Origin: Vicugna vicugna
Lineage: Eukaryota
Assembly: GCA_013265495.1 (NCBI GenBank)
Contig: MU058198.1
Span: forward strand, 1,190,419-1,254,418
Direction: 5' to 3'
DNA: 64,000 nucleotides
Of this stretch, positions 1-64,000 are shown one piece after another. Made by a program: the position numbers and the translations under genes. The notes under the pieces are model-generated. The model was not told where the DNA came from. It saw only the letters and a list, made by a program, of their open reading frames with translations, and made no database searches. Numbering within the stretch: the first letter of the stretch is position 1; each line of letters begins with the position of its first letter.

Positions 1-336
1 TGGTGGTGTGTACATAGCAGTTAAATGCAGAGTCTCTGGAATGAGATTGCTTGGGATCATATCTCAAGGGCTTTCTAGATGTGTGATCTGCCTGGTTGCT
101 TAACCTCTCTTTGCCCCAGTTTCCTCATCTGTGAAATGGGGTTGATGAAACCTAGTTCCCAGTGAGGTTGTGAGAACTAAGTGAATGCCAAGCGTGTTGT
201 TGTAAACACCTTAAATGTTGCTATTATGGCTTCATTTGCAGCCCTTTCTGAATTCCGGGCCAAACAGCTCTTCTAAAGCAGCACCAACCAGGAAAAAGAG
301 GTAATGAATAAAACAAGGCCAAAAAATTCAGGGGTT

Positions 337-342
337 TTTATT
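337..342 (-). terminator. PDILT polyadenylation signal AATAAA
   Basis: tttatt on the + strand about 115 nt past the stop, with a T-rich (minus-strand) tract downstream. Confidence 0.75.
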
Positions 343-456
343 ATCCAGCCTCCGCCCACCTATCGCAACGATATATAATTTGATTGGAGTAGATCCACTC
401 AGAAAATGATGCCAGGACCTGGAAAATGGGCACTTTCCCTCCTGGCTCTGGAGAGG

Positions 457-687
457 CTACAGTTCTTCCTTCAGTCTTGGTTTCTTCTGTCTCGGAGGCC
501 CCTTGGGCTCAGCCGCCTTCTCCTCCTCCTTGGCCATTTCTTTCTGCCCAGCTGGCTCTTCCAGCTCAGTCACATTCTCCAACTCAGGCAACTCATGTTC
601 AGGTAACTCTTTCTTTATAAAAGGTACCTCCTTTTCTTCAGCTAATATATCCTCTTCTGCCGCTTCACTTTGCTCAACAGGCAGTAG
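457..687 (-). CDS. PDILT: PDILT last coding exon (LLPVEQSE...KPRLKEEL*)
   Basis: Acceptor ttgaatag at 688-695; acidic tail ending KEEL; TAG at 457-459. Confidence 0.95.
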   Translation of the reverse strand, partial: LLPVEQSEAAEEDILAEEKEVPFIKKELPEHELPELENVTELEEPAGQKEMAKEEEKAAEPKGPPRQKKPRLKEEL

Positions 688-3600
688 CTATTCAAGAAAA
701 AAAGAAAGGGAGGGAAGGAGGAGGATAAAGAAACAAAGAGGCAAAAATTACATGATAGTTGTGATTATAATTGCCAAGCAGACTTTCCCCACTGTCAGTC
801 CATAGGTGTGGCTGCCCCACACTTAGCTCAAGGGTTCAGCGGTGTGTGACCCAGACCTAGCTAAAGAGATTCGTTCCAGGACTTGGACTAGGAGTACCAA
901 GGAGCAGGTGATTTCTTTCTAAGCTGGGAAGGTATTAGTTAAGAGCTGGGGAGTGGTCATTGCCTCTCCCTGTGGAAGTGACTCCTGGGGAATGAATCTA
1001 ATATAGAGAAAAACAGAGATGGGGAGAAAGAAAATGACTCTGACTTTCAGAATCCACCCACACCTGATAGTTTATCAGTTATCTGGGATAAATTCCCATT
1101 GCTGCTTAAGCCAAAGATAGTTTCTGACATTTGCAACTGGAAGGATTCTAACTAATACAAATGACATCTTCGTGCAGATGGCCTCACTGAGACATGAACA
1201 GAATTAAGAGACAATGGGGACTGGCCCATCTATTAGGAGAATAATGCCAGAGGGCAGGATCCCATCAAGACATCTGGTTACCCACTCAGGAACAGCGGAC
1301 CCAGAGCAGCAGCCTGCAGAGCTATGTGAGACCTCAGAGTCTTTGCCCTTCCCAGTATTTCCAAAGTCTGCCATTTCTAGTAGTAAGTGCCCTTGAAATG
1401 AAGTTATTCAAACTGGATCCATCCCAGGTCTCTCCAAAGTGCACAAGATTGGGGAACTCTTGGCAACCTCTTTCCTAGTCCATTGAGTTCCTGATGGTTC
1501 TGTGTGGGACAGAATCATCCAGGGTATTGCTATTTCACCTTACCTCATCTTCATCCTTAATTCTGACCTTGATTTGACTTTCCAGGAAGTCAGAAAAGCC
1601 CTCCATGGTATGGTCTCCCATATACAGTACAGCCTAAGAAGATAATGGAACTGAGTCAGAATGGTGGCCCTTTCCTGCAAAATACTCAGGGATTGCTCCT
1701 TAGGTAAACCCTGGGTCAAATTCCTAACAACCTGAACAAGTTCCTTAACTGCTCTGAGCCTCCATTACAATGGCCCTAAGATCAGAATAATAAAACGTCT
1801 TCCATCATAGGGCTGTCATGCAGTGGTCCAGAGCAGGAATGATGGAGCCACACTGTTGGGACTCAAACTCTGGCTTCATCACTCAGCAGCGTGGTCTGGC
1901 TGACTCAGTGTCCTTGACTGCAATATGAAGGTAATAACAGTCTCTACCTCATGATGTTATTTTAAGAATTCAATGAGTTACTATATGGAAAGTATTTGAA
2001 ACAGCACCTCACAGTGAGCACTATATGTGTTTACTATTATTATTATTACTGTTACAGAAGAATAAGAATCGTTATCTTACAAAGCACCCGGCACACATTC
2101 TTGCTCAGCCATCATTAGTTTCCTTTCCTCTTTCAGTCTTTAAGATTTCTTAACTGCTTACTGTCCTCTGGCTGTCTAAATTTCTTTCCAGATAACCGAG
2201 GATCTGTGACAGGCTCACCCTTTCAATTCAGCCTCATTTTCCATGACCCCCTGCATGCATCTTTTTGCACCAGGAGGATGGCATCTCTTTCACAGTTCTG
2301 TGGCCATCCTTCTTCCTCCCTCCTTGTTCATATTATACTTCCTGCCTATAATTCACATGCCTTCCTCTAATCTGAATTAAATCCTCATCATTCCTCAAAG
2401 TCTCATGTCTGCATGGAGACTTCCAGCCTTATCTGCCCTCCAGAATCTGTCCCATCCAAGTCCAATTGCATTTGGAGATGAGCCCATATCATGACTTCTC
2501 CCCAACACTGAGTCATGTTCTTCTTGGGAGCAGGGTCCTTGGCTTATAATTCTTTGATTGACACCCTTCCCCACATGCCAAAGTGCCATGAAGAGTGTGC
2601 TCCATGAACACTGGTGATGTCTGATGACTATAAAACCAAAGTGTAAAATATTCGATTGTCTCTATCTTGTATTCTTCCTTCTTTTGATAGCCCCCTACCT
2701 CCAATATCCACATGGTGACCTCCCCCACCTTATTCCGTATAGTCTGGGTAGGGCTCAGCTCCAATAGCAGAGGGAATCACGTAACCCGGGCCAAATCCTC
2801 TTGGCCACAATGATGGGGTCAGGGAGAATCAACTGACCTAAGTTGGACCCAATTAGTCTGAGTCTTGGGACTTTCATGGAAGCTAATGGATAACTCTCTC
2901 TAACTTGAATATGAGAGGATAATAGGGGCTGGGGCTGAGAATGACGTTGATTTGGTAGAAGGCAGAGCTGGAGGCAGGGAGAAATCGAGTCCATGGTAAT
3001 AATGTCACATTGCCAGTTATATGAGTCCCAAGAGCCCCTCACTTGTTCAGAGTCCGTGGGAAAGAGCCTGAAGAAGGGATACCGGTCCAGGTGAATCGGC
3101 TGAATGTCATTTGCTGTGATGTCGATCTTGGCGATGGTGACTGTGGAGTGGTTTTGATACTTTCTCCCCAACTCTTCCAGCACTGGGAACAGCGCCCTGC
3201 ACTTTTTGGACCAGGGTGCATCTGGAAAAGAAGGGGAGTCATTGAGCTCACACTAATAAAGACTCTGAAAGCCAAGCTTCCCCGTGAACACCGTCTCCGC
3301 ATTTGCACAGTACACTCCCTCTCTCTTCTAACAGTATGTTAGGTTATTTTACATTTCAGCCATAGTTCCTGATCATCATTAAATCAATTAGAAAAAAAAT
3401 AATGACCTAGTCCCCTTCCACTCAGACATTAACACTTTTAGCATGTTGGGATATTTCCTTCTATTCTTTTTTTTTTCCTTTCACACAGCCTTCTACTCCA
3501 GCTGAAGAAGAAAACCAAGAAAAGAATTTATGCTAGATGATTCCTCATGTTTTTCCAAAAAGTATGTGTGTGTGTGTGTGAGAGAGAAAGAGAGAGACAG

Positions 3601-6600
3601 AGAGAGAGAGAAAGACAGAGAGAGACGGAGCCCTAGAGTTTTCCAGCAGAGGTTAAGCTCCTAGCTCAAGGTCACCCAGGAAGATAAGCAAAGGAAGTGG
3701 GCTTTGGAAATAGGCTGCTTTGACTTGTGACCATAGTGTCGCACTGCCTCTCAATCCAGTGGAGTGGAATACACCCAAGAAGTGAACGAGAGGTTATGAC
3801 AAGCACAACGACCCCTGGCAAGGGGACACTGGACTTCCCTACAGACGGTTCCTTGAGCTTTAAGTATGGCCCAGGCGTCTGGACCTATGCAGAGAAATCA
3901 GGGACCAGCTCCAACAGAGAAGGGAAATAACCTTGCTGTTAAAGTTTCTGGCTCTGGGGGAAGAGTGGCCTCAAAGGCCCCGGACATCACATTTGGATGA
4001 TCATCCCTCCACTTACAAACCAAGTGCCTCCTCCATGACCCACTGCACCCCGGCAGCTCTCCTGGAGCTTGATGGGCCCTCGGTTGGAGCACGATGGGGC
4101 GTAATGGCTGCAGTCCCAGGGGGTCAATCCGACAGCCCTGCTTCCAGGAAAATGAGGCTGCTTTTGCCTTTTACCAGAACCCAGTGGGCATTTTTATGAC
4201 TCCGGGTGTCAGGTAAGTGCAGAAAGTCACCCCCAGCCTCTCACTTAAAGGCAGCAGATCATGGCTGTTTAACAAAGCAGACTTTTAAAAACCATGCTCT
4301 GTGGATGAGAGCCCATTTCAATGAGATTTTTAAAGGCCTGCATGATGTAATCCAACCCTTGTTTGATCCTCCAGGAAGTGATGACATCCGAGCTGGATTT
4401 GAACTTTTTGTCTTGCAACTTACTTACTGTGTGACCTGGGGTAAGGTAATTAACCTCCCTGAGGCCGGATTTCCTGGTCTGTATTATGGGGAAGTCCAGT
4501 GGACCTTCCTAAGAGCTTTGTTTTAAGAAGGAAATGAGACCAAGTGCATAAACAGCAAACTATGTGCAATAAATGGTAACTCTGCCCGTCAAAGGAAAGA
4601 GATCTCCGAAGTCGCTTCATTGCCACCCTTCTCTGTGTCTCTGGGTGGAAGAGAAGGTCCCTGGCTTTGGCTTTCATATGCAAATCAGAAACAGTTGGGG
4701 ACAGGCACGTAGTCCCTGGGTGAGCACTGGAAATAGTTATAACAATAGAGAAAATAATAGTAATAATATCTGTCAACTATCAAGGGCCTATAAGATGCCA
4801 GACAACTGCTCCACATCCTTTACATGCATGATTTGGCCACACCAACTCAGGCAGCTTACCTACGGGCCATTTGATGAGTTACTTAAAGCCACTGCTGCTG
4901 TTCTGCACAGCAGTTACTGGTATAGGCATCAGAGTCAGGCTGCCTAGGTTCCACCCCTTACTTACTTAAGGTCACTTACTAACTACGTGACTTTGGAAGA
5001 CTTTCTTTACCTCCCTGGGACTCTGTTTAGTCGTCTGTAAGGCGGGAACAATAAAAGTAGCTACTTTTAAAAGTAAGTCGTGAGGATTAAATGAGACAAT
5101 GTAGAGACAGGTGTGGAAGGTATTCCACACATTTCAAGAATTTGATTTTTGAGGAAAGTCGCTTGATCCAAACCCTTTGGATGTCCAAAGACCATCCCTG
5201 GCGTGATGCTTTGATACATTTTGGAGATTTTGGTGCCCAAGAATTCAGGGGCTACACTTGAAAAGTAATGTTGGAGCCACTGCTTCCAGTGGCCTCTGCA
5301 GAGATACTTACAGAACATCACAAATACATCCCTTTCCTTGTCAAAGACAACATCATTGAAGTTCTTCCCAACGAGCTGCTTAACTGGCCTCTGGTCCCAA
5401 TATTTTGGAATTTCTTCACTGGATTGATGTTTCTAGGAAGCAAATTTGAGAGATCTCCAGAAAGGGGTTGGTAGATGGGGGTACCTCCTCCCCCCAACCT
5501 TGTCCCTCAACTGGAAATGATGGAAAATGTTCTCTTGTTCTTACAACAGCAGCCTTGGGAAGAAGTTTGAAATGCTGAAACAGATCATGAGCTAGATGTG
5601 AAGCCTGGGTTGTCCAGGGCAACCTGGAATCAGAGGGCTGAGGAGGAGACAGGGCTCCAAACTGGGGTGGGTTCTAGCATAAATATACGATTCTTAGGAT
5701 TCTTAGATGAGGGTGGGGTTCAAGTCACATCACTAACATCTTAACTAGTTTGTCCCCCTCCACCCCACAGGGCAGCCAAGAATCAAATTAAGATCATTTA
5801 TGTGACGTATAAAGTATTTATCACACCCTGGTTCCAGCCAGCTTCTCCAAGCCCATCACCATTCTTCCCTGGTTTTCTTCAGCCACACTGGTCTTTTGTT
5901 CACTCAAAGGGCAAGTCTCCCTCCCACGTCATCAGTGCTGCACTTCCTTCTCTAGTTAACTCGGATCCATCTTTCAGAATAATCTCAAAGGAGGACTTCC
6001 CTGACACTCCCACAGGCTAGGTCAGGCCCTGCTTTCATAAATTTTTACAATACTTGGCACTTTTCCTGCATCGCTTATGTAAGTTTACCATTTATATTTA
6101 TTTTTTTCTGGTTATGTGGTTACTGTGTCCTTGTCTCAATGGATGGAATGTCCCAAGGGACTTTTCTTCTCTTACCTTTTGAGACCGCTGAGTACTATTG
6201 AGTGTTGGTACATTATGAGGCCTCGGTAAATATTTTATGAATGAACTAATGAATGAAAGAGTGAACCCAACTCTTGCTTCTCTTTGAAGAAAGTGGTGGA
6301 AGTCTCCCAACATATACTTTTCTCTGCGACCCCGGCTTTCTGAGTATCTCTTGAATTCACACCCTTCTCTCCATCAGCACTGCTATTACCCTTGTCCAAG
6401 TAGACGTCCTCTCTCATCCAGATCACTGTCATAGCCTCTTAGTGTCCTCTCTGCTTCTCCCCCTAATCCTCTCCACAGCTTTATTCTCCTACAAGCAGGT
6501 TCTAATTTCACCATGTAAATCTGGCTTCCCATCGCTCTTAGGATACCAAATCCCTACTATGCTTATAAGTCCTTGCTGTCTGGCCTTTGCCCAGCTCACC

Positions 6601-9600
6601 AGCCTTGTCTGCCACAAGAGCATCCCTTAACCCCACCCTGAACGCTGGAAAGGACTTGACGATTCTTTAGGAGGGATCATAAAAAGTGTGGGGCTTGGGT
6701 GTGGGGGATGGGAAATGGTGAAAATGATGGAGGTCTGAGGTAGGGAGATGAGGGTATTTCCTCACAAGAACCGTGACACTGACCCTTTATACTGCCTCCC
6801 CGTTAGCAGATGACCAAAGCCAGCAGGATTACAAACAAAGGTGATCATGTTGAGGTCCTTACCCAAGAACAAGCTTACCTTGGCTTTTCTATTCAGGAAG
6901 CTTTGACCGAATTTCTTGAGGTTTTTATAGGTTATCTCCTCGAAAGGCATTTTGTACCTTGCACCAGAGCTTAAGTTGAGGATCTGGACGGATGGAATAT
7001 CGAACTCCGTGATTCGAAAATATTCAAAGACACGTCTGTTTTTGGGTTCATCTGCGTCCACGAGGATGGAAAGGATCTGCCAAATCAAATGAAACCTGTG
7101 TCTCTCTGGATTGGAGGCATGAAAAGGGTAAGGAATCCCTTCCCAAAGGAGAGAAACTTTAGGGAAGATGTGGGAGGGCACCAACGGAGTGCAAATAGCA
7201 GCGTCTACGGGGCACCTCTGAAAACCGGAACAGAGGCTCCTTTTTATCAGGTGGATGCAGCCGTGCACCCCAGTGCACAGATGGGCAGTGGCCATCAGCC
7301 TGGCTTCACCATCCCTGTGCAGGGCGCCATTCACACAACTGTAAGAAGTCATGAGGTGCTGAGCTTTCATCCCAGTTCCTTGGGCAAAACAGGAACTTCC
7401 CCGCTCTGTGCCTCAATTTCCTCCCCTGTAAAGTGGTGATTATAATAGTACCCACATTATAGGGTTCCTGGGAGACTTGAACAAGACACTGTATATAAAG
7501 GCTTCGTTCCGTGACAGGGAGGTAGAAAATGCTCACCCGTGTCGACTCATTCTTACCAGAATTACTATTCTTCCATCAGGGAAACACACGACTTCATTCA
7601 CTCATGCATTCAATACATATTTATGGAGTGGCTCCTAGGCATTTTGCTAAGCACTGGAGATACAAACACTGCCCAAGGTGGACAAAATCTATGCCCTCAT
7701 TGAGCTCACATTCCAGTGGAAAAGGCAGGCAAGAAATGAGTAAGCTAATTAATACATTCAGATAGTGGTGGGCACCAATCAGGGCACCGTGAGAGAGTGC
7801 CTGCACAGGAGGGGTGAGATGGGGGCCCGGTAACAGGCAGGAAGGTCGGGAGGAGTATCTGAGGAGGTCACATGTGAGCTGGGCTCCGGGGAACACTGAT
7901 TCAGGCAGTGAAAACTGTGGCTGCAAAGGCTGGAGAAGGGGCAGTGGGGTGGAAGCACAGAGTGTTCTAGAATAGAGAGGAAAGGCCAATGCAGCACCAT
8001 GAGGAGGAGGGGCATGGGAGACAGAACTCCAGTAATGAGTTGGGGTTTAACCTGAATGAGACGGGAGGTCACTGACGGACAATAAGTCAGAGTGTGACAT
8101 GGTGATCATTTTTAGAGGATCACGCTGGTTGTAAAGAAGTCAGAGTAGGAGAAAGAGGCTGGTTAGAGACTCCTGCAGACCCTGGATTCAGATACTCTCA
8201 GGTCATTCATCTGCCAAAACATTAAGAGCCCTACTATGTGCCAGGCACTCTTCTAGGTGCTGGGAAGAATGGGAAAAAACAAAGCAGACATATTAAAACC
8301 AGCCATGCATACTTTCAACAAACATTTGCTAGAAATGAACAAGATAAGCTATGTGGGTGTGACCTGTGAGAAGAATACTCATCCAACTGTTTATCTTTGG
8401 CTCAAAAATAGAACCCAGTCAATAAATGGCATTTGAAAAGCTTGCTAATTGGGGTAAAGGCAATCTGGAACCTCCTGTCATAATACAAGCTGAAATAAAT
8501 TCCGCTTAGACTAAAGAGCTAAATAAATTTTAAAAAAACTAGAAGAATTATGGTTAAGTATTGACTATTATAACAACAGAAATCGAGGGAAAGCAATCAG
8601 ATTATAAGCAATTTAATTACATCAAAAATCTTCAAGTTTAAAATTGAATAAAGCAGGAAATGTATTTATAAGAGAAACTTCTGTAATTAGAATAAGCTTC
8701 TTGGAGAATACTGAGATGTATTGTAGCATGAACATTAAGGATGTTCATGCCCCAGTAGCTTTATTCTGTGTTTATTTGGGATTTCAAAGTGTTTCATTGT
8801 TTTGTTTGAATTTCAGAATAATTTTCTTCAAGAGAAAAAAAAATCTGCCATTGCCTTTCTTCTTATAAAAAATAAAGAGAAAAATGAAGTCAATAGTCCA
8901 GGTGGTGGGAACTACAAAAATACAGGTACAGTGCTTAGAAAAAACTGATTTGTTTCTAATGATGATAATGTTAGCGATAGTAATAATCAGTGTTTATGGT
9001 ACATTTGCTCATTGCTTTACATATAGTATTTCTAGCTCTTACCATGACTCTCCACTTCACACAGGAAGTCACTGAGACTGAGAGGTTAAACTCACCTAAG
9101 ACAAAATCGCTTGGAAGAGGAAGAGAATTTGAATGCAGTTCTGTTGATGCTGAAGCCTAGAACCTCAGCCACGGGGCTTCAGACTTTTCCTACTCCCTGA
9201 CCTCAGGCAGGAGTGGTCTCTCCTCTCCCCCTCACCTCCAGGCCAAGGCTGCCAGCACTGTGGTCCCCCACCCCTAGTGGAGCACAGCCCATCAGAAAAA
9301 GCAGCCAGACCAACCCTGCTCACTCCCACGGCAGACTCAAAAAGATAAGGGAAGAAGGGGCAAAGGTTTGGTGAGAAAGAGAGACACACTGGGCAGGAAG
9401 AAGAGAGGAGGCTAGTTTAAAATTACATAGTGACTAATATACAGCATCAATATACAAACCAGGAGATTAGTATGCAAATGAACACACAAAGCCTTCCTGG
9501 ATTAATATATAACCAGAAAGGCAGGAAGATGGCGTCAGGGTCTGCAGGTCTTGGAGTCATATCCAAAGAGACCCAAAGAGCAATGGCAACTTCCACAAAC

Positions 9601-12600
9601 CTTGTTTTGGAATTTCTTCGATGCCAACTTATAATGCTGCATTATCATACCAAATGACTTGGAGCTTTTGGAGACGAAGAGCAACATGTGATTCAGGACG
9701 TACAATTCATAAATCAGATCCTTATTCTGAAATTAAAAGGAAAATGGGTCATCCCGCGCACATAGCTGCCCCCGCTGCCCTTCTCCCAGGACCCTTCGCT
9801 CACTGACCTCACAGCTGTATTCAATAACAAAACCTGTGAGCTGTTGTTTCATGACTTGACCGAGGATATTTCTGTTGGTATTATCATTAATAAGCTCCTG
9901 GCGGTTCACGATTTTTCCCTTGGACAAAAGAAGAAAAACATTAGAAGGCAGTAGCATCCATGATGTAGGTACTTACTAAATATAAATGGCACAATTTTTT
10001 CCTTGGGCAAAAGGGAAACACCATGAAAACAGGTGTCATAAATAATCTAGATACTTCATACATGTGGACGGCTGGGCAGAGTAGCCTGAGTGTGGGATAT
10101 GGGGACGTGGCAGCTGTGAAAATCTCCAGTCTCCAAAGACAGGGAGTGTAACTGACAGCCCCAGCTGCCTCGCTCCGAAATCCGTCAATGTATCTGTGCT
10201 GATGCTGAGCGCTTTCTCACGCATTGCTCCTGAGCAATGAATTTGCAAGGGATACTAAAGCAAGTCCATTTCTGGGAGATGCAGGACTTCTCTTATAGGT
10301 GACTTTAATGAATTTTCTTAGAACTCCACAGCAGTCAAGGACTCTTCCATCCAACCTTCCTTCCTTCCAAAGGGTCAGACCTACATCACGGTCTGATGAA
10401 TTTCCCCCAGCTCCCTCTCTGTCTTCCTTCAAGAGCATTTCCCCTAATCTTTTGCATGACTAATCCTGCTTGATGACCGCTTCACAGAGGGACCTGGATT
10501 AACACAGGGAATGAATGATATAACTCTCTGGAGCCCAGGATCAGAGTCTGTGCGGGAAGGAGAAAGCAGCAACTATCTCCTTATTTCTCTCTACCCCATC
10601 TCTTCCTCTTCATCTCCACCAGTCTCACCTTCTGATTCAAACCTATTCCCTGGATTCTTGCAAAAAGTCTCCTAGTTGTCTTCTAATTTCTCCTCCTGCT
10701 TCCCTTCAATCCATCCCCCACACTTCAGCCAGAGAGATGTTGTTAAAAACGCACCTCTTGCTTAAATACTTCATAGTCCCTGTTGTCTCTGGATAAGCCT
10801 AAACACTTTTCTGGTCATAACGGTAGCTTAATAGTACTGTTATTTACAGAAAGCTCATGTTGTACCAGCCACAGTTCTAAGTATGCTATGTGTATTAGCT
10901 CATTTAATCCTCAGAACATCTCATTGAGCGATATACTGTTACTTCGCCCATTTTACAGTGGAGGAAACTGAGGCACAGAGAAGTGAAGTGACTTGCCCAG
11001 GGTTGGTAAGCTAGTCAGAAGTGGAGCCAAGATTCCAACCCAGGCAACTGACTCTAGTGCCCATGCTCTTAACCGTTAACATAGATCAAACCTCTCCTAA
11101 ATGCATTTCCAAGTTGGCTATTTGGTTTTTGATTTTGTGATGGGGTTTAGTCTGCAGAACGTTAAAATTTTTATGTGGTCCAAATTTATCAGTATTTCTT
11201 TTCATACTTTCTGGGGTTTCTGTCATGCTTTATCAAGGGGCTTTCCCCTCCCTCCCAGGTTGGAAAGCAAACTCTCCCAAGGCATCTTCCGGAGAGGTTG
11301 GGTTACTTGCCCAACGCCGCACAGGAAGTAGGAGGGGTGATATCCAGATGCTGCTTGCCTTACAGTGAGAAGTCTTCTCACAGAGAAGACTGCGAGCCAC
11401 TCTGTTTTCACTTAGGCCCGTGGAAGTCATTGAATAATTCTAAGTTGGAGAATAAAATAACCTAATTTGTGTTTTTGAATGGACAGCAGACAGCCCAGAA
11501 AAAGATCCAAATACATGTGGAAATTTAGTATATGATAAAGATGATCTTTGAGATCAGTAGGAATGACTAGCATTGAGGGAACTGGGCAGCCATTTGAAAA
11601 AAGAAAACTAAAGCTGAATCCATTGTATCACTCCTGCTACCCAATTAAATTCCAGATTGATGGAGGGTGGGGGGAGGATCCTGGACCAGAAGAAAACACA
11701 GGGCAGAAGACTGAGCCTTAATTTATAACATTTACTGGTCAAGGAAAGGAGGAGCTTACAGTGGAAAAGGGCTAGAAAGGCCAGAGAAACAGCAGGAGAC
11801 TACGATTTCCCAGAAACGGACTAGTCCAATGCCACTTAGTTCGCAAGTGGCAGGACCAGAATTTGTACCCAAAGCCCACACATACATGCATAGTTCATTG
11901 TTTTGAACTATGCACTAGCAGTAAGACCAAAGTCCTACCTTTTTGAAGACGAGAACACTGTCCAGGGTGACATGGAAACGCCCAATGGCGTTTCTGATCG
12001 ATATCACACCGAACGTGAGCTCTGGGAAGTCTTTGATCATGTCGTAGAACAGCTCTGCTACTTCTTCCTGTAAATCCTGTTCGGGGAGGGCTGCTTGATA
12101 AGGCTTTGGTAGAAAGCAAAGTGCCTGGATCTCTCAAGCAGGGTGAAAATGGTGACTAATTTGTCTCCTCACCTTTCCAAGTTCTGGGGTTTTGCTGGGT
12201 CACCTAAATCCACGTTCATGGGTGTTTCACAGCCAGAACACTTCTGTGGCTATGACTAAGGCCAAAATAGGCAAACTCACAGAGATGAGTGGAGAGAATT
12301 GATAAACTTGACCTTTTCCAAGTATGAGAGTGAAGGCTGTTCTAACACAAGCATTGAGATTTTTAAGCATCTCATCCTTAATTGTGTTCAGAAGAGGCAA
12401 CTGATTTGACCACGTGTAGTACCCGTTGTGAACCTGATATCAAGATATGGTTGTAGTTTTGACCTTCATTCTTTAGCTTGAAAGAACACTGGGGCCAAAC
12501 ACAATGACAAAGTATAGGATGGGAGAGAAAAAGTCATAAACTCTCCCCATATATAAATATAACCCTAAAGTTCTGGCTTGTACTCAAAGGAAAGGAGTCA

Positions 12601-15600
12601 TCAAAATTATAGGAAATGAGCTAAGACGTATCAGAAACTATTCTCCAAAGGCAAAATCAGTTTGCAAATTATTGGTTATTCAGTGATGTTCCAAATGGAC
12701 CCCCAAAAGATCAGTTACACTGTCAAAATCAACTCAATATATGTCAATCTCCCCTCTCTCCTCATGACTCTCTACCTTTGCAGTTTGCTTCTATTACCAT
12801 TGATCTTCCATCTTTTCTTTCTTTTAATCCTGCACTTCTCCCAGAAAACCAGCTCATCAGAAAAGGAAGAATGGGCATGGAATTATCCCAAATGGAGGAC
12901 GTTTCCTCATCCCACCCCTCTCCCTGACACAAGACACCTCCTTAGTTGAGAAGCCCCCTCCCACCTCTTGAACCCAGTACCTGGAAGAAGCCAATGATGA
13001 CCAAGGGCCTGGAATTCACAAACTTTGCTATCTCGTTGGTGTCAGTGAACAAAAATGCTTTCTGGCTAATTTGTCTTCTCAACCAAACGACCAAGGCGGT
13101 AGATTCAACCACTCCTGGAGAGAGAGACAGTTAAATGGATCCCACACAAGTTTCCTCTTGAACTGGAGGAAGGCCTGTCCTCCCCAAGGCACTGTGCTGA
13201 GCATTTTGGGTGTATTACATCCCCACAACAACCCTATGGGATTCATATTCTCCCCATTTTGCAGATGAGGAAGTTGAGTTTCAGTGTGCCCTTGGCCCTG
13301 CTACTAGCAAACCTGGGGATCAAACCTGGGAGGAAGCATGCCTAGCCTTCTTTTTCTCATACACCCTTCAAAGTGACAGGAAGATGGATTTACTTTTTAA
13401 AAACATAAATTTTAAAAAGTGTAAATAAAAAGAGCAGCTTGCTCCATGCCCTTGGGGGAAATTCCATTATTTCCCTGCGTCTCTAGTTCCTTAGCTGAGA
13501 CACAAATGTCTGCTAAGGCCATAGATCCTGACTTCCATTTCTCAGCTATCTATGGGAAGTGCCAAGCACACAAAAATCTTAGCTTCTAAAATTGGGACAC
13601 ATCTACCATATCTGGGGAGACATGACGGTATCCCAGAACGTACACCAGGCTACACATGGCCTTGTGTTTGCTAGATCTCAATTTCACGTGATGGCAGGTA
13701 ATGTAAAATATTATTTTCTGTTGAAGCCTGCTATAGAATAAAACGGATCATTTAAAATGAGTTTATGAGCTAAGATTAAGGCAAAGTTTGCTGTAAGTAT
13801 ATTTGGGCTACATACACAGGCCTTTATTCTTTCTCCATTCATTCTTTCACTCATTCATTCATTTGATAATTAAGCGCTGAGTGCCTATTGTGTTCATGAG
13901 TGCTGTGCTTGGTCCTGGGGATAAAATGGTGAGCAGAAACAAGACATTGCCACTGCTTTGCAGTTCTCATTCTGTTGAGGAGGTCAACTGTCAAATAATT
14001 ACACAAACAAGTGTATAATCACATTCAAAGTAAATATTCAAAAGTGAATTCTGTGAACTTGTAGCAAAGATATGCAACCTAGCCTGTGAAGTCAAGGAGG
14101 GCTTCCTGGAGAAAATCACTTAGCTGAAAACTAAAGAATGTGTAGGAGTTAACAGAAAGCCACTAGAGAAGGAAAGGCTTCCAGGCAGAGGGAACAGCCT
14201 GTGCAAAGGCCCTGTGGCAGGACATATTTCTGCCTAGGGCTTGAGGGATGCACACTGAGTTGCTGAATCAACTGGAAAGGACTCTTATTTTCAGTGTCTT
14301 TGCTTACCTTCCCTCACAACATTAGGCCTTTTTTAAATTGATAATGAAGTATTTTTACATTCAGAAAGGTATACGAATGACAATGTATAGTTTGATGAAT
14401 TTTCTCAAAATGAACACACATGTGTAAATACCACCCAGATAAAGAAACAGAACATTAACTGCCCCTCAGAAGCCCCCACTGTGCCCCCTCACAGCCCTGA
14501 CCCCAGCCCCACCTGGAGGTAACCACTGTCCTAACTCCTAACAGCAAGCATTAGTCTGCCTGCTCTTGAACTTCATGTAAATAGAACCACAGAGTGTGTT
14601 TCTCCCTCCATATTGTACTTGTAGCATTCCATTGTGTAAATATTCCGCGTTTATTTATCCTCTCCCTGTTAATGATCGTTTGGTTTGTTTACAGTTTGGG
14701 GCTATTAAGAATGAATTCTTACGCGTGTCTCTGTGGCACATTGTACACACTTCTGTTGGGTACATGCCCAGGAGGAGAATTCCTGGTTGTGGGGGTGTTG
14801 AGTCCAACATTAGGAGATGCAGATTAGGCCATCTGAAAAACCACAGTGGGTCAAGCCTCTGAAAGTTTGTAGGAGGACAGTGTGGTGGTCTCCAGGGACA
14901 GAGAGGGGTGAGGGAGGCTTTCCATGGCTTTCCACCCACGGCAGTCCCCCCTCTCCTGGATTTCAGCCTCAAGATTCAGTTTCTATTTTCCCAGTGGTCT
15001 GGGCCATCTTTTAGGAAGAAAGAGGCACATATCATGAAAAACTCTCTTATAGGCTTTGCCTGAAAAAAACTATGTTTCAAGTGACATGAAAGGAATTGCT
15101 TTAGAAATTCTGAAAATACCAAAAAAGGTGACTAAAAACCCTCCAAATGGGTTTGAATTTCAGGTCATCAGAACCAGTGCTCTGATCACCCTTTGTGTCA
15201 CCTGCCCTTCAGCTCTGTCCACATTCCAGCCATGACCTTATCCTCCCGCACACGGGACTTGACACCTGCCAGGCCCTCCGCCTGGGCAGCCGTTTCCTCT
15301 CAGCTCTCAAGGGCATCTCCTCCCGCTTACTGAATCCTCAGTTTGATCTTTTCTTACTCTCCCCTCAATCATTCTCTATCTCATGACCTGTTTTATTTTC
15401 TTCACTGAGTCTGTTTCTGAAGTTATGATTTTTTTTTTTTGCCAACTTCCTTAGGAGCTCCTGAAGGGGCAGCAGAATATGCCACCTGCAATTATATGGC
15501 TTTGGCAGATTGATTATTTTGAACTAAAGTTACTCTAGAAACAGCCTGTGTAAGAAGGTTACCCCAGCCCTCTTCTGTCCGTCTGAAAGCGGGAGCGAAA

Positions 15601-18600
15601 TGTCTCATGGGGAGGTGGCCGCCCTGCACCAGGAGGGCAGAGGGCATTCTTATCACCAGAGACAGGGGTTCAAGGCTGCGAAGGCTCCATCCATAAACCT
15701 CGTTACTTCCTCATTAATTTACTCATCAGTTCTTCACAGATTTCTTGTTTCTTTACCTGAAAAGTATGAAAGCTGCCTGCTCTGGTCACTTTTTTGCGCC
15801 TTGTGTCTTTGGGACTCTTGGACATAGGAAATGAAATTTGCTTTTCTTCTGTTAACCTCTCTATGTCAATTTAATTATAGTGAAGAAAGGAAATGTTTTC
15901 CTCTTCTACACCCCTGGAATGCCTGGCTCATAACAGGTGCTCAGGAAGTAATTATGGGCTGAATGAAGGAGGTGACTGAATCGTTAGATAAGCCGCTTTG
16001 ATGCAACTTGACCTTGGGCCCTCTTCTCTGGGATGGATGAGTTCTGTTTGCCCCTCTGGACTCCGAGGGACTGAGGTAGCTCTGAACTTGGCAAACATTT
16101 TGCTTCTGACTGCCTGCCAATTGGGCGCTGTCCCCATGGGGCAGGAACCGCTCCTGGTGCTTGGCTCTGAACCAGAGGACACGGTGACAACGGAGGTGTG
16201 AACGCCAGGTCAATGATTGACTGGGGCTGTCGCTCTACTGCATATTTGCAGGCACCAAGCTGTCAATGCATCATTAATTGAGGCCCTGGAGGCAGCCCGA
16301 GTGCCCCTCCTTCCTGGGAGATGGTCAAGGCCAAGTCTCCCACCATCAATCCTTGGAGACTAGAGGAGAACCAGGACGGGGGCTTTGACCCAGCAAGGAC
16401 TAAATCGCACCTGCTGAGGAGGAACATTTTCATAAAAGTCACAGGGCCAGTAAAGTGTTGTCCCCTTAGCTCAGTGAAGCCCATTAAGTGGCAGAGCTGG
16501 CACGATTCATCCGTTTTAGGCAGTGAGAAATGGAGGCTGCCTTAAGTCCTCACAGTTAGTGCTGGTCCTAAAATCCAGGCACTGGCTCCAAACCAGCATC
16601 TCACTGCCTCTTTCCACAGTGGAGGGACATACTGAGGCAGAAGGGGGCTGGTCAAGCGCAGTAGAAATATGGACTGGCTCCTTACTCATCCCAAGCCTGC
16701 CACAGCAGGAGCCCTCGCAATTCCCTCCCATTCAAACTCAAACCTATGCGTGGAAAACCTAAGTGTTCCAGGCACTGGAGTAGGGTCAGGAGACTGATAG
16801 CCTGAGAAGAGTAAAAACCACATCTGTCATTTATACAGAGGACAGTGCAATACACAACAGGGGTCGGTCAGCTATAGCCCGTGGGCCAAATCTAACCTGC
16901 CAACTGATTTTATAAATAAAGTTTTATTGGGACACAGCTGTGCCTCTTTGTGTACATGACTCCTTTCCCACAGCAACAGTAGAGTCCAGTAGTTTCAACA
17001 GAGACTGTTTGGCCAGTAAGGCCTGGTCTTTTAGAGAAAAAGTTTGCGGATCCCAGTGCTAATTAGCTGGGGAGCCTTGAGGGTTATTCCACTCTCAGGT
17101 TCCCCACTTGTAAGAGCACATCCCACGTTGTGCTGTTGTGACATCTACAAAGGGACCAGAATGGTGCCTGGAACAGAGTGAATGCTTCAGACGCGCGTCA
17201 GGGCTTGTGCACTGCAGACTTACTCCTTCCCAGGAACCCTAGGAGGTAGGTACTTTCACCATCCTCGTTTCACAGATGAGGAAGTCAGAATTCGACAGGA
17301 AGAAGTATTGTTCCTCAGGTCTGTAGTGATGATTTGAAGCCAGGGGGGTGTCCGCCAGCTCTGGCAGCCTCTTCAGAGGCCCCAGGAAAGAAGGTGCGAT
17401 CGGCCTCTGCCCTTGTGTTCTCAGCTGAGTAGACGAAGGGGAGCAGATACAATTCTGTGAGGTGAGATCTTTGAGGGGGAAGAACAGATCCTGTGAGGTC
17501 GCAGAAGCAGGGCAGGCACTCCGACCCAGGCAGTCAGGGGAGACTTCCTGGAGGAGGTGATGGTGAAGCTTCCTGAATGGCAGAGGAGGTTCCAGGCACT
17601 GGTTCACAGCACAAAAGGGGGCACAGCCAGTCTGGAAGTCACCACACTGTCACCTTGTTGCCTCTAAGTGGAGTTAGACCTCACAAGTCCTTCAGGAGGC
17701 CGGGGCATCTCAGAGCCTCAGCCACTCAGGAGCAGATATGAACTTCGACAAAGTGACTTAGAGCTTCTTGTTTCTTCACAGCCCTCTCCCAAACCAACCC
17801 ATCACAAAGGGCTCCTCCCTTGGCGTCAGCGTGTGGCATTGAGGGTTGTCACTTGGTACTTACGAAGCAGCAGACTTTGTCCCTTTTCTCACTGCTCCTG
17901 CCCTCTCTTCCTGTCTCTTTTCCTTCTGCACACACTATCCTGTTACAAACCAGCTGGAAGCCACCGCATTGCTGAGTCTTTTACGTAACCTTCTCTGAGG
18001 CTGGCTGTATCCTCAGCACCGTCCTCCGTTAAATCTGGCCTGTGAGCCTCATGCCCTCTTGTGTCCATTCTGAGAACTGCAAGGCAACCTGCAGCCCCTG
18101 CACCTGGTGGCCCTTTCCTCTCCCTGCCCCTTTAGTTCTCGCAGCAACACTCAAGCAGGTTTATCGCAAACCTGCTAAATGCCAGGTGCTGCAAAAGACA
18201 GTCTTAGTTTTCTGAGACTCAATCATTTAACACACACGATGGGAACATTCTACTCACATAGTAGAGGTTGTGCTGGGCACGTCTGTTTTTTAGTTTTATT
18301 CCATCCATCCATTGTATATGAGATTATGCATCAATATATTTAACATTTTTAAAAATCAGAGCCTACCATGTGCCACATGGAGGCACAAAGTTCTTTAAGC
18401 TTCTTTCAACATCAAGATAGGGCTTGATACGCGGTAGAGGCTTAATAAAAGGGTGTGGAATAAGTGGGCAAATGAGTTAATGAGCTAAATGGACGATGAC
18501 AGAAGCTGAAGGGTTTGGCAGTTGCCCTGTCCCAAGCCCGTCTTGTTCTAGCATCTCCCTGTCTCCTTTTTGGTCAATCAGTGCTTCCTTGGCCTGGGAA

Positions 18601-20059
18601 CCTGTCAAAATCATTCTAAAGTGGAAGATTGCATGGGAGTGGGGAGTTAGGTGAGTTGGGAACTCACTCTCTGGTCTCCAATAGTTTATAAACCATGCAC
18701 CTCCCCATCCCACCTCCTGGTGCATCCCGGGCCCCCCAGCAGAGACGCAAGCTGTAGTGGAAGCAGCTACATGTCCACCAAAATCTTTTTTTTCCCTTAT
18801 GGACATAAAGCAGGGCCATATTTCTCACCCTTTCAGTTGGGTGGAAGCGTGTAACAGAATTCTGGTCAATAAGATGAACATAGAAGTGATATTTGTCACC
18901 TCCAGGCTTGGGCCACGGACACCACCAGCAGCATTCCTCTGCCTCCCAGGACCTGCTGCTGGCCAGATGCAGAGGAGACAGCAGATGGCTTGCAGTCCTA
19001 GGGGAGGACTGAGCCGCAGGCTGGAAGGAACCTTGGTCTTTGAAAGACTATGTGGAGCAGAGCCCCCACCTCCACCCCCTGGCTGCTAACTGGGCTTCGT
19101 GCAAGCCAGAAATAGACTTGTTAAGCCAGCGTTTACGTGTCTCTGTAGCTAGCAGCACCTTAGGTGACACACAAGCACTGTTACCTTTGCAGCTGATGGG
19201 CTCTGATCTGTTGCCCTCGAAAAACAGCTTCAGCTCCGGGGCCTTCTCGACGCCAAACTCCTCCTGAAGTTCCTTCTCAACCGTGATGTCCACTTTGCCA
19301 AAGCCAAGCCCGTTCTTGCCTTTCCCCATGATCTCCACGGCTTTGCCCAGCTCCTCCGCCATGCTCCTGGATTGCTGGGAGGACGGGCTGTCTGAAAGAG
19401 CCAGCATGCAAACAGAACTTGAGGGTCTCTCCTCTCCGGCCCCATCTCCCGAGGAGGAGGCTTTGCGTGGCCTGCTCAGCTCCTGGGCCTTCCTCGCGCT
19501 CCACTGCTAGTAGGTAGACTCAGAAATGCGACAGGTTGGGAGACACACGGTTCCTCCAATTGGCCATCATGGGAGACACGCATCAGGGTTCTTTGGGTTG
19601 GGCAACACTGGAAACAATCTAACTTTGGGCAACTTAATCACTCGAAACCCCACTTCCCTCCATAAAGTAGTGGCTACCTTGGGACGCTGTCAGAGTCAAA
19701 AGATTTATTTAACAATCCATCATGTAGTGCTTATTACTTTCTAAGAGCTTTACATGGATTAAGCCACTTGATCCTCCCAGTGCCCCTATGGGGTAGGTGC
19801 TGCCAACGTTGTCTCACTTTTATGAATGAGGAAACCAGTGCACAATTAAAATGACTTGCTCGCCCAAGGCCACGCGGCAGTGGGAGGTCGAGCAGGATCA
19901 GACCCACGCCATCTGGCTTCAGAGTGCCTGCTCTCCAACCTCCACGGGCACGTCCGACCCTTAGCACAATGCCTGGCACGTGGTACATACACAATGCATT
20001 CTTATTACTACTGTTATTATTGCAAACTTTCTTCGGTCAGAAATTATAGTGGAGGTGGG

Positions 20060-20098
<39 letters not shown>

Positions 20099-23000
20099 GT
20101 GTGAGCGCCATCTAGTGGAAAGTCTTGGCGCTAACAGGCCAAGTTGGGTGCCTTCAGTTGTCCAGGGTCTGCTCATGGGCAGGGGATGGTCATGGAAAGA
20201 AGGCCAGGTGTGGAAAGGGTAAGGATAGAAGGTCATGATGCTCCCCTACTCACTCAGCCCATCCTCCTGGGAAGGAGTGTTAAAGAGACCTGACACCATT
20301 GATTAAGATTCCTGGGCCCCTCTCGTTGCTGGGTAGTGGGGACCCCTTTTTGGGAGAGTCTCAGGGGGTTGGTACTTGACCCCGGTAGCAGAAGAGGCCT
20401 TCCTGGCCTAAATGGGAGGGGCTAAAAGGTGGCCGTGTTTGCCTTTCCTCCTCCTGTGTGTGGCTTGCAACCCTCCCGTCTCGGCCCCTCACTGCCCAGT
20501 GTCTGCAGCAGGAGGGCTGAGCCAGGGCAGGGGAAGGGGGTCACTGATGCCCTTTCGAGCCAGAACACCTTATCTTTTTCAAACTTTCTTCTCCATCTGG
20601 AGCACTTGGAAAAAGTGCAAATCACTTCCACTGCCACGGGCAGTTCCAAGTTCAACAGAGAAGTCTTTTGTAAAGCAAAACCCAGAAAGCCAGGCCTATA
20701 ACGGCTGCCCCACACCCCAGTCATTGCCAGTCAGCACACCTGCTCCGGTGATGGAACCCGAAGGTGAGTGATTGTTTTCATTAAACTCCCAGTCAATGGA
20801 TGGGAAGTGGGACTTTTCACCTTCCTTTTAGGCCGATGTCTCTCCACTACCTGCTTGGTCACCATCATTGCCTTCGATATCCTTCATCCATCACCGCCAG
20901 CAGGCACTGGCCTGTCGCCAGCGCCTCTGGCCCGTGGGCCTCTCCCCTGGCTCCCTTGCGGATTCGGCCATGGCTGGCTGGTTGGGGGTTGCTGATTGAC
21001 ATAGTGTCCAAATCTGAGTTTCTAAGGGTAGGAGCTTGGGGCGAGAAAAACACTTGGAATGATTGTCCAAGCAGTGGAGTTTTTGAGGTTCCACGTGAAC
21101 ACTGCCCAGTGCTCTTCAATGTCCAAAATGGGAGCGAGAGAAAGAAGTTCTGCGAGCTGGATGGATGGGACCTACCGGTAATAGTAATGGGATTCATTCA
21201 TCTGACAACTTTGTTTTAGCATCTTCCATGTGCCAGGCACTGTTTTAGGTACTGGGGATTTAACAATGAACAGATTGATAAAAATCACTGCTCTCACTAG
21301 AGAAGGCAGAAAATAAATACAGAAGCAGACTATAGTCTACGTTAGATGTTAAGTGCTATGGAGAAAAAAGAAGCAGGGGTGGAGGTGGGGAGTGTCCGGG
21401 GAATTGAATTTAAGCAGGGAGTCAAAAGGAAGCCTCACTGAGAAGGAACATTTCAATAAAGACTCAGGAGATGAGGGAGCAAGCTATGTGGATACCAGGA
21501 GGGAGAGAGTTCCAAGCAGAGGAGCCATAAGTGCAAAGGTCCTGAGGTGGGAGCGCACACAGCATGTTTGAGGAATGACTGGAAACCCACTGGGTCTGAA
21601 GCAGAGTGAGCCGGGGTGGGTGCAGGTGACAGAGGCTTTGAAGGCGACTGAGTAGACTTTGACCTTTCCTCTGAGAGTTGTGGAAACATAGTGGATTGTT
21701 CTGAATGTTACATGGAGATTAGACCAAAGAGAAAAAAAAAAAAAGGAGACCAGCTGGAGGCCACTGTAATAATCCAGGTGAGAGGTAGTAACAGCTTGAA
21801 CCAGGGGAGGGGCAATGGAGGGGTTGAGAAGTGGTCAGAGCCTCGAGGGATTTTGAAGGAGGAGTTGACTGGATTTATTGAGGGACTGGAGGTGAAGTGT
21901 AAATGAAGGGAATCAAGGACGACTCTGAGATTTCGACCTGAGCAACCAGAAGACAGAGAAGGATGATGATGATGATGATGGTGGCGATGCTTTAGGGATA
22001 ATTACTCATGAGCCTAGAAATAGCTCCTGATAAGTCTCATTCTGGCCTCTCCCCACTGAGCATAGCCTTCATTTTCTGCTGTCTCATTCATGGAGAACAC
22101 TGTGGGCCAAAGGAGAGCTCATTCACTCATTCAACACCTCTGCACGCCCATCATGCACAATCCCAGATGTTAGCACTCCAGAGGTGAACAAGATTTGGCC
22201 CCTGTACCCCGTGGAGCTCACAAGTTTAAAGGCAGTTTCAATAGAGTGTGGCAAACGCTGTGAAAAGGAGGGCGCAGAGCGCACAGAGGGTCTTTGCGGC
22301 TTTTCAGTCAGGGAGTGGCCCAATGAGATTCGCATTCCTAGTCAGTCTAGGTGGAAGTGAGGTGGACGCAGCCTCTTGACAAGGCAACTCCATGAACATA
22401 TGCTTCGCAATCCAGGTGAAGACATTACCCAGTGAGACCCGATGAGATTTGCACTTTAGAAAAAAAGATATTCTCTGAGTACGTTGTCGAGACAGCACTA
22501 GAGGGGGAGGGGAGACCATCTAGAAGATGCTGCGGTGGGTCAGGGGCGGAATGGTGAAGCCAGAACTAAGGCAGTAGCAGGGGATGGGAGGACTGGAGAC
22601 TGCAGAGGGCTTTAGGAGGTGGTATCAACAGGACTTGGTGATGGATTAAGGTGAGAACAGAAAGTGGCCGCCGGAGTCTTGGTGTGGATAAGGGATGCTC
22701 AGCCAAGTGCATGCCCTGCTCGCAAGCTAGTAGAAAGGAAATGGCTCAGACTGGATCTCTCCTAAGTCTTGCTCCATGGGCTTGAAGTAAAATTAAGCGT
22801 GCATCCTGACACTTTGAAGGAAGCCAGGAACAGCCTGAGCTGGACAGAGGTCAGGGGCTTGGAGCTATTTTGATGGAATTTTGCACAATAGACCTGCTTC
22901 ACACTGGATGTAGGAAAAATGACCCAACCAGATTTTCCCTTCTGGGAACAATCAAAGTTAAGGGCACAAAAAGAATGACTTTGTTCTAGGTCACTATGAG

Positions 23001-24407
23001 TGAAGTGGCTGCACAAGCCAGCTGAGGAAGCAGCGGGACCCAGAGCAACTAAGCTGCTGGCACTGTCACTCACCCAGCTCCCCCAGTGAAGTCGCCTTGC
23101 TCAGAGAGAACGTGTCAAATGAGAAGTGACAAGAATTGAGGAAGGAACTGAATTTCAGGCAGGGGACACAAAGCCAAACGCTGTGGGGGTGAGGCAAGGG
23201 TGTGACTGCATGAGGTTGGCTGGATAGGGGTGTGGGGTAAACTGATGAGTGTGTTTTCTGTTTAAAAGTGGAGATCTTACCTCAGCTCCAGCCAACTGTC
23301 ACGTTGCCGGGATGTGAGCTTTTTGGTTTTCCAAGAGCGTACGTAAACTCAATTTTAATTGTGAAATGTCCCCAAATAGGAAGACGAATAGAGCCACCAC
23401 GCTGGGTTGTGGTTAGGGTTCTATCACTTACCATTTAGTGGGGCTGCAAGGACAGTGCCCAGCACACGGTAAGTGCTTGCTGTGTGAAGGATGCTGTGGG
23501 AATCCCTCCCACCCTGTCCCAAGGCACAGGTCTCTGCCAGTGGAGAAAGAAGCCTGCCCTCTCCATCACAGTGCCTGCTGATGCAAAGTCTAAAGAGTGA
23601 AAGTGGACATGCCAAGTTCAGATGATCTAAAAATCTTTTCTCGAGAGTGTGCCCTTTACTGTGTTCCAGCAACTTTTATTTTCATTTGTTTTAATTGGTG
23701 GGGGGGGTGGTAATTAGCTTTATTTATTTTAACAGAGATACTGAGGATTGAACCCAGGGCCTTGTGCATGTTAAGCACACACTCTACCACTGAGCTATAC
23801 CCTCCCCCCAGTTCCAGCAACTTAACTTACTATCTTATTTATTCTTCATATAATCTAGTGTAGTCCTTATGTTTCTGCCCATTTTACAGAGGAGAAAACT
23901 GAGGTTCAGAATGACAGAGACACCTGAGGGTATATCCTGGCTTCTTGCCTTCAGCGGGACAGAGGAACCAGATACAAATTAAGATCAAAGTGGCAACACA
24001 GTATTTTGCAAATTGGTTAATTTCCCTGGACCTCAGTATTTTCATCCAGAAATTGAGGATGATGTTATATACATTATTTTTTTAATTGTTAATAAAATGT
24101 GTTTTCATGTGTTTATCAATATTTAAAGCTCCCCTGGCTGCCAGGAGAAAGGAGGCAGGTCTCAGTCCACCCGCCACCCACTGCCCAGGAGTGGAGGACA
24201 CTCACGGAAGAGCACCATCAGGAAGCGGGTCTCATTCAGCATCTGGGTCAGGGCGGCAGGCGTTAGCACCATCAGGTTGTTCTCCACCAGGATGTGCAAG
24301 GGCTGGGGCACGTCGATGCTGGCCTCCTCATCGTCCACCTCTAGTGAGCCCTGGACAGTGGTGGCACAAGAGGCCACCAGCAGCAAACACATCCAGAGCA
24401 GCCCCAT
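457..24407 (-). CDS. PDILT: PDILT, testis-expressed protein disulfide isomerase-like protein; complete CDS, join(24206-24407,19185-19391,12981-13114,11939-12076,9808-9918,9601-9726,6879-7076,5312-5432,3043-3221,1544-1633,457-687), 578 aa
   Basis: 11 exons with GT-AG sites and matching phases sum to 1737 nt with no internal stop. The product has a signal-peptide-like N-terminus, thioredoxin-like domains with SQQS and SKKC in place of CGHC, and C-terminal KEEL. It matches recalled mammalian PDILT. Confidence 0.97.
780..1160 (+). mobile_element. Ancient MaLR (MLT1-like) LTR
   Basis: 3' end aaattccc...gcttaagcc...ttgcaac...ctaactaataca typical of MLT1; boundaries approximate. Confidence 0.55.
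1544..1633 (-). CDS. PDILT: PDILT coding exon 10 ([30 protein letters not shown])
   Basis: 90 nt; ttcttag acceptor, gtaagg donor. Confidence 0.95.
3043..3221 (-). CDS. PDILT: PDILT coding exon 9 (YAPWSKKC...FPTDSEQ), a' domain
   Basis: 179 nt; ttccag acceptor, gtgagg donor; APWSKKC motif. Confidence 0.96.
3563..3628. repeat. Compound (TG)n(AG)n microsatellite
   Basis: Directly visible. Confidence 0.9.
5312..5432 (-). CDS. PDILT: PDILT coding exon 8 ([25 protein letters not shown]...DVFVMF)
   Basis: 121 nt; ttcctag acceptor, gtaagt donor. Confidence 0.96.
6879..7076 (-). CDS. PDILT: PDILT coding exon 7 ([11 protein letters not shown]...FLNRKAK)
   Basis: 198 nt; tggcag acceptor, gtaagc donor. 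Confidence 0.96.
9601..9726 (-). CDS. PDILT: PDILT coding exon 6 ([22 protein letters not shown]...FQNK)
   Basis: 126 nt; tttcag acceptor, gtttgt donor. Confidence 0.95.
9808..9918 (-). CDS. PDILT: PDILT coding exon 5 ([12 protein letters not shown]...IEYSCE)
   Basis: 111 nt; tccaag acceptor, gtcagt donor; 81-nt intron to the next exon. Confidence 0.95.
10034..10506 (+). mobile_element. ERVL-class solo LTR (LTR16-like)
   Basis: tgt...aca ends; ctaaagcaagtccatt...caaggactc core resembles recalled LTR16. Confidence 0.5.
11939..12076 (-). CDS. PDILT: PDILT coding exon 4 ([23 protein letters not shown]...VLVFKK)
   Basis: 138 nt; gaacag acceptor, gtagga donor. Confidence 0.95.
12981..13114 (-). 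CDS. PDILT: PDILT coding exon 3 ([21 protein letters not shown]...IIGFFQ)
   Basis: 134 nt; ctccag acceptor, gtactg donor. Confidence 0.95.
14330..14820 (-). mobile_element. Old L1M 3' fragment
   Basis: Antisense L1 3' UTR phrases (attccattgtgt, tttggggctatt, ttctgttgggta). Confidence 0.7.
15462..15910 (+). mobile_element. ERV1-class solo LTR (MER34-like)
   Basis: Starts tgaagggg...agaatatgccacc and ends cttctaca; degenerate 4-bp TSD ctcc/cccc. Confidence 0.65.
16858..17056. mobile_element. hAT-Charlie MITE (MER58A-like)
   Basis: caggggtcgg...gggccaaatct...aataaagttttattgg...gaaaaagtttgc. Confidence 0.75.
19185..19391 (-). CDS. PDILT: PDILT coding exon 2 ([23 protein letters not shown]...EPISCK)
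   Basis: 207 nt; tttcag acceptor, gtaaca donor. Confidence 0.96.
20062..20091. repeat. (GA)n microsatellite
   Basis: Directly visible. Confidence 0.9.
21200..21960. mobile_element. L2 fragment
   Basis: L2-typical phrases (atgtgccaggcactgttttaggtactgggg, gtgcaaaggtcctgagg, gtaataatccaggtgagag). Confidence 0.7.
23676..23810 (-). mobile_element. tRNA-derived SINE (camelid Vic-1-like)
   Basis: Minus-strand A box (tagctcagtgg) and B box (ggttcaatcc); A-rich tail; 13-bp TSD gttccagcaactt at 23663-23675 and 23811-23823. Confidence 0.85.
24206..24407 (-). CDS. PDILT: PDILT first coding exon ([13 protein letters not shown]...RFLMVLF), signal peptide
   Basis: Kozak gcagccATGG; gtgagt donor at 24200-24205. 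An acceptor (ccctgcag) 10 nt upstream of the ATG implies an upstream non-coding exon. Confidence 0.96.
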
Positions 24408-26716
24408 GGCTGCTGTCCTGCAGGGACAGAAGGAGGAACAGAAACTCTTATCAACACATGTGGTAGGGCCCCCACATCATCACCTCCTCCCATCTCCTTC
24501 CCTACCTGGCCAGTCCCAGAATGGAGAAGGTGGCCTGAGCACATCCCACTGCCTCCAAGCAGTTCGCACAGCTCTCGGCAAAGCCAGCTGGCAGAGGAAA
24601 GGCAAAGCCTTAGGTTAACCTTAGGGCCCATGGAAACCTCACGGGGGTGCCTCAGAGCAGCAGGGTCCCACTCGGAGCAGCAGGAAGCCAAACCGCATGC
24701 CAGCCACTCAGCACACTGGCTCTCAAGACACTAGGTGAGAATGTTTCAGAGCTGAAACCCAGTTCAGAATCGTCGGGTGAGCCTCTGGGTCTCAGAGATG
24801 ACTAGTCCAATCTCCTATCACAGCCTCTGCTTCGTGCTCCTTCAGCTTCTGCTTGAATACCTCTTTTGACAGGAAGCTCACTACTTGACAGTGTACCCTC
24901 CCATTTGATTTTTGAGCAAATTTTCTAATGTGTAAATATTTTTTTAAAGTAATCACCATAATGCACACTTGTAAAAATTCCAAAAAATACTATAAAATAT
25001 GTTAAGCAGAAAATTTAAAATCTCTCCCATAATCCCACCCCTGAGAAAATTGCTCATAACAGTGTAGAATGAATCCTTAATGGATGTTGAAAATGCCGAC
25101 ATGAGTGTACATTTGAATGTACATCTTTAAACATAAGTAGAATCAAATATGCATATTGTTCATTCTTCTGATTTTCGTATTCAATGATATCAAACATATT
25201 CCAGACACCGTCTGATAAGGGTGCCTGTTAAGTCTGTAACATGAGTTCCTTTCCTCTTTTTCCCCCCCTCCTTCTTTTATTTTTTTATTTTTATTCATTT
25301 CTCTTTTTTTTTTTTTTTTTTACAATTCTTAACTGTTAGATGGTCTGGGTCAGCAGTTGTCTCTCTGTAAATTCCACTCTCCCTAATAACATATGTTTTC
25401 CCTAACAATTTAGAGCATAGGATCACTGTGTCAGATCTTCCTCCTCAAGCCTAGAGGCATTTCCCTGTGCAGCATACAGGCTATCCAAGTGTTTTAAAGA
25501 AGACCTATAGCAGGTGCCAGTTCAACTTACAAGAACCTTAACGTCTTTGTTGACTGCTATATTCTTAGCACCTGGCATCTGGACAAAGAACACGGCTGAA
25601 TGAATGAATGGATGCTTGATCTTTACTTGGGAAATATAGTTGGCAAACTAGCTGAGGATTTTAAAAAAAAATAGATTTGCCAATGTAATTTTTTTGGTCT
25701 GCTATATAAAGAATTGTGACCAATTCTCAGTACTAAATTTTATAAATACAGCTAAAGATACTTGTCTTGTACCAGGCACTTTTCTAGTGCATTTCATGTT
25801 ATCATCTCCCTTATGACAAATCTATGAGGTAGGTATAGTAATACGACAATCCCCATTTAGTGAGTATGGAATGAGGTACATACTTCAATAAATTTAAAAA
25901 ATAGAGGTACAGAGAGGTTAAGGGATTTGCCCAAGGCCACATAGCAAATAGGTGACGGTCATTTTAACCCAGGCAGTCTAGCTACAGAATTCATGCCCTT
26001 AACCACAGTGATGGGTGCACTGCCTCTCCAGTGGTCCACTGCAAATCTGGTACAGTGAACAGTGTTTTGAGACAGTAACTGATCCCCCAAACGTCCCAGC
26101 CCTGGTATTCACCATTCAATCATGTCCTGTCTCAGGGTGGGGTGACTGAGATTGGCACCTGAGAATAGAATCGGGTTTTCGGTTTGGGGCTGCAAAACAG
26201 GCCTTTGAAACTCAGCAGAGACAATACACTTGTCAGGACTCTGCCTGCAAGAACCAGGCTTTTTAGAAAGAAAAAGGCTTTTGATGACTCAATGGTTTAT
26301 GCTATAAACTCTAGGTTTGGAAGAACACGTCTACAGAAGGAACAATTACCTACCCCAAAGGAGATAAAAGACAGAGGGGAATGGGGAGGAGTGGAGAGAG
26401 CTTTGATGATTCTGGGGTCCAGAGAGAGGGGTCCTACACTCTGTCCCTTCTCTGCGCTGAAACCCCAGCCCCGTCTCCTTTTGCTCACCACTGCAGACCC
26501 GGTCCCCAGTCCCAAGACTGCCCACAGTAAAAGAGAAATCACGATGTATTAAGCTAGTATTTGAGCTTTACACTCATCATCTCCTTAATCCTCCCAGCAC
26601 GTCTGTGAGGCGGGTACAATTATGATGCCCACCTTACAAAGGCGGAGACCCATCCAAGAAGAAGGAGCTAGACTTGAGCTCAGCTATATCTAAGCCCTAA
26701 TGCCCATGGTGTAAAC

Positions 26717-26921
26717 TAGGGGTTGCAAACTGCGGCGCACTGCTGGTTCTTGTAAACACAGTTATTGGATCACAGCCACACCCACTCCTTCACTATTGTC
26801 TGCGGTGGCATTTACCACCACTGCTGAGTTACGTAGTTGCAACAGAGACAGTAGGTAGCCAGCAAAGCCAAAAAAAAATTTTTATGTTCTGGCCCTCTAC
26901 AGGAAAAATGTGCTACCCTCG
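26717..26921. mobile_element. hAT-Charlie MITE (MER58A-like)
   Basis: taggggttgcaaact...gttattgga...cacagccac...ggccctctacaggaaaa; similar to the 16858 copy. Confidence 0.7.
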
Positions 26922-27286
26922 GGTCTAAATTACCATACCACATTGCTCTCAGGCCCACACCTCAGATCTTGGACTTTGGAAGTGGTCACAGATCCTCAGA
27001 TTTGCAAAGTCCACTGTCCGAGCACAGCACCTCCATCTGCAGAACAGGGGAGTGGTCCCTGCCTCCCAGGGTATTGTGAGGATTCATAGAGATCTTGTGT
27101 TTGATTAGCACTTTAAGAAAAAAATTGTTTTGTCCAACTAATTCATTTAATTCTCACACAGACTCTACTGTCTGTTCCAGGCGTTCTCAACCATGGCCGC
27201 ACAGTACAATTTCCTGGAGGGCTTAAAAAGAATACTGATGCTTGAACCCAAACCCATTGGGCTGGGGTGGGGTGAGTCTAACGCAT

Positions 27287-27375
27287 CTTTTTTCTTTTCT
27301 TTTCTTTTCTTTTCTTTTCTTTTCTTTTCTTTTCTTTTCTTTTCTTTTCTTTTCTTTTTTTCTTTTCTTTTCTTT
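27287..27375. repeat. (TTTTC)n pentanucleotide microsatellite inside a MER5-like element
   Basis: Directly visible. Confidence 0.9.
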
Positions 27376-27508
27376 GCCCCCTGGGTGATCCTAATGTGTA
27401 GCCATTTATGCTGAAATTCAGACTGAAATTTGTAACCACCTCTGCAGAGGGAAAGGTGCCAGGACAGGGCCCTTCATTCAGAATTGGCATTTTCACTCCA
27501 GCTCATAC

Positions 27509-27640
27509 CTGCAGGAAGCCTGGTTTCTCTCAGGCCCACTGGGGCCAAGCCGGGGCCGGCGCAGCAAACTCTGTGGCCCTTAAGAAGGGAAGTCGTGGCC
27601 TGATGAGCAGGCTTCTTCCTGGCTTCCCTTTGTGACCAGA
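27509..27640 (-). other. Candidate PDILT non-coding first exon / promoter (5' end undefined)
   Basis: Minus-strand donor CAG|gtatga at 27509, in GC-rich unique sequence about 3 kb upstream of the ATG exon. Inference only. Confidence 0.35.
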
Positions 27641-28066
27641 GTAAGAGCCGAAGGCAGCTGGGGGTTCTAAAGAAATCCAGAGGCAGAAATGGAGTCCCTT
27701 CCTGGACACGCTGAGGCCAACCGCAGCCTCAACCGCAGTGTTCTAAGTTCTGGGGTTCTGGAGGACCAGGGGTGGCCCTGGAGAAGAATAGGCCATTATT
27801 GAGTAAGAGGAGGGCCCTGCCCTGCTCTGCTGAGTTGGGGGCAGGAGAGCTGGAGGTCACAAGGATGGCCAGAAGCAAAACACACCTTGGAGGTATGGAT
27901 GTGGCATTGAAGATGCCTATAGATTGGGATTTGAACCCCAGCTCTGTGGGTATGAGCAGCTGTGTGGATGGGTGCGGGTCACTTACACTCTGAGGCTCCA
28001 TTTCTTCATCAGTAAAATGGCACATGATGCCTAGGAAGGCTGTGGGTGTTTGAGGAGATGAAGCCT

Positions 28067-28867
28067 GCGAAGGGGGTACCAGGCATAGTGCCTGGAAGGC
28101 AGGAAGCCCTGCCCCGGCCTCACCCCCCAGTGGTACATCGTTTGCCCCACGTACACCTGTATCACATCATCACAGGGTGCGCCCCAAGTACATACAATTT
28201 CATTTGTCAGTCATACCTCAGTAAAGCTAGAAAAAAATAAAAGTATATTTTTAAAAAATATGAAATATTAGCAAGTGATAAATTCTTAGGAGGAAGATCA
28301 AGTAGAGACTGGAGGGTAGCAAGTGTCAGATGGGAGAGGGTTCCATTTTCGGTGAGGGAGTCCGTTGAAGGTTACTTAAGCTGGAGCCAGCCTGCAGGGC
28401 ACCCCCCTCCCCTGAGAGAGCCTGTTAATTAATATTCAGGAATTTGCAAACCGGTTACTGAAACTTTGGTAGGTCTAAACTGGCCATGGTGGGAATTGAA
28501 ACTGGCCATGGTGGGAATTTTTAACCACAGATACTGGCAAACACTACAAGTCACTTTGGTGGTTTTTGTTCTCAGAGAACCAGTTTCTCAGCAGCCTCTC
28601 CCATCTGGCACTTGCTACCCTCTGGTCTCTACTTGATCTTCCTCCTAAGGATTTATCACTTGCTAACATTCCATATTTTTTTAAAATATATTTTTATTTT
28701 TTTCTAGCTTTACTGAGGTATGACTGACAAATGAAGTTGTATGTACTTGGGGTGCACCCTGTGATGATGTGATACAGGTGTACGTGGGGTAAACGATGTA
28801 CCATTGGGGGGTGAGGCCGGGGCAGGGCTTCCTGCCTTCCAGGCACTATGCCTGGTACTCCCTTCAC
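28067..28867. repeat. Inverted duplication: arms 28067-28339 and 28595-28867 (273 bp, 14 mismatches, no indels), 255-bp spacer
   Basis: Manual alignment of the left arm to the reverse complement of the right arm. The ORF track shows near-identical peptides on opposite strands. Confidence 0.95.
28380..28594. mobile_element. hAT element (MER63A-like) in the inverted-repeat spacer, with a ~21-bp tandem duplication aaactggccatggtgggaatt
   Basis: gctggagcc...ttcaggaatttgc...ggccatggtggga...ggcaaacactacaa...gagaaccagttt resembles recalled MER63. Confidence 0.6.
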
Positions 28868-29419
28868 TGCAGCAGGGACGTCAAAGAGCAAAAGGCAGGG
28901 AGACCAGTGTGGCTGCAGCCAAGCGAGCCGGTGAGAGCTGTTCTCAAGACTTGCCTTTGGCTTTGAGCAAGACAAGGAGCCAGAGGAAGCTTTGTGCTTT
29001 TTAATAGCTTTATTTAGGAGTGATTTGCATACCAAAAAATTCACTCATTTCAAGTGTACACTTATTTGTGTTATTATTCATTTCTTTTAGTAAGTTTACA
29101 GAGCTGTGCAGCCATGACCACACTCCAAATTCAGAACATTTCCAACAAAGAGATCCTTTGTCCCCATTTGCCCCAGTCAACAGCTAAACCACTTCCTTTC
29201 CCCGGGTGCTGGACAGTTTAGAGCAGAAAGGGGACATGATTTGACTTACATTAGTGTCACTATTGTCTCTTTTCTGCCAACATACAATAAAGTTCCCATT
29301 TTCTTCTTAGATTAGATGGTGACCTGAATTTTCAGGGAAAATATCCCTAGGTCCAGGACACCCCCCGGGCACCGGAGCTGGAGTTCCACCGCCCAGCTGC
29401 GAGAAAAGGGTGTGGGGCC

Positions 29420-29651
29420 ACCCTCGCTGGCTCAAAGTGTGCTGACCAGTTGAAGCCACGTGTCCTCTGATGGCTTCAGGCTCTGTGCCCTCTCTTGGCT
29501 GTGCTTGGGGCCAAAGTGCCTGTGGGAGGCTGGGTCAGCAGTTTGCTGTTACCAGCGTGCCCAGGAGCCGAGATGTTTACGGGCATTAAGGCCTGCCTTC
29601 CGCTGAAGCAGCTCTTAGGCGTCCTTTGCAGTCCCCGCGTTCAAGAACAAG
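29420..29651 (+). promoter_or_regulatory. Candidate ACSM5 promoter and non-coding first exon
   Basis: HNF4-like sites ggctcaaagtgt (~29429) and gggccaaagtgcc (29508-29520); forkhead-like tgtttac (~29574); GC-rich; donor AAG|gtactg at 29651. The ATG exon has its own acceptor. Confidence 0.5.
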
Positions 29652-30159
29652 GTACTGGGAAGAGAAACCCTTCAGCAGGAGGTGTCTGCGGCCTCCGAGG
29701 CCTTTGCTGATTAAGCCAGGCAGGGAGCAGGGCCCGTGAAATGGCTTTGGGCTCTTGGGAAGGGGGCCTGGGATTCTAATTGTCTGCTGCCAAGGGGACC
29801 CAGGAATCCAGGGGTGAAAGGCAGAGGGAAACGTGTGGGGTGGAGTTCATGAGCGGTGGGGAGAAGGGCAGGGAGGGCAGGGAAAGGGAGTCCTGAGGCT
29901 GCAGGCACCCCGGGGCTGGGGGCCACGGCACAGGCCAGGGTCTAGGCCCTTCTGGGAGGTGGGATTAAGAAGACACTTTTCCCCTCCAAGCCTCACTTTC
30001 TTTATTTATAAAATAGAGAAAATAACACATCATAGACTTGTTATGAGGATTTAAGGAAATAATGTTTATAAAGCGCTTCCCAAATGCTCAATACCCAGTA
30101 AGCCGTCAGTAGATGCCAGGTATTATTTTTCCTGTTCTTGTCACCCATTATTATTATTG

Positions 30160-30476
30160 GTTATTGTCTCAGCCTATTTGGGCCGCGTGTGCTGGGTGGT
30201 TTAAACCACACATATTTCTCACAGTCCTAGAGGTCGGGGAGTGTAAGATCGAGGCACCGCGGGCTGATTGGCGTCTGGCAAGAGTCTGCTTCCTGGGTCA
30301 GATCTGTGTCCTCAGCAGGTGGAAGGAACAAAGGAGCTCTCTGGGGTCTCTTTTATAAGAACTCCACCCTCGTGACCTAATCAGTCACCAGCGGCCCCAC
30401 CTCCTCACACCATTACCTTGGGGGTTAGAATCTAACACATGAATTTGGGGGGAACATGAGCATTTAGTCTATGGCA
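30160..30476 (-). mobile_element. MaLR LTR (MLT1A/B-like)
   Basis: atttctcacagtcctagagg...aagatcgagg...accttgggggttagaat...catgaatttggggg. Confidence 0.7.
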
Positions 30477-30564
30477 GTTCCCATGATCATATTCTGTGAT
30501 TGTTATTATCAAGAGAAACTTGGTGGAAGAGAACTGAAACTGGGGATACAGCCCCTAGGCCACC

Positions 30565-31057
30565 GCTTCATTTCTCAAAAATTTCTCAGTTCACCTGAGG
30601 TTCCTGTTAAAATGCAGGTTCTAATTCCGCAGGTCTGGGGTAGGGTCTGAGGTTCTGCCTTTGTAACCTGCTCTCAGGTGATGCTCATGTGGCTGGTCCG
30701 CAGCCCACACACTGAATAGCCAGACACTAAAACTACACTGTCCAGTACGGTAGCCACATGTAGCTGGTGAGCACTTGAAATGTGCCCAGTCCAAACGGAG
30801 GTGTGCCGGTAAGTGAAAAATCTACAGCAGATTTCAAAGGCTTGAGAAAAACTACAAAATAATGTAACATGTCTGTCTAATAATTTCTTCTGATATTGAT
30901 TGCATATTGAAATTATAGGATATGGCTAGTTAAAAAAATTACTATCATAGTCTATTTCACCTGTTTCTTTCTACTTTTTTGGATGAAACTACTAAAAAAT
31001 TGTATATTACACGAGCACATGTGGTTCACGTCTTGTTTCTGTTGGAGACCACTGCCC
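30565..31057. mobile_element. Adjacent hAT MITEs (MER5A-like ~30565-30725; MER3-like ~30735-31057)
   Basis: gttaaaatgcag...caggtgatgct...ccacac; cactgtccagta...gagcacttgaaatgtg. Confidence 0.65.
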
Positions 31058-31369
31058 TCGAGCTTTCTTTGACTTTGTTGGGCAATTCACTTTGAAGAAC
31101 TGAGCATTGGGAAGTGGGCCCTGAGTTCCTGACCTGAGATCCACAGGCAGTGAGAGGCGGAAGGGATGGACCTCAGGTCCAGGGAGGAGAAATGATCAAA
31201 ATCACCCAATGGAACTTAGACTACAGCCCAAGACTTTGTTCGGCAAGTCAGTACGTGCTATGGTCATCCTAGGGCTGACCACAGGCTTCTCTTCAAACTC
31301 AGTGTCTCCCCGGAGCCCAGAATTCATGACAATGCTCTCTCTCCTCTTTGGTGACAGGCAGGAGGCAGC

Positions 31370-31573
31370 ATGAGGCTGTGGCTGAGAGGACTGGTCCTCC
31401 AGGTGCTGAGACGTGCCCGGGGTACCTGCGGGTCTCCGGGGCGGCCGCCACCTCTACCTGCCCCTCAGAAGGTCGTGGCCACCTGGGAAGCCATCAGCCT
31501 GGGGAGGCAGCCAGTGCCTGAGTACTTCAACTTTGCTCATGACGTGCTGGACATGTGGAGTCAACTGGAAAAG
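31370..31573 (+). CDS. ACSM5: ACSM5 coding exon 1 ([11 protein letters not shown]...WSQLEK)
   Basis: 204 nt; gtgaaa donor. Confidence 0.96.
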
Positions 31574-34500
31574 GTGAAACTCACTGTGTCCTAGGGTCCC
31601 TCTTGACTTAGGAATTTGACAAGTCTTAAAATGGAAACTATTATTGTTGCAGCTTTAGGGAAAAAAAACTGTGACCAAGTTTTTGAGCTGTAGACATCCT
31701 CGCCCAATTCCTGGTGTGTCTCATTTCTGAGTCCAGACCACACAGTGAGAGAGTTACACCCCTTTTGATTCCTTTCCAGTCATTCTGATCAAGTGAAGGA
31801 GAAAGTTTTGTCTACTAGTAGTCTGTTTTTAACATCTCCCTCACGTCACACACGTCCCTCCTAAATAAGGCAAGAGCTTGGCTCAGGCTCAAGCTTTTCA
31901 CAGATCACAGCTGATGCATAGAACTGAATTCAGATTATCTTGATTTCTCTGTGTGTCTCTGTGCACATGACTCCTTTATTTTCCCTTATGTTGTTGTGTC
32001 TCTCTCTGTATTTTATGTTAAAGGTACTAACTTTTTATTTATAGTAGGAGAAAATATAAACTTTATTTCAAAGAATTTATTTATGTTAATTTTAAGAGGA
32101 GCTTTCTTAAAGACAAAATATGAAATAAGTAATAGTGTGAGTAGGTACAGGAACAGTCCAGTCCACTGTCAGTGGATATGGTAACATTTATGAAGGTGCT
32201 GTGAGAATGGCTGAGATTTTACACCTGCAGGCTTGGTGGTCAGACAGATGTGGCACATCGACTTGAACTGTGACCTTGGACACACACCTTGAGCTTTTTG
32301 GATCTCGTCTATTAAAAGCGAGTCATGCCATGTGCTGCTTGGAATTGTGAGAATGAATGGAAACTGTCTGTGAGAGATGGAGCTGGGTGCTCCTTTCCTA
32401 TCTGCAAAGTGTCAGGTTTTTTTGGTTTTTTTAAGCACACTAGGCTCATCCTTAGAAGACTTCTCTTAATGATGAAAACAAATAAGGTTAAGTCAGCAAA
32501 AATGGTAGAAAAAGAGCTTTCTAAAATTTTCTCTTCCCTAAAAGCAACCACAAAAACAATAAAAACCTTAGAAAAACTGTCAGAATCAAATTTTCAGAAC
32601 TCTGGAAACTAACCAAAAGCTGAAGTAATCCAGGGGGATATTTATTAAAGAAACACTCAAGATTTGGATGAATCTCAGTAAGGACAACCCTTGGATATTA
32701 CCTCCTTATGCAAAAATACAGCCTTTATGACTCTGCTGATACAAGTTTCAAACACATCTGATGAAGTTTAGCTTTCACAAACCAAGGAGCTGCCAGAAAA
32801 TAACAGCCTCTCCATTCTGCATGCATTTTGAAGCTTACCTGAAATCTACCTTTTCTAAATGAATAATATTAAGTTGAACTGTACATTTTAAAAACTTAAT
32901 TACCATTAAAGCAGAAATTATAAGGATGAAAAAAAAATGGTTATACATCTCAAATCGGTCTACATGCTAAATGTAATCTTTATAAAAATTCCAGGGGATT
33001 TCTTTGCAGAAATAAACAATCTTGTCCGAAGAGTCATGTGGAAACACAAGGGACCCATAACAACCAAAAGAATCATGAAAAAGAAACACAAAACTAGTGG
33101 ACACACACTTTCTTATTTCAAAACCTAATACAAAGTTACAGTAATTAGGACTGTGTGAGGAAAAAAAAACCCCAAAAATGACAGTGTGGTTCTGACGTAA
33201 GGATAGACATGGATGAACAGGATAGAATTGAGTCCAGAAATAAATTCATAAATCTATGGTCAATTAATTTTCAGCAGAAGTGCCAAGAAAATTCAATGAG
33301 GAAAGAATTGTCTTTTCAACTAATGGTGCTGGCACAACTGGATATTCACATGCAAGAAAAATGAATGTGGTCCCCTACCTCACACTACATACAAAAATGA
33401 ATTCAAAAATGGATCAAAGACCTAAGTAAAGGAGTAAAAACTATAAAATTCTTAGAAGAAAATATAGGTGCATATCCTGGATTAGGAAATGGTTTTGTAA
33501 TAAGCAATGAAAGAAAATAGATAAATTGAACTTCATGAAAATTAATAGCATTTGTAGATCAAAATGAAAGACAGCCATCAGAATGGGAGAAAATATTTGC
33601 AAATCACCTATTTGCAACATATATATGCATATATCGCCAATATAAAAATAACTCAGATTCAACAATAAGAAGATAAATAACCCAATGAAAATATAGGCTG
33701 AGGATTCAAACAGACATTTCTCTGAAAAATATGAACAAACAGCCAGTAGACACACGGGAAGATGCTCGACATCTTTATCCATTAGGGGAATGCAATCCCA
33801 ATCACAGTGTGATACCTTTTCACGCAGAGTGACATGGCTAAAGCCAAAATCAAAACCAAAATGAGTGAGCAAACAAGAAAGTGTTAAGCAAAACAAATCA
33901 AGAAACAAACAAACAAACAAAAAGATCATAAATACAAAACAGAAACAGACACATAGACATAGAATACAAACTTGTGATTGCCCAGGGGGTGGGGGGTGGG
34001 ACGGGACAGACTGGGATTTCAAAACTTGTAGATACTGACAGGCATATGCAGAAGAGATAAACAACATTATATTGTATAGCACAGGGAAATATATACAAGA
34101 TCTTGTGGTAGCTCATGGAGAAGAAAAAAAGTGACAATGAATATATGTATGTTCACGTAAAACTGAAAAATTGTGCTCTATACTGGAATTTGACACAACA
34201 TTGTAAAATGACTATAACTCAATAAAAAATGTTTAAAGAACAAACAAACAAACAAAAAGTGTTTGCTAAGAAGTGTTAGCAAAAAAGTAGAGAAATTAGA
34301 ATCTTTATTCATTGCCGGTGGGAATGTAAAATGGCATGGATGCTGCCGAGAACAGTTTGGCAGTGCTTTAAAAAGTTAAACGTAGAGTCATCATATGACC
34401 CAGCAGTGATTTTCCTAGGTATATATCCAAGGGAATAGGAGATGTAATTTCACACAAAAATATGTACACAAATGTTCATAGCAACATTATTCATAATAGC

Positions 34501-35927
34501 TCCAAAATGGAAGCCACCCTAATGTGCATCGGCTGATGAATGGATAAACAATGTGTGGTCTATCCATACAGTGGAATGTTACTTGGCCATTAAAAGGAAT
34601 GTAACGCTGACACATACTACAACATAGATAAACCTTGAAAACTTTATGCGAAGTGAAAGAAACCAGACACAAAAGGCCACATACTGTATAATTCCATTCA
34701 TATCAAACATCTGGAATAGGCAGCCATAGAGACAGACAGTAGATTAGGGGTTGCCAGGGGCTTGGTAAGGAAAGAAAAACTTGTGGCCACTAATCTGCAG
34801 AATATTTCTTTTTAGGATAATGAAAATGTTCTGGAGGTAGACGGTAATGATGATTACACAACTTTATGAATATTCTGAAACCCGTTGAATTGTTCACTTT
34901 AATATGGTGAATTTTATGGTGGGAGAATTATATCTCAATTTAAAAAGAGGAGGGCACAGAACAGTGTGCATCTAATGCTATCTTTGGCATTAAAAAGATG
35001 ATGTGGAAAAAAGAATATATGTAAGTTTGTCTAAAGAAACACTAAAAGGATGTGCAAGAAACTAATAGCATTGGTTACTCACTGAGGCAGGTGAAGTAGG
35101 GGTGCAGGTGGATTGGCACAAGGATGGGAGAAGCCTTCTCAATGCACATCTTTTCATACTGCTTTGATTTTTGAACCCTGTGAATGTAATATTTACTGTA
35201 AAAATTAAATTTTCAAAAACCAAGCAAACAAAAATCCCCAACAGATGGTTTCCACCTCTCTCTTTCGCCTACAATGCTGTCTAGGCTGGACACCGGCCCC
35301 CAATCCCCGCATTCTGGTGGGTCGATGGCATGGGAGCAGAGGTCAAGTGGAGCTTTGAGGAGCTAGGGGAGCAGTCCAGGAAGGCGGCTAACGTGCTGGG
35401 AGGCGTGTGTGGCCTGCAGCCTGGAGACAGAGTGATGCTGGTGCTTCCGCGGCTCCCGGAGTGGTGGCTGGTCAGCGTGGCTTGTATGCGGACAGGTCAG
35501 TGAGCAGGGCTGAGACTCCCAGTTGGGGCTGACATGACCTGCCAGAACTTTGACAGCATCCACAGGGTTCGGGAGATGGAGCAAACTGAACCCAATGTGG
35601 AGTTTTGTTTATTTTCCCATTGCCCGACAGTCACGAACTTGATTGGGTACAGGGCCAGATAGCACTGAAATTGATTACAGCAGGCCAGTGTGAGACAGCA
35701 GGGAGTGCTGAGGACTGCGGTGAACTGGAACTCACATGCCTCATCAGTCAGGGACAGCTGCTTCTCAACTCCAACCGAATGGTTCCTTGGGTGAATGAGG
35801 GCCAGTGTTTCCAGAACATCTGATTTTGTAATAAACTGGAGTTTTGTGGGGAAAAAAAAAAAAAGTCTTCCAATATTTTCATGTTGACAACTAAATTGAT
35901 ATTTTTAAAATTCTGAATGGAATAAAC

Positions 35928-35970
<43 letters not shown>

Positions 35971-38900
35971 GTTGTGTTTTTTTTTTTTGCATGGTGGTTT
36001 GGGAGCTGCCAGTGTCTGGAGAGCGATGCAGTTACAGATAAGAGAGCTTTGTAACCAATCTAGGTTAGTTTCACCCTTAGACTTCATGGCTCTCACTGTC
36101 ACAGCATCGCCTAGCTCCCAAGAAATGGGCAAGAAGTACAAAATAATCAAAGCAATAAGATCAGCCCTGAAAGATTCCTCTTCCCACTGTCATAAATGCC
36201 CAGGACAGCAGATCACTGATCTTCTTGGGCTGTGTCTTCCAGCAGAGGAGGACGGGAAGCAAGAGGACACGGCCACAGAGCCCGGAGAGCCCCTGCTGGC
36301 CCTGTCCGATGCACTTATTAAAAAGGCTGGAGATTTTAGGCTGATTTTATAAAAACAAGACAACTGCTTTCAGTGGAGTGCTGGTTTGTCCGCCCCCTCT
36401 CAGTGCGTTCCACCACTTACAGTGCTGTCCACCCCCTTCCAATCGTGTTTGTAAATCTACCTGAAATTTGTTTTCACAAATAATACTTGCAAAACAGAGG
36501 GGTACAAAACCCACATCAGGAAATTAGCCTTTCTATATGAACAACCTTAATTCAACCATTTTGTGAATCGATTGTCCAACAACAAAAAAAAGGAGGCAGA
36601 AATTTTAATTTCTTACATATTTTTTGCATGCTATATAAAAGTGAGCACCATTTCAGTATATCCAGCTCTGAGGAAAAGAAACAGGCACACTGACTGGTTT
36701 GAGAACGTCTCCACACGGGATGACATTTAAGGTCCATTTAAATGCCAGGGCTGAGTTAAGGGAGCCCCTGTCCTTTTCTTGAGGACCTGCTATGCTCTAG
36801 GCACTGTGTTAGGCACTTTGTGTGATCAAAACATCCTTTGGAGTATTACGCTAATTATTTTTTCTATTTACCCAAATGTCTCCAGTTTCCCCAGTTATAT
36901 AGATTCACGCATTTCTTTTTGTCCCAACTGAATAACTCAACACCGCATTCGCCACTGCTGCTTCCAGTCTAGCACCCTCTCCATTTTAGAGGCTACTCCA
37001 GCTGGACGTCCTCACCTTCTCCCATTCCCACGTTCTCCGCGTATGCATGCATCACTTTTCCTCCAGGCTACAGTGTTCAGCTTGTTTCTCTTGCTGACAG
37101 TTCCTGGTCTCCACCATCTGCCTGGGCCCCCAAAGCACCGCACACAATGCCGTGTGGACAGACTTGTGCTGGAAGTAGCTAACACAGAGCGATGGCATGA
37201 AGAATCGTACTGTTCAGCTCCCAGAGTGTCCGTGCTGGGCTTTTCCTGTATAAGTGTAGAAAATAGAAGGATGATGAGAACTTTGCTTTGACACCCACCC
37301 GCTTCCGGATCAGCCCCTTCCTCAGCCTTCTGTTCTCACTCTCTGCCTGGGGCTGGATGACTGTAATTCTAAGATCTCTTTCCTCTTGTCTGTGAAATGA
37401 GAATGCTGGACTCGATGGAGTGTGAAGTGTTTAAAGCCTGCATTCTGACACTTGAGTGATTTTTCAAGTGTCTGATTAAACTTTGGCCCTGCTTTCTGCT
37501 TCCTCATCCCTTCCTCTTGGGAGAAGATGAACTCAGCTACCCTCAGAGTGGCTTTGGTTGAAGTAACATGGAGCCTCCACTGCTCCGCCTACAACCCCGC
37601 CCCCCCCTTGCCCCAAGCGATCCACATGCAACACTGAGTTTCACTGTAGCCTTTTGTTTGAAAAGCATGAAAAACCATTGAACTAGGTAAGCTCTAGGGC
37701 AATATAATGCAACGTTCAAGATCATGGGCTCAAGTTCACCACTGTCTGGGTTCACAACTCCAGCTCTGCAGCATATTAGTTATGTGATCTTGGGCAAGTT
37801 ATAGTTATCTAAGGGCATAAAGGTTTAAGTCTTAGTTTTTCTGATCTGCATAATGGATGTAATAGTATCTACTTTCCAGGGTTGTAAGAATTAAATGAAA
37901 TAATACATGTAAAGTTCTTAGCATATATAAGCACTTTATAAGTACTTTCTGGATTTCAATATTATCATGAATAATGCCTTTTCTAGTTCAGGCATTCCAA
38001 CTCTCTCCAGCCCCTTTCTGCTCCTATCTGTGATGGGAATATGTGATCTGGACTTGTTCACAGGGGTCTTTCCTTGTTGCCCAGTCAACATCCCTTCTCT
38101 GTGTGGTATTCAGGGACTGTCATGATTCCTGGCATCTCTCAGCTGACAGAGAAGGACCTCAGATTCCGGCTGCAGGCATCCAAGGCCAAGTGCATCATCA
38201 CCAATGACTCCACGGCTCCACAGGTGGATGCCATCAGTGCGGACTGCCCCTCTCTCCAGACCAAGCTGCTCGTGTCGGACAGCAGTCGGCCAGGCTGGGT
38301 GAACTTCCGGGAACTCCTACGGTAAGTTGGGGGGCTCTCCAGAGGACAGCATAAAAACGAGGCCAAGACATTTCCCCTTTAAGCAGCAAGAATGCACTGC
38401 TGATTGCACACACAGAGGGTGAATCAATCAGGAAGGAATGCACACTTTGGAAGCCAGACAGACCTAGGGCCTAATCCTGGCGATTACTGTAAGATCCTTC
38501 AGCATCACTCAGTCAGTACTAGACTTGTCACTAGCTTTTTTGTGCATTTACCTCTATAATGGTGATAATAATTACAGAGTTACCAGCCAAATAAATGATC
38601 CATATGAGGCATTTAGTGCATAGTAGGTGGTCAATTAATAATCTAATCGTCACTGCCATGTAGTGAGTGCTCAGTGTATGCCAGGTGTGCTAGGTAGGCA
38701 TTCACCTACATTCATTCATGCAACAAAGATTTAGTGAACATCTATTTTATGACAAGCATGGTGTTTGATGCTCAGAACACAATAATCAGACATTGTTTTA
38801 TTTAATTCTTGGAAAAAACCCTATGAAGTACACTTTACCCTAATTTTACAAATGAGGACACTGAGACTTGGAAAAGCAAAGTGACTTGTTCAAGATGCTA

Positions 38901-41900
38901 ATAAGTAGTGAAGTCAGTGTTGGGGCATTTGCCTTTGAGCAAGGTCTGCTGGAAACCTATCTGGGCATTTGAGACTTTGTCTTGATTGGAAGCCAGAACC
39001 AAAAAGCAGCCCTCATAGGTGCCCACACTGTTAAGTCACAAATGCCTGTCCCCATAGATCAGCTGCATCAGATTCACCTGGGTGCTATTTTAAATTTATT
39101 TTATTTTTTGACTAATATCAACACTTGTCTCCTGTCCCTAGCTTTATTTAAAACAGAACTTTGTGTCACGTACATTTACATGTGCTATAATTATCAGGAT
39201 TATAAGACCCACAAGCATGGATTATAAATAATGTGTCCTATATTTTCTAAAATATTATATTTCCAACTTATGGTACTTCTCTGTACTATATTTTCATTAT
39301 ATTCCAATATAATGGCGAGCAGCTGAAACTTGAACAGAAAATAGTCAACACATGTAAGAAATAAAATTAAGCATGAAAGATATATTTTAAAGTTTGAGGA
39401 CATGGTAAATACCTTTTAGATTGTTCTTTCCTACACTAGAATATAAGCTTTCTACCATAAAATTATGGGAAATTACTTATTTATTTACCTAGCTATTTAT
39501 TTATTTATTTATGTTGGGGTGCGGTTTTAAATACAGACTCCAAGGCCCCACTTAACCAGACATATCTGAGCAAGGGCTCTGGGAATCTGCATTTTCAAAC
39601 ATCTGCCCAGGTGATTTTGATGAGCTGCCAGGTTGGTCCAGATCAGTGCTGTCAATTTTGGCCATCATTAGCATTACTTGAGGAGCTTTCTAAAAAAAAT
39701 AAATAATAACAATCGTCAAAGATTCTGATTTCACTTTCCCTCCAGGGTGGGGCCCAGGTAAGAATATTTCTTTTAAACACTTACCAGGTGGTCCTAAGAT
39801 GCAGCCAGGGTTGAGAAACAGTGAGTTCGAAGACTCTCCAGGTCACAGAACCTTTGGAATGACCCAGATCTCAAAACTCCAAATTTAGGGAACACTTTAG
39901 AACACAGCTCTAAATTACTAGGAGCTGAGGTGGGGGTGGGAACCGTGCCTCACGTGGGTGTGTTCCACCAGAAAGTCCTCACACCCTGATAACAGCACAG
40001 GCTCTTTTGACTGAGTCACTTGATCATTTTGAGCCTCAATTTTCTCATCTGCAAAAGGTTATAATGATAGTACCCACCCCACGAGGTGGTTCCTGTAGGG
40101 ATCAGAGAGAATGAGGGCTGGAGCTTCCAGCACGTGCCTAACACGGAGTATTTATTAAAATGGTAGCCGGCTTGTTGTTACGCATATTTTTGTAATTATG
40201 ACTATTTTCCCTACTAGCAGTATGCCCCTTGAATTTTTATATTTTACAGGGAGGCATCCACAGAACACAGCTGCTCGAGGACCAAGAGTCAAGACCCACT
40301 GGCCATCTACTTCACAAGTGGCACTACCGGGAACCCCAAGATGGTTGAGCACACACAGGCCAGCTATGGACTGGGCTTTGTGGCCAGTGGAAGGTACGAG
40401 GACCACTTGTCATGTGGGTCTGAGGAGCAGAAATTAGGCGGATGAGCTAGAGGAATGTGAGTGAGGCAGAAAGTGGTAGGAGTTGAGATCAGACAGCTTG
40501 GGTGGGGTGGGTGCAAATCAGGAAGGCTTTGAGCTTTATCCTGAGTGAGGTGACAAGCCATTGGAGATTTTATTTTAAATTGTGGTAAAGCATATGTACC
40601 ATTAAACTTACCATTTTAACCATTTTTAAGTGTATAGTTCAGTGTCGTTAAATGCATCAATGTTGTGCGATCATCCCCACCATCCACCTGCAAATCTTTT
40701 TCATCTTGCAAATCTGAAACTCTGCACCTATTATACAAAAACTTCCTATTCCCTACTACCCCCAGGCCTTGACAACAATTGTTCTGCTTTCTGTCTCGAT
40801 GAATTTGACTACTCTGGGAATCTCATAAAAGTGGAAATCATACAGTATTTTTCCTTTTGTGTCTGGTGTATTTTACTTAGCATGATGCCTTCAAGTTTCA
40901 TCCATGTTGTAGCGTGTGTCAGAATGTCCTACCTTTTTAGGGCTGAATAATATTCCATTGTGTGTATACACCAGTTTTGTTTATCCATTCATTCACTGAT
41001 GGACACCTGGGTTGCTCCCACTGTTGCAGAAAAATGTGTGACAGCTCAGCTGTGACAGCAACCTAGATCCGGGTGAGAGACCAAGCAGCACTCGGAAAGT
41101 TGGAGAACTCAGGTTTATTTTGCCAGCAGACTCAGAGCAGTTAACACTCCAAGGTCTGGACCCCGTCTGTAGGTTTACACAGGCTTTTATCAGCTGCCAG
41201 TTTACACTTTGCAACATCATATGCAAATTAGGTATAAGGAAAGCTGACTAATTAAGAACAAGCTTTGTAGAAATGGACCAATCAGGAAGGAGAGAAATAA
41301 CCAATCAGGAGTGAGCTCCATGCAAATGAAGTACTACAAATGGACCAATCAGAAGCTAGGGAAATGAACCAATCAGGAGTGAAGGAAATAACCAATCAGG
41401 AGTGAGCTCAGGGAACCAGTAGAATTTTAGGTGTAAGTAAGCTGTTTCAGAGGCAAAGAGTGAGATAGAGTCTCTGGGCCAGGGAACCGGATGGTGCTGG
41501 TAGGAGAGTAGTGGCCCCTGTTTGGGGATCCTGCCGGTCTTATTATGGGGCTTTCTGCCTCACCACCTTTTGGCTCTTGTGAATAACACTGCTGTGAACA
41601 TGGGTACACAATACCTGTTCAAGACCCTGCTTTTAATTCTTCTGAGTATGCACCAGAAGTGAAATTGCTGGGTAAGATGGTGATTCTATGTAATTTTTTG
41701 AGGAACATTAGAGTATTATGAGCAGAGGAGTGACATGATCTGATTTGCTTTTTGAAAGGATAACTCAGAATATTGGATTGAGAATAAACTGCAGGGGGCA
41801 AGGATGAAGCAGAGGACCACTTAAGAGGCCAGTACATTAAGAGACGAGGGTGGAGGCTTGCTTGCCTGGGGAAATTGTAGTGGAAGGAGTGAGAGGAGGT

Positions 41901-44900
41901 GAGATTCTGAAAGTATTTTGAATGCAGACCTAGTAAGATTTGACACGAGGTGAGAGAGAAAGAGTCAAGGACCATGCCAAGTTTATGTTTATACTTGCTA
42001 AACTATAACCCTCTCCAAGAAAGACTAATCATTTGTTTCTGTATCCCTAATGATAAGTCCAGAATAAGTGCTGAATAAATGTTGACTGAGTAAAGAAAGT
42101 GACCTTACCCCATTATGTGGAGATTATTTCTTCCCTTATATGTCACTCCCAGTAGACTATGAACTGCTTGGAAGCATGGGATCTGTCTTTTTAATTCTGT
42201 ACCGTTAGCCTAGTGCACTGGGACGTAGAAGATGCTCAATGTTTGTTGAGACAAAGGTTGACTTTATGGTTCTTGTACAGATTTGACAAGCATAAGTGAG
42301 TACACATGGTAAGCAAGGCTCCAGATAGGGGAATGGATAATGTAATTCTTTTGAAAGGTAGAAATATTGCTCGGAGTTCTGACTTACTTTCATTTTTGGC
42401 AGAAGGTGGGTGGCCTTGACTGAATCAGATATCTTCTGGAACACGACTGACACTGGCTGGGTGAAGGCAGCCTGGGCCCTCTTCTCTGCCTGGCCTAATG
42501 GATCTTGCATTTTTGTGCATAAGCTGCCCCAAGTTGATGCCAAGACTATCCTGAACGTAAGAGACAAAAATACCTCTCATGTGTTGAGTATAAATAAGAT
42601 GAGTGGGATATAGGTTTTGAACTTGCAGGAGAAGAGACATGAATCAGTGACAATAATGGTTCTTTGGTGCTCCTAGGACCTTCCATAATCTGGTTCATGC
42701 CCACTAGGCTACCTTGAATCTTTGCCTATCCTCTATCCCTAGACATAAGACCACTTTGTATCTTCAAATCTCTGCACATTCTATTTTTCCTTCTTGGGGT
42801 GCCTCTCCTGCCACTACTTGCTTTCCTATGCTCATGTCAAAACCACAGTTATTTTTCAACACCTTGGGGGATAATCATAACCTATTCCTCAACTTTATGT
42901 GCTACTGTCCATGGTGCTGAGCATACGTATTTCCCCCAACTCTAGAGTCTCCTGCCCACCCTTCAGAGGGTTATAGTTTAGCAAGTATAAACATAAACTT
43001 GGCATGGTCCTTGACTCTTTCTCTCTCACCTCGTGTCAAATCTTACTAGGTCTGCATTCAAAATTCCAGGGTTTTCTCATACTTGACATCCCCAGTAGAG
43101 GCACAGGCATCCCTCCTCTGCCCATCACATCCTAACCACAATTTCTTAAAATATCAGGGGAACCACCTGCCCGTGTTCTTTGCACTGAAGCAAGCTGGAT
43201 CACATGACTAATAGGACAGACTGGGCCATCAGTCAGGCCTCTGATCCTTCTGATGCTACATCTTCCATTTACTAGCTGTGTGTCCTTGGGAAAGTCACCT
43301 AAGTTTCCCTGAACCTCGTGTTTATCATCCTTAGGAAAGAAAGGGATAATATAGTTGCATAGAGTTGCAGTGAGACTTAAATAATACTAGACATATGGTC
43401 TGGCACATAGTAGTTTCTTAACATATAGTGATTGTATTATCACCATTATCAATCTCACCATCATTATTAATCAGGTAGGGCTTGATCAACTAGTGTGTGC
43501 CTTCTCCCTCCACTGCCCCCAGTCCCGACATAGTGTATGTATTAGTTATCAATTGTTATGCAGTAAATTACCCCAAAACATAGCAGTTTAAAACATAAAT
43601 ATTTATATCTCAGTTTCTGATGATCAGGAATCTTGGAATCAGTTTAACAGGTGGTTCTGGATCAGGGTCTCTCACAGGGTTGCAGTCAGGATGTCAGATG
43701 GGTACACCCATGTTCATAGTAGCATTGTTCATAATAGCCAAAAGGTGGAAGCAACTCAAGTTCCATGGATCCAGATAAACAAAATGCAGCATGCATATGA
43801 TGGATTACGATTTAGCCTTTAAAAAGAAGGAAATGCTGACACATGCTACATCATCTTGAAAATGTTATGCTAAGCGAAATAAGCCAGCCACAACAGAACA
43901 GATAATGTACCGTGTCTTATCATCATCAAATTCGTAGACAGAAAGTAGAATGGTCAGGGGCTGGGGGAAGGGGAAATGAGACGATATTTTGTAATGGGTA
44001 GAGAGTTTCAGTTTGGGAAGATTAAAAAAAAATTCTGGAGGTAGATGGTAGTGATGTTTGCACAACAGTATGAGTTTACTTAATTACCACTGGTAAATAC
44101 ACTTAAAAATGGTCAAATTGGTTAATTTTATGTTATGCTTACTTTGTCACAATAATAAGAAAAAAAGATGTCAGCTAAGACCGCAGTTATTTTGAGGCTT
44201 GACTGCAGCTGGAAACTGTATTAAAACTCACTCATGTGGTTTTTAGAAAATTTCAATTCCTCACTGTCTGTTGGCCACTACGTGCACTTGTCCACTGGAG
44301 GATTTGAGTGTACTCAGAACACAGGGAGTGATTCAAGAGTGGGAGAATGACAGCATCCAAGACGGAAGCCATAGTTTTTGCATAACCTAATCTCAAATGT
44401 GACATCTGCATCATGCTGCTGGTCACACAGACCAAAATTTGTGTACATTGTGGGAGGGGACCCAGTTGGGGCACTAGTAGATGGGAGTCATTCCAGGCCA
44501 TCTCAGAGGCTGGATACTACACACAGTGCTCAGTTTTTCTCCTCTGGTAATTGGAATGTGAAAACCCGATTCACTTGCTCCAACTTCATGAAGTCCCTCC
44601 CCCCTAGTGACTCTAAGATCTTCCGCCCTTTGTTTTTGTTTAGACTCTGTCCAGGTTCCCGATCACCACCCTCTGCTGTGTCCCCACCATCTTCCGGCTG
44701 CTTGTGCAGGAGGATCTGACCAGGTAGGGCCCATCTTTTTGGTGCTTTGGGGTCCTAAGTATGTAAATATATAGCACAGGTACCCCCCCTCCACCACCCA
44801 CACACACACACATACACCTTCTCATTCCAACTTTCTGTCTCTTGGTCTCTCTCACACACGCATAGTCACAAGCACACATACCCATATCCTTTGCAGATAC

Positions 44901-47900
44901 CTCTCAGTGAACTTCTGGTGGGGGGGAGAGTGTAGCTCAATGTAGAGTACATGCTTAGCATGCACGAAGTCCTGGGGTTCAATCCCTAGTACCTCTAATC
45001 AATCAATCAGTCAATCCATCCATCCATCCATCCATTCATCCATCCATCCATCCATTCTAATTACCACCCACTCCTGAAAAAAAAAAAAAAGAATAAACTT
45101 CTGGCCCTAGGAATTTGCATCCAGATGGAAGTGATTAGATCTAAGACAGTCTGAAATTTCAGTGCTCGAGGTGGGCAGCCTCCCTAATCCCATGTATCTG
45201 GCCATGAAGCACCTAAGAGAGCTAGTTTTTCCATGATTGTCAAGATTAATTTTATGATGTATGGATTCATCCCATTCACTGATCTGTTGTAAATTATCTC
45301 CACAGCATGAGTTGACCAAAATCAGACCCTGAATGATTTGTTCAAACAAAATGTGGTTGAAAGATACTCAGTAATATTAAGTAATAGTCAAACCAATTTG
45401 ATCCAAAAAGGAAAATGATAATAAATGTATTTGCAATCACTGATTTTTCACATTTTGGATAGTTTATTGAATGGAGGGGTTTTGCAATACATTTAGTATT
45501 TGTCAGGATTTTTGTGTTCCTAGAGGGCCGCTTTCTGTATTTTTAGTTTTTAATTTATCTTTCTCAACACGTAGTTGTCCCAACCAATTTAATATCAATT
45601 CGTTTATTTACAGCTAAATCATTTTGGCAAATTCACCTGAAATTCACCATGTTATACCAAAGTCTACTATGTGAGTTTCTGATTTTATTCCAAACTCAAG
45701 TTGGATTTTTTTTTTTTTTTAATTACCAGTACATGAGGAACATGACTGCAAGGCCGGGGCACTTGGAGTAGATTATAAAGTATGGGAGTTTATGCTTTAG
45801 TGCCTTCAGGTGTCTGGACCGAGGCAGCAGTGCTGGAGTGTGGGGTTGGGATAAGGGTCCTGACACAGGTGGCCTTGTCTTCCAACTAAAAAGGTACCAG
45901 TTTCAGAGCCTGAAGCACTGTTTGGCCGGAGGAGAGGCCCTGAACCCTGACGTGAGGGAGAAGTGGAAGAGCCAGACAGGCCTGGAGCTGCACGAAGGCT
46001 ATGGCCAGTCTGAGACAGTGAGTGCAGCCGGGCCCTGCCCCTTCCCCAGCACCTCCGCCTGAGCCCCCTGCCAGCTGCTGGGGAAGGCTGGTCTGCAGAG
46101 CCTCCTGCCTTGCCGGCTGTCATCTCTGTGAAACGCTCAGGGACTGCCCTGCCCACAGGGAGGAGAAGCTGTTTGGGAAGGGATAAATTTGGGAGTTTGA
46201 GATTTGCAAATGATGATCACTATATATAAAAAAACCATATTTCTTCTGGATAGCACAGGGAATTATATTCAATATCTTATAATAACCCTTAATGAAAAAG
46301 AATATGAAAATGAATATATATATATATATATTTGTATATATATGCATGACTGGGACACTATGCTGTACACCAGAAATTGGCATGTTGTAACTGACTGTAC
46401 TTCAATTAAAAACAAAAACCAAAACTCCATTAACCTTTCTTCCCTTTTAGTTTAAAGGTAATTTAAAATAATTTCACAACGACACCTTAGCCAGCAAACT
46501 AACTCTTGTGGCCGAAGATGTTTGTCTTCACCAAGACAGCCTACGTCTGTCTCCGGTCAGAGTTCAAGATCTTAAACAGTATTCTCTATAGCCATCCAGG
46601 CACAAATTTGGCGATCAGCTGAGCCTTTTGGCTTCATGACACGTCAAGTTCTTCACGTGCCTATTTGAGTGTTCAGTAAGTGATTGTCATCTATGAAAAG
46701 AAGAGAAGGAAGGAGGGAAAGAAGGAAGGAAGATGAAAAGTAGAGAAAGGAAGAGAATGTAGAAGAAGGAGGAGAGAAAAAGAATTAGAAGGCAGAGTGA
46801 GAGAAAAGGTATGGACCAGGAAGGAAATAAAGAAACAAGCTCCCTCCTTATTGGTTCTGGTGTCTCTCCAGGTTGTGATCTGTGCCAATCCCAAAGGCTC
46901 GAAAATCAAGTCAGGATCCATGGGGACAGCATCCCCACCTTACGATGTGCAGGTAGGCAGCCTCTCCCAACTGTTGCTGGAGCTTGGTTCCTTCCAAGAG
47001 GAGAGCAAAACACACATCTGGATTAGCAACACAGGGCTCGGCCCACAGGTGGCCTGGTTATGCAGACTTCTAGACACCGTCCTGTGATCTCTCTGCCAGA
47101 TTGTAGATGATGAGGGCAACGTCCTGCCTCCAGGAGGAGAGGGGGATATTGCCATCCGTATCAGACCCACCCGGCCCTTCTGTTTCTTCAGCTGCTATTT
47201 GGTAAGTGGCCATTTTCACAGTAAGTGTTGTGTGCCAAGCACTGTGCTCCGTGCTTTATACACATCTATTTGTTTAACCTTTGTAGTAACTGCAGGAGGC
47301 GGATTGGCACTGTTGTTGACAAGATGCCATTATTGACAAGGAAGCTGAAAGATGAAGTGGCTTATCCAATGTCAATTACCTAGTGTGTGCAAGGACAAGG
47401 GATGTGAATGTGGATATGCCTCGAGTGCAAACTTATAAGGGCAGCACCAGCATTTTAACGATGAGAAACTCAAGGTTCAGCGAAGGGAAGGGACTCACCA
47501 AAGGTCAAACTGCAATTTCGTGCCAGAGCCTAGTTTTCAGGACTCTCTTTGTCTTGAGTCGTGTCTGGATAAATGTTCCCTGGCAGTGCTGTGTCCTAGG
47601 ATTCTAGTCCACGTTTCTGTGATAATCTAGCAATCACCTCTCCCTTACACCCACCCTGGCTGGTGTTCACGATGGGTGATTCGAATGTGCAGCCAAGCTT
47701 CATAGGAATTCTATCTGCTGTGCATCAATTACGATATTGAAAAGAGCAGATAAAAATCAGCCCATTTGTTCCTGGAAAGTTGTATATGTATTTTAGCAGC
47801 TTTTCTGTGACGACTAGAGAAATACTCTTTCGTGGTATTTTATCTAAAGTCCCAGAAACCTACCTACAGAACAGCAACAGCAGCCACATAGTAATTTCAT

Positions 47901-48559
47901 CCGGCAGAGATAATATCAAAATGTAAGTGTATTTCTTTCTCACAGTTTTTGTAAGTGAAAGTAAATCCCTGATCTTCCTGAAGAATTTATTCATTCATTA
48001 TTCATTGAGTGTCTCCTTTACACCTTTAGGTATACAGCACAGGACAGACCCATGTCTTCTTAGAACTTACATACAGAACCTGTCTGGGTCTGTGATCATT
48101 CCATTGAGCAAGTAAAGTAATTTGTCAAGTTATTTGCTCTTTTCTTTCTGGATCATTTTTAACTAAGGGGAAAAAAAGATAAATCTCTTCATGAGAATCA
48201 TTGTATACAAAAATTAATAGAGGTCGCAGGCCAGGGTTCCTGTGTGAATGATGAGAGGTCAGTAGACCGAACAGTTAAGCCTGTCCCCCCTCAACAGCAG
48301 GCACATTTCAAACTCATGTTGACCACTTCCAAATAGCTGAAATTGCAAAATGTCCACTAAATGACTATGCCTACGTCAATTTTACATCCAGTATAAGGAA
48401 TCTGCTTATCTTCCTAAGGAAACAAACTGTCAAAGACACATACGTCCATAACAGTGTTGTTTATCACAGACAAAAAATGGGGAGGAACTATCTGAATTTT
48501 TTTTAAATTTTAGTTTTATTTTTTGTGGGGGGGTTGGGGGAGGTGGTAATTAGGTTTAC

Positions 48560-48602
<43 letters not shown>

Positions 48603-51600
48603 TCTAATGGAGGTGCTGGGGATTGAACCCAGGACCTTGTGCATGCTAATCCTGTGCTCTACCACTGAGCTATATCCTCCCCATCCTGAATTTCTAACAG
48701 TGGGAAATTCGTTATATAAATGATATTATAGCATTACACACACGCACACACAAAAACAGAAGCAAAAAAATAAGAGAAAAAAGGAAAGAAAAAGAGAGAA
48801 AAGAAAAGGGAAAGAACCAAAAGGAAAAAGAACCCAAATTCCTAACATGAAATTGTTTGAATAAATAATATTACAGCCACCCAAGGGAATATTTTTAATT
48901 AGTAAATATTTAATATTATATTACATTAGGCTTTTATTCTTATAAGGAGATGCTTACGATATATTGTCAACTGAGGTAAAATTGGATTGTAGAAATGTAT
49001 GTACAGTATGTTCCATATTCACACAAATGTGTGTATGCATAAAATCACAGATAAGCCATGAAAAAGTCCTATACATGAGATCAAATTTTTACCCTTGGTT
49101 ATCTGAAGAGTGAGACTGATCTTTTGTCATCCTTCATTTTTATGCTATTTGTACTATAAGAGACATGTAATGGTCTAATACAGAGATGATAAAAAATTTT
49201 CAATGAAGTCTATGCAAGCGAAGGTCCTCAGGTATGGTTTAATACATAATTAGCACCATACCACAAATGCAACTTTATAATATGTACTTATTTTTTAGTT
49301 CTTTTTTTTAAATTGAATTATAGTCAGTTATAATGTATCAGTTTCTGGTGTACAGCATAATGTCCCAATCACACATATATATGTATATTCGTTTTCATAT
49401 TCTTTTTCATTAAAGGTTATTACAAGATATTGAACATAGTTCCCTGTGCTCTACAGATGAAGTTAACATTGAATTATGTCATGAATCTTTTTTACGGCAC
49501 AAAGTGTTTTGAGAAAAATCCATTTTCTATGGCAGCTTGGATCGCCTCCAATTGGGGAGTGAATGTGGCTGCTGTGCTTTGTGTAGAACACTCCCTTCCC
49601 AGGGCCCTTGCTCTGCGGGCGGTGCTTTGAATCCATCCTCCCATGCCCAGCCTCACGACAGGTGTCATTACCTGAGAAAATTAGAGCTTTATCCATAAAA
49701 ACATCATCAGAAGTCTCAGTATCTAGTAGAGCAAGTCTCTCCTTCATACTCAACTTCTTTAGAAATATTTCACTTGCTCTTGGCCCTCCGCTTTTCATAT
49801 GCATGTTAGAATCAAGTTGTCAAGTTCTACGGAAACTGTTAGCATTTTAGTTGGAGTTGCATTGTTTTTAGATCAATTTGGGGAGAATTAACATCATTAG
49901 GCTATTAAGTCTATCTGTCCATTTATTCATATATTCTTTAGTGCTTTGTACAATTTTATATTGTCTGTGTATGCTTCTCATAGATTTTGTGTTAGATTTA
50001 TTTTTAGGTATTGACAACTTAGCTTTTTTCTCCGTCCTCCCAGAATACATTTTGAAAGTTGAAGTATACTTTACATACCATAAAATGCTCCCATGTTAAA
50101 CACATGTAAAATGTAAATGCAATGACCTTTGACAAATGGTCATTGTGTTAACCACCTGTGTTAACCAACCACTGCAATCAAGATACAGATCATTTTTATT
50201 ACCCTAAAAAGTACCCTTGCGCCCCTTTACAGCCAATCCTTAGCCCCCAGGCAATTGCTAAATTATTTGTTGTCACTGAAAAATATTTTTTTAATAAGAA
50301 CTTCATGTAAATGGTGTCAAAGTACTAATTTGTGTGGTCTAGTTCTTTTGACGCAGCATAATGTTTTTGAGATTCATCTCCATTGTTGCACGTGCCAGTA
50401 ATTTGTTTCTTTTTCTTGCTGAGTAGTAGCTTTGAGGATCAGAGTTTGATGTTTTATCTCTTTCTTCCACCCTTGCCTTTCAGCCAGCCTCTTGCTTTCT
50501 ATCTTCAGTGATTCCGGAGCACAAAGAGCATCTGTGTATTCTTCTATCCTAAAACAAACAGAGCCAGTAGCCTTGTGCCCACCCTCCGGTGTGCGAGTGT
50601 GCTGCCGAGACCCTTCTATGGGTGGTAGTGGGTGGCTGTCCCTAATGCCTTCCTGCCAGCTTCCCTCCAGTTAAAAGAGGGAAAACCCACAGATCACGGC
50701 TCCCTGTCCAGTGGGGACTTCTGGCCACTGGACTTCCTGTTGAGAAGTCCCCAGCCTTCTGCACGGGGCTGCTTGGGATGTGTGTCCAAAGTGGCTGTGC
50801 TCAGATGGCTCTTCCTGGGCTCACTTTGTCTTTCAGGACAATCCTGAGAAGACAGCAGCGTCAGAACGAGGGGACTTTTACATCACGGGCGACAGAGCCC
50901 ACGTGGACAAAGACGGCTACTTTTGGTTCATGGGAAGAAATGACGATGTGATCATTTCCTCAAGGTCAAGTTGTCTGCTCCCTCCCCCCTCCTTTGAAGC
51001 TTCATCGGGGAGGGGTGGTCACCTGGAAGAGTTTGTTTTTCTCTTCCAGCTACCGAATTGGACCCATTGAAGTGGAAAGCGCCCTTGCCGAGCACCCTGC
51101 TGTCTTGGAGTCTGCTGTGGTCAGCAGTCCAGACCCCACCAGAGGAGAGGTAACTAGGCCAGCCAAGAACATTGCCTCCCGGTTCTGTGCCTGTGAGCAC
51201 CCAGCAGAGTGAGCTGCAAGGCCCAGAACCCCGCACATCCCCAGGTACCACAAGGTCTGAAATGCCACCATCAGACATACACACATCCGTTTTTCTTAAG
51301 CATTGTCCTCATGTCCTTAGAGATACACATACTCTCTAGAAGGATATAAACACTTAAGTGCCGAGTGGACACAGAACTGGGTCCCAAAGGGACTGTTAGG
51401 TCGGAGATCTTGGTGGCCGGTACAGACTTTCTCATCCATTCTGTTCGATAAAAAAATCCTTTTCCATTTGCAGATGAGAACATAGTGAGCACACCAAACA
51501 TGGTTGCTGGTGGCTCTAACCTGGGAGGGATAGCCAACTTGAGGGAGGACTGAATAAATATTCCAAATGACCTGAATATATCAGAAAGATGGGCCAAATT

Positions 51601-53556
51601 TAATAAGCTAGCCTCTCTCGGGAGAAATGCACATTCCTTCTATGGGTCCCAAAGGAACAGACAGTGTGAGAGAAATAAGGTCATAGGCAGATCTATGTAC
51701 TTTTTACTGGCTGTAAATCCAGCACAATCCTAATGTGCGGTGTAGTTACCTTATGAAAGTTTGTACAACATCAGGCTGCATTCTCAGAAGCATCACGGCA
51801 GAGGAGTGATCCGTGAAGTCTGGGCCCTGGACTGGTCACAGCTATATCTCCTGGGGTTCTTCTTTTACAGATTTCTAGACCTCAAGTCAGACTCGCTGAA
51901 TCAAAGTGACTGGAGATGCAGCCCTAAGGAATCTTCATTTCGTCCAGAAGCCCCTAGCCAAGTGATTCTGATGCCCACTAAAATTTGAGGTCACTAACAT
52001 AGAGTGAGGAACATGAGAGTCCCATCTATGTGATGGAGAAATTATACCTGGAAATGTATGCCTAGCTCTACATGTCACGAATGAACTGGAGCTGTGGCAA
52101 ACGGCTGTGTGCTCAAAGCCTAGTGCTCAGAACAGAGCCCGGCACATAGAAAGTGTCTGAGAAATGCTTGGTAGTCATAGCAGTAAGAGAAAGCCCTTCC
52201 TAAAAACCAGATCTGTCTGAACATGAAATGGTAGTGAGATGCCCACCTTTGCAAAATATGCGAAAACAGTGAACCACCATTTAGGGTGTTGTTGACGGAG
52301 TTGTATGGTGGCCTTTGAACTCTTCTGTTCCTATCAGAAAACATGTTCTATTGTACCTGAGTTTGAGACTCATTCTCCTCGTTGGCAGGAGGCAGCCTGC
52401 AAGAAAGATGTAGGCAGACAGAGCCAAGGTGCAGAGTGTGTCTCAGGATGCCTGAAACAGCTGTGGAGCAAAATGCTCGCTGATTGCACACACTCACACA
52501 TGCAGCCTCACAGAGACTCACCTCCCCTTGCAACTGGTCTGCAGTTTCCCCCCATCCTGCCTGTCCAAACCTATACCCAGCTGCCTTCCTAGCCATGAAA
52601 ACCTGTAAGTAATTGGCCGTGAGGAGTTTGTGAATCTCCTCTCTCCAAACTATTTGCATCCTAAGAAAAATCACCTTGGCTCCTAACTGTGTCATTTCGT
52701 GTATGGGGAATAGTTTGGAGAACTGGACTCTGAAATCATTCCACAGAAGCCACAACTCCCAATAGCTGATACTGGGAAGACAAGTCATAGGGAAAAACAA
52801 AATTGGTGGTGTCCAATTTGCTGGCTGAGTCCAAGGCACTGGTAGAACTTTTATGTCAGGCTGGCAAACGTGAGCACATATTCACAAGGCTAGGCTAAGG
52901 AGGAAAGAGTTGTTGTATGAGGTCCAATTTTCTCAGTTTTGTTTTTGTTTTCCAACAGGTGGTAAAGGCGTTTATAGTCCTTTCTCCAGCCTACTCCTCA
53001 CATGATCCAGACACGCTAACCTGGGAACTCCAGGAGCATGTGAAGAGGGTGACTGCTCCGTACAAGTACCCCAGGAAGGTAGACATCGGACGATCTAGGA
53101 CATGCTAAGCTGGGGAACGGAACGGGCATGTGCTCCCTGGAATTGCACTCAGGGAGGGGCTCTGGGGAGACGACCCTGCATATAGCCCTGGCTGCTCCTT
53201 CAGCCCTTTCCTCCTGTTTCTTCCGAGTAGCACACTGGGCTCCCACTCTAAGAACTGGCCATAAGCCAGGTTCAGGGGGTGGTGCTGAAATGCTCTTGGA
53301 AATAGCATGCCAACCTCGCTATTTTGATTGTTGCCACTTGGGAGAACCAGGAATCAAGGAGTCTTTCCAATGAAGTGGCAGAGGGGAATGGCTCTTTCCA
53401 GACAAAAATAAAAACCAAAAAGTCTTTCTGGGAATCGATGATTTCAAAGTGTTTTCGTTTTATGGCTACTAGGTGGAATTTGTTTCAGAACTGCCGAAGA
53501 CGGTTTCTGGAAAGATCCAAAGGAGTAAACTGAGACGCCAAGAGTGGGAGAAATGA
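31370..53556 (+). CDS. ACSM5: ACSM5, mitochondrial medium-chain acyl-CoA synthetase 5; complete CDS, join(31370-31573,35285-35495,38114-38321,40250-40393,42403-42556,44644-44723,45894-46017,46872-46952,47100-47201,50837-50964,51050-51149,52959-53078,53473-53556), 579 aa
   Basis: 13 GT-AG exons sum to 1740 nt in frame. AMP-binding motifs [27 protein letters not shown] and [11 protein letters not shown] are present, with an Arg-rich mitochondrial-type leader. Matches recalled ACSM5. Confidence 0.97.
32900..34950 (+). mobile_element. Old degenerate L1 (ORF2 3' part and 3' UTR) with a nested younger L1
   Basis: L1 ORF2-like remnants ([11 protein letters not shown]...WKHKGP...YFKT); typical 3' UTR ending tatatctcaatttaaaaa. 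Confidence 0.85.
33925..34238 (+). mobile_element. Young 5'-truncated L1 3' end nested in the older L1
   Basis: Ends aataaaaaatgtttaaag; 21-bp TSD aacaaacaaacaaacaaaaag at 33904-33924 and 34239-34259. Confidence 0.8.
35285..35495 (+). CDS. ACSM5: ACSM5 coding exon 2 ([12 protein letters not shown]...VACMRT)
   Basis: 211 nt; tctag acceptor, gtcagt donor. Confidence 0.96.
35931..35962. repeat. (AC)n microsatellite
   Basis: Directly visible. Confidence 0.9.
38114..38321 (+). CDS. ACSM5: ACSM5 coding exon 3 ([12 protein letters not shown]...NFRELLR)
   Basis: 208 nt; ttcag acceptor, gtaagt donor. Confidence 0.96.
40250..40393 (+). CDS. ACSM5: ACSM5 coding exon 4 (EASTEHSC...[16 protein letters not shown]...ASG)
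   Basis: 144 nt; P-loop AMP-binding signature; tacag acceptor, gtacga donor. Confidence 0.96.
40570..41710 (-). mobile_element. L1M 3' fragment inserted in an L2 and interrupted by a solo LTR
   Basis: Antisense L1 3' UTR; gttgctcccac|cttttggct is rejoined when the LTR is removed. Confidence 0.8.
41022..41562 (-). mobile_element. ERV1-class solo LTR, antisense to ACSM5
   Basis: TG...CA ends; perfect 4-bp TSD ccac; minus-strand AATAAA at ~41114 and TATA-like ataaaa at ~41186; CCAAT array. Confidence 0.88.
41915..43064. repeat. Perfect 100-bp inverted repeat, arms 41915-42014 and 42965-43064, flanking ACSM5 coding exon 5
   Basis: Manual comparison gives 100/100 identity in reverse complement; 950-bp spacer. 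Confidence 0.95.
42403..42556 (+). CDS. ACSM5: ACSM5 coding exon 5 ([24 protein letters not shown]...KTILN)
   Basis: 154 nt; ggcag acceptor, gtaaga donor. Confidence 0.96.
43530..44522. mobile_element. MLT1-like LTR interrupted by an L1 3' fragment (~43700-44165)
   Basis: MLT1 phrases (aaattaccccaaaacatagc, tcaggaatct...gcagtcaggatgtcag) resume after the L1 tail (aagatgtcagc). Confidence 0.65.
44644..44723 (+). CDS. ACSM5: ACSM5 coding exon 6 ([26 protein letters not shown])
   Basis: 80 nt; tttag acceptor, gtaggg donor. Confidence 0.96.
44919..45095 (+). mobile_element. tRNA-derived SINE (Vic-1-like) with an internal (AATC)/(ATCC)n array
   Basis: A and B boxes, poly-A tail, TSD aacttctgg at 44910-44918 and 45096-45104. 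Confidence 0.85.
45894..46017 (+). CDS. ACSM5: ACSM5 coding exon 7 ([18 protein letters not shown]...GYGQSET)
   Basis: 124 nt; aaaag acceptor, gtgagt donor. Confidence 0.95.
46170..46420 (+). mobile_element. Cetartiodactyl-type L1 3' end
   Basis: gggagtttgagatttgc...tagcacagggaattatattcaa...gtaactgactgtacttcaattaaaa; homologous to the 58300-58570 copy. Confidence 0.85.
46872..46952 (+). CDS. ACSM5: ACSM5 coding exon 8 (VVICANPKG...PPYDVQ)
   Basis: 81 nt; tccag acceptor, gtaggc donor. Confidence 0.96.
47100..47201 (+). CDS. ACSM5: ACSM5 coding exon 9 ([12 protein letters not shown]...FFSCYL)
   Basis: 102 nt; gccag acceptor, gtaagt donor. Confidence 0.96.
48500..48682 (-). mobile_element. 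tRNA-derived SINE (Vic-1-like) with a (TTTA)n array
   Basis: Same head as the 23676 and 44919 copies; flanked by ctgaattt direct repeats. Confidence 0.85.
49300..49460 (-). mobile_element. Short L1 3' end
   Basis: Reverse complement of the same L1 3' UTR (ttccctgtgct, tagtcagtta). Confidence 0.8.
50837..50964 (+). CDS. ACSM5: ACSM5 coding exon 10 ([10 protein letters not shown]...ITGDRA...[10 protein letters not shown])
   Basis: 128 nt; ttcag acceptor, gtcaag donor. Confidence 0.96.
51050..51149 (+). CDS. ACSM5: ACSM5 coding exon 11 ([18 protein letters not shown]...RGE)
   Basis: 100 nt, after an 85-nt intron; tccag acceptor, gtaact donor. Confidence 0.96.
52959..53078 (+). CDS. ACSM5: ACSM5 coding exon 12 (VVKAFIVLS...APYKYPRK)
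   Basis: 120 nt; aacag acceptor, gtagac donor. Confidence 0.96.
53473..53556 (+). CDS. ACSM5: ACSM5 last coding exon ([27 protein letters not shown])
   Basis: 84 nt; actag acceptor; TGA at 53554-53556; catalytic-lysine motif PKTxSGK. Confidence 0.96.
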   Translation: MEFVSELPKTVSGKIQRSKLRRQEWEK

Positions 53557-53952
53557 GAGGCAACCTCGGAAAGGCCCCCCTGTAGGCCTCTGGAGCGTCT
53601 CAGAGGAACTGGGGCATCACCGGTTAGCCCCCACTTGGAGCATCATCCCATCATCCCTTTGACCCTTCTGACATCAAAGGCTTCCAGCTTCCAAATGAGC
53701 ATCTCCAGAATCACTGCATGACCCTGGAAGAGAGCAGCACGTCGTTAACCCAGAGTTCACAGCCACTGCCCAGTCAGGCAGATGTTCGGTGGCTTGACTT
53801 CCCCCTCTGCCTGGAGGCATCCTTAACAACTTCCCACTGGTCTTTCCTCCTCAGAGTTTTCAGCTATCCCGCCGAAGGACAGGTCGCCAGAGCGCTGGGG
53901 CACTTGCGATCTCATTCACTGCCAGTGAGAGTTGTAACCACTTGACCCTTTT

Positions 53953-54046
53953 TTAAAAAAGCAATTAATTAATTAATTAATTAACTAATTTTTTAATTGA
54001 AGTACAGTCAGTTACAATGTGTCAAGCCAGAAAGAGAGAGAAAAAT
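53953..54046 (-). mobile_element. Miniature 5'-inverted L1 insertion with a 16-bp TSD
   Basis: TSD accacttgaccctttt at 53937-53952 and 54047-54062; two L1 pieces in opposite orientation. Confidence 0.8.
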
Positions 54047-54226
54047 ACCACTTGACCCTTTTGATAAAGCTATTCGGTAATCATATCCAGGGCCATAAAA
54101 TAGTGGTCATGCCCTTTAGTTCAGAAACGCCATCTTTCGGAGTCACTGCAAAGAAAGGATTCAAAAGATGTTCACTGTAACACTGTTTAACACCACGAAA
54201 AAGAATGGAAAGAGAATGAATGCCTA

Positions 54227-54675
54227 GAAATTTGTTTTTTTTTAATCTTTTTTTAACATTTTTTATTAATTTATAATCATTTTACAATGTTGTGTCAAAT
54301 TCCAGTGTTCAGCACCTAATCTATTTTTATGTATAGTGGCTAACATTTGCAAATCTCAAACTCCTAAATGGATCCCTTCCCCCCTCCTTTCCCCTGGTGA
54401 CCATAAGATTGCTTACTATGTCTGCGAGTCTGTTCCTGTTTTGTAGATGAGGTCATTAGTGTCCTCTTTTTTCTTTTTTAGATTCCACATGTGAGTGATA
54501 TCATATAAAAAATAAATTTCTTCTGTATAGCACAGGGAGCTATATTCAATATTTTGTAATAACCTTTAACAAAAAATATGAAAATGAATATATATATGTA
54601 TATGCATGATTGAGACATTGTGTTGTATGCCAGAAATTGACACATTATAACTGACTGTGCTTCAATTAAAAAAAA
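54227..54675 (+). mobile_element. 5'-inverted L1 with a nested short L1 3' end (~54250-54315, minus)
   Basis: Inverted segment ~54227-54507; sense segment ~54508-54675; TSD aatgaatgccta/aatgaataccta. Confidence 0.8.
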
Positions 54676-55379
54676 AATGAATACCTAAACAATAGGATGG
54701 TGATTAACTAAATTGTAGTAGATTCATTCAATAACATCTTATGTGGTCTTTAAAAAGATGCCTTGGGGGAAACTTGAGTTAAATTAATTTTAAATCAGAA
54801 TAAAAATAATATATGTATAGTGGGGAACCACAACTTTGAAAGGTAAAGGAAAAGCTACAGATGGAGAAAAGATTAAAGAGAGATTCGCTGAAATGTTAAT
54901 AGTAGTTTTCTTGGATATTGAAAATGGATGATAGATTTTTTTCCTTTCCTCTACAATTCACTATTTTCCAAGTTTTCTCAGTGACTATATTTAACTCTTT
55001 TAATGAATAAATTATTTTAAAGAAATCATCCCCCAACGCCATACTCTGCCTCATGTCTTGTTCTTCTTCCACTTACCAACAATCGTCTCCAAATGGTCGT
55101 ATGTTATGTTTTACCCAGGAAAGATACAAGAATCTGAAACCGTGTCTCAGAAGCCCAGAGATGGAAAGGACTGGCTCTGGCAGCCGAGACCAGCCATGCA
55201 GAGAAGCAGCAGATGGAAACTCGGAGTGATTCTGGTGCTCCTTACCCAACTCCTCGCACTTCCATTCACTCATTAGCCCATATTTACTGAGAGCCTGCTC
55301 AGCCCTGGGCTCGGGGAACACAAGCATAAGAAAGCGAACCCAGTCCCTACCTGTGTTAGTTTGTTCGAGCCGCCCTGAC

Positions 55380-55712
55380 ACAGTACCTCAGACAGGGCAG
55401 CTTTAATAAAAGAGATTTATTCCCTTAGCTCTTGAGCCTGTAAATCCAAGATCAAGGTGTGGGCAGGGTTGGTTTAGTTCTGAGGCCTCTCTCCTCTTCT
55501 CCTGTGTCTTCACATAGACTTTTCTCCGTGTCTGTCTGTGTCCTAATCTCCTCTTATAAGAACACCAGTCATACTAGATTAAGGTTCACATTTTTTACCT
55601 CATTTTAACGTAATCACCTCTTTACGCCCCCATGTCTGAAATAGCACATTCAGAGGTACTGAGGGTTAGGACTTCAGCACATAAATTTGAAGGGACACAA
55701 TTCCGTCCACAA
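55380..55712 (-). mobile_element. MaLR LTR (MLT1A-like)
   Basis: ccaagatcaaggtgtgggcaggg...aatcacctcttt...gggttaggacttcagcacataaattt. Confidence 0.7.
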
Positions 55713-55726
55713 CGCTGCCATTGTGG

Positions 55727-56240
55727 TGTGAAGGAAAAGCCCAGCTGGGCTAACAAGCTAAGTCACAAATCTAAGTGCAACAAGTGTTGGATTACTGATC
55801 TGAGTTCTGCTGGGCTAACTCATGAATCTGAAGTTTAGTGTCAGTCTATTGGGCTAACGAGCTCAGTCACAAATCTAAGTGTGATAATTGTCAGTTTACT
55901 GATATAAGTTCTGCCGGGCTAACTTGTAAATCTAAAGTTTAGTGTCAGTTTACTGGGCTAACAAGCTAACTCATAAATCCAAGCTCAACAAGAGTCAGTA
56001 ACGTGATCTGTTCCAAATTGATAAGCTCCAGTGTACTGATTCCTTGCTTTTTGTTGTTTGAATCTTATTGGCTAATAGCCCCATACTTGTAATTAACCCT
56101 ATAAAACCTCATGCGCACGTCTTGGAGGTGCTCAGAGCTTCGGAGCAGAAGCCCCTCTGAGCCCGCCGGCGTAATAAATCTGAGTACTCCCACCCTCCGA
56201 GTGGTGCTTGTTTCTTGGCTGGCCTGTCATTTCCGTAACA
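55727..56240 (+). mobile_element. ERV1-class solo LTR with 104-bp U3 tandem repeats
   Basis: TG...CA ends; 4-bp TSD gtgg; TATAAA at 56100; AATAAA at 56173; reverse CCAAT (attgg) at ~56066. Confidence 0.88.
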
Positions 56241-56623
56241 GTGGAGTTACAGTCTAATGGGGACGATGAGATTATTCATCAAAGAAGAATGCAAATAAGG
56301 CACAACTGTCATAAATGTCATGAAGGAGAGAATACAGTTAAAACACAGACGAGGAGACTGACTGAGACTCGGGGGACTCAGGGTATCAGGGGAGGCTTCC
56401 CTAAGGAAGTCCCCAGTGAGCTGGGGTTGAAGGCAAAGTAGAAGTAAACTAAGAAATTGGGGCTGAGCTTTCTGAACAAAGGATACAACATGTGCAAAGG
56501 CCCTGAGGTGGGAAAGACAGGTCTGTGTTTCTAAAAACAGCTCACACTCAGCACAATTCTAAATGTTTTAATTCTCTACCATCCTATTGGATGGGTACTG
56601 ATAATACCCTTGTTTCACTTACA

Positions 56624-57072
56624 TGTCAACTGGAGTAAAAATGCACGAGAGAGCTGTTAGTTTCGGTTTCATTTGGGGACTTACTGAGAACTATAGCTCC
56701 GGAGACAGTCTCTCAGGTAGCTCTGAGGAACTGCTCAGAAGACATAATGGGGGACGTCAGTGTGTATGTGATTCTGGCAAAGGGGTGTGTGCACCCAAGC
56801 ACACATCTAGGTGGAAGCTAGCTGCTAGTCATGAGGAACGAATGTCAGAGATTTTAGTGCCTTGTAAGTACAAGAAGACATAAGAATCCATGTTCATAAA
56901 AATTCTCCTGACATATTTCTAGCTATCTAAGAGTCTGCTGCTGGTTTTCTCAGAGCACAGAGTGCCTCATCCTGATTTTCGTCCTTCAGGTTGCATTGTA
57001 AGTCGGCAGCCGCAGTGGCTAATGACTTGATTCTTGTAGAACTGCATCATGGGCAATGGTCTTTATTTTACA
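56624..57072 (-). mobile_element. ERV-type solo LTR (resembles the cetartiodactyl MER41-like family) inserted in a MIR
   Basis: tgtcaact...ctctcaggtagctctgaggaactgctc...ttaca; ttaca occurs at both junctions; the MIR resumes after it. Confidence 0.6.
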
Positions 57073-57799
57073 GATAGAACAGAGAGATTAAGCAATTCTC
57101 TGAAGCTCACACAGCCGGTAGCTTACAGAGTTAGAATTCAAACCCAGGTGGTCCAGTGTCCACACATGCTTCACCCTTCACGACTGATTGAGGACAGCCT
57201 GGTTTAGGAATTTTGTTTTTCTCCTATGACTGTTAGGGAGCCACTGAAGGTTTATGGCAGAGAAATATATCTCCTAAAGTTTCACCAGTCATAAAAAGAA
57301 AAAAAAACTTGTCTAAGTGATTTATCTGTTCTTTATCTCTTTTCTCTTTATGGCATTCCTGGACTGGGCAAATTTGCTTTATTTCATAACAACATTTCCA
57401 TCTTTATACAGAGTCACAGGACTTTGGTGATTTGTCCAACATCTAACAGGAGGAGGCGCTAGAGGCAAGGAACACGTGCAGGTCCCATTTAGCATCGCCA
57501 GTGAGCCTGAGCTGAGGCTTGTAGTCTTGCATTGGGTGCTGCTGGAATTCCTAATGAGCCCTCCAAATGTCAGCTCCCTAAAAGCCAGGCTCTTGGATGG
57601 AAATGACACCTTGGGAAAGCGGCACCTACCGTCTCTGTCATTGGGTTACACTGTTTTCTTCTCTGAGCCTCAGCTGCCCTGCCTGCAGGGCTGATGTTCT
57701 CTGGACTCTCCTCCCCTACCGTCCCTGGGCTGAACTAGTCTGTTCTCCAGCTGTAATCAGAGCTCTTCACCCGGGAGCCTTTGACCAAACGACATTCCC

Positions 57800-58568
57800 A
57801 TCTCCTACACTGCTGGTGGGAATGCAGTTTGGTGCAGCCACTGTGGAAAACAGTACAGAGATTCCTCAAAAGACTAAAAATAAACTTACTCTATGATCCA
57901 GCAATCCCACTCCTGGGCATATATCCAGAGATAATGCTAATTCGAAAAGATGCATGCACCCCAATGTACATAGCAGCACTATATACAGTAGCCAAGACAT
58001 GAAAGCAACCTAAATGTCCATTGACAGATGACTGGATAAAGAAGATGTGGTATATTTATACAACAGACTATTATTCAATGATAAAATAGAATAAAATAAG
58101 ACCATTTGCAGCAACATAGATGGACCTGGAGATCGACATTCTAAGTGAAGTAAGCCAGAAAAAGAAAGAAAAATACCATATGATGTCACTCATATGTGAA
58201 ATCTAAAAAAAAAGAAAAAGAAAAAGGAAAAAAGGAAAAAAGAGGACACTAATGAACTTACCTACAAAACAAGAACAGACTCGCAGACGTTGTAAACAAT
58301 CATGGTTATTGGGGAAAGGAGGTGGGAAGGGAAAAACTGGGGAGTTTGATATTTGCAAATGTTAGCCGCTACATATAAAAACAGATTAAAAAAAACAAAT
58401 TTCTTCTGTATAGCACAGGGAACTATATTCAATTATCTTACAATAACCTTTATTGAAAAATAATGTGAAAATGAATATATGAATATGCATGCATGACTAG
58501 GACTTTATGCTGTATACCGGAGACTGACACATGGTAACTGACTATACATCAATTTAAAAAAAAAAAAG
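57800..58568 (+). mobile_element. Cetartiodactyl-type L1, ORF2 C-terminus, 3' UTR and poly-A
   Basis: ORF2 zinc-knuckle region [16 protein letters not shown]...YDPAIPLLGIYP...CTPMYIAALYTVAKT; poly-A tail. Confidence 0.92.
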
Positions 58569-61029
58569 AACAAGGCAAGGGTAATAAAGGGTGGGGTAGA
58601 CCCAGTCCCCCTTCACTTAGACTCTCCAAAAAACTCTCCCACAGTCATCTCAGCCCAGCCCAACTCCAAAAAAGGAAAAAGCAAAGCTCTCAGCTGCCTT
58701 ACCACAGGCACCACCACCCCACCAGCACACCCAGACCCAGAAGTCATTGGTAGCGACAGCAACGACAAGTGATGTCACTTTATTGGCCATGTATCCATGC
58801 CAGGCATGGTGCTAGAGGCTCTGATGAACTCCTCAACTCAATCTTTACTCATTCGCATCCTTCCATCGTGATTATGGTTCTAGCCACATACCGTCTGCGC
58901 TGTAAATCAGCTCACCTTTTAAAGAACACAGCTAAACCCTCCGCAATATAATATGCATTCAAAGAGGATTCTGTAGTTCTGATCATTTTTTTTCTAATGT
59001 ACATCAAAATAATCCTGAACATGAAAACTTCTCATTTAAAATCACCTAGCAAAACCCACTTTGGGGAAAATTGGTCCCGTCCGTTTCACACTATGACCCG
59101 AAGAAGAAAGTATGATAATCTCCATTTATCAGATGAAGAGTTTGAAGCTCAGGGGACAGCTGCGTAGCAACCCCTCCCTGGATCTCCACCCCTTTTCCTG
59201 TCAGGCGTCGGGAGGCCCTGCAAACACCCCTCCCACCTTTCCAACGGGAAAACAAGATCTTACGAATCTTGTTAGGAAACAAGATTCGGGGGCTAAAATT
59301 GAAGATCTAATTGGCTTTATTTAATGATTCAAAATAGATCCTTATGTCTTGCCACCAAATTCCTTCAGAAAGCATCAGCTCCCTTTCCCAAGCGTAGTCA
59401 GCTATTTCTTAAAGCCCTTTAACAGAGCCTTAGTAGGGACAGCAACTCGGGTGTCTTCTGCAGGATTTAGGTCTCCACCCCAGGTGTTCTATGCTTGGTG
59501 GCAAATAGGTCAAAATAAAGGGAGTGACGGGAAAGAAGGGAAGGACTTGTCCGGCTGGCCTCATGGTCTTGGTGCTCTGAAGCCTGTCTGTCGGTAGGGA
59601 GTCAGAGGGCACAGAGCAGCCACAGCAGGAGCGGTTTGGGACAGCCACTGCGGAGAGCTTCCTGGAAGAGGCTCATGATTGTGTGATTCTGAGACATTCA
59701 GAAATGCCTGTTGCACGGGCATTTAATAAAGGATCAATATATTCAGGCCTGGAGGGGCTAGGTGGTGGAATTCCGTGAATTTTCCCAGAAAGAGTAAGGA
59801 ATTCTTCCCAGGACATGGCTGCTGCTCCACATAAACAAGTTTTTTCGAGTCATATTGTTTCTAGGGTTGCACAGAGAAAAGCACATTGCTTTGGGTATCC
59901 TCTCCAAGTGTATGTCTTCTCTTCTCTCCCCAGACATTGGACCCTGGCTTCTGGGATCTTTAAGCCCTCCTGGCTACCCTAGATGTCCCCTGATGTGGGT
60001 CTTGGTCACTCGTGCCCTCAGCGATTATTCATTGCCAGGTGACTGGCATTCTCATCATGCCCCTGACCTGTGGACCTTCAGCAGAGACATTTGTGTTAAG
60101 GGAGCCCCCATCCCTGCTTGTCATGGCACCTTGTTAGCAGACAGGTGTCTGATGGCCAGCACATCTAAGGAATAACTCTCTAAGAGTGGGCACTTGGGGT
60201 GCAGAGGAGCAGGTGGGGAAGTTCCATGGCATCAGGATCACTGTCTCCATCTGGGAGAACACCGGATCCAAGCTGGCCTGTGGCACTTTCCCCTTTGGTG
60301 AGCGTTCTGGGAAACATTCTGTCTCAGCAGCTCAGCGCCCTCTGATTTCCAGCTCTAGTTTTGGGGCCGGAGGGTGCTTTGTAAGTCAGCCATATGGTCA
60401 TGAGCCACACTTCTGGAGGCTAGGTTTCCAGGCCTGGGCCTGAGACCAATTTCCTGCGTGACCTCAAGCAAGTTACTGTTCTGCTCTGAATTCTGATATT
60501 ATTCACTCAGTGATCTGGAAAGGTCTTTGTGTTTCTGACCCTTTGACTCAAACAGAGCTGCATAAGGACTAACAATCACTGACACGGACAAGGTGGCAGG
60601 AGGAGTGAGATGATTTGCAGGGAGAATAGCAGGTGCTCAGCTCTGGACGGAGCATATCTGACATGCCTGTTAGATGTCCAAGGGGAGAAGTCAAGTCGAC
60701 TAGGATGCAGGAGAGAGATCCAGGCTGAAGACACACATATGGGGAATCATTGGCAAGGCAGCTGGGGTTCAAGCTATGATACTGGATGAGATCACATATG
60801 GAGGGTGAATAAAGGAGATGAGAAGGAATCATCAAAAGACTGAGAGTAAGAGGGGAAAAGGAGAATAAGAGGAAAATCAGGCTTATGTGAGCTCAGCTTC
60901 TCCCTTCCTGGTTGGAGCACGAACTTGCCGTCAATCTTGTGCATGATTCTCCTTTGGGCCACCAGGTTGGAAGAACAGTTCCTTCTGGCCCCAAGGCTGT
61001 GGGGCTGTGCAATCCATGAGCACAACCGG

Positions 61030-61183
61030 GAGGGTTGACCTTCCCTCAAGTTAGGTGCCAAGTCTGCCCACAGTTAATGATTAGCTGTGCCCTCTTCCAA
61101 GGCTGCAGGGACTTCTGAGCTGTCTGCTCAGGAGGAAGTACACAGAGGGCTCTCCAAAGAGACCTTCTGAAGGGACTTGGCAG
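61030..61183 (+). promoter_or_regulatory. Candidate ACSM2 promoter and non-coding first exon
   Basis: HNF1 site GTTAATGATTAGC at 61073-61085; nuclear-receptor half site tgacct at ~61036; strong donor CAG|gtgagc at 61183, 1.4 kb upstream of the ATG exon. Confidence 0.6.
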
Positions 61184-62591
61184 GTGAGCATGTTGTGAGG
61201 GATGGACGGATGGGTCATGCCTCAGGATGGCACTAACCAGTCTTTAGAAGTCAGGGCCAAGAAGGAGAGTGAAAACCTCTGGGGGAGAGAAGCCATCTGC
61301 AATCTCCAGGGGCTGAGAACATGAGGAGGCAGTGGTGGGCAAAGGAAAAGGTGGCTTTAGCACAGCAAAAGGGAGGGAATGGGGAAGCTGGGAGAAGGGC
61401 GGTCAGAGTGGGATCGGGAGTTGAGTGGTGGTCAGGGAAGCAGGCCTATCAGAGGAGGAGAGGCCAGAAGAATGAGAAAAACGTGGTATGGAAAGAGAGA
61501 GGGACCAGCAGGTGCAAAGACAGTAAATATTCCTGCCAAGGAGCTGGTAAGGAAATCTTCACTCCTTGTTTTTTTAGGAAGTAGGAGAGGAGGCACCAGC
61601 GTCTGGGACTTGCGTGTTCTAACTGCTGTTACCTAGAAAACAGGGAAAGGACTCTAGCCATTCGGTGGGACTCCATGACTGGAGTCTTTGAATCAAAGGT
61701 CATTAGACAAATTCTGCAACCTCCCATCAAAGAGCACATGTTGAAATTCAGAGACCGGCAGCCTTCCAACTACTTTCCCTAGAACCAATGTGAAGGTAGA
61801 AATAATCATAACAACTATAATTGCTAAAATGAGTCTGTGTGTTGGGTCCTCCATGCTAAGTGTACAGTATTCAAGATAGCTCAGTCAAGGATCCGTTGAA
61901 GGAAATATATGTTACTTGTAGTAAGTAACATTTACTGTGATAATTACAAACCTCCTGAACATCTCAGGAGCTCAGAAACGTACATATTTCCCCCATGGGT
62001 CTGGGGGTGATTTATCTGTGGCTGTGCTGGGCTCAGCTCAGCTCCACAGTCTGAGATCCATGCTGGGGGTAGGACCATCTGGGATATGCTACTCTCATGG
62101 CAGAGGGCAGTCCCTGACCACACAACCACACAATCACATCCACTCACATTTCACTGACCAAAGCATATTCTATGGGCAATCTAATGTCAATGGAGATTCT
62201 TTTCTCCAGAATGCACTGGGTAAGTCATGTGGAAATGAATGGGGACATACATATAATTCTACAGGGAGGGGGCAAGTTGTTGGGAAAAATAACTAAATCT
62301 ACCACACCACTGTGTTTTAAGCACAAAAGGATTTATCACGTAAGAATTGGGTGTTCACAAAACTGTCAGAAGTACTGGAGAAGGAGGACATGAAGTCGAT
62401 GTGGTGCTTTTGGAGAATGGCATATCAGAAGGAGACTGAGATAGAATGGATGCTGACTGCCAATTCACTGATAACCAAAACAGATTAATTTCTGGAAGAA
62501 CCCTGTAAGGTTGGGATGAATCTCCTCAAGCAACTGATGACTCTACGGGAAAGACTCACCTGTGTGTTTTCTTTCCTTTGCAGGTTCAAAC

Positions 62592-62768
62592 ATGCTTTGG
62601 CTGCAGAAATTCCAGAGGCTTTGCATCTTATGGGGGAGTCGGATACCCAAACGTACTGTCCACGTTCATACAAGGCAACTGGCATCCCTGCAGTGGGGCT
62701 ACCAGGAAGTTCCTCCCAAATTTAACTTTGCTAGTGATGTGCTGGATCACTGGGCTGACATGGAGAAG
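62592..62768 (+). CDS. ACSM2: ACSM2-type (ACSM2A/2B-like) acyl-CoA synthetase, first coding exon; the gene continues beyond the window
   Basis: Translates as MLWLQKFQRLCILWGS...LQWGYQEVPPKFNFASDVLDHWADMEK; acceptor ttgcag at 62583, donor gtaatt. Matches the recalled ACSM2 N-terminus and the expected gene order. Confidence 0.92.
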
Positions 62769-63639
62769 GTAATTGGGAGAAGACGCACCAAGTTGGACAA
62801 CTTGGCTGAGTCCACTAATTCATCCATTCATTGAGTAAATATTTATTGAGCACTTATTGTGTGTCAGGTACAGTGATGAGCTAGGAACAAGATGTCCATC
62901 TTCCATGAAGGCAGCATGGGGTGGGAGCAAGGGAACATGGGCTTGGCAGAAAGAAGGGCTCAGGAGGCTGGTGCAAGAAGGAGCGGTCTGGGAACCCCCC
63001 TCCCCAGGCAGCTGATAACACAGCTTGCCTGCACGTACTGCACGTGCTCTGCTGTGACGTCCCAGAGTGAAATCAGGACTAGTGGGTTGCGGTCATAGAG
63101 GAGGTAGATTTGGGCTCAGTAAGGGGAAATCAGCATTCTCTTGTTAAACTAGCACCAGCCAAAGACTAAGCCAGTCTTCTCAGAAAGTTATGGGTCTTTG
63201 TCATTAAGTAGGATGACTGCTGGGCAGGGATTGTCAAGAGAACTCCGATATGAGACATCAGAGAAAGAGAGTGATGCAGGAGTTTCTGTTTCTTTTCCTA
63301 CCCTGGACTTATAGAATTCCACCCCATTCATTGCTGGTCCTATCCTTGCCTTTACCTGAAGTTCTGTGCACCTTTATGGAGGGTAAAAGGACTCACCCTG
63401 GCTAGGGTAGCAGAAGAGGTGGATCTGCTAGCCTGGGCTTAAAAGAATGGTGCTCCAAGGGCATCCTAATTCGGTCCCAACACCATGACACAACTTTAGC
63501 ACAGAGACTACAAACACCAGGCCTTTAGGCTGAAGACGCCCCATGGTGCAGGGCTCTCTTTAAAAAAAATCAATCAATATTTTAAAATTGAAAAATTTCA
63601 AAGAAAAATTTAGATATCTGGCTTTTCTTTAAAAGTTAT

Positions 63640-64000
63640 ACCTCCTTGGAATAATGAAGAAGCTCTTTACTACCAAGACTCGAAGTCATGAATCCATAAA
63701 ATAAGTGATTTAATACATCTGCTACATAAATATCAAAAAACCTCTCCATTGACAACACCGTAAGTAAAATTTGAAAACTAGTAACAATCAGGGGAAGTGT
63801 ATCATGTCACAGCAAAGAGTTAATATCCTCAGCACAAAAAGAGCTCCTGGAAATCAAGCCAAAACGTAGGAGCAATCCAACATCTACCTGTGGATTAATG
63901 GAGAAACCGATGGGCATATCTGTACAATGGAATATTATTTGGCCTTTAAAAAGAATGAAATTCTGATGTATGACACATCATGGATGAGCCTTGTAGACAT
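63640..64000 (+). mobile_element. Old L1 fragments, truncated by the window end
   Basis: caaagagttaatatcc, caatggaatattatttggcctttaaaaagaatgaaa. Confidence 0.65.

Follow-up and report, generated by a model that had tools for sequence, protein, structure and literature searches.

The window analysed here is a stretch of 64,000 nucleotides from the Vicugna vicugna assembly GCA_013265495.1 (contig MU058198.1, positions 1,190,419 to 1,254,418 of the forward strand), and all positions given below are those of the window unless another piece is named. It contains ACSM5 on the + strand as 13 coding exons spanning 31370–53556, which encode 579 amino acids without an internal stop. The predicted protein differs from one Camelus protein at 8 of its first 375 residues; judged by this comparison, the gene is an intact camelid ACSM5, near to but distinct from the Camelus entries examined. 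Upstream, the stretch at 29573–29653 gave an 85% match to the N-terminal extension present in some Camelus ACSM5 models. Downstream, the next gene of the ACSM family begins its coding sequence with an exon at 62580–62783, which matches a fused Camelus ferus model in its second half at 93% identity.

Coding exon 5 of the 13 (42403–42556, + strand) is 154 nt long, is bordered by AG and GT, is in frame and encodes a peptide that is 98% identical to that of Camelus ACSM5. It is preceded by coding exon 4 (40250–40393, + strand, assigned from its borders and frame), which would be the upstream partner in any skip of exon 5, and is followed by coding exon 6 (44644–44723, + strand). The exon-5 donor has a C at position -1 and agrees with six of the nine positions of the U1 consensus, a mid-range score for a gene whose donors match at five to eight of nine. 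The acceptor of exon 5 is a tandem NAGNAG (42400–42406), and exon starts at 42403 or 42406 would add or drop one Arg. Residue 281, also encoded by exon 5, is Ala in the window; among 67 related proteins it was Thr in 61, Ala in one and unmatched in five, and the Ala is either a variant or an assembly error.

Exon 5 is enclosed by two unstranded intronic arms. The left arm (41915–42014, intron 4) and the right arm (42965–43064, intron 5) are reverse complements at all 100 of 100 positions as compared in the assembly, they are separated by 950 nt, and their complementarity ends at both arm edges without extension. An earlier note on this DNA, made from the letters alone, had claimed a perfect 100-bp inverted duplication with the 154-nt exon in its 950-nt loop, and that description was borne out in the assembly. 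The left arm ends 388 nt before the exon-5 acceptor, and the right arm begins 408 nt after the donor. Across all 2.03 Gb of the assembly, only two copies of the arm sequence were found, 1 kb apart. The best inverted match between flanking introns scored 100 at exon 5 vs 9–13 at the other 10 of the 11 internal ACSM5 exons, and in 20 pieces of 10 kb taken from the same contig the longest exact inverted match of non-simple sequence was 37 nt (clipped by the edge of its piece). The inverted pair around exon 5 is well above chance expectation. One of the sampled pieces (L020, 4247–4570 of that piece) also carried an exact tandem array with a 65-nt period and about five copies.

The two arms were distinguished by the old repeat sequence in which they lie. 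To the left of the left arm, the first 130 nt of a repeat fossil matched 25 dispersed places at 72–90% identity. A profile of this fossil, built from 20 of the dispersed matches and supplemented by further hits in ~260 kb excluding the test region, matched 41702–41981 without a break (E 4e-43), passing the outer edge of the left arm and reaching 67 nt into it. The fossil presumably belongs to the L2 family and lies on the - strand, both the name and the strand being our assumption. A second fossil of the same family in the opposite orientation (41985–42094, + strand; profile E 6e-5) spans the inner edge of the left arm. On the right side the profile matched 42998–43064 only, halting at the arm edge. 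Because both fossils run past the edges of the left arm while the match in the right arm stops at the edge, the profile comparison settles the direction of copying: the left arm, a native join of two old fossils, is the donor, and the right arm reproduces it. The earlier note had described the left arm as continuing an L2 fossil and running past its end: the arm does continue the first fossil, but the extra 30 nt belong to the second, oppositely oriented one (41985–42094). The halt of the profile at the arm edge also supports its view of the right arm as a local templated copy rather than a second transposon insertion.

That the flanks of the right arm might themselves be one interrupted fossil was also considered. 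Single-sequence searches found no match for them, and with four home-built profiles the best result was a weak match at 42741–42810 (E 0.06–0.16), with none to the right of the arm; profiles A–C were poor, having few copies or being mixed with a related repeat. The left arm does consist of repeat-derived sequence, as would be expected if two transposons had inserted independently in opposite orientation and had later been gene-converted to identity. However, the copy joins two oppositely oriented fossils exactly as the donor site does, repeat homology ends at the outer edge of the copy, and the dispersed relatives are merely 72–90% alike. An origin by two insertions is therefore largely refuted, and we give it almost no credence.

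The edges of the right arm were examined for traces of the insertion. No poly-A or other A tract was found at either edge. The trinucleotide TTC at 42962–42964 (+ strand) recurs at 43064–43066, which is a possible 3-nt insertion-site duplication or a matter of chance, and at 3 nt it is too short for a target-site duplication (TSD); the claim that the right arm has no clear TSD or poly-A thus held. The TSD of at least 5 bp combined with poly-A that marks retrotransposon insertions and class 1 TSIPs is absent from the right arm. The pre-insertion allele would have been a blunt site that received a 100-nt insert, or would have gained the 3-nt duplication, and a deletion at the site is possible also. 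Visible microhomology amounted to 0–1 nt at both junctions, and AGGGTT occurs near both, in a comparison confined to the present allele; a deletion at the insertion site could mask microhomology.

The absence of a TSD of at least 5 bp and of poly-A recalls the class 2 TSIPs, which in the part of the account by Onozawa and Aplan (2016, PMC5110952) used here are described as having neither feature and as deriving from distant donors. The size of the present copy falls within the 73–414 bp of the experimental insertions given there. Unlike those insertions, which are polymorphisms, the right arm has its donor 1 kb away rather than at a distant locus, the genome's two copies of the sequence being that close together.

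Substitution rates of 1–2.5 x 10^-9 per site per year were assumed for the age of the arms, and with 0 of 100 positions differing the 95% upper bound is 6–15 million years. The sequence comparison thus indicates a young copy, yet one that is not necessarily private to a lineage or polymorphic. The earlier note had called it recent, which the 0/100 differences bear out as far as youth is concerned; identity alone bounds the age only to less than about 6–15 million years.

The explanation that we favour, if by a narrow preference over doubt, is that the right arm arose recently as an inverted insertion templated nearby, by template switching or break repair, and is close to neutral. In its favour, the donor sits in two old fossils while the copy ends at the arm edge, and the gene is intact. 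In a single germline accident, 100 nt of intron 4 would have been copied in reverse into intron 5: the polymerase would have switched at 42964 to the opposite strand, read it from 42014 to 41915 and resumed on the original strand at ~43065, a switch order of 3-2-1-4. The direction of copying, the single copy and the clean edges are evident in the assembly; the template-switch or break-repair mechanism, together with the young age, is what we infer. In the pre-mRNA the arms would probably pair some or all of the time. The example of inverted Alu pairs suggests that ADAR may edit them or that slight skipping or a 154-nt circle may result, while most ACSM5 mRNA would be normal and the copy close to neutral. 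The two arms contain 34 and 28 A residues on the sense strand. A neutral right arm would be just another copying scar, of use as a lineage marker at best.

A second inverted pair indicates that real events of this kind occur at the locus. Its arms (28069–28339 and 28595–28865) are 271 nt long and differ by 13 mismatches, 12 of which are transitions; it precedes the first coding exon by ~2.5 kb and the exon-5 pair by ~13 kb, and is thus a second local inverted copy within 15 kb. The transition-dominated decay across 28069–28865 is what points to a real event. The 255-nt spacer of this older pair holds a 22-nt tandem duplication (28477–28519).

Events of comparable form have been catalogued in two surveys, of which the following is drawn from portions of each. 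In great apes, 3-2-1-4 is among the two majority patterns of template switching, the copied length has a median of 12 and a maximum of 128 nt, and templates were sought within 100 nt (Walker et al. 2021, PMC7954356). The feature described here resembles those events in being one inverted copy of nearby sequence that makes a single inverted repeat, with a length inside their range; it differs in that its template is 950 nt off and that there is no ancestral sequence here by which to fix the switch points. Of the germline calls in two people, 103 and 99 in number, 10 and 11 respectively were classical inverted templated insertions, with templates sought within 100 bp (PMC8421209). These MMBIR-type templated insertions (MMB-TI) are likewise inverted relative to a nearby template, and are seen as germline variants. 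Most of their junctions carry microhomology of at least 1 nt (138 of 155 and 135 of 148 in the two people), so the 0–1 nt visible here counts against a templated insertion, as do the exact 100-nt length and the 950-nt template distance. The insert is nonetheless the reverse complement of a nearby template at 100/100 positions, with donor and copy assigned, and its 950-nt distance from the template, being beyond the 100-nt limit of both surveys, lowers strict membership but not mechanistic likeness. Apart from exceeding that limit, the feature resembles a locally templated inverted insertion in its mechanism.

The same round length and perfect identity would be produced if a 100-nt read or short contig had been placed backwards ~1 kb from its true site, or, in a milder form, if real arms that differ slightly had been made identical by the assembler. 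An artefact of this sort is the chief competitor, improbable on balance and still a serious concern. It would account for a length of exactly 100 nt, zero mismatches and 0–1 nt of microhomology, and the assembly is apparently scaffolded, since N runs of 1730 and 262 nt were present in 2 of the 20 sampled pieces, although stretches kept back from the analysis also appear as N. However, there is no N in the window and so none near either junction, and an exact pair of similar kind occurred in 0 of the 20 pieces of 10 kb, which argues against a frequent error, 200 kb being a small sample. Overlap-based gap closing requires reads supporting both junctions, which also counts against an artefact, and the older inverted pair, mismatched at 13 of 271 sites with 12 transitions, decays as real duplicates do.

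The share of words sampled from the region that is present in sequencing runs was tried as a test of the junctions. In 16 runs that were DNA (recorded or guessed) or untyped, 0.85–0.98 of 295 words were found; three of the runs were flagged as a possible source, and the other 13, from seven studies, gave 0.85–0.96. Four further runs, RNA or RNA-like, with shares of 0.06–0.11, were given no weight. The best run carried 0.98 of the 295 words, and the two junctions would be expected to account for 0.022, as if they were the words missing; however, two SNPs yield the same deficit of 0.02 (0.011 each), and the word share does not discriminate. The test was rejected: the shares show that the region is real and cannot tell missing junctions from two SNPs. 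Should the pair prove to be an artefact, it would caution against interpreting perfect inverted repeats of round length in draft assemblies until reads have been consulted.

If the young templated copy is real, its most direct consequence would be in RNA. The predicted minimum-energy fold pairs all 100 arm bases in a duplex of -184.3 kcal/mol, as expected from the claim that the arms could form a 100-bp duplex, and the total fold energy is -435.2 kcal/mol with the right arm vs -277.7 kcal/mol without it. Predicted accessibility of both exon-5 splice sites was equal with and without the arm, partly by construction. In this fold, pairable complementary intronic sequence lies on both sides of exon 5, the arrangement associated with loop-out of an exon and with circRNA formation.

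The closest known systems are inverted Alu pairs, which likewise place complementary intronic stretches able to pair on either side of one exon (PMC13019944, PMC13019027 and PMC4201285, each used here for selected results). The present pair differs in being a unique local copy and no SINE, in having 100 nt of perfect rather than about 300 nt of imperfect complementarity, and in being known here from DNA alone. By this analogy it is plausible that the arms would pair in the pre-mRNA, with some editing, skipping or circularisation. In the results taken from PMC4201285, repeats of 30–40 nt could suffice for circles, and hairpin stability did not predict circle output. Of eight minigenes, seven showed less skipping once one Alu had been deleted, with shifts in PSI of about 1 to >40 points, in exons that had been pre-selected as already regulated (PMC13019944); by comparison with these minigenes, a perfect -184 kcal/mol duplex may not be neutral. 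Constitutive exons commonly have repeats at their flanks: in the counts of PMC13019027, 23,540 such human exons had 232,493 Alu pairs around them, counted irrespective of orientation. According to the same source, inverted pairs are enriched near skippable exons.

The outcome of skipping was computed from the exon borders. Skipping exon 5 alone places a stop at 44717, in exon 6 and 659 nt before the last junction. A stop at that distance fits the usual rule for nonsense-mediated decay (NMD). Two further routes keep the frame. In one, exon 4 is joined to an internal AG acceptor of exon 6 (44635–44655, acceptor at 44655), which restores the frame after the skip and gives a product of 524 aa; a Cricetulus gene model uses the equivalent join. 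In the other, exons 5 and 6 are both skipped. These in-frame routes drop 55 or 78 residues of the adenylation domain, a loss that should inactivate the enzyme. The proposal that a skip would cause a frameshift and probably NMD therefore stands for the skip of exon 5 alone, whereas the in-frame routes mean that NMD is not the sole outcome.

Gene models of other ACSM proteins bear on whether exon 5 is dispensable. A search with exon 4 found 70 proteins. In 58 of them exon 5 follows, and five, all from other mammals, are without it: four join exon 4 to exon 7 (two from Ovis, one from Cervus and one from Rhinopithecus) and one joins it to a point within exon 6 (Cricetulus). The remaining proteins comprise four that run into unrelated sequence, one that is unclear and two that are non-mammalian. 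These models, which are not RNA counts, suggest that exon 5 can be skipped without the right arm. A camelid protein with exon 5 skipped was looked for without success: all five Camelus entries among the 70 have the exon, and the listing contained none from Lama or Vicugna.

Two other possible products of the pair were rejected. A new pseudo-exon derived from the copy would have several AG sites and pyrimidine tracts available at 42946–43096, but by a crude count no GT in 42900–43350 reaches six of nine U1 matches. A coding 154-nt circle was discounted as rolling translation halts at codon 58.

A stronger effect on RNA than the near-neutral copy supposes would require the insertion to be real and the duplex to loop out exon 5 to a material degree, with skipping (by NMD or in frame) lowering functional ACSM5, a 154-nt circle and edited arms; the result would be a hypomorphic allele and not a regulated switch. 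The pairing of all 100 bases with arms about 400 nt from the splice sites, the C at -1 and 6/9 U1 match of the donor, the sufficiency of 30–40 nt repeats for circles (PMC4201285) and the altered PSI in 7 of 8 Alu-deletion minigenes (PMC13019944) are all consistent with such an effect. However, in those same sources stability was no predictor of circle output and the minigene exons were pre-selected as regulated. The exon-5 donor is moreover mid-range, and predicted splice-site accessibility is unchanged by the arm (partly by construction). An allele of material effect is accordingly considered unlikely.

The fuller proposition is a shade less likely again: one young copying error of non-transposon origin would have created a perfect duplex that loops out the exon, carriers would have less functional ACSM5 and would make a 154-nt circle, and the allele would be segregating among camelids. 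Were it true, a genome that lacks Alu elements would provide a natural test of loop-out splicing in which a single variable differs, and local templated inversions would be indicated as an overlooked source of splicing variants. A pair that is real and polymorphic would in any case offer a clean natural experiment, in which one gene can be compared between alleles that have the perfect 100-bp duplex spanning an exon and alleles that lack it.

The earlier note had gone further and proposed a selected regulatory switch or a recurrent exon-inverting polymorphism. Anatomy is what speaks for it, exon 5 being the sole internal exon of 11 that is caged by a long inverted match. However, exon 5 is normally oriented with its frame intact, and perfect identity is explained by youth alone. 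For mammalian homologous recombination 100 bp is a short length, which counts against an exon-inverting polymorphism; inverting the segment between the arms would leave the gene destroyed, and no such inversion is seen in this assembly. A switch or recurrent inversion is thus very improbable. With the near-neutral templated copy as the preferred explanation, the mutation is of a known kind, and its possible RNA effect is of a known kind also. In the literature searched, no paper dealt with this copy: none contained both ACSM5 and alpaca, and of the 12 containing ACSM5 and circRNA no listed title was about an ACSM5 circle.

Intron 4 carries a further repeat-like feature upstream of the left arm. 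The stretch at 41030–41560 contains repeated CCAAT-box motifs, with a 24-nt array at 41338–41405, and has the look of a solo LTR that inserted into an older piece of LINE.
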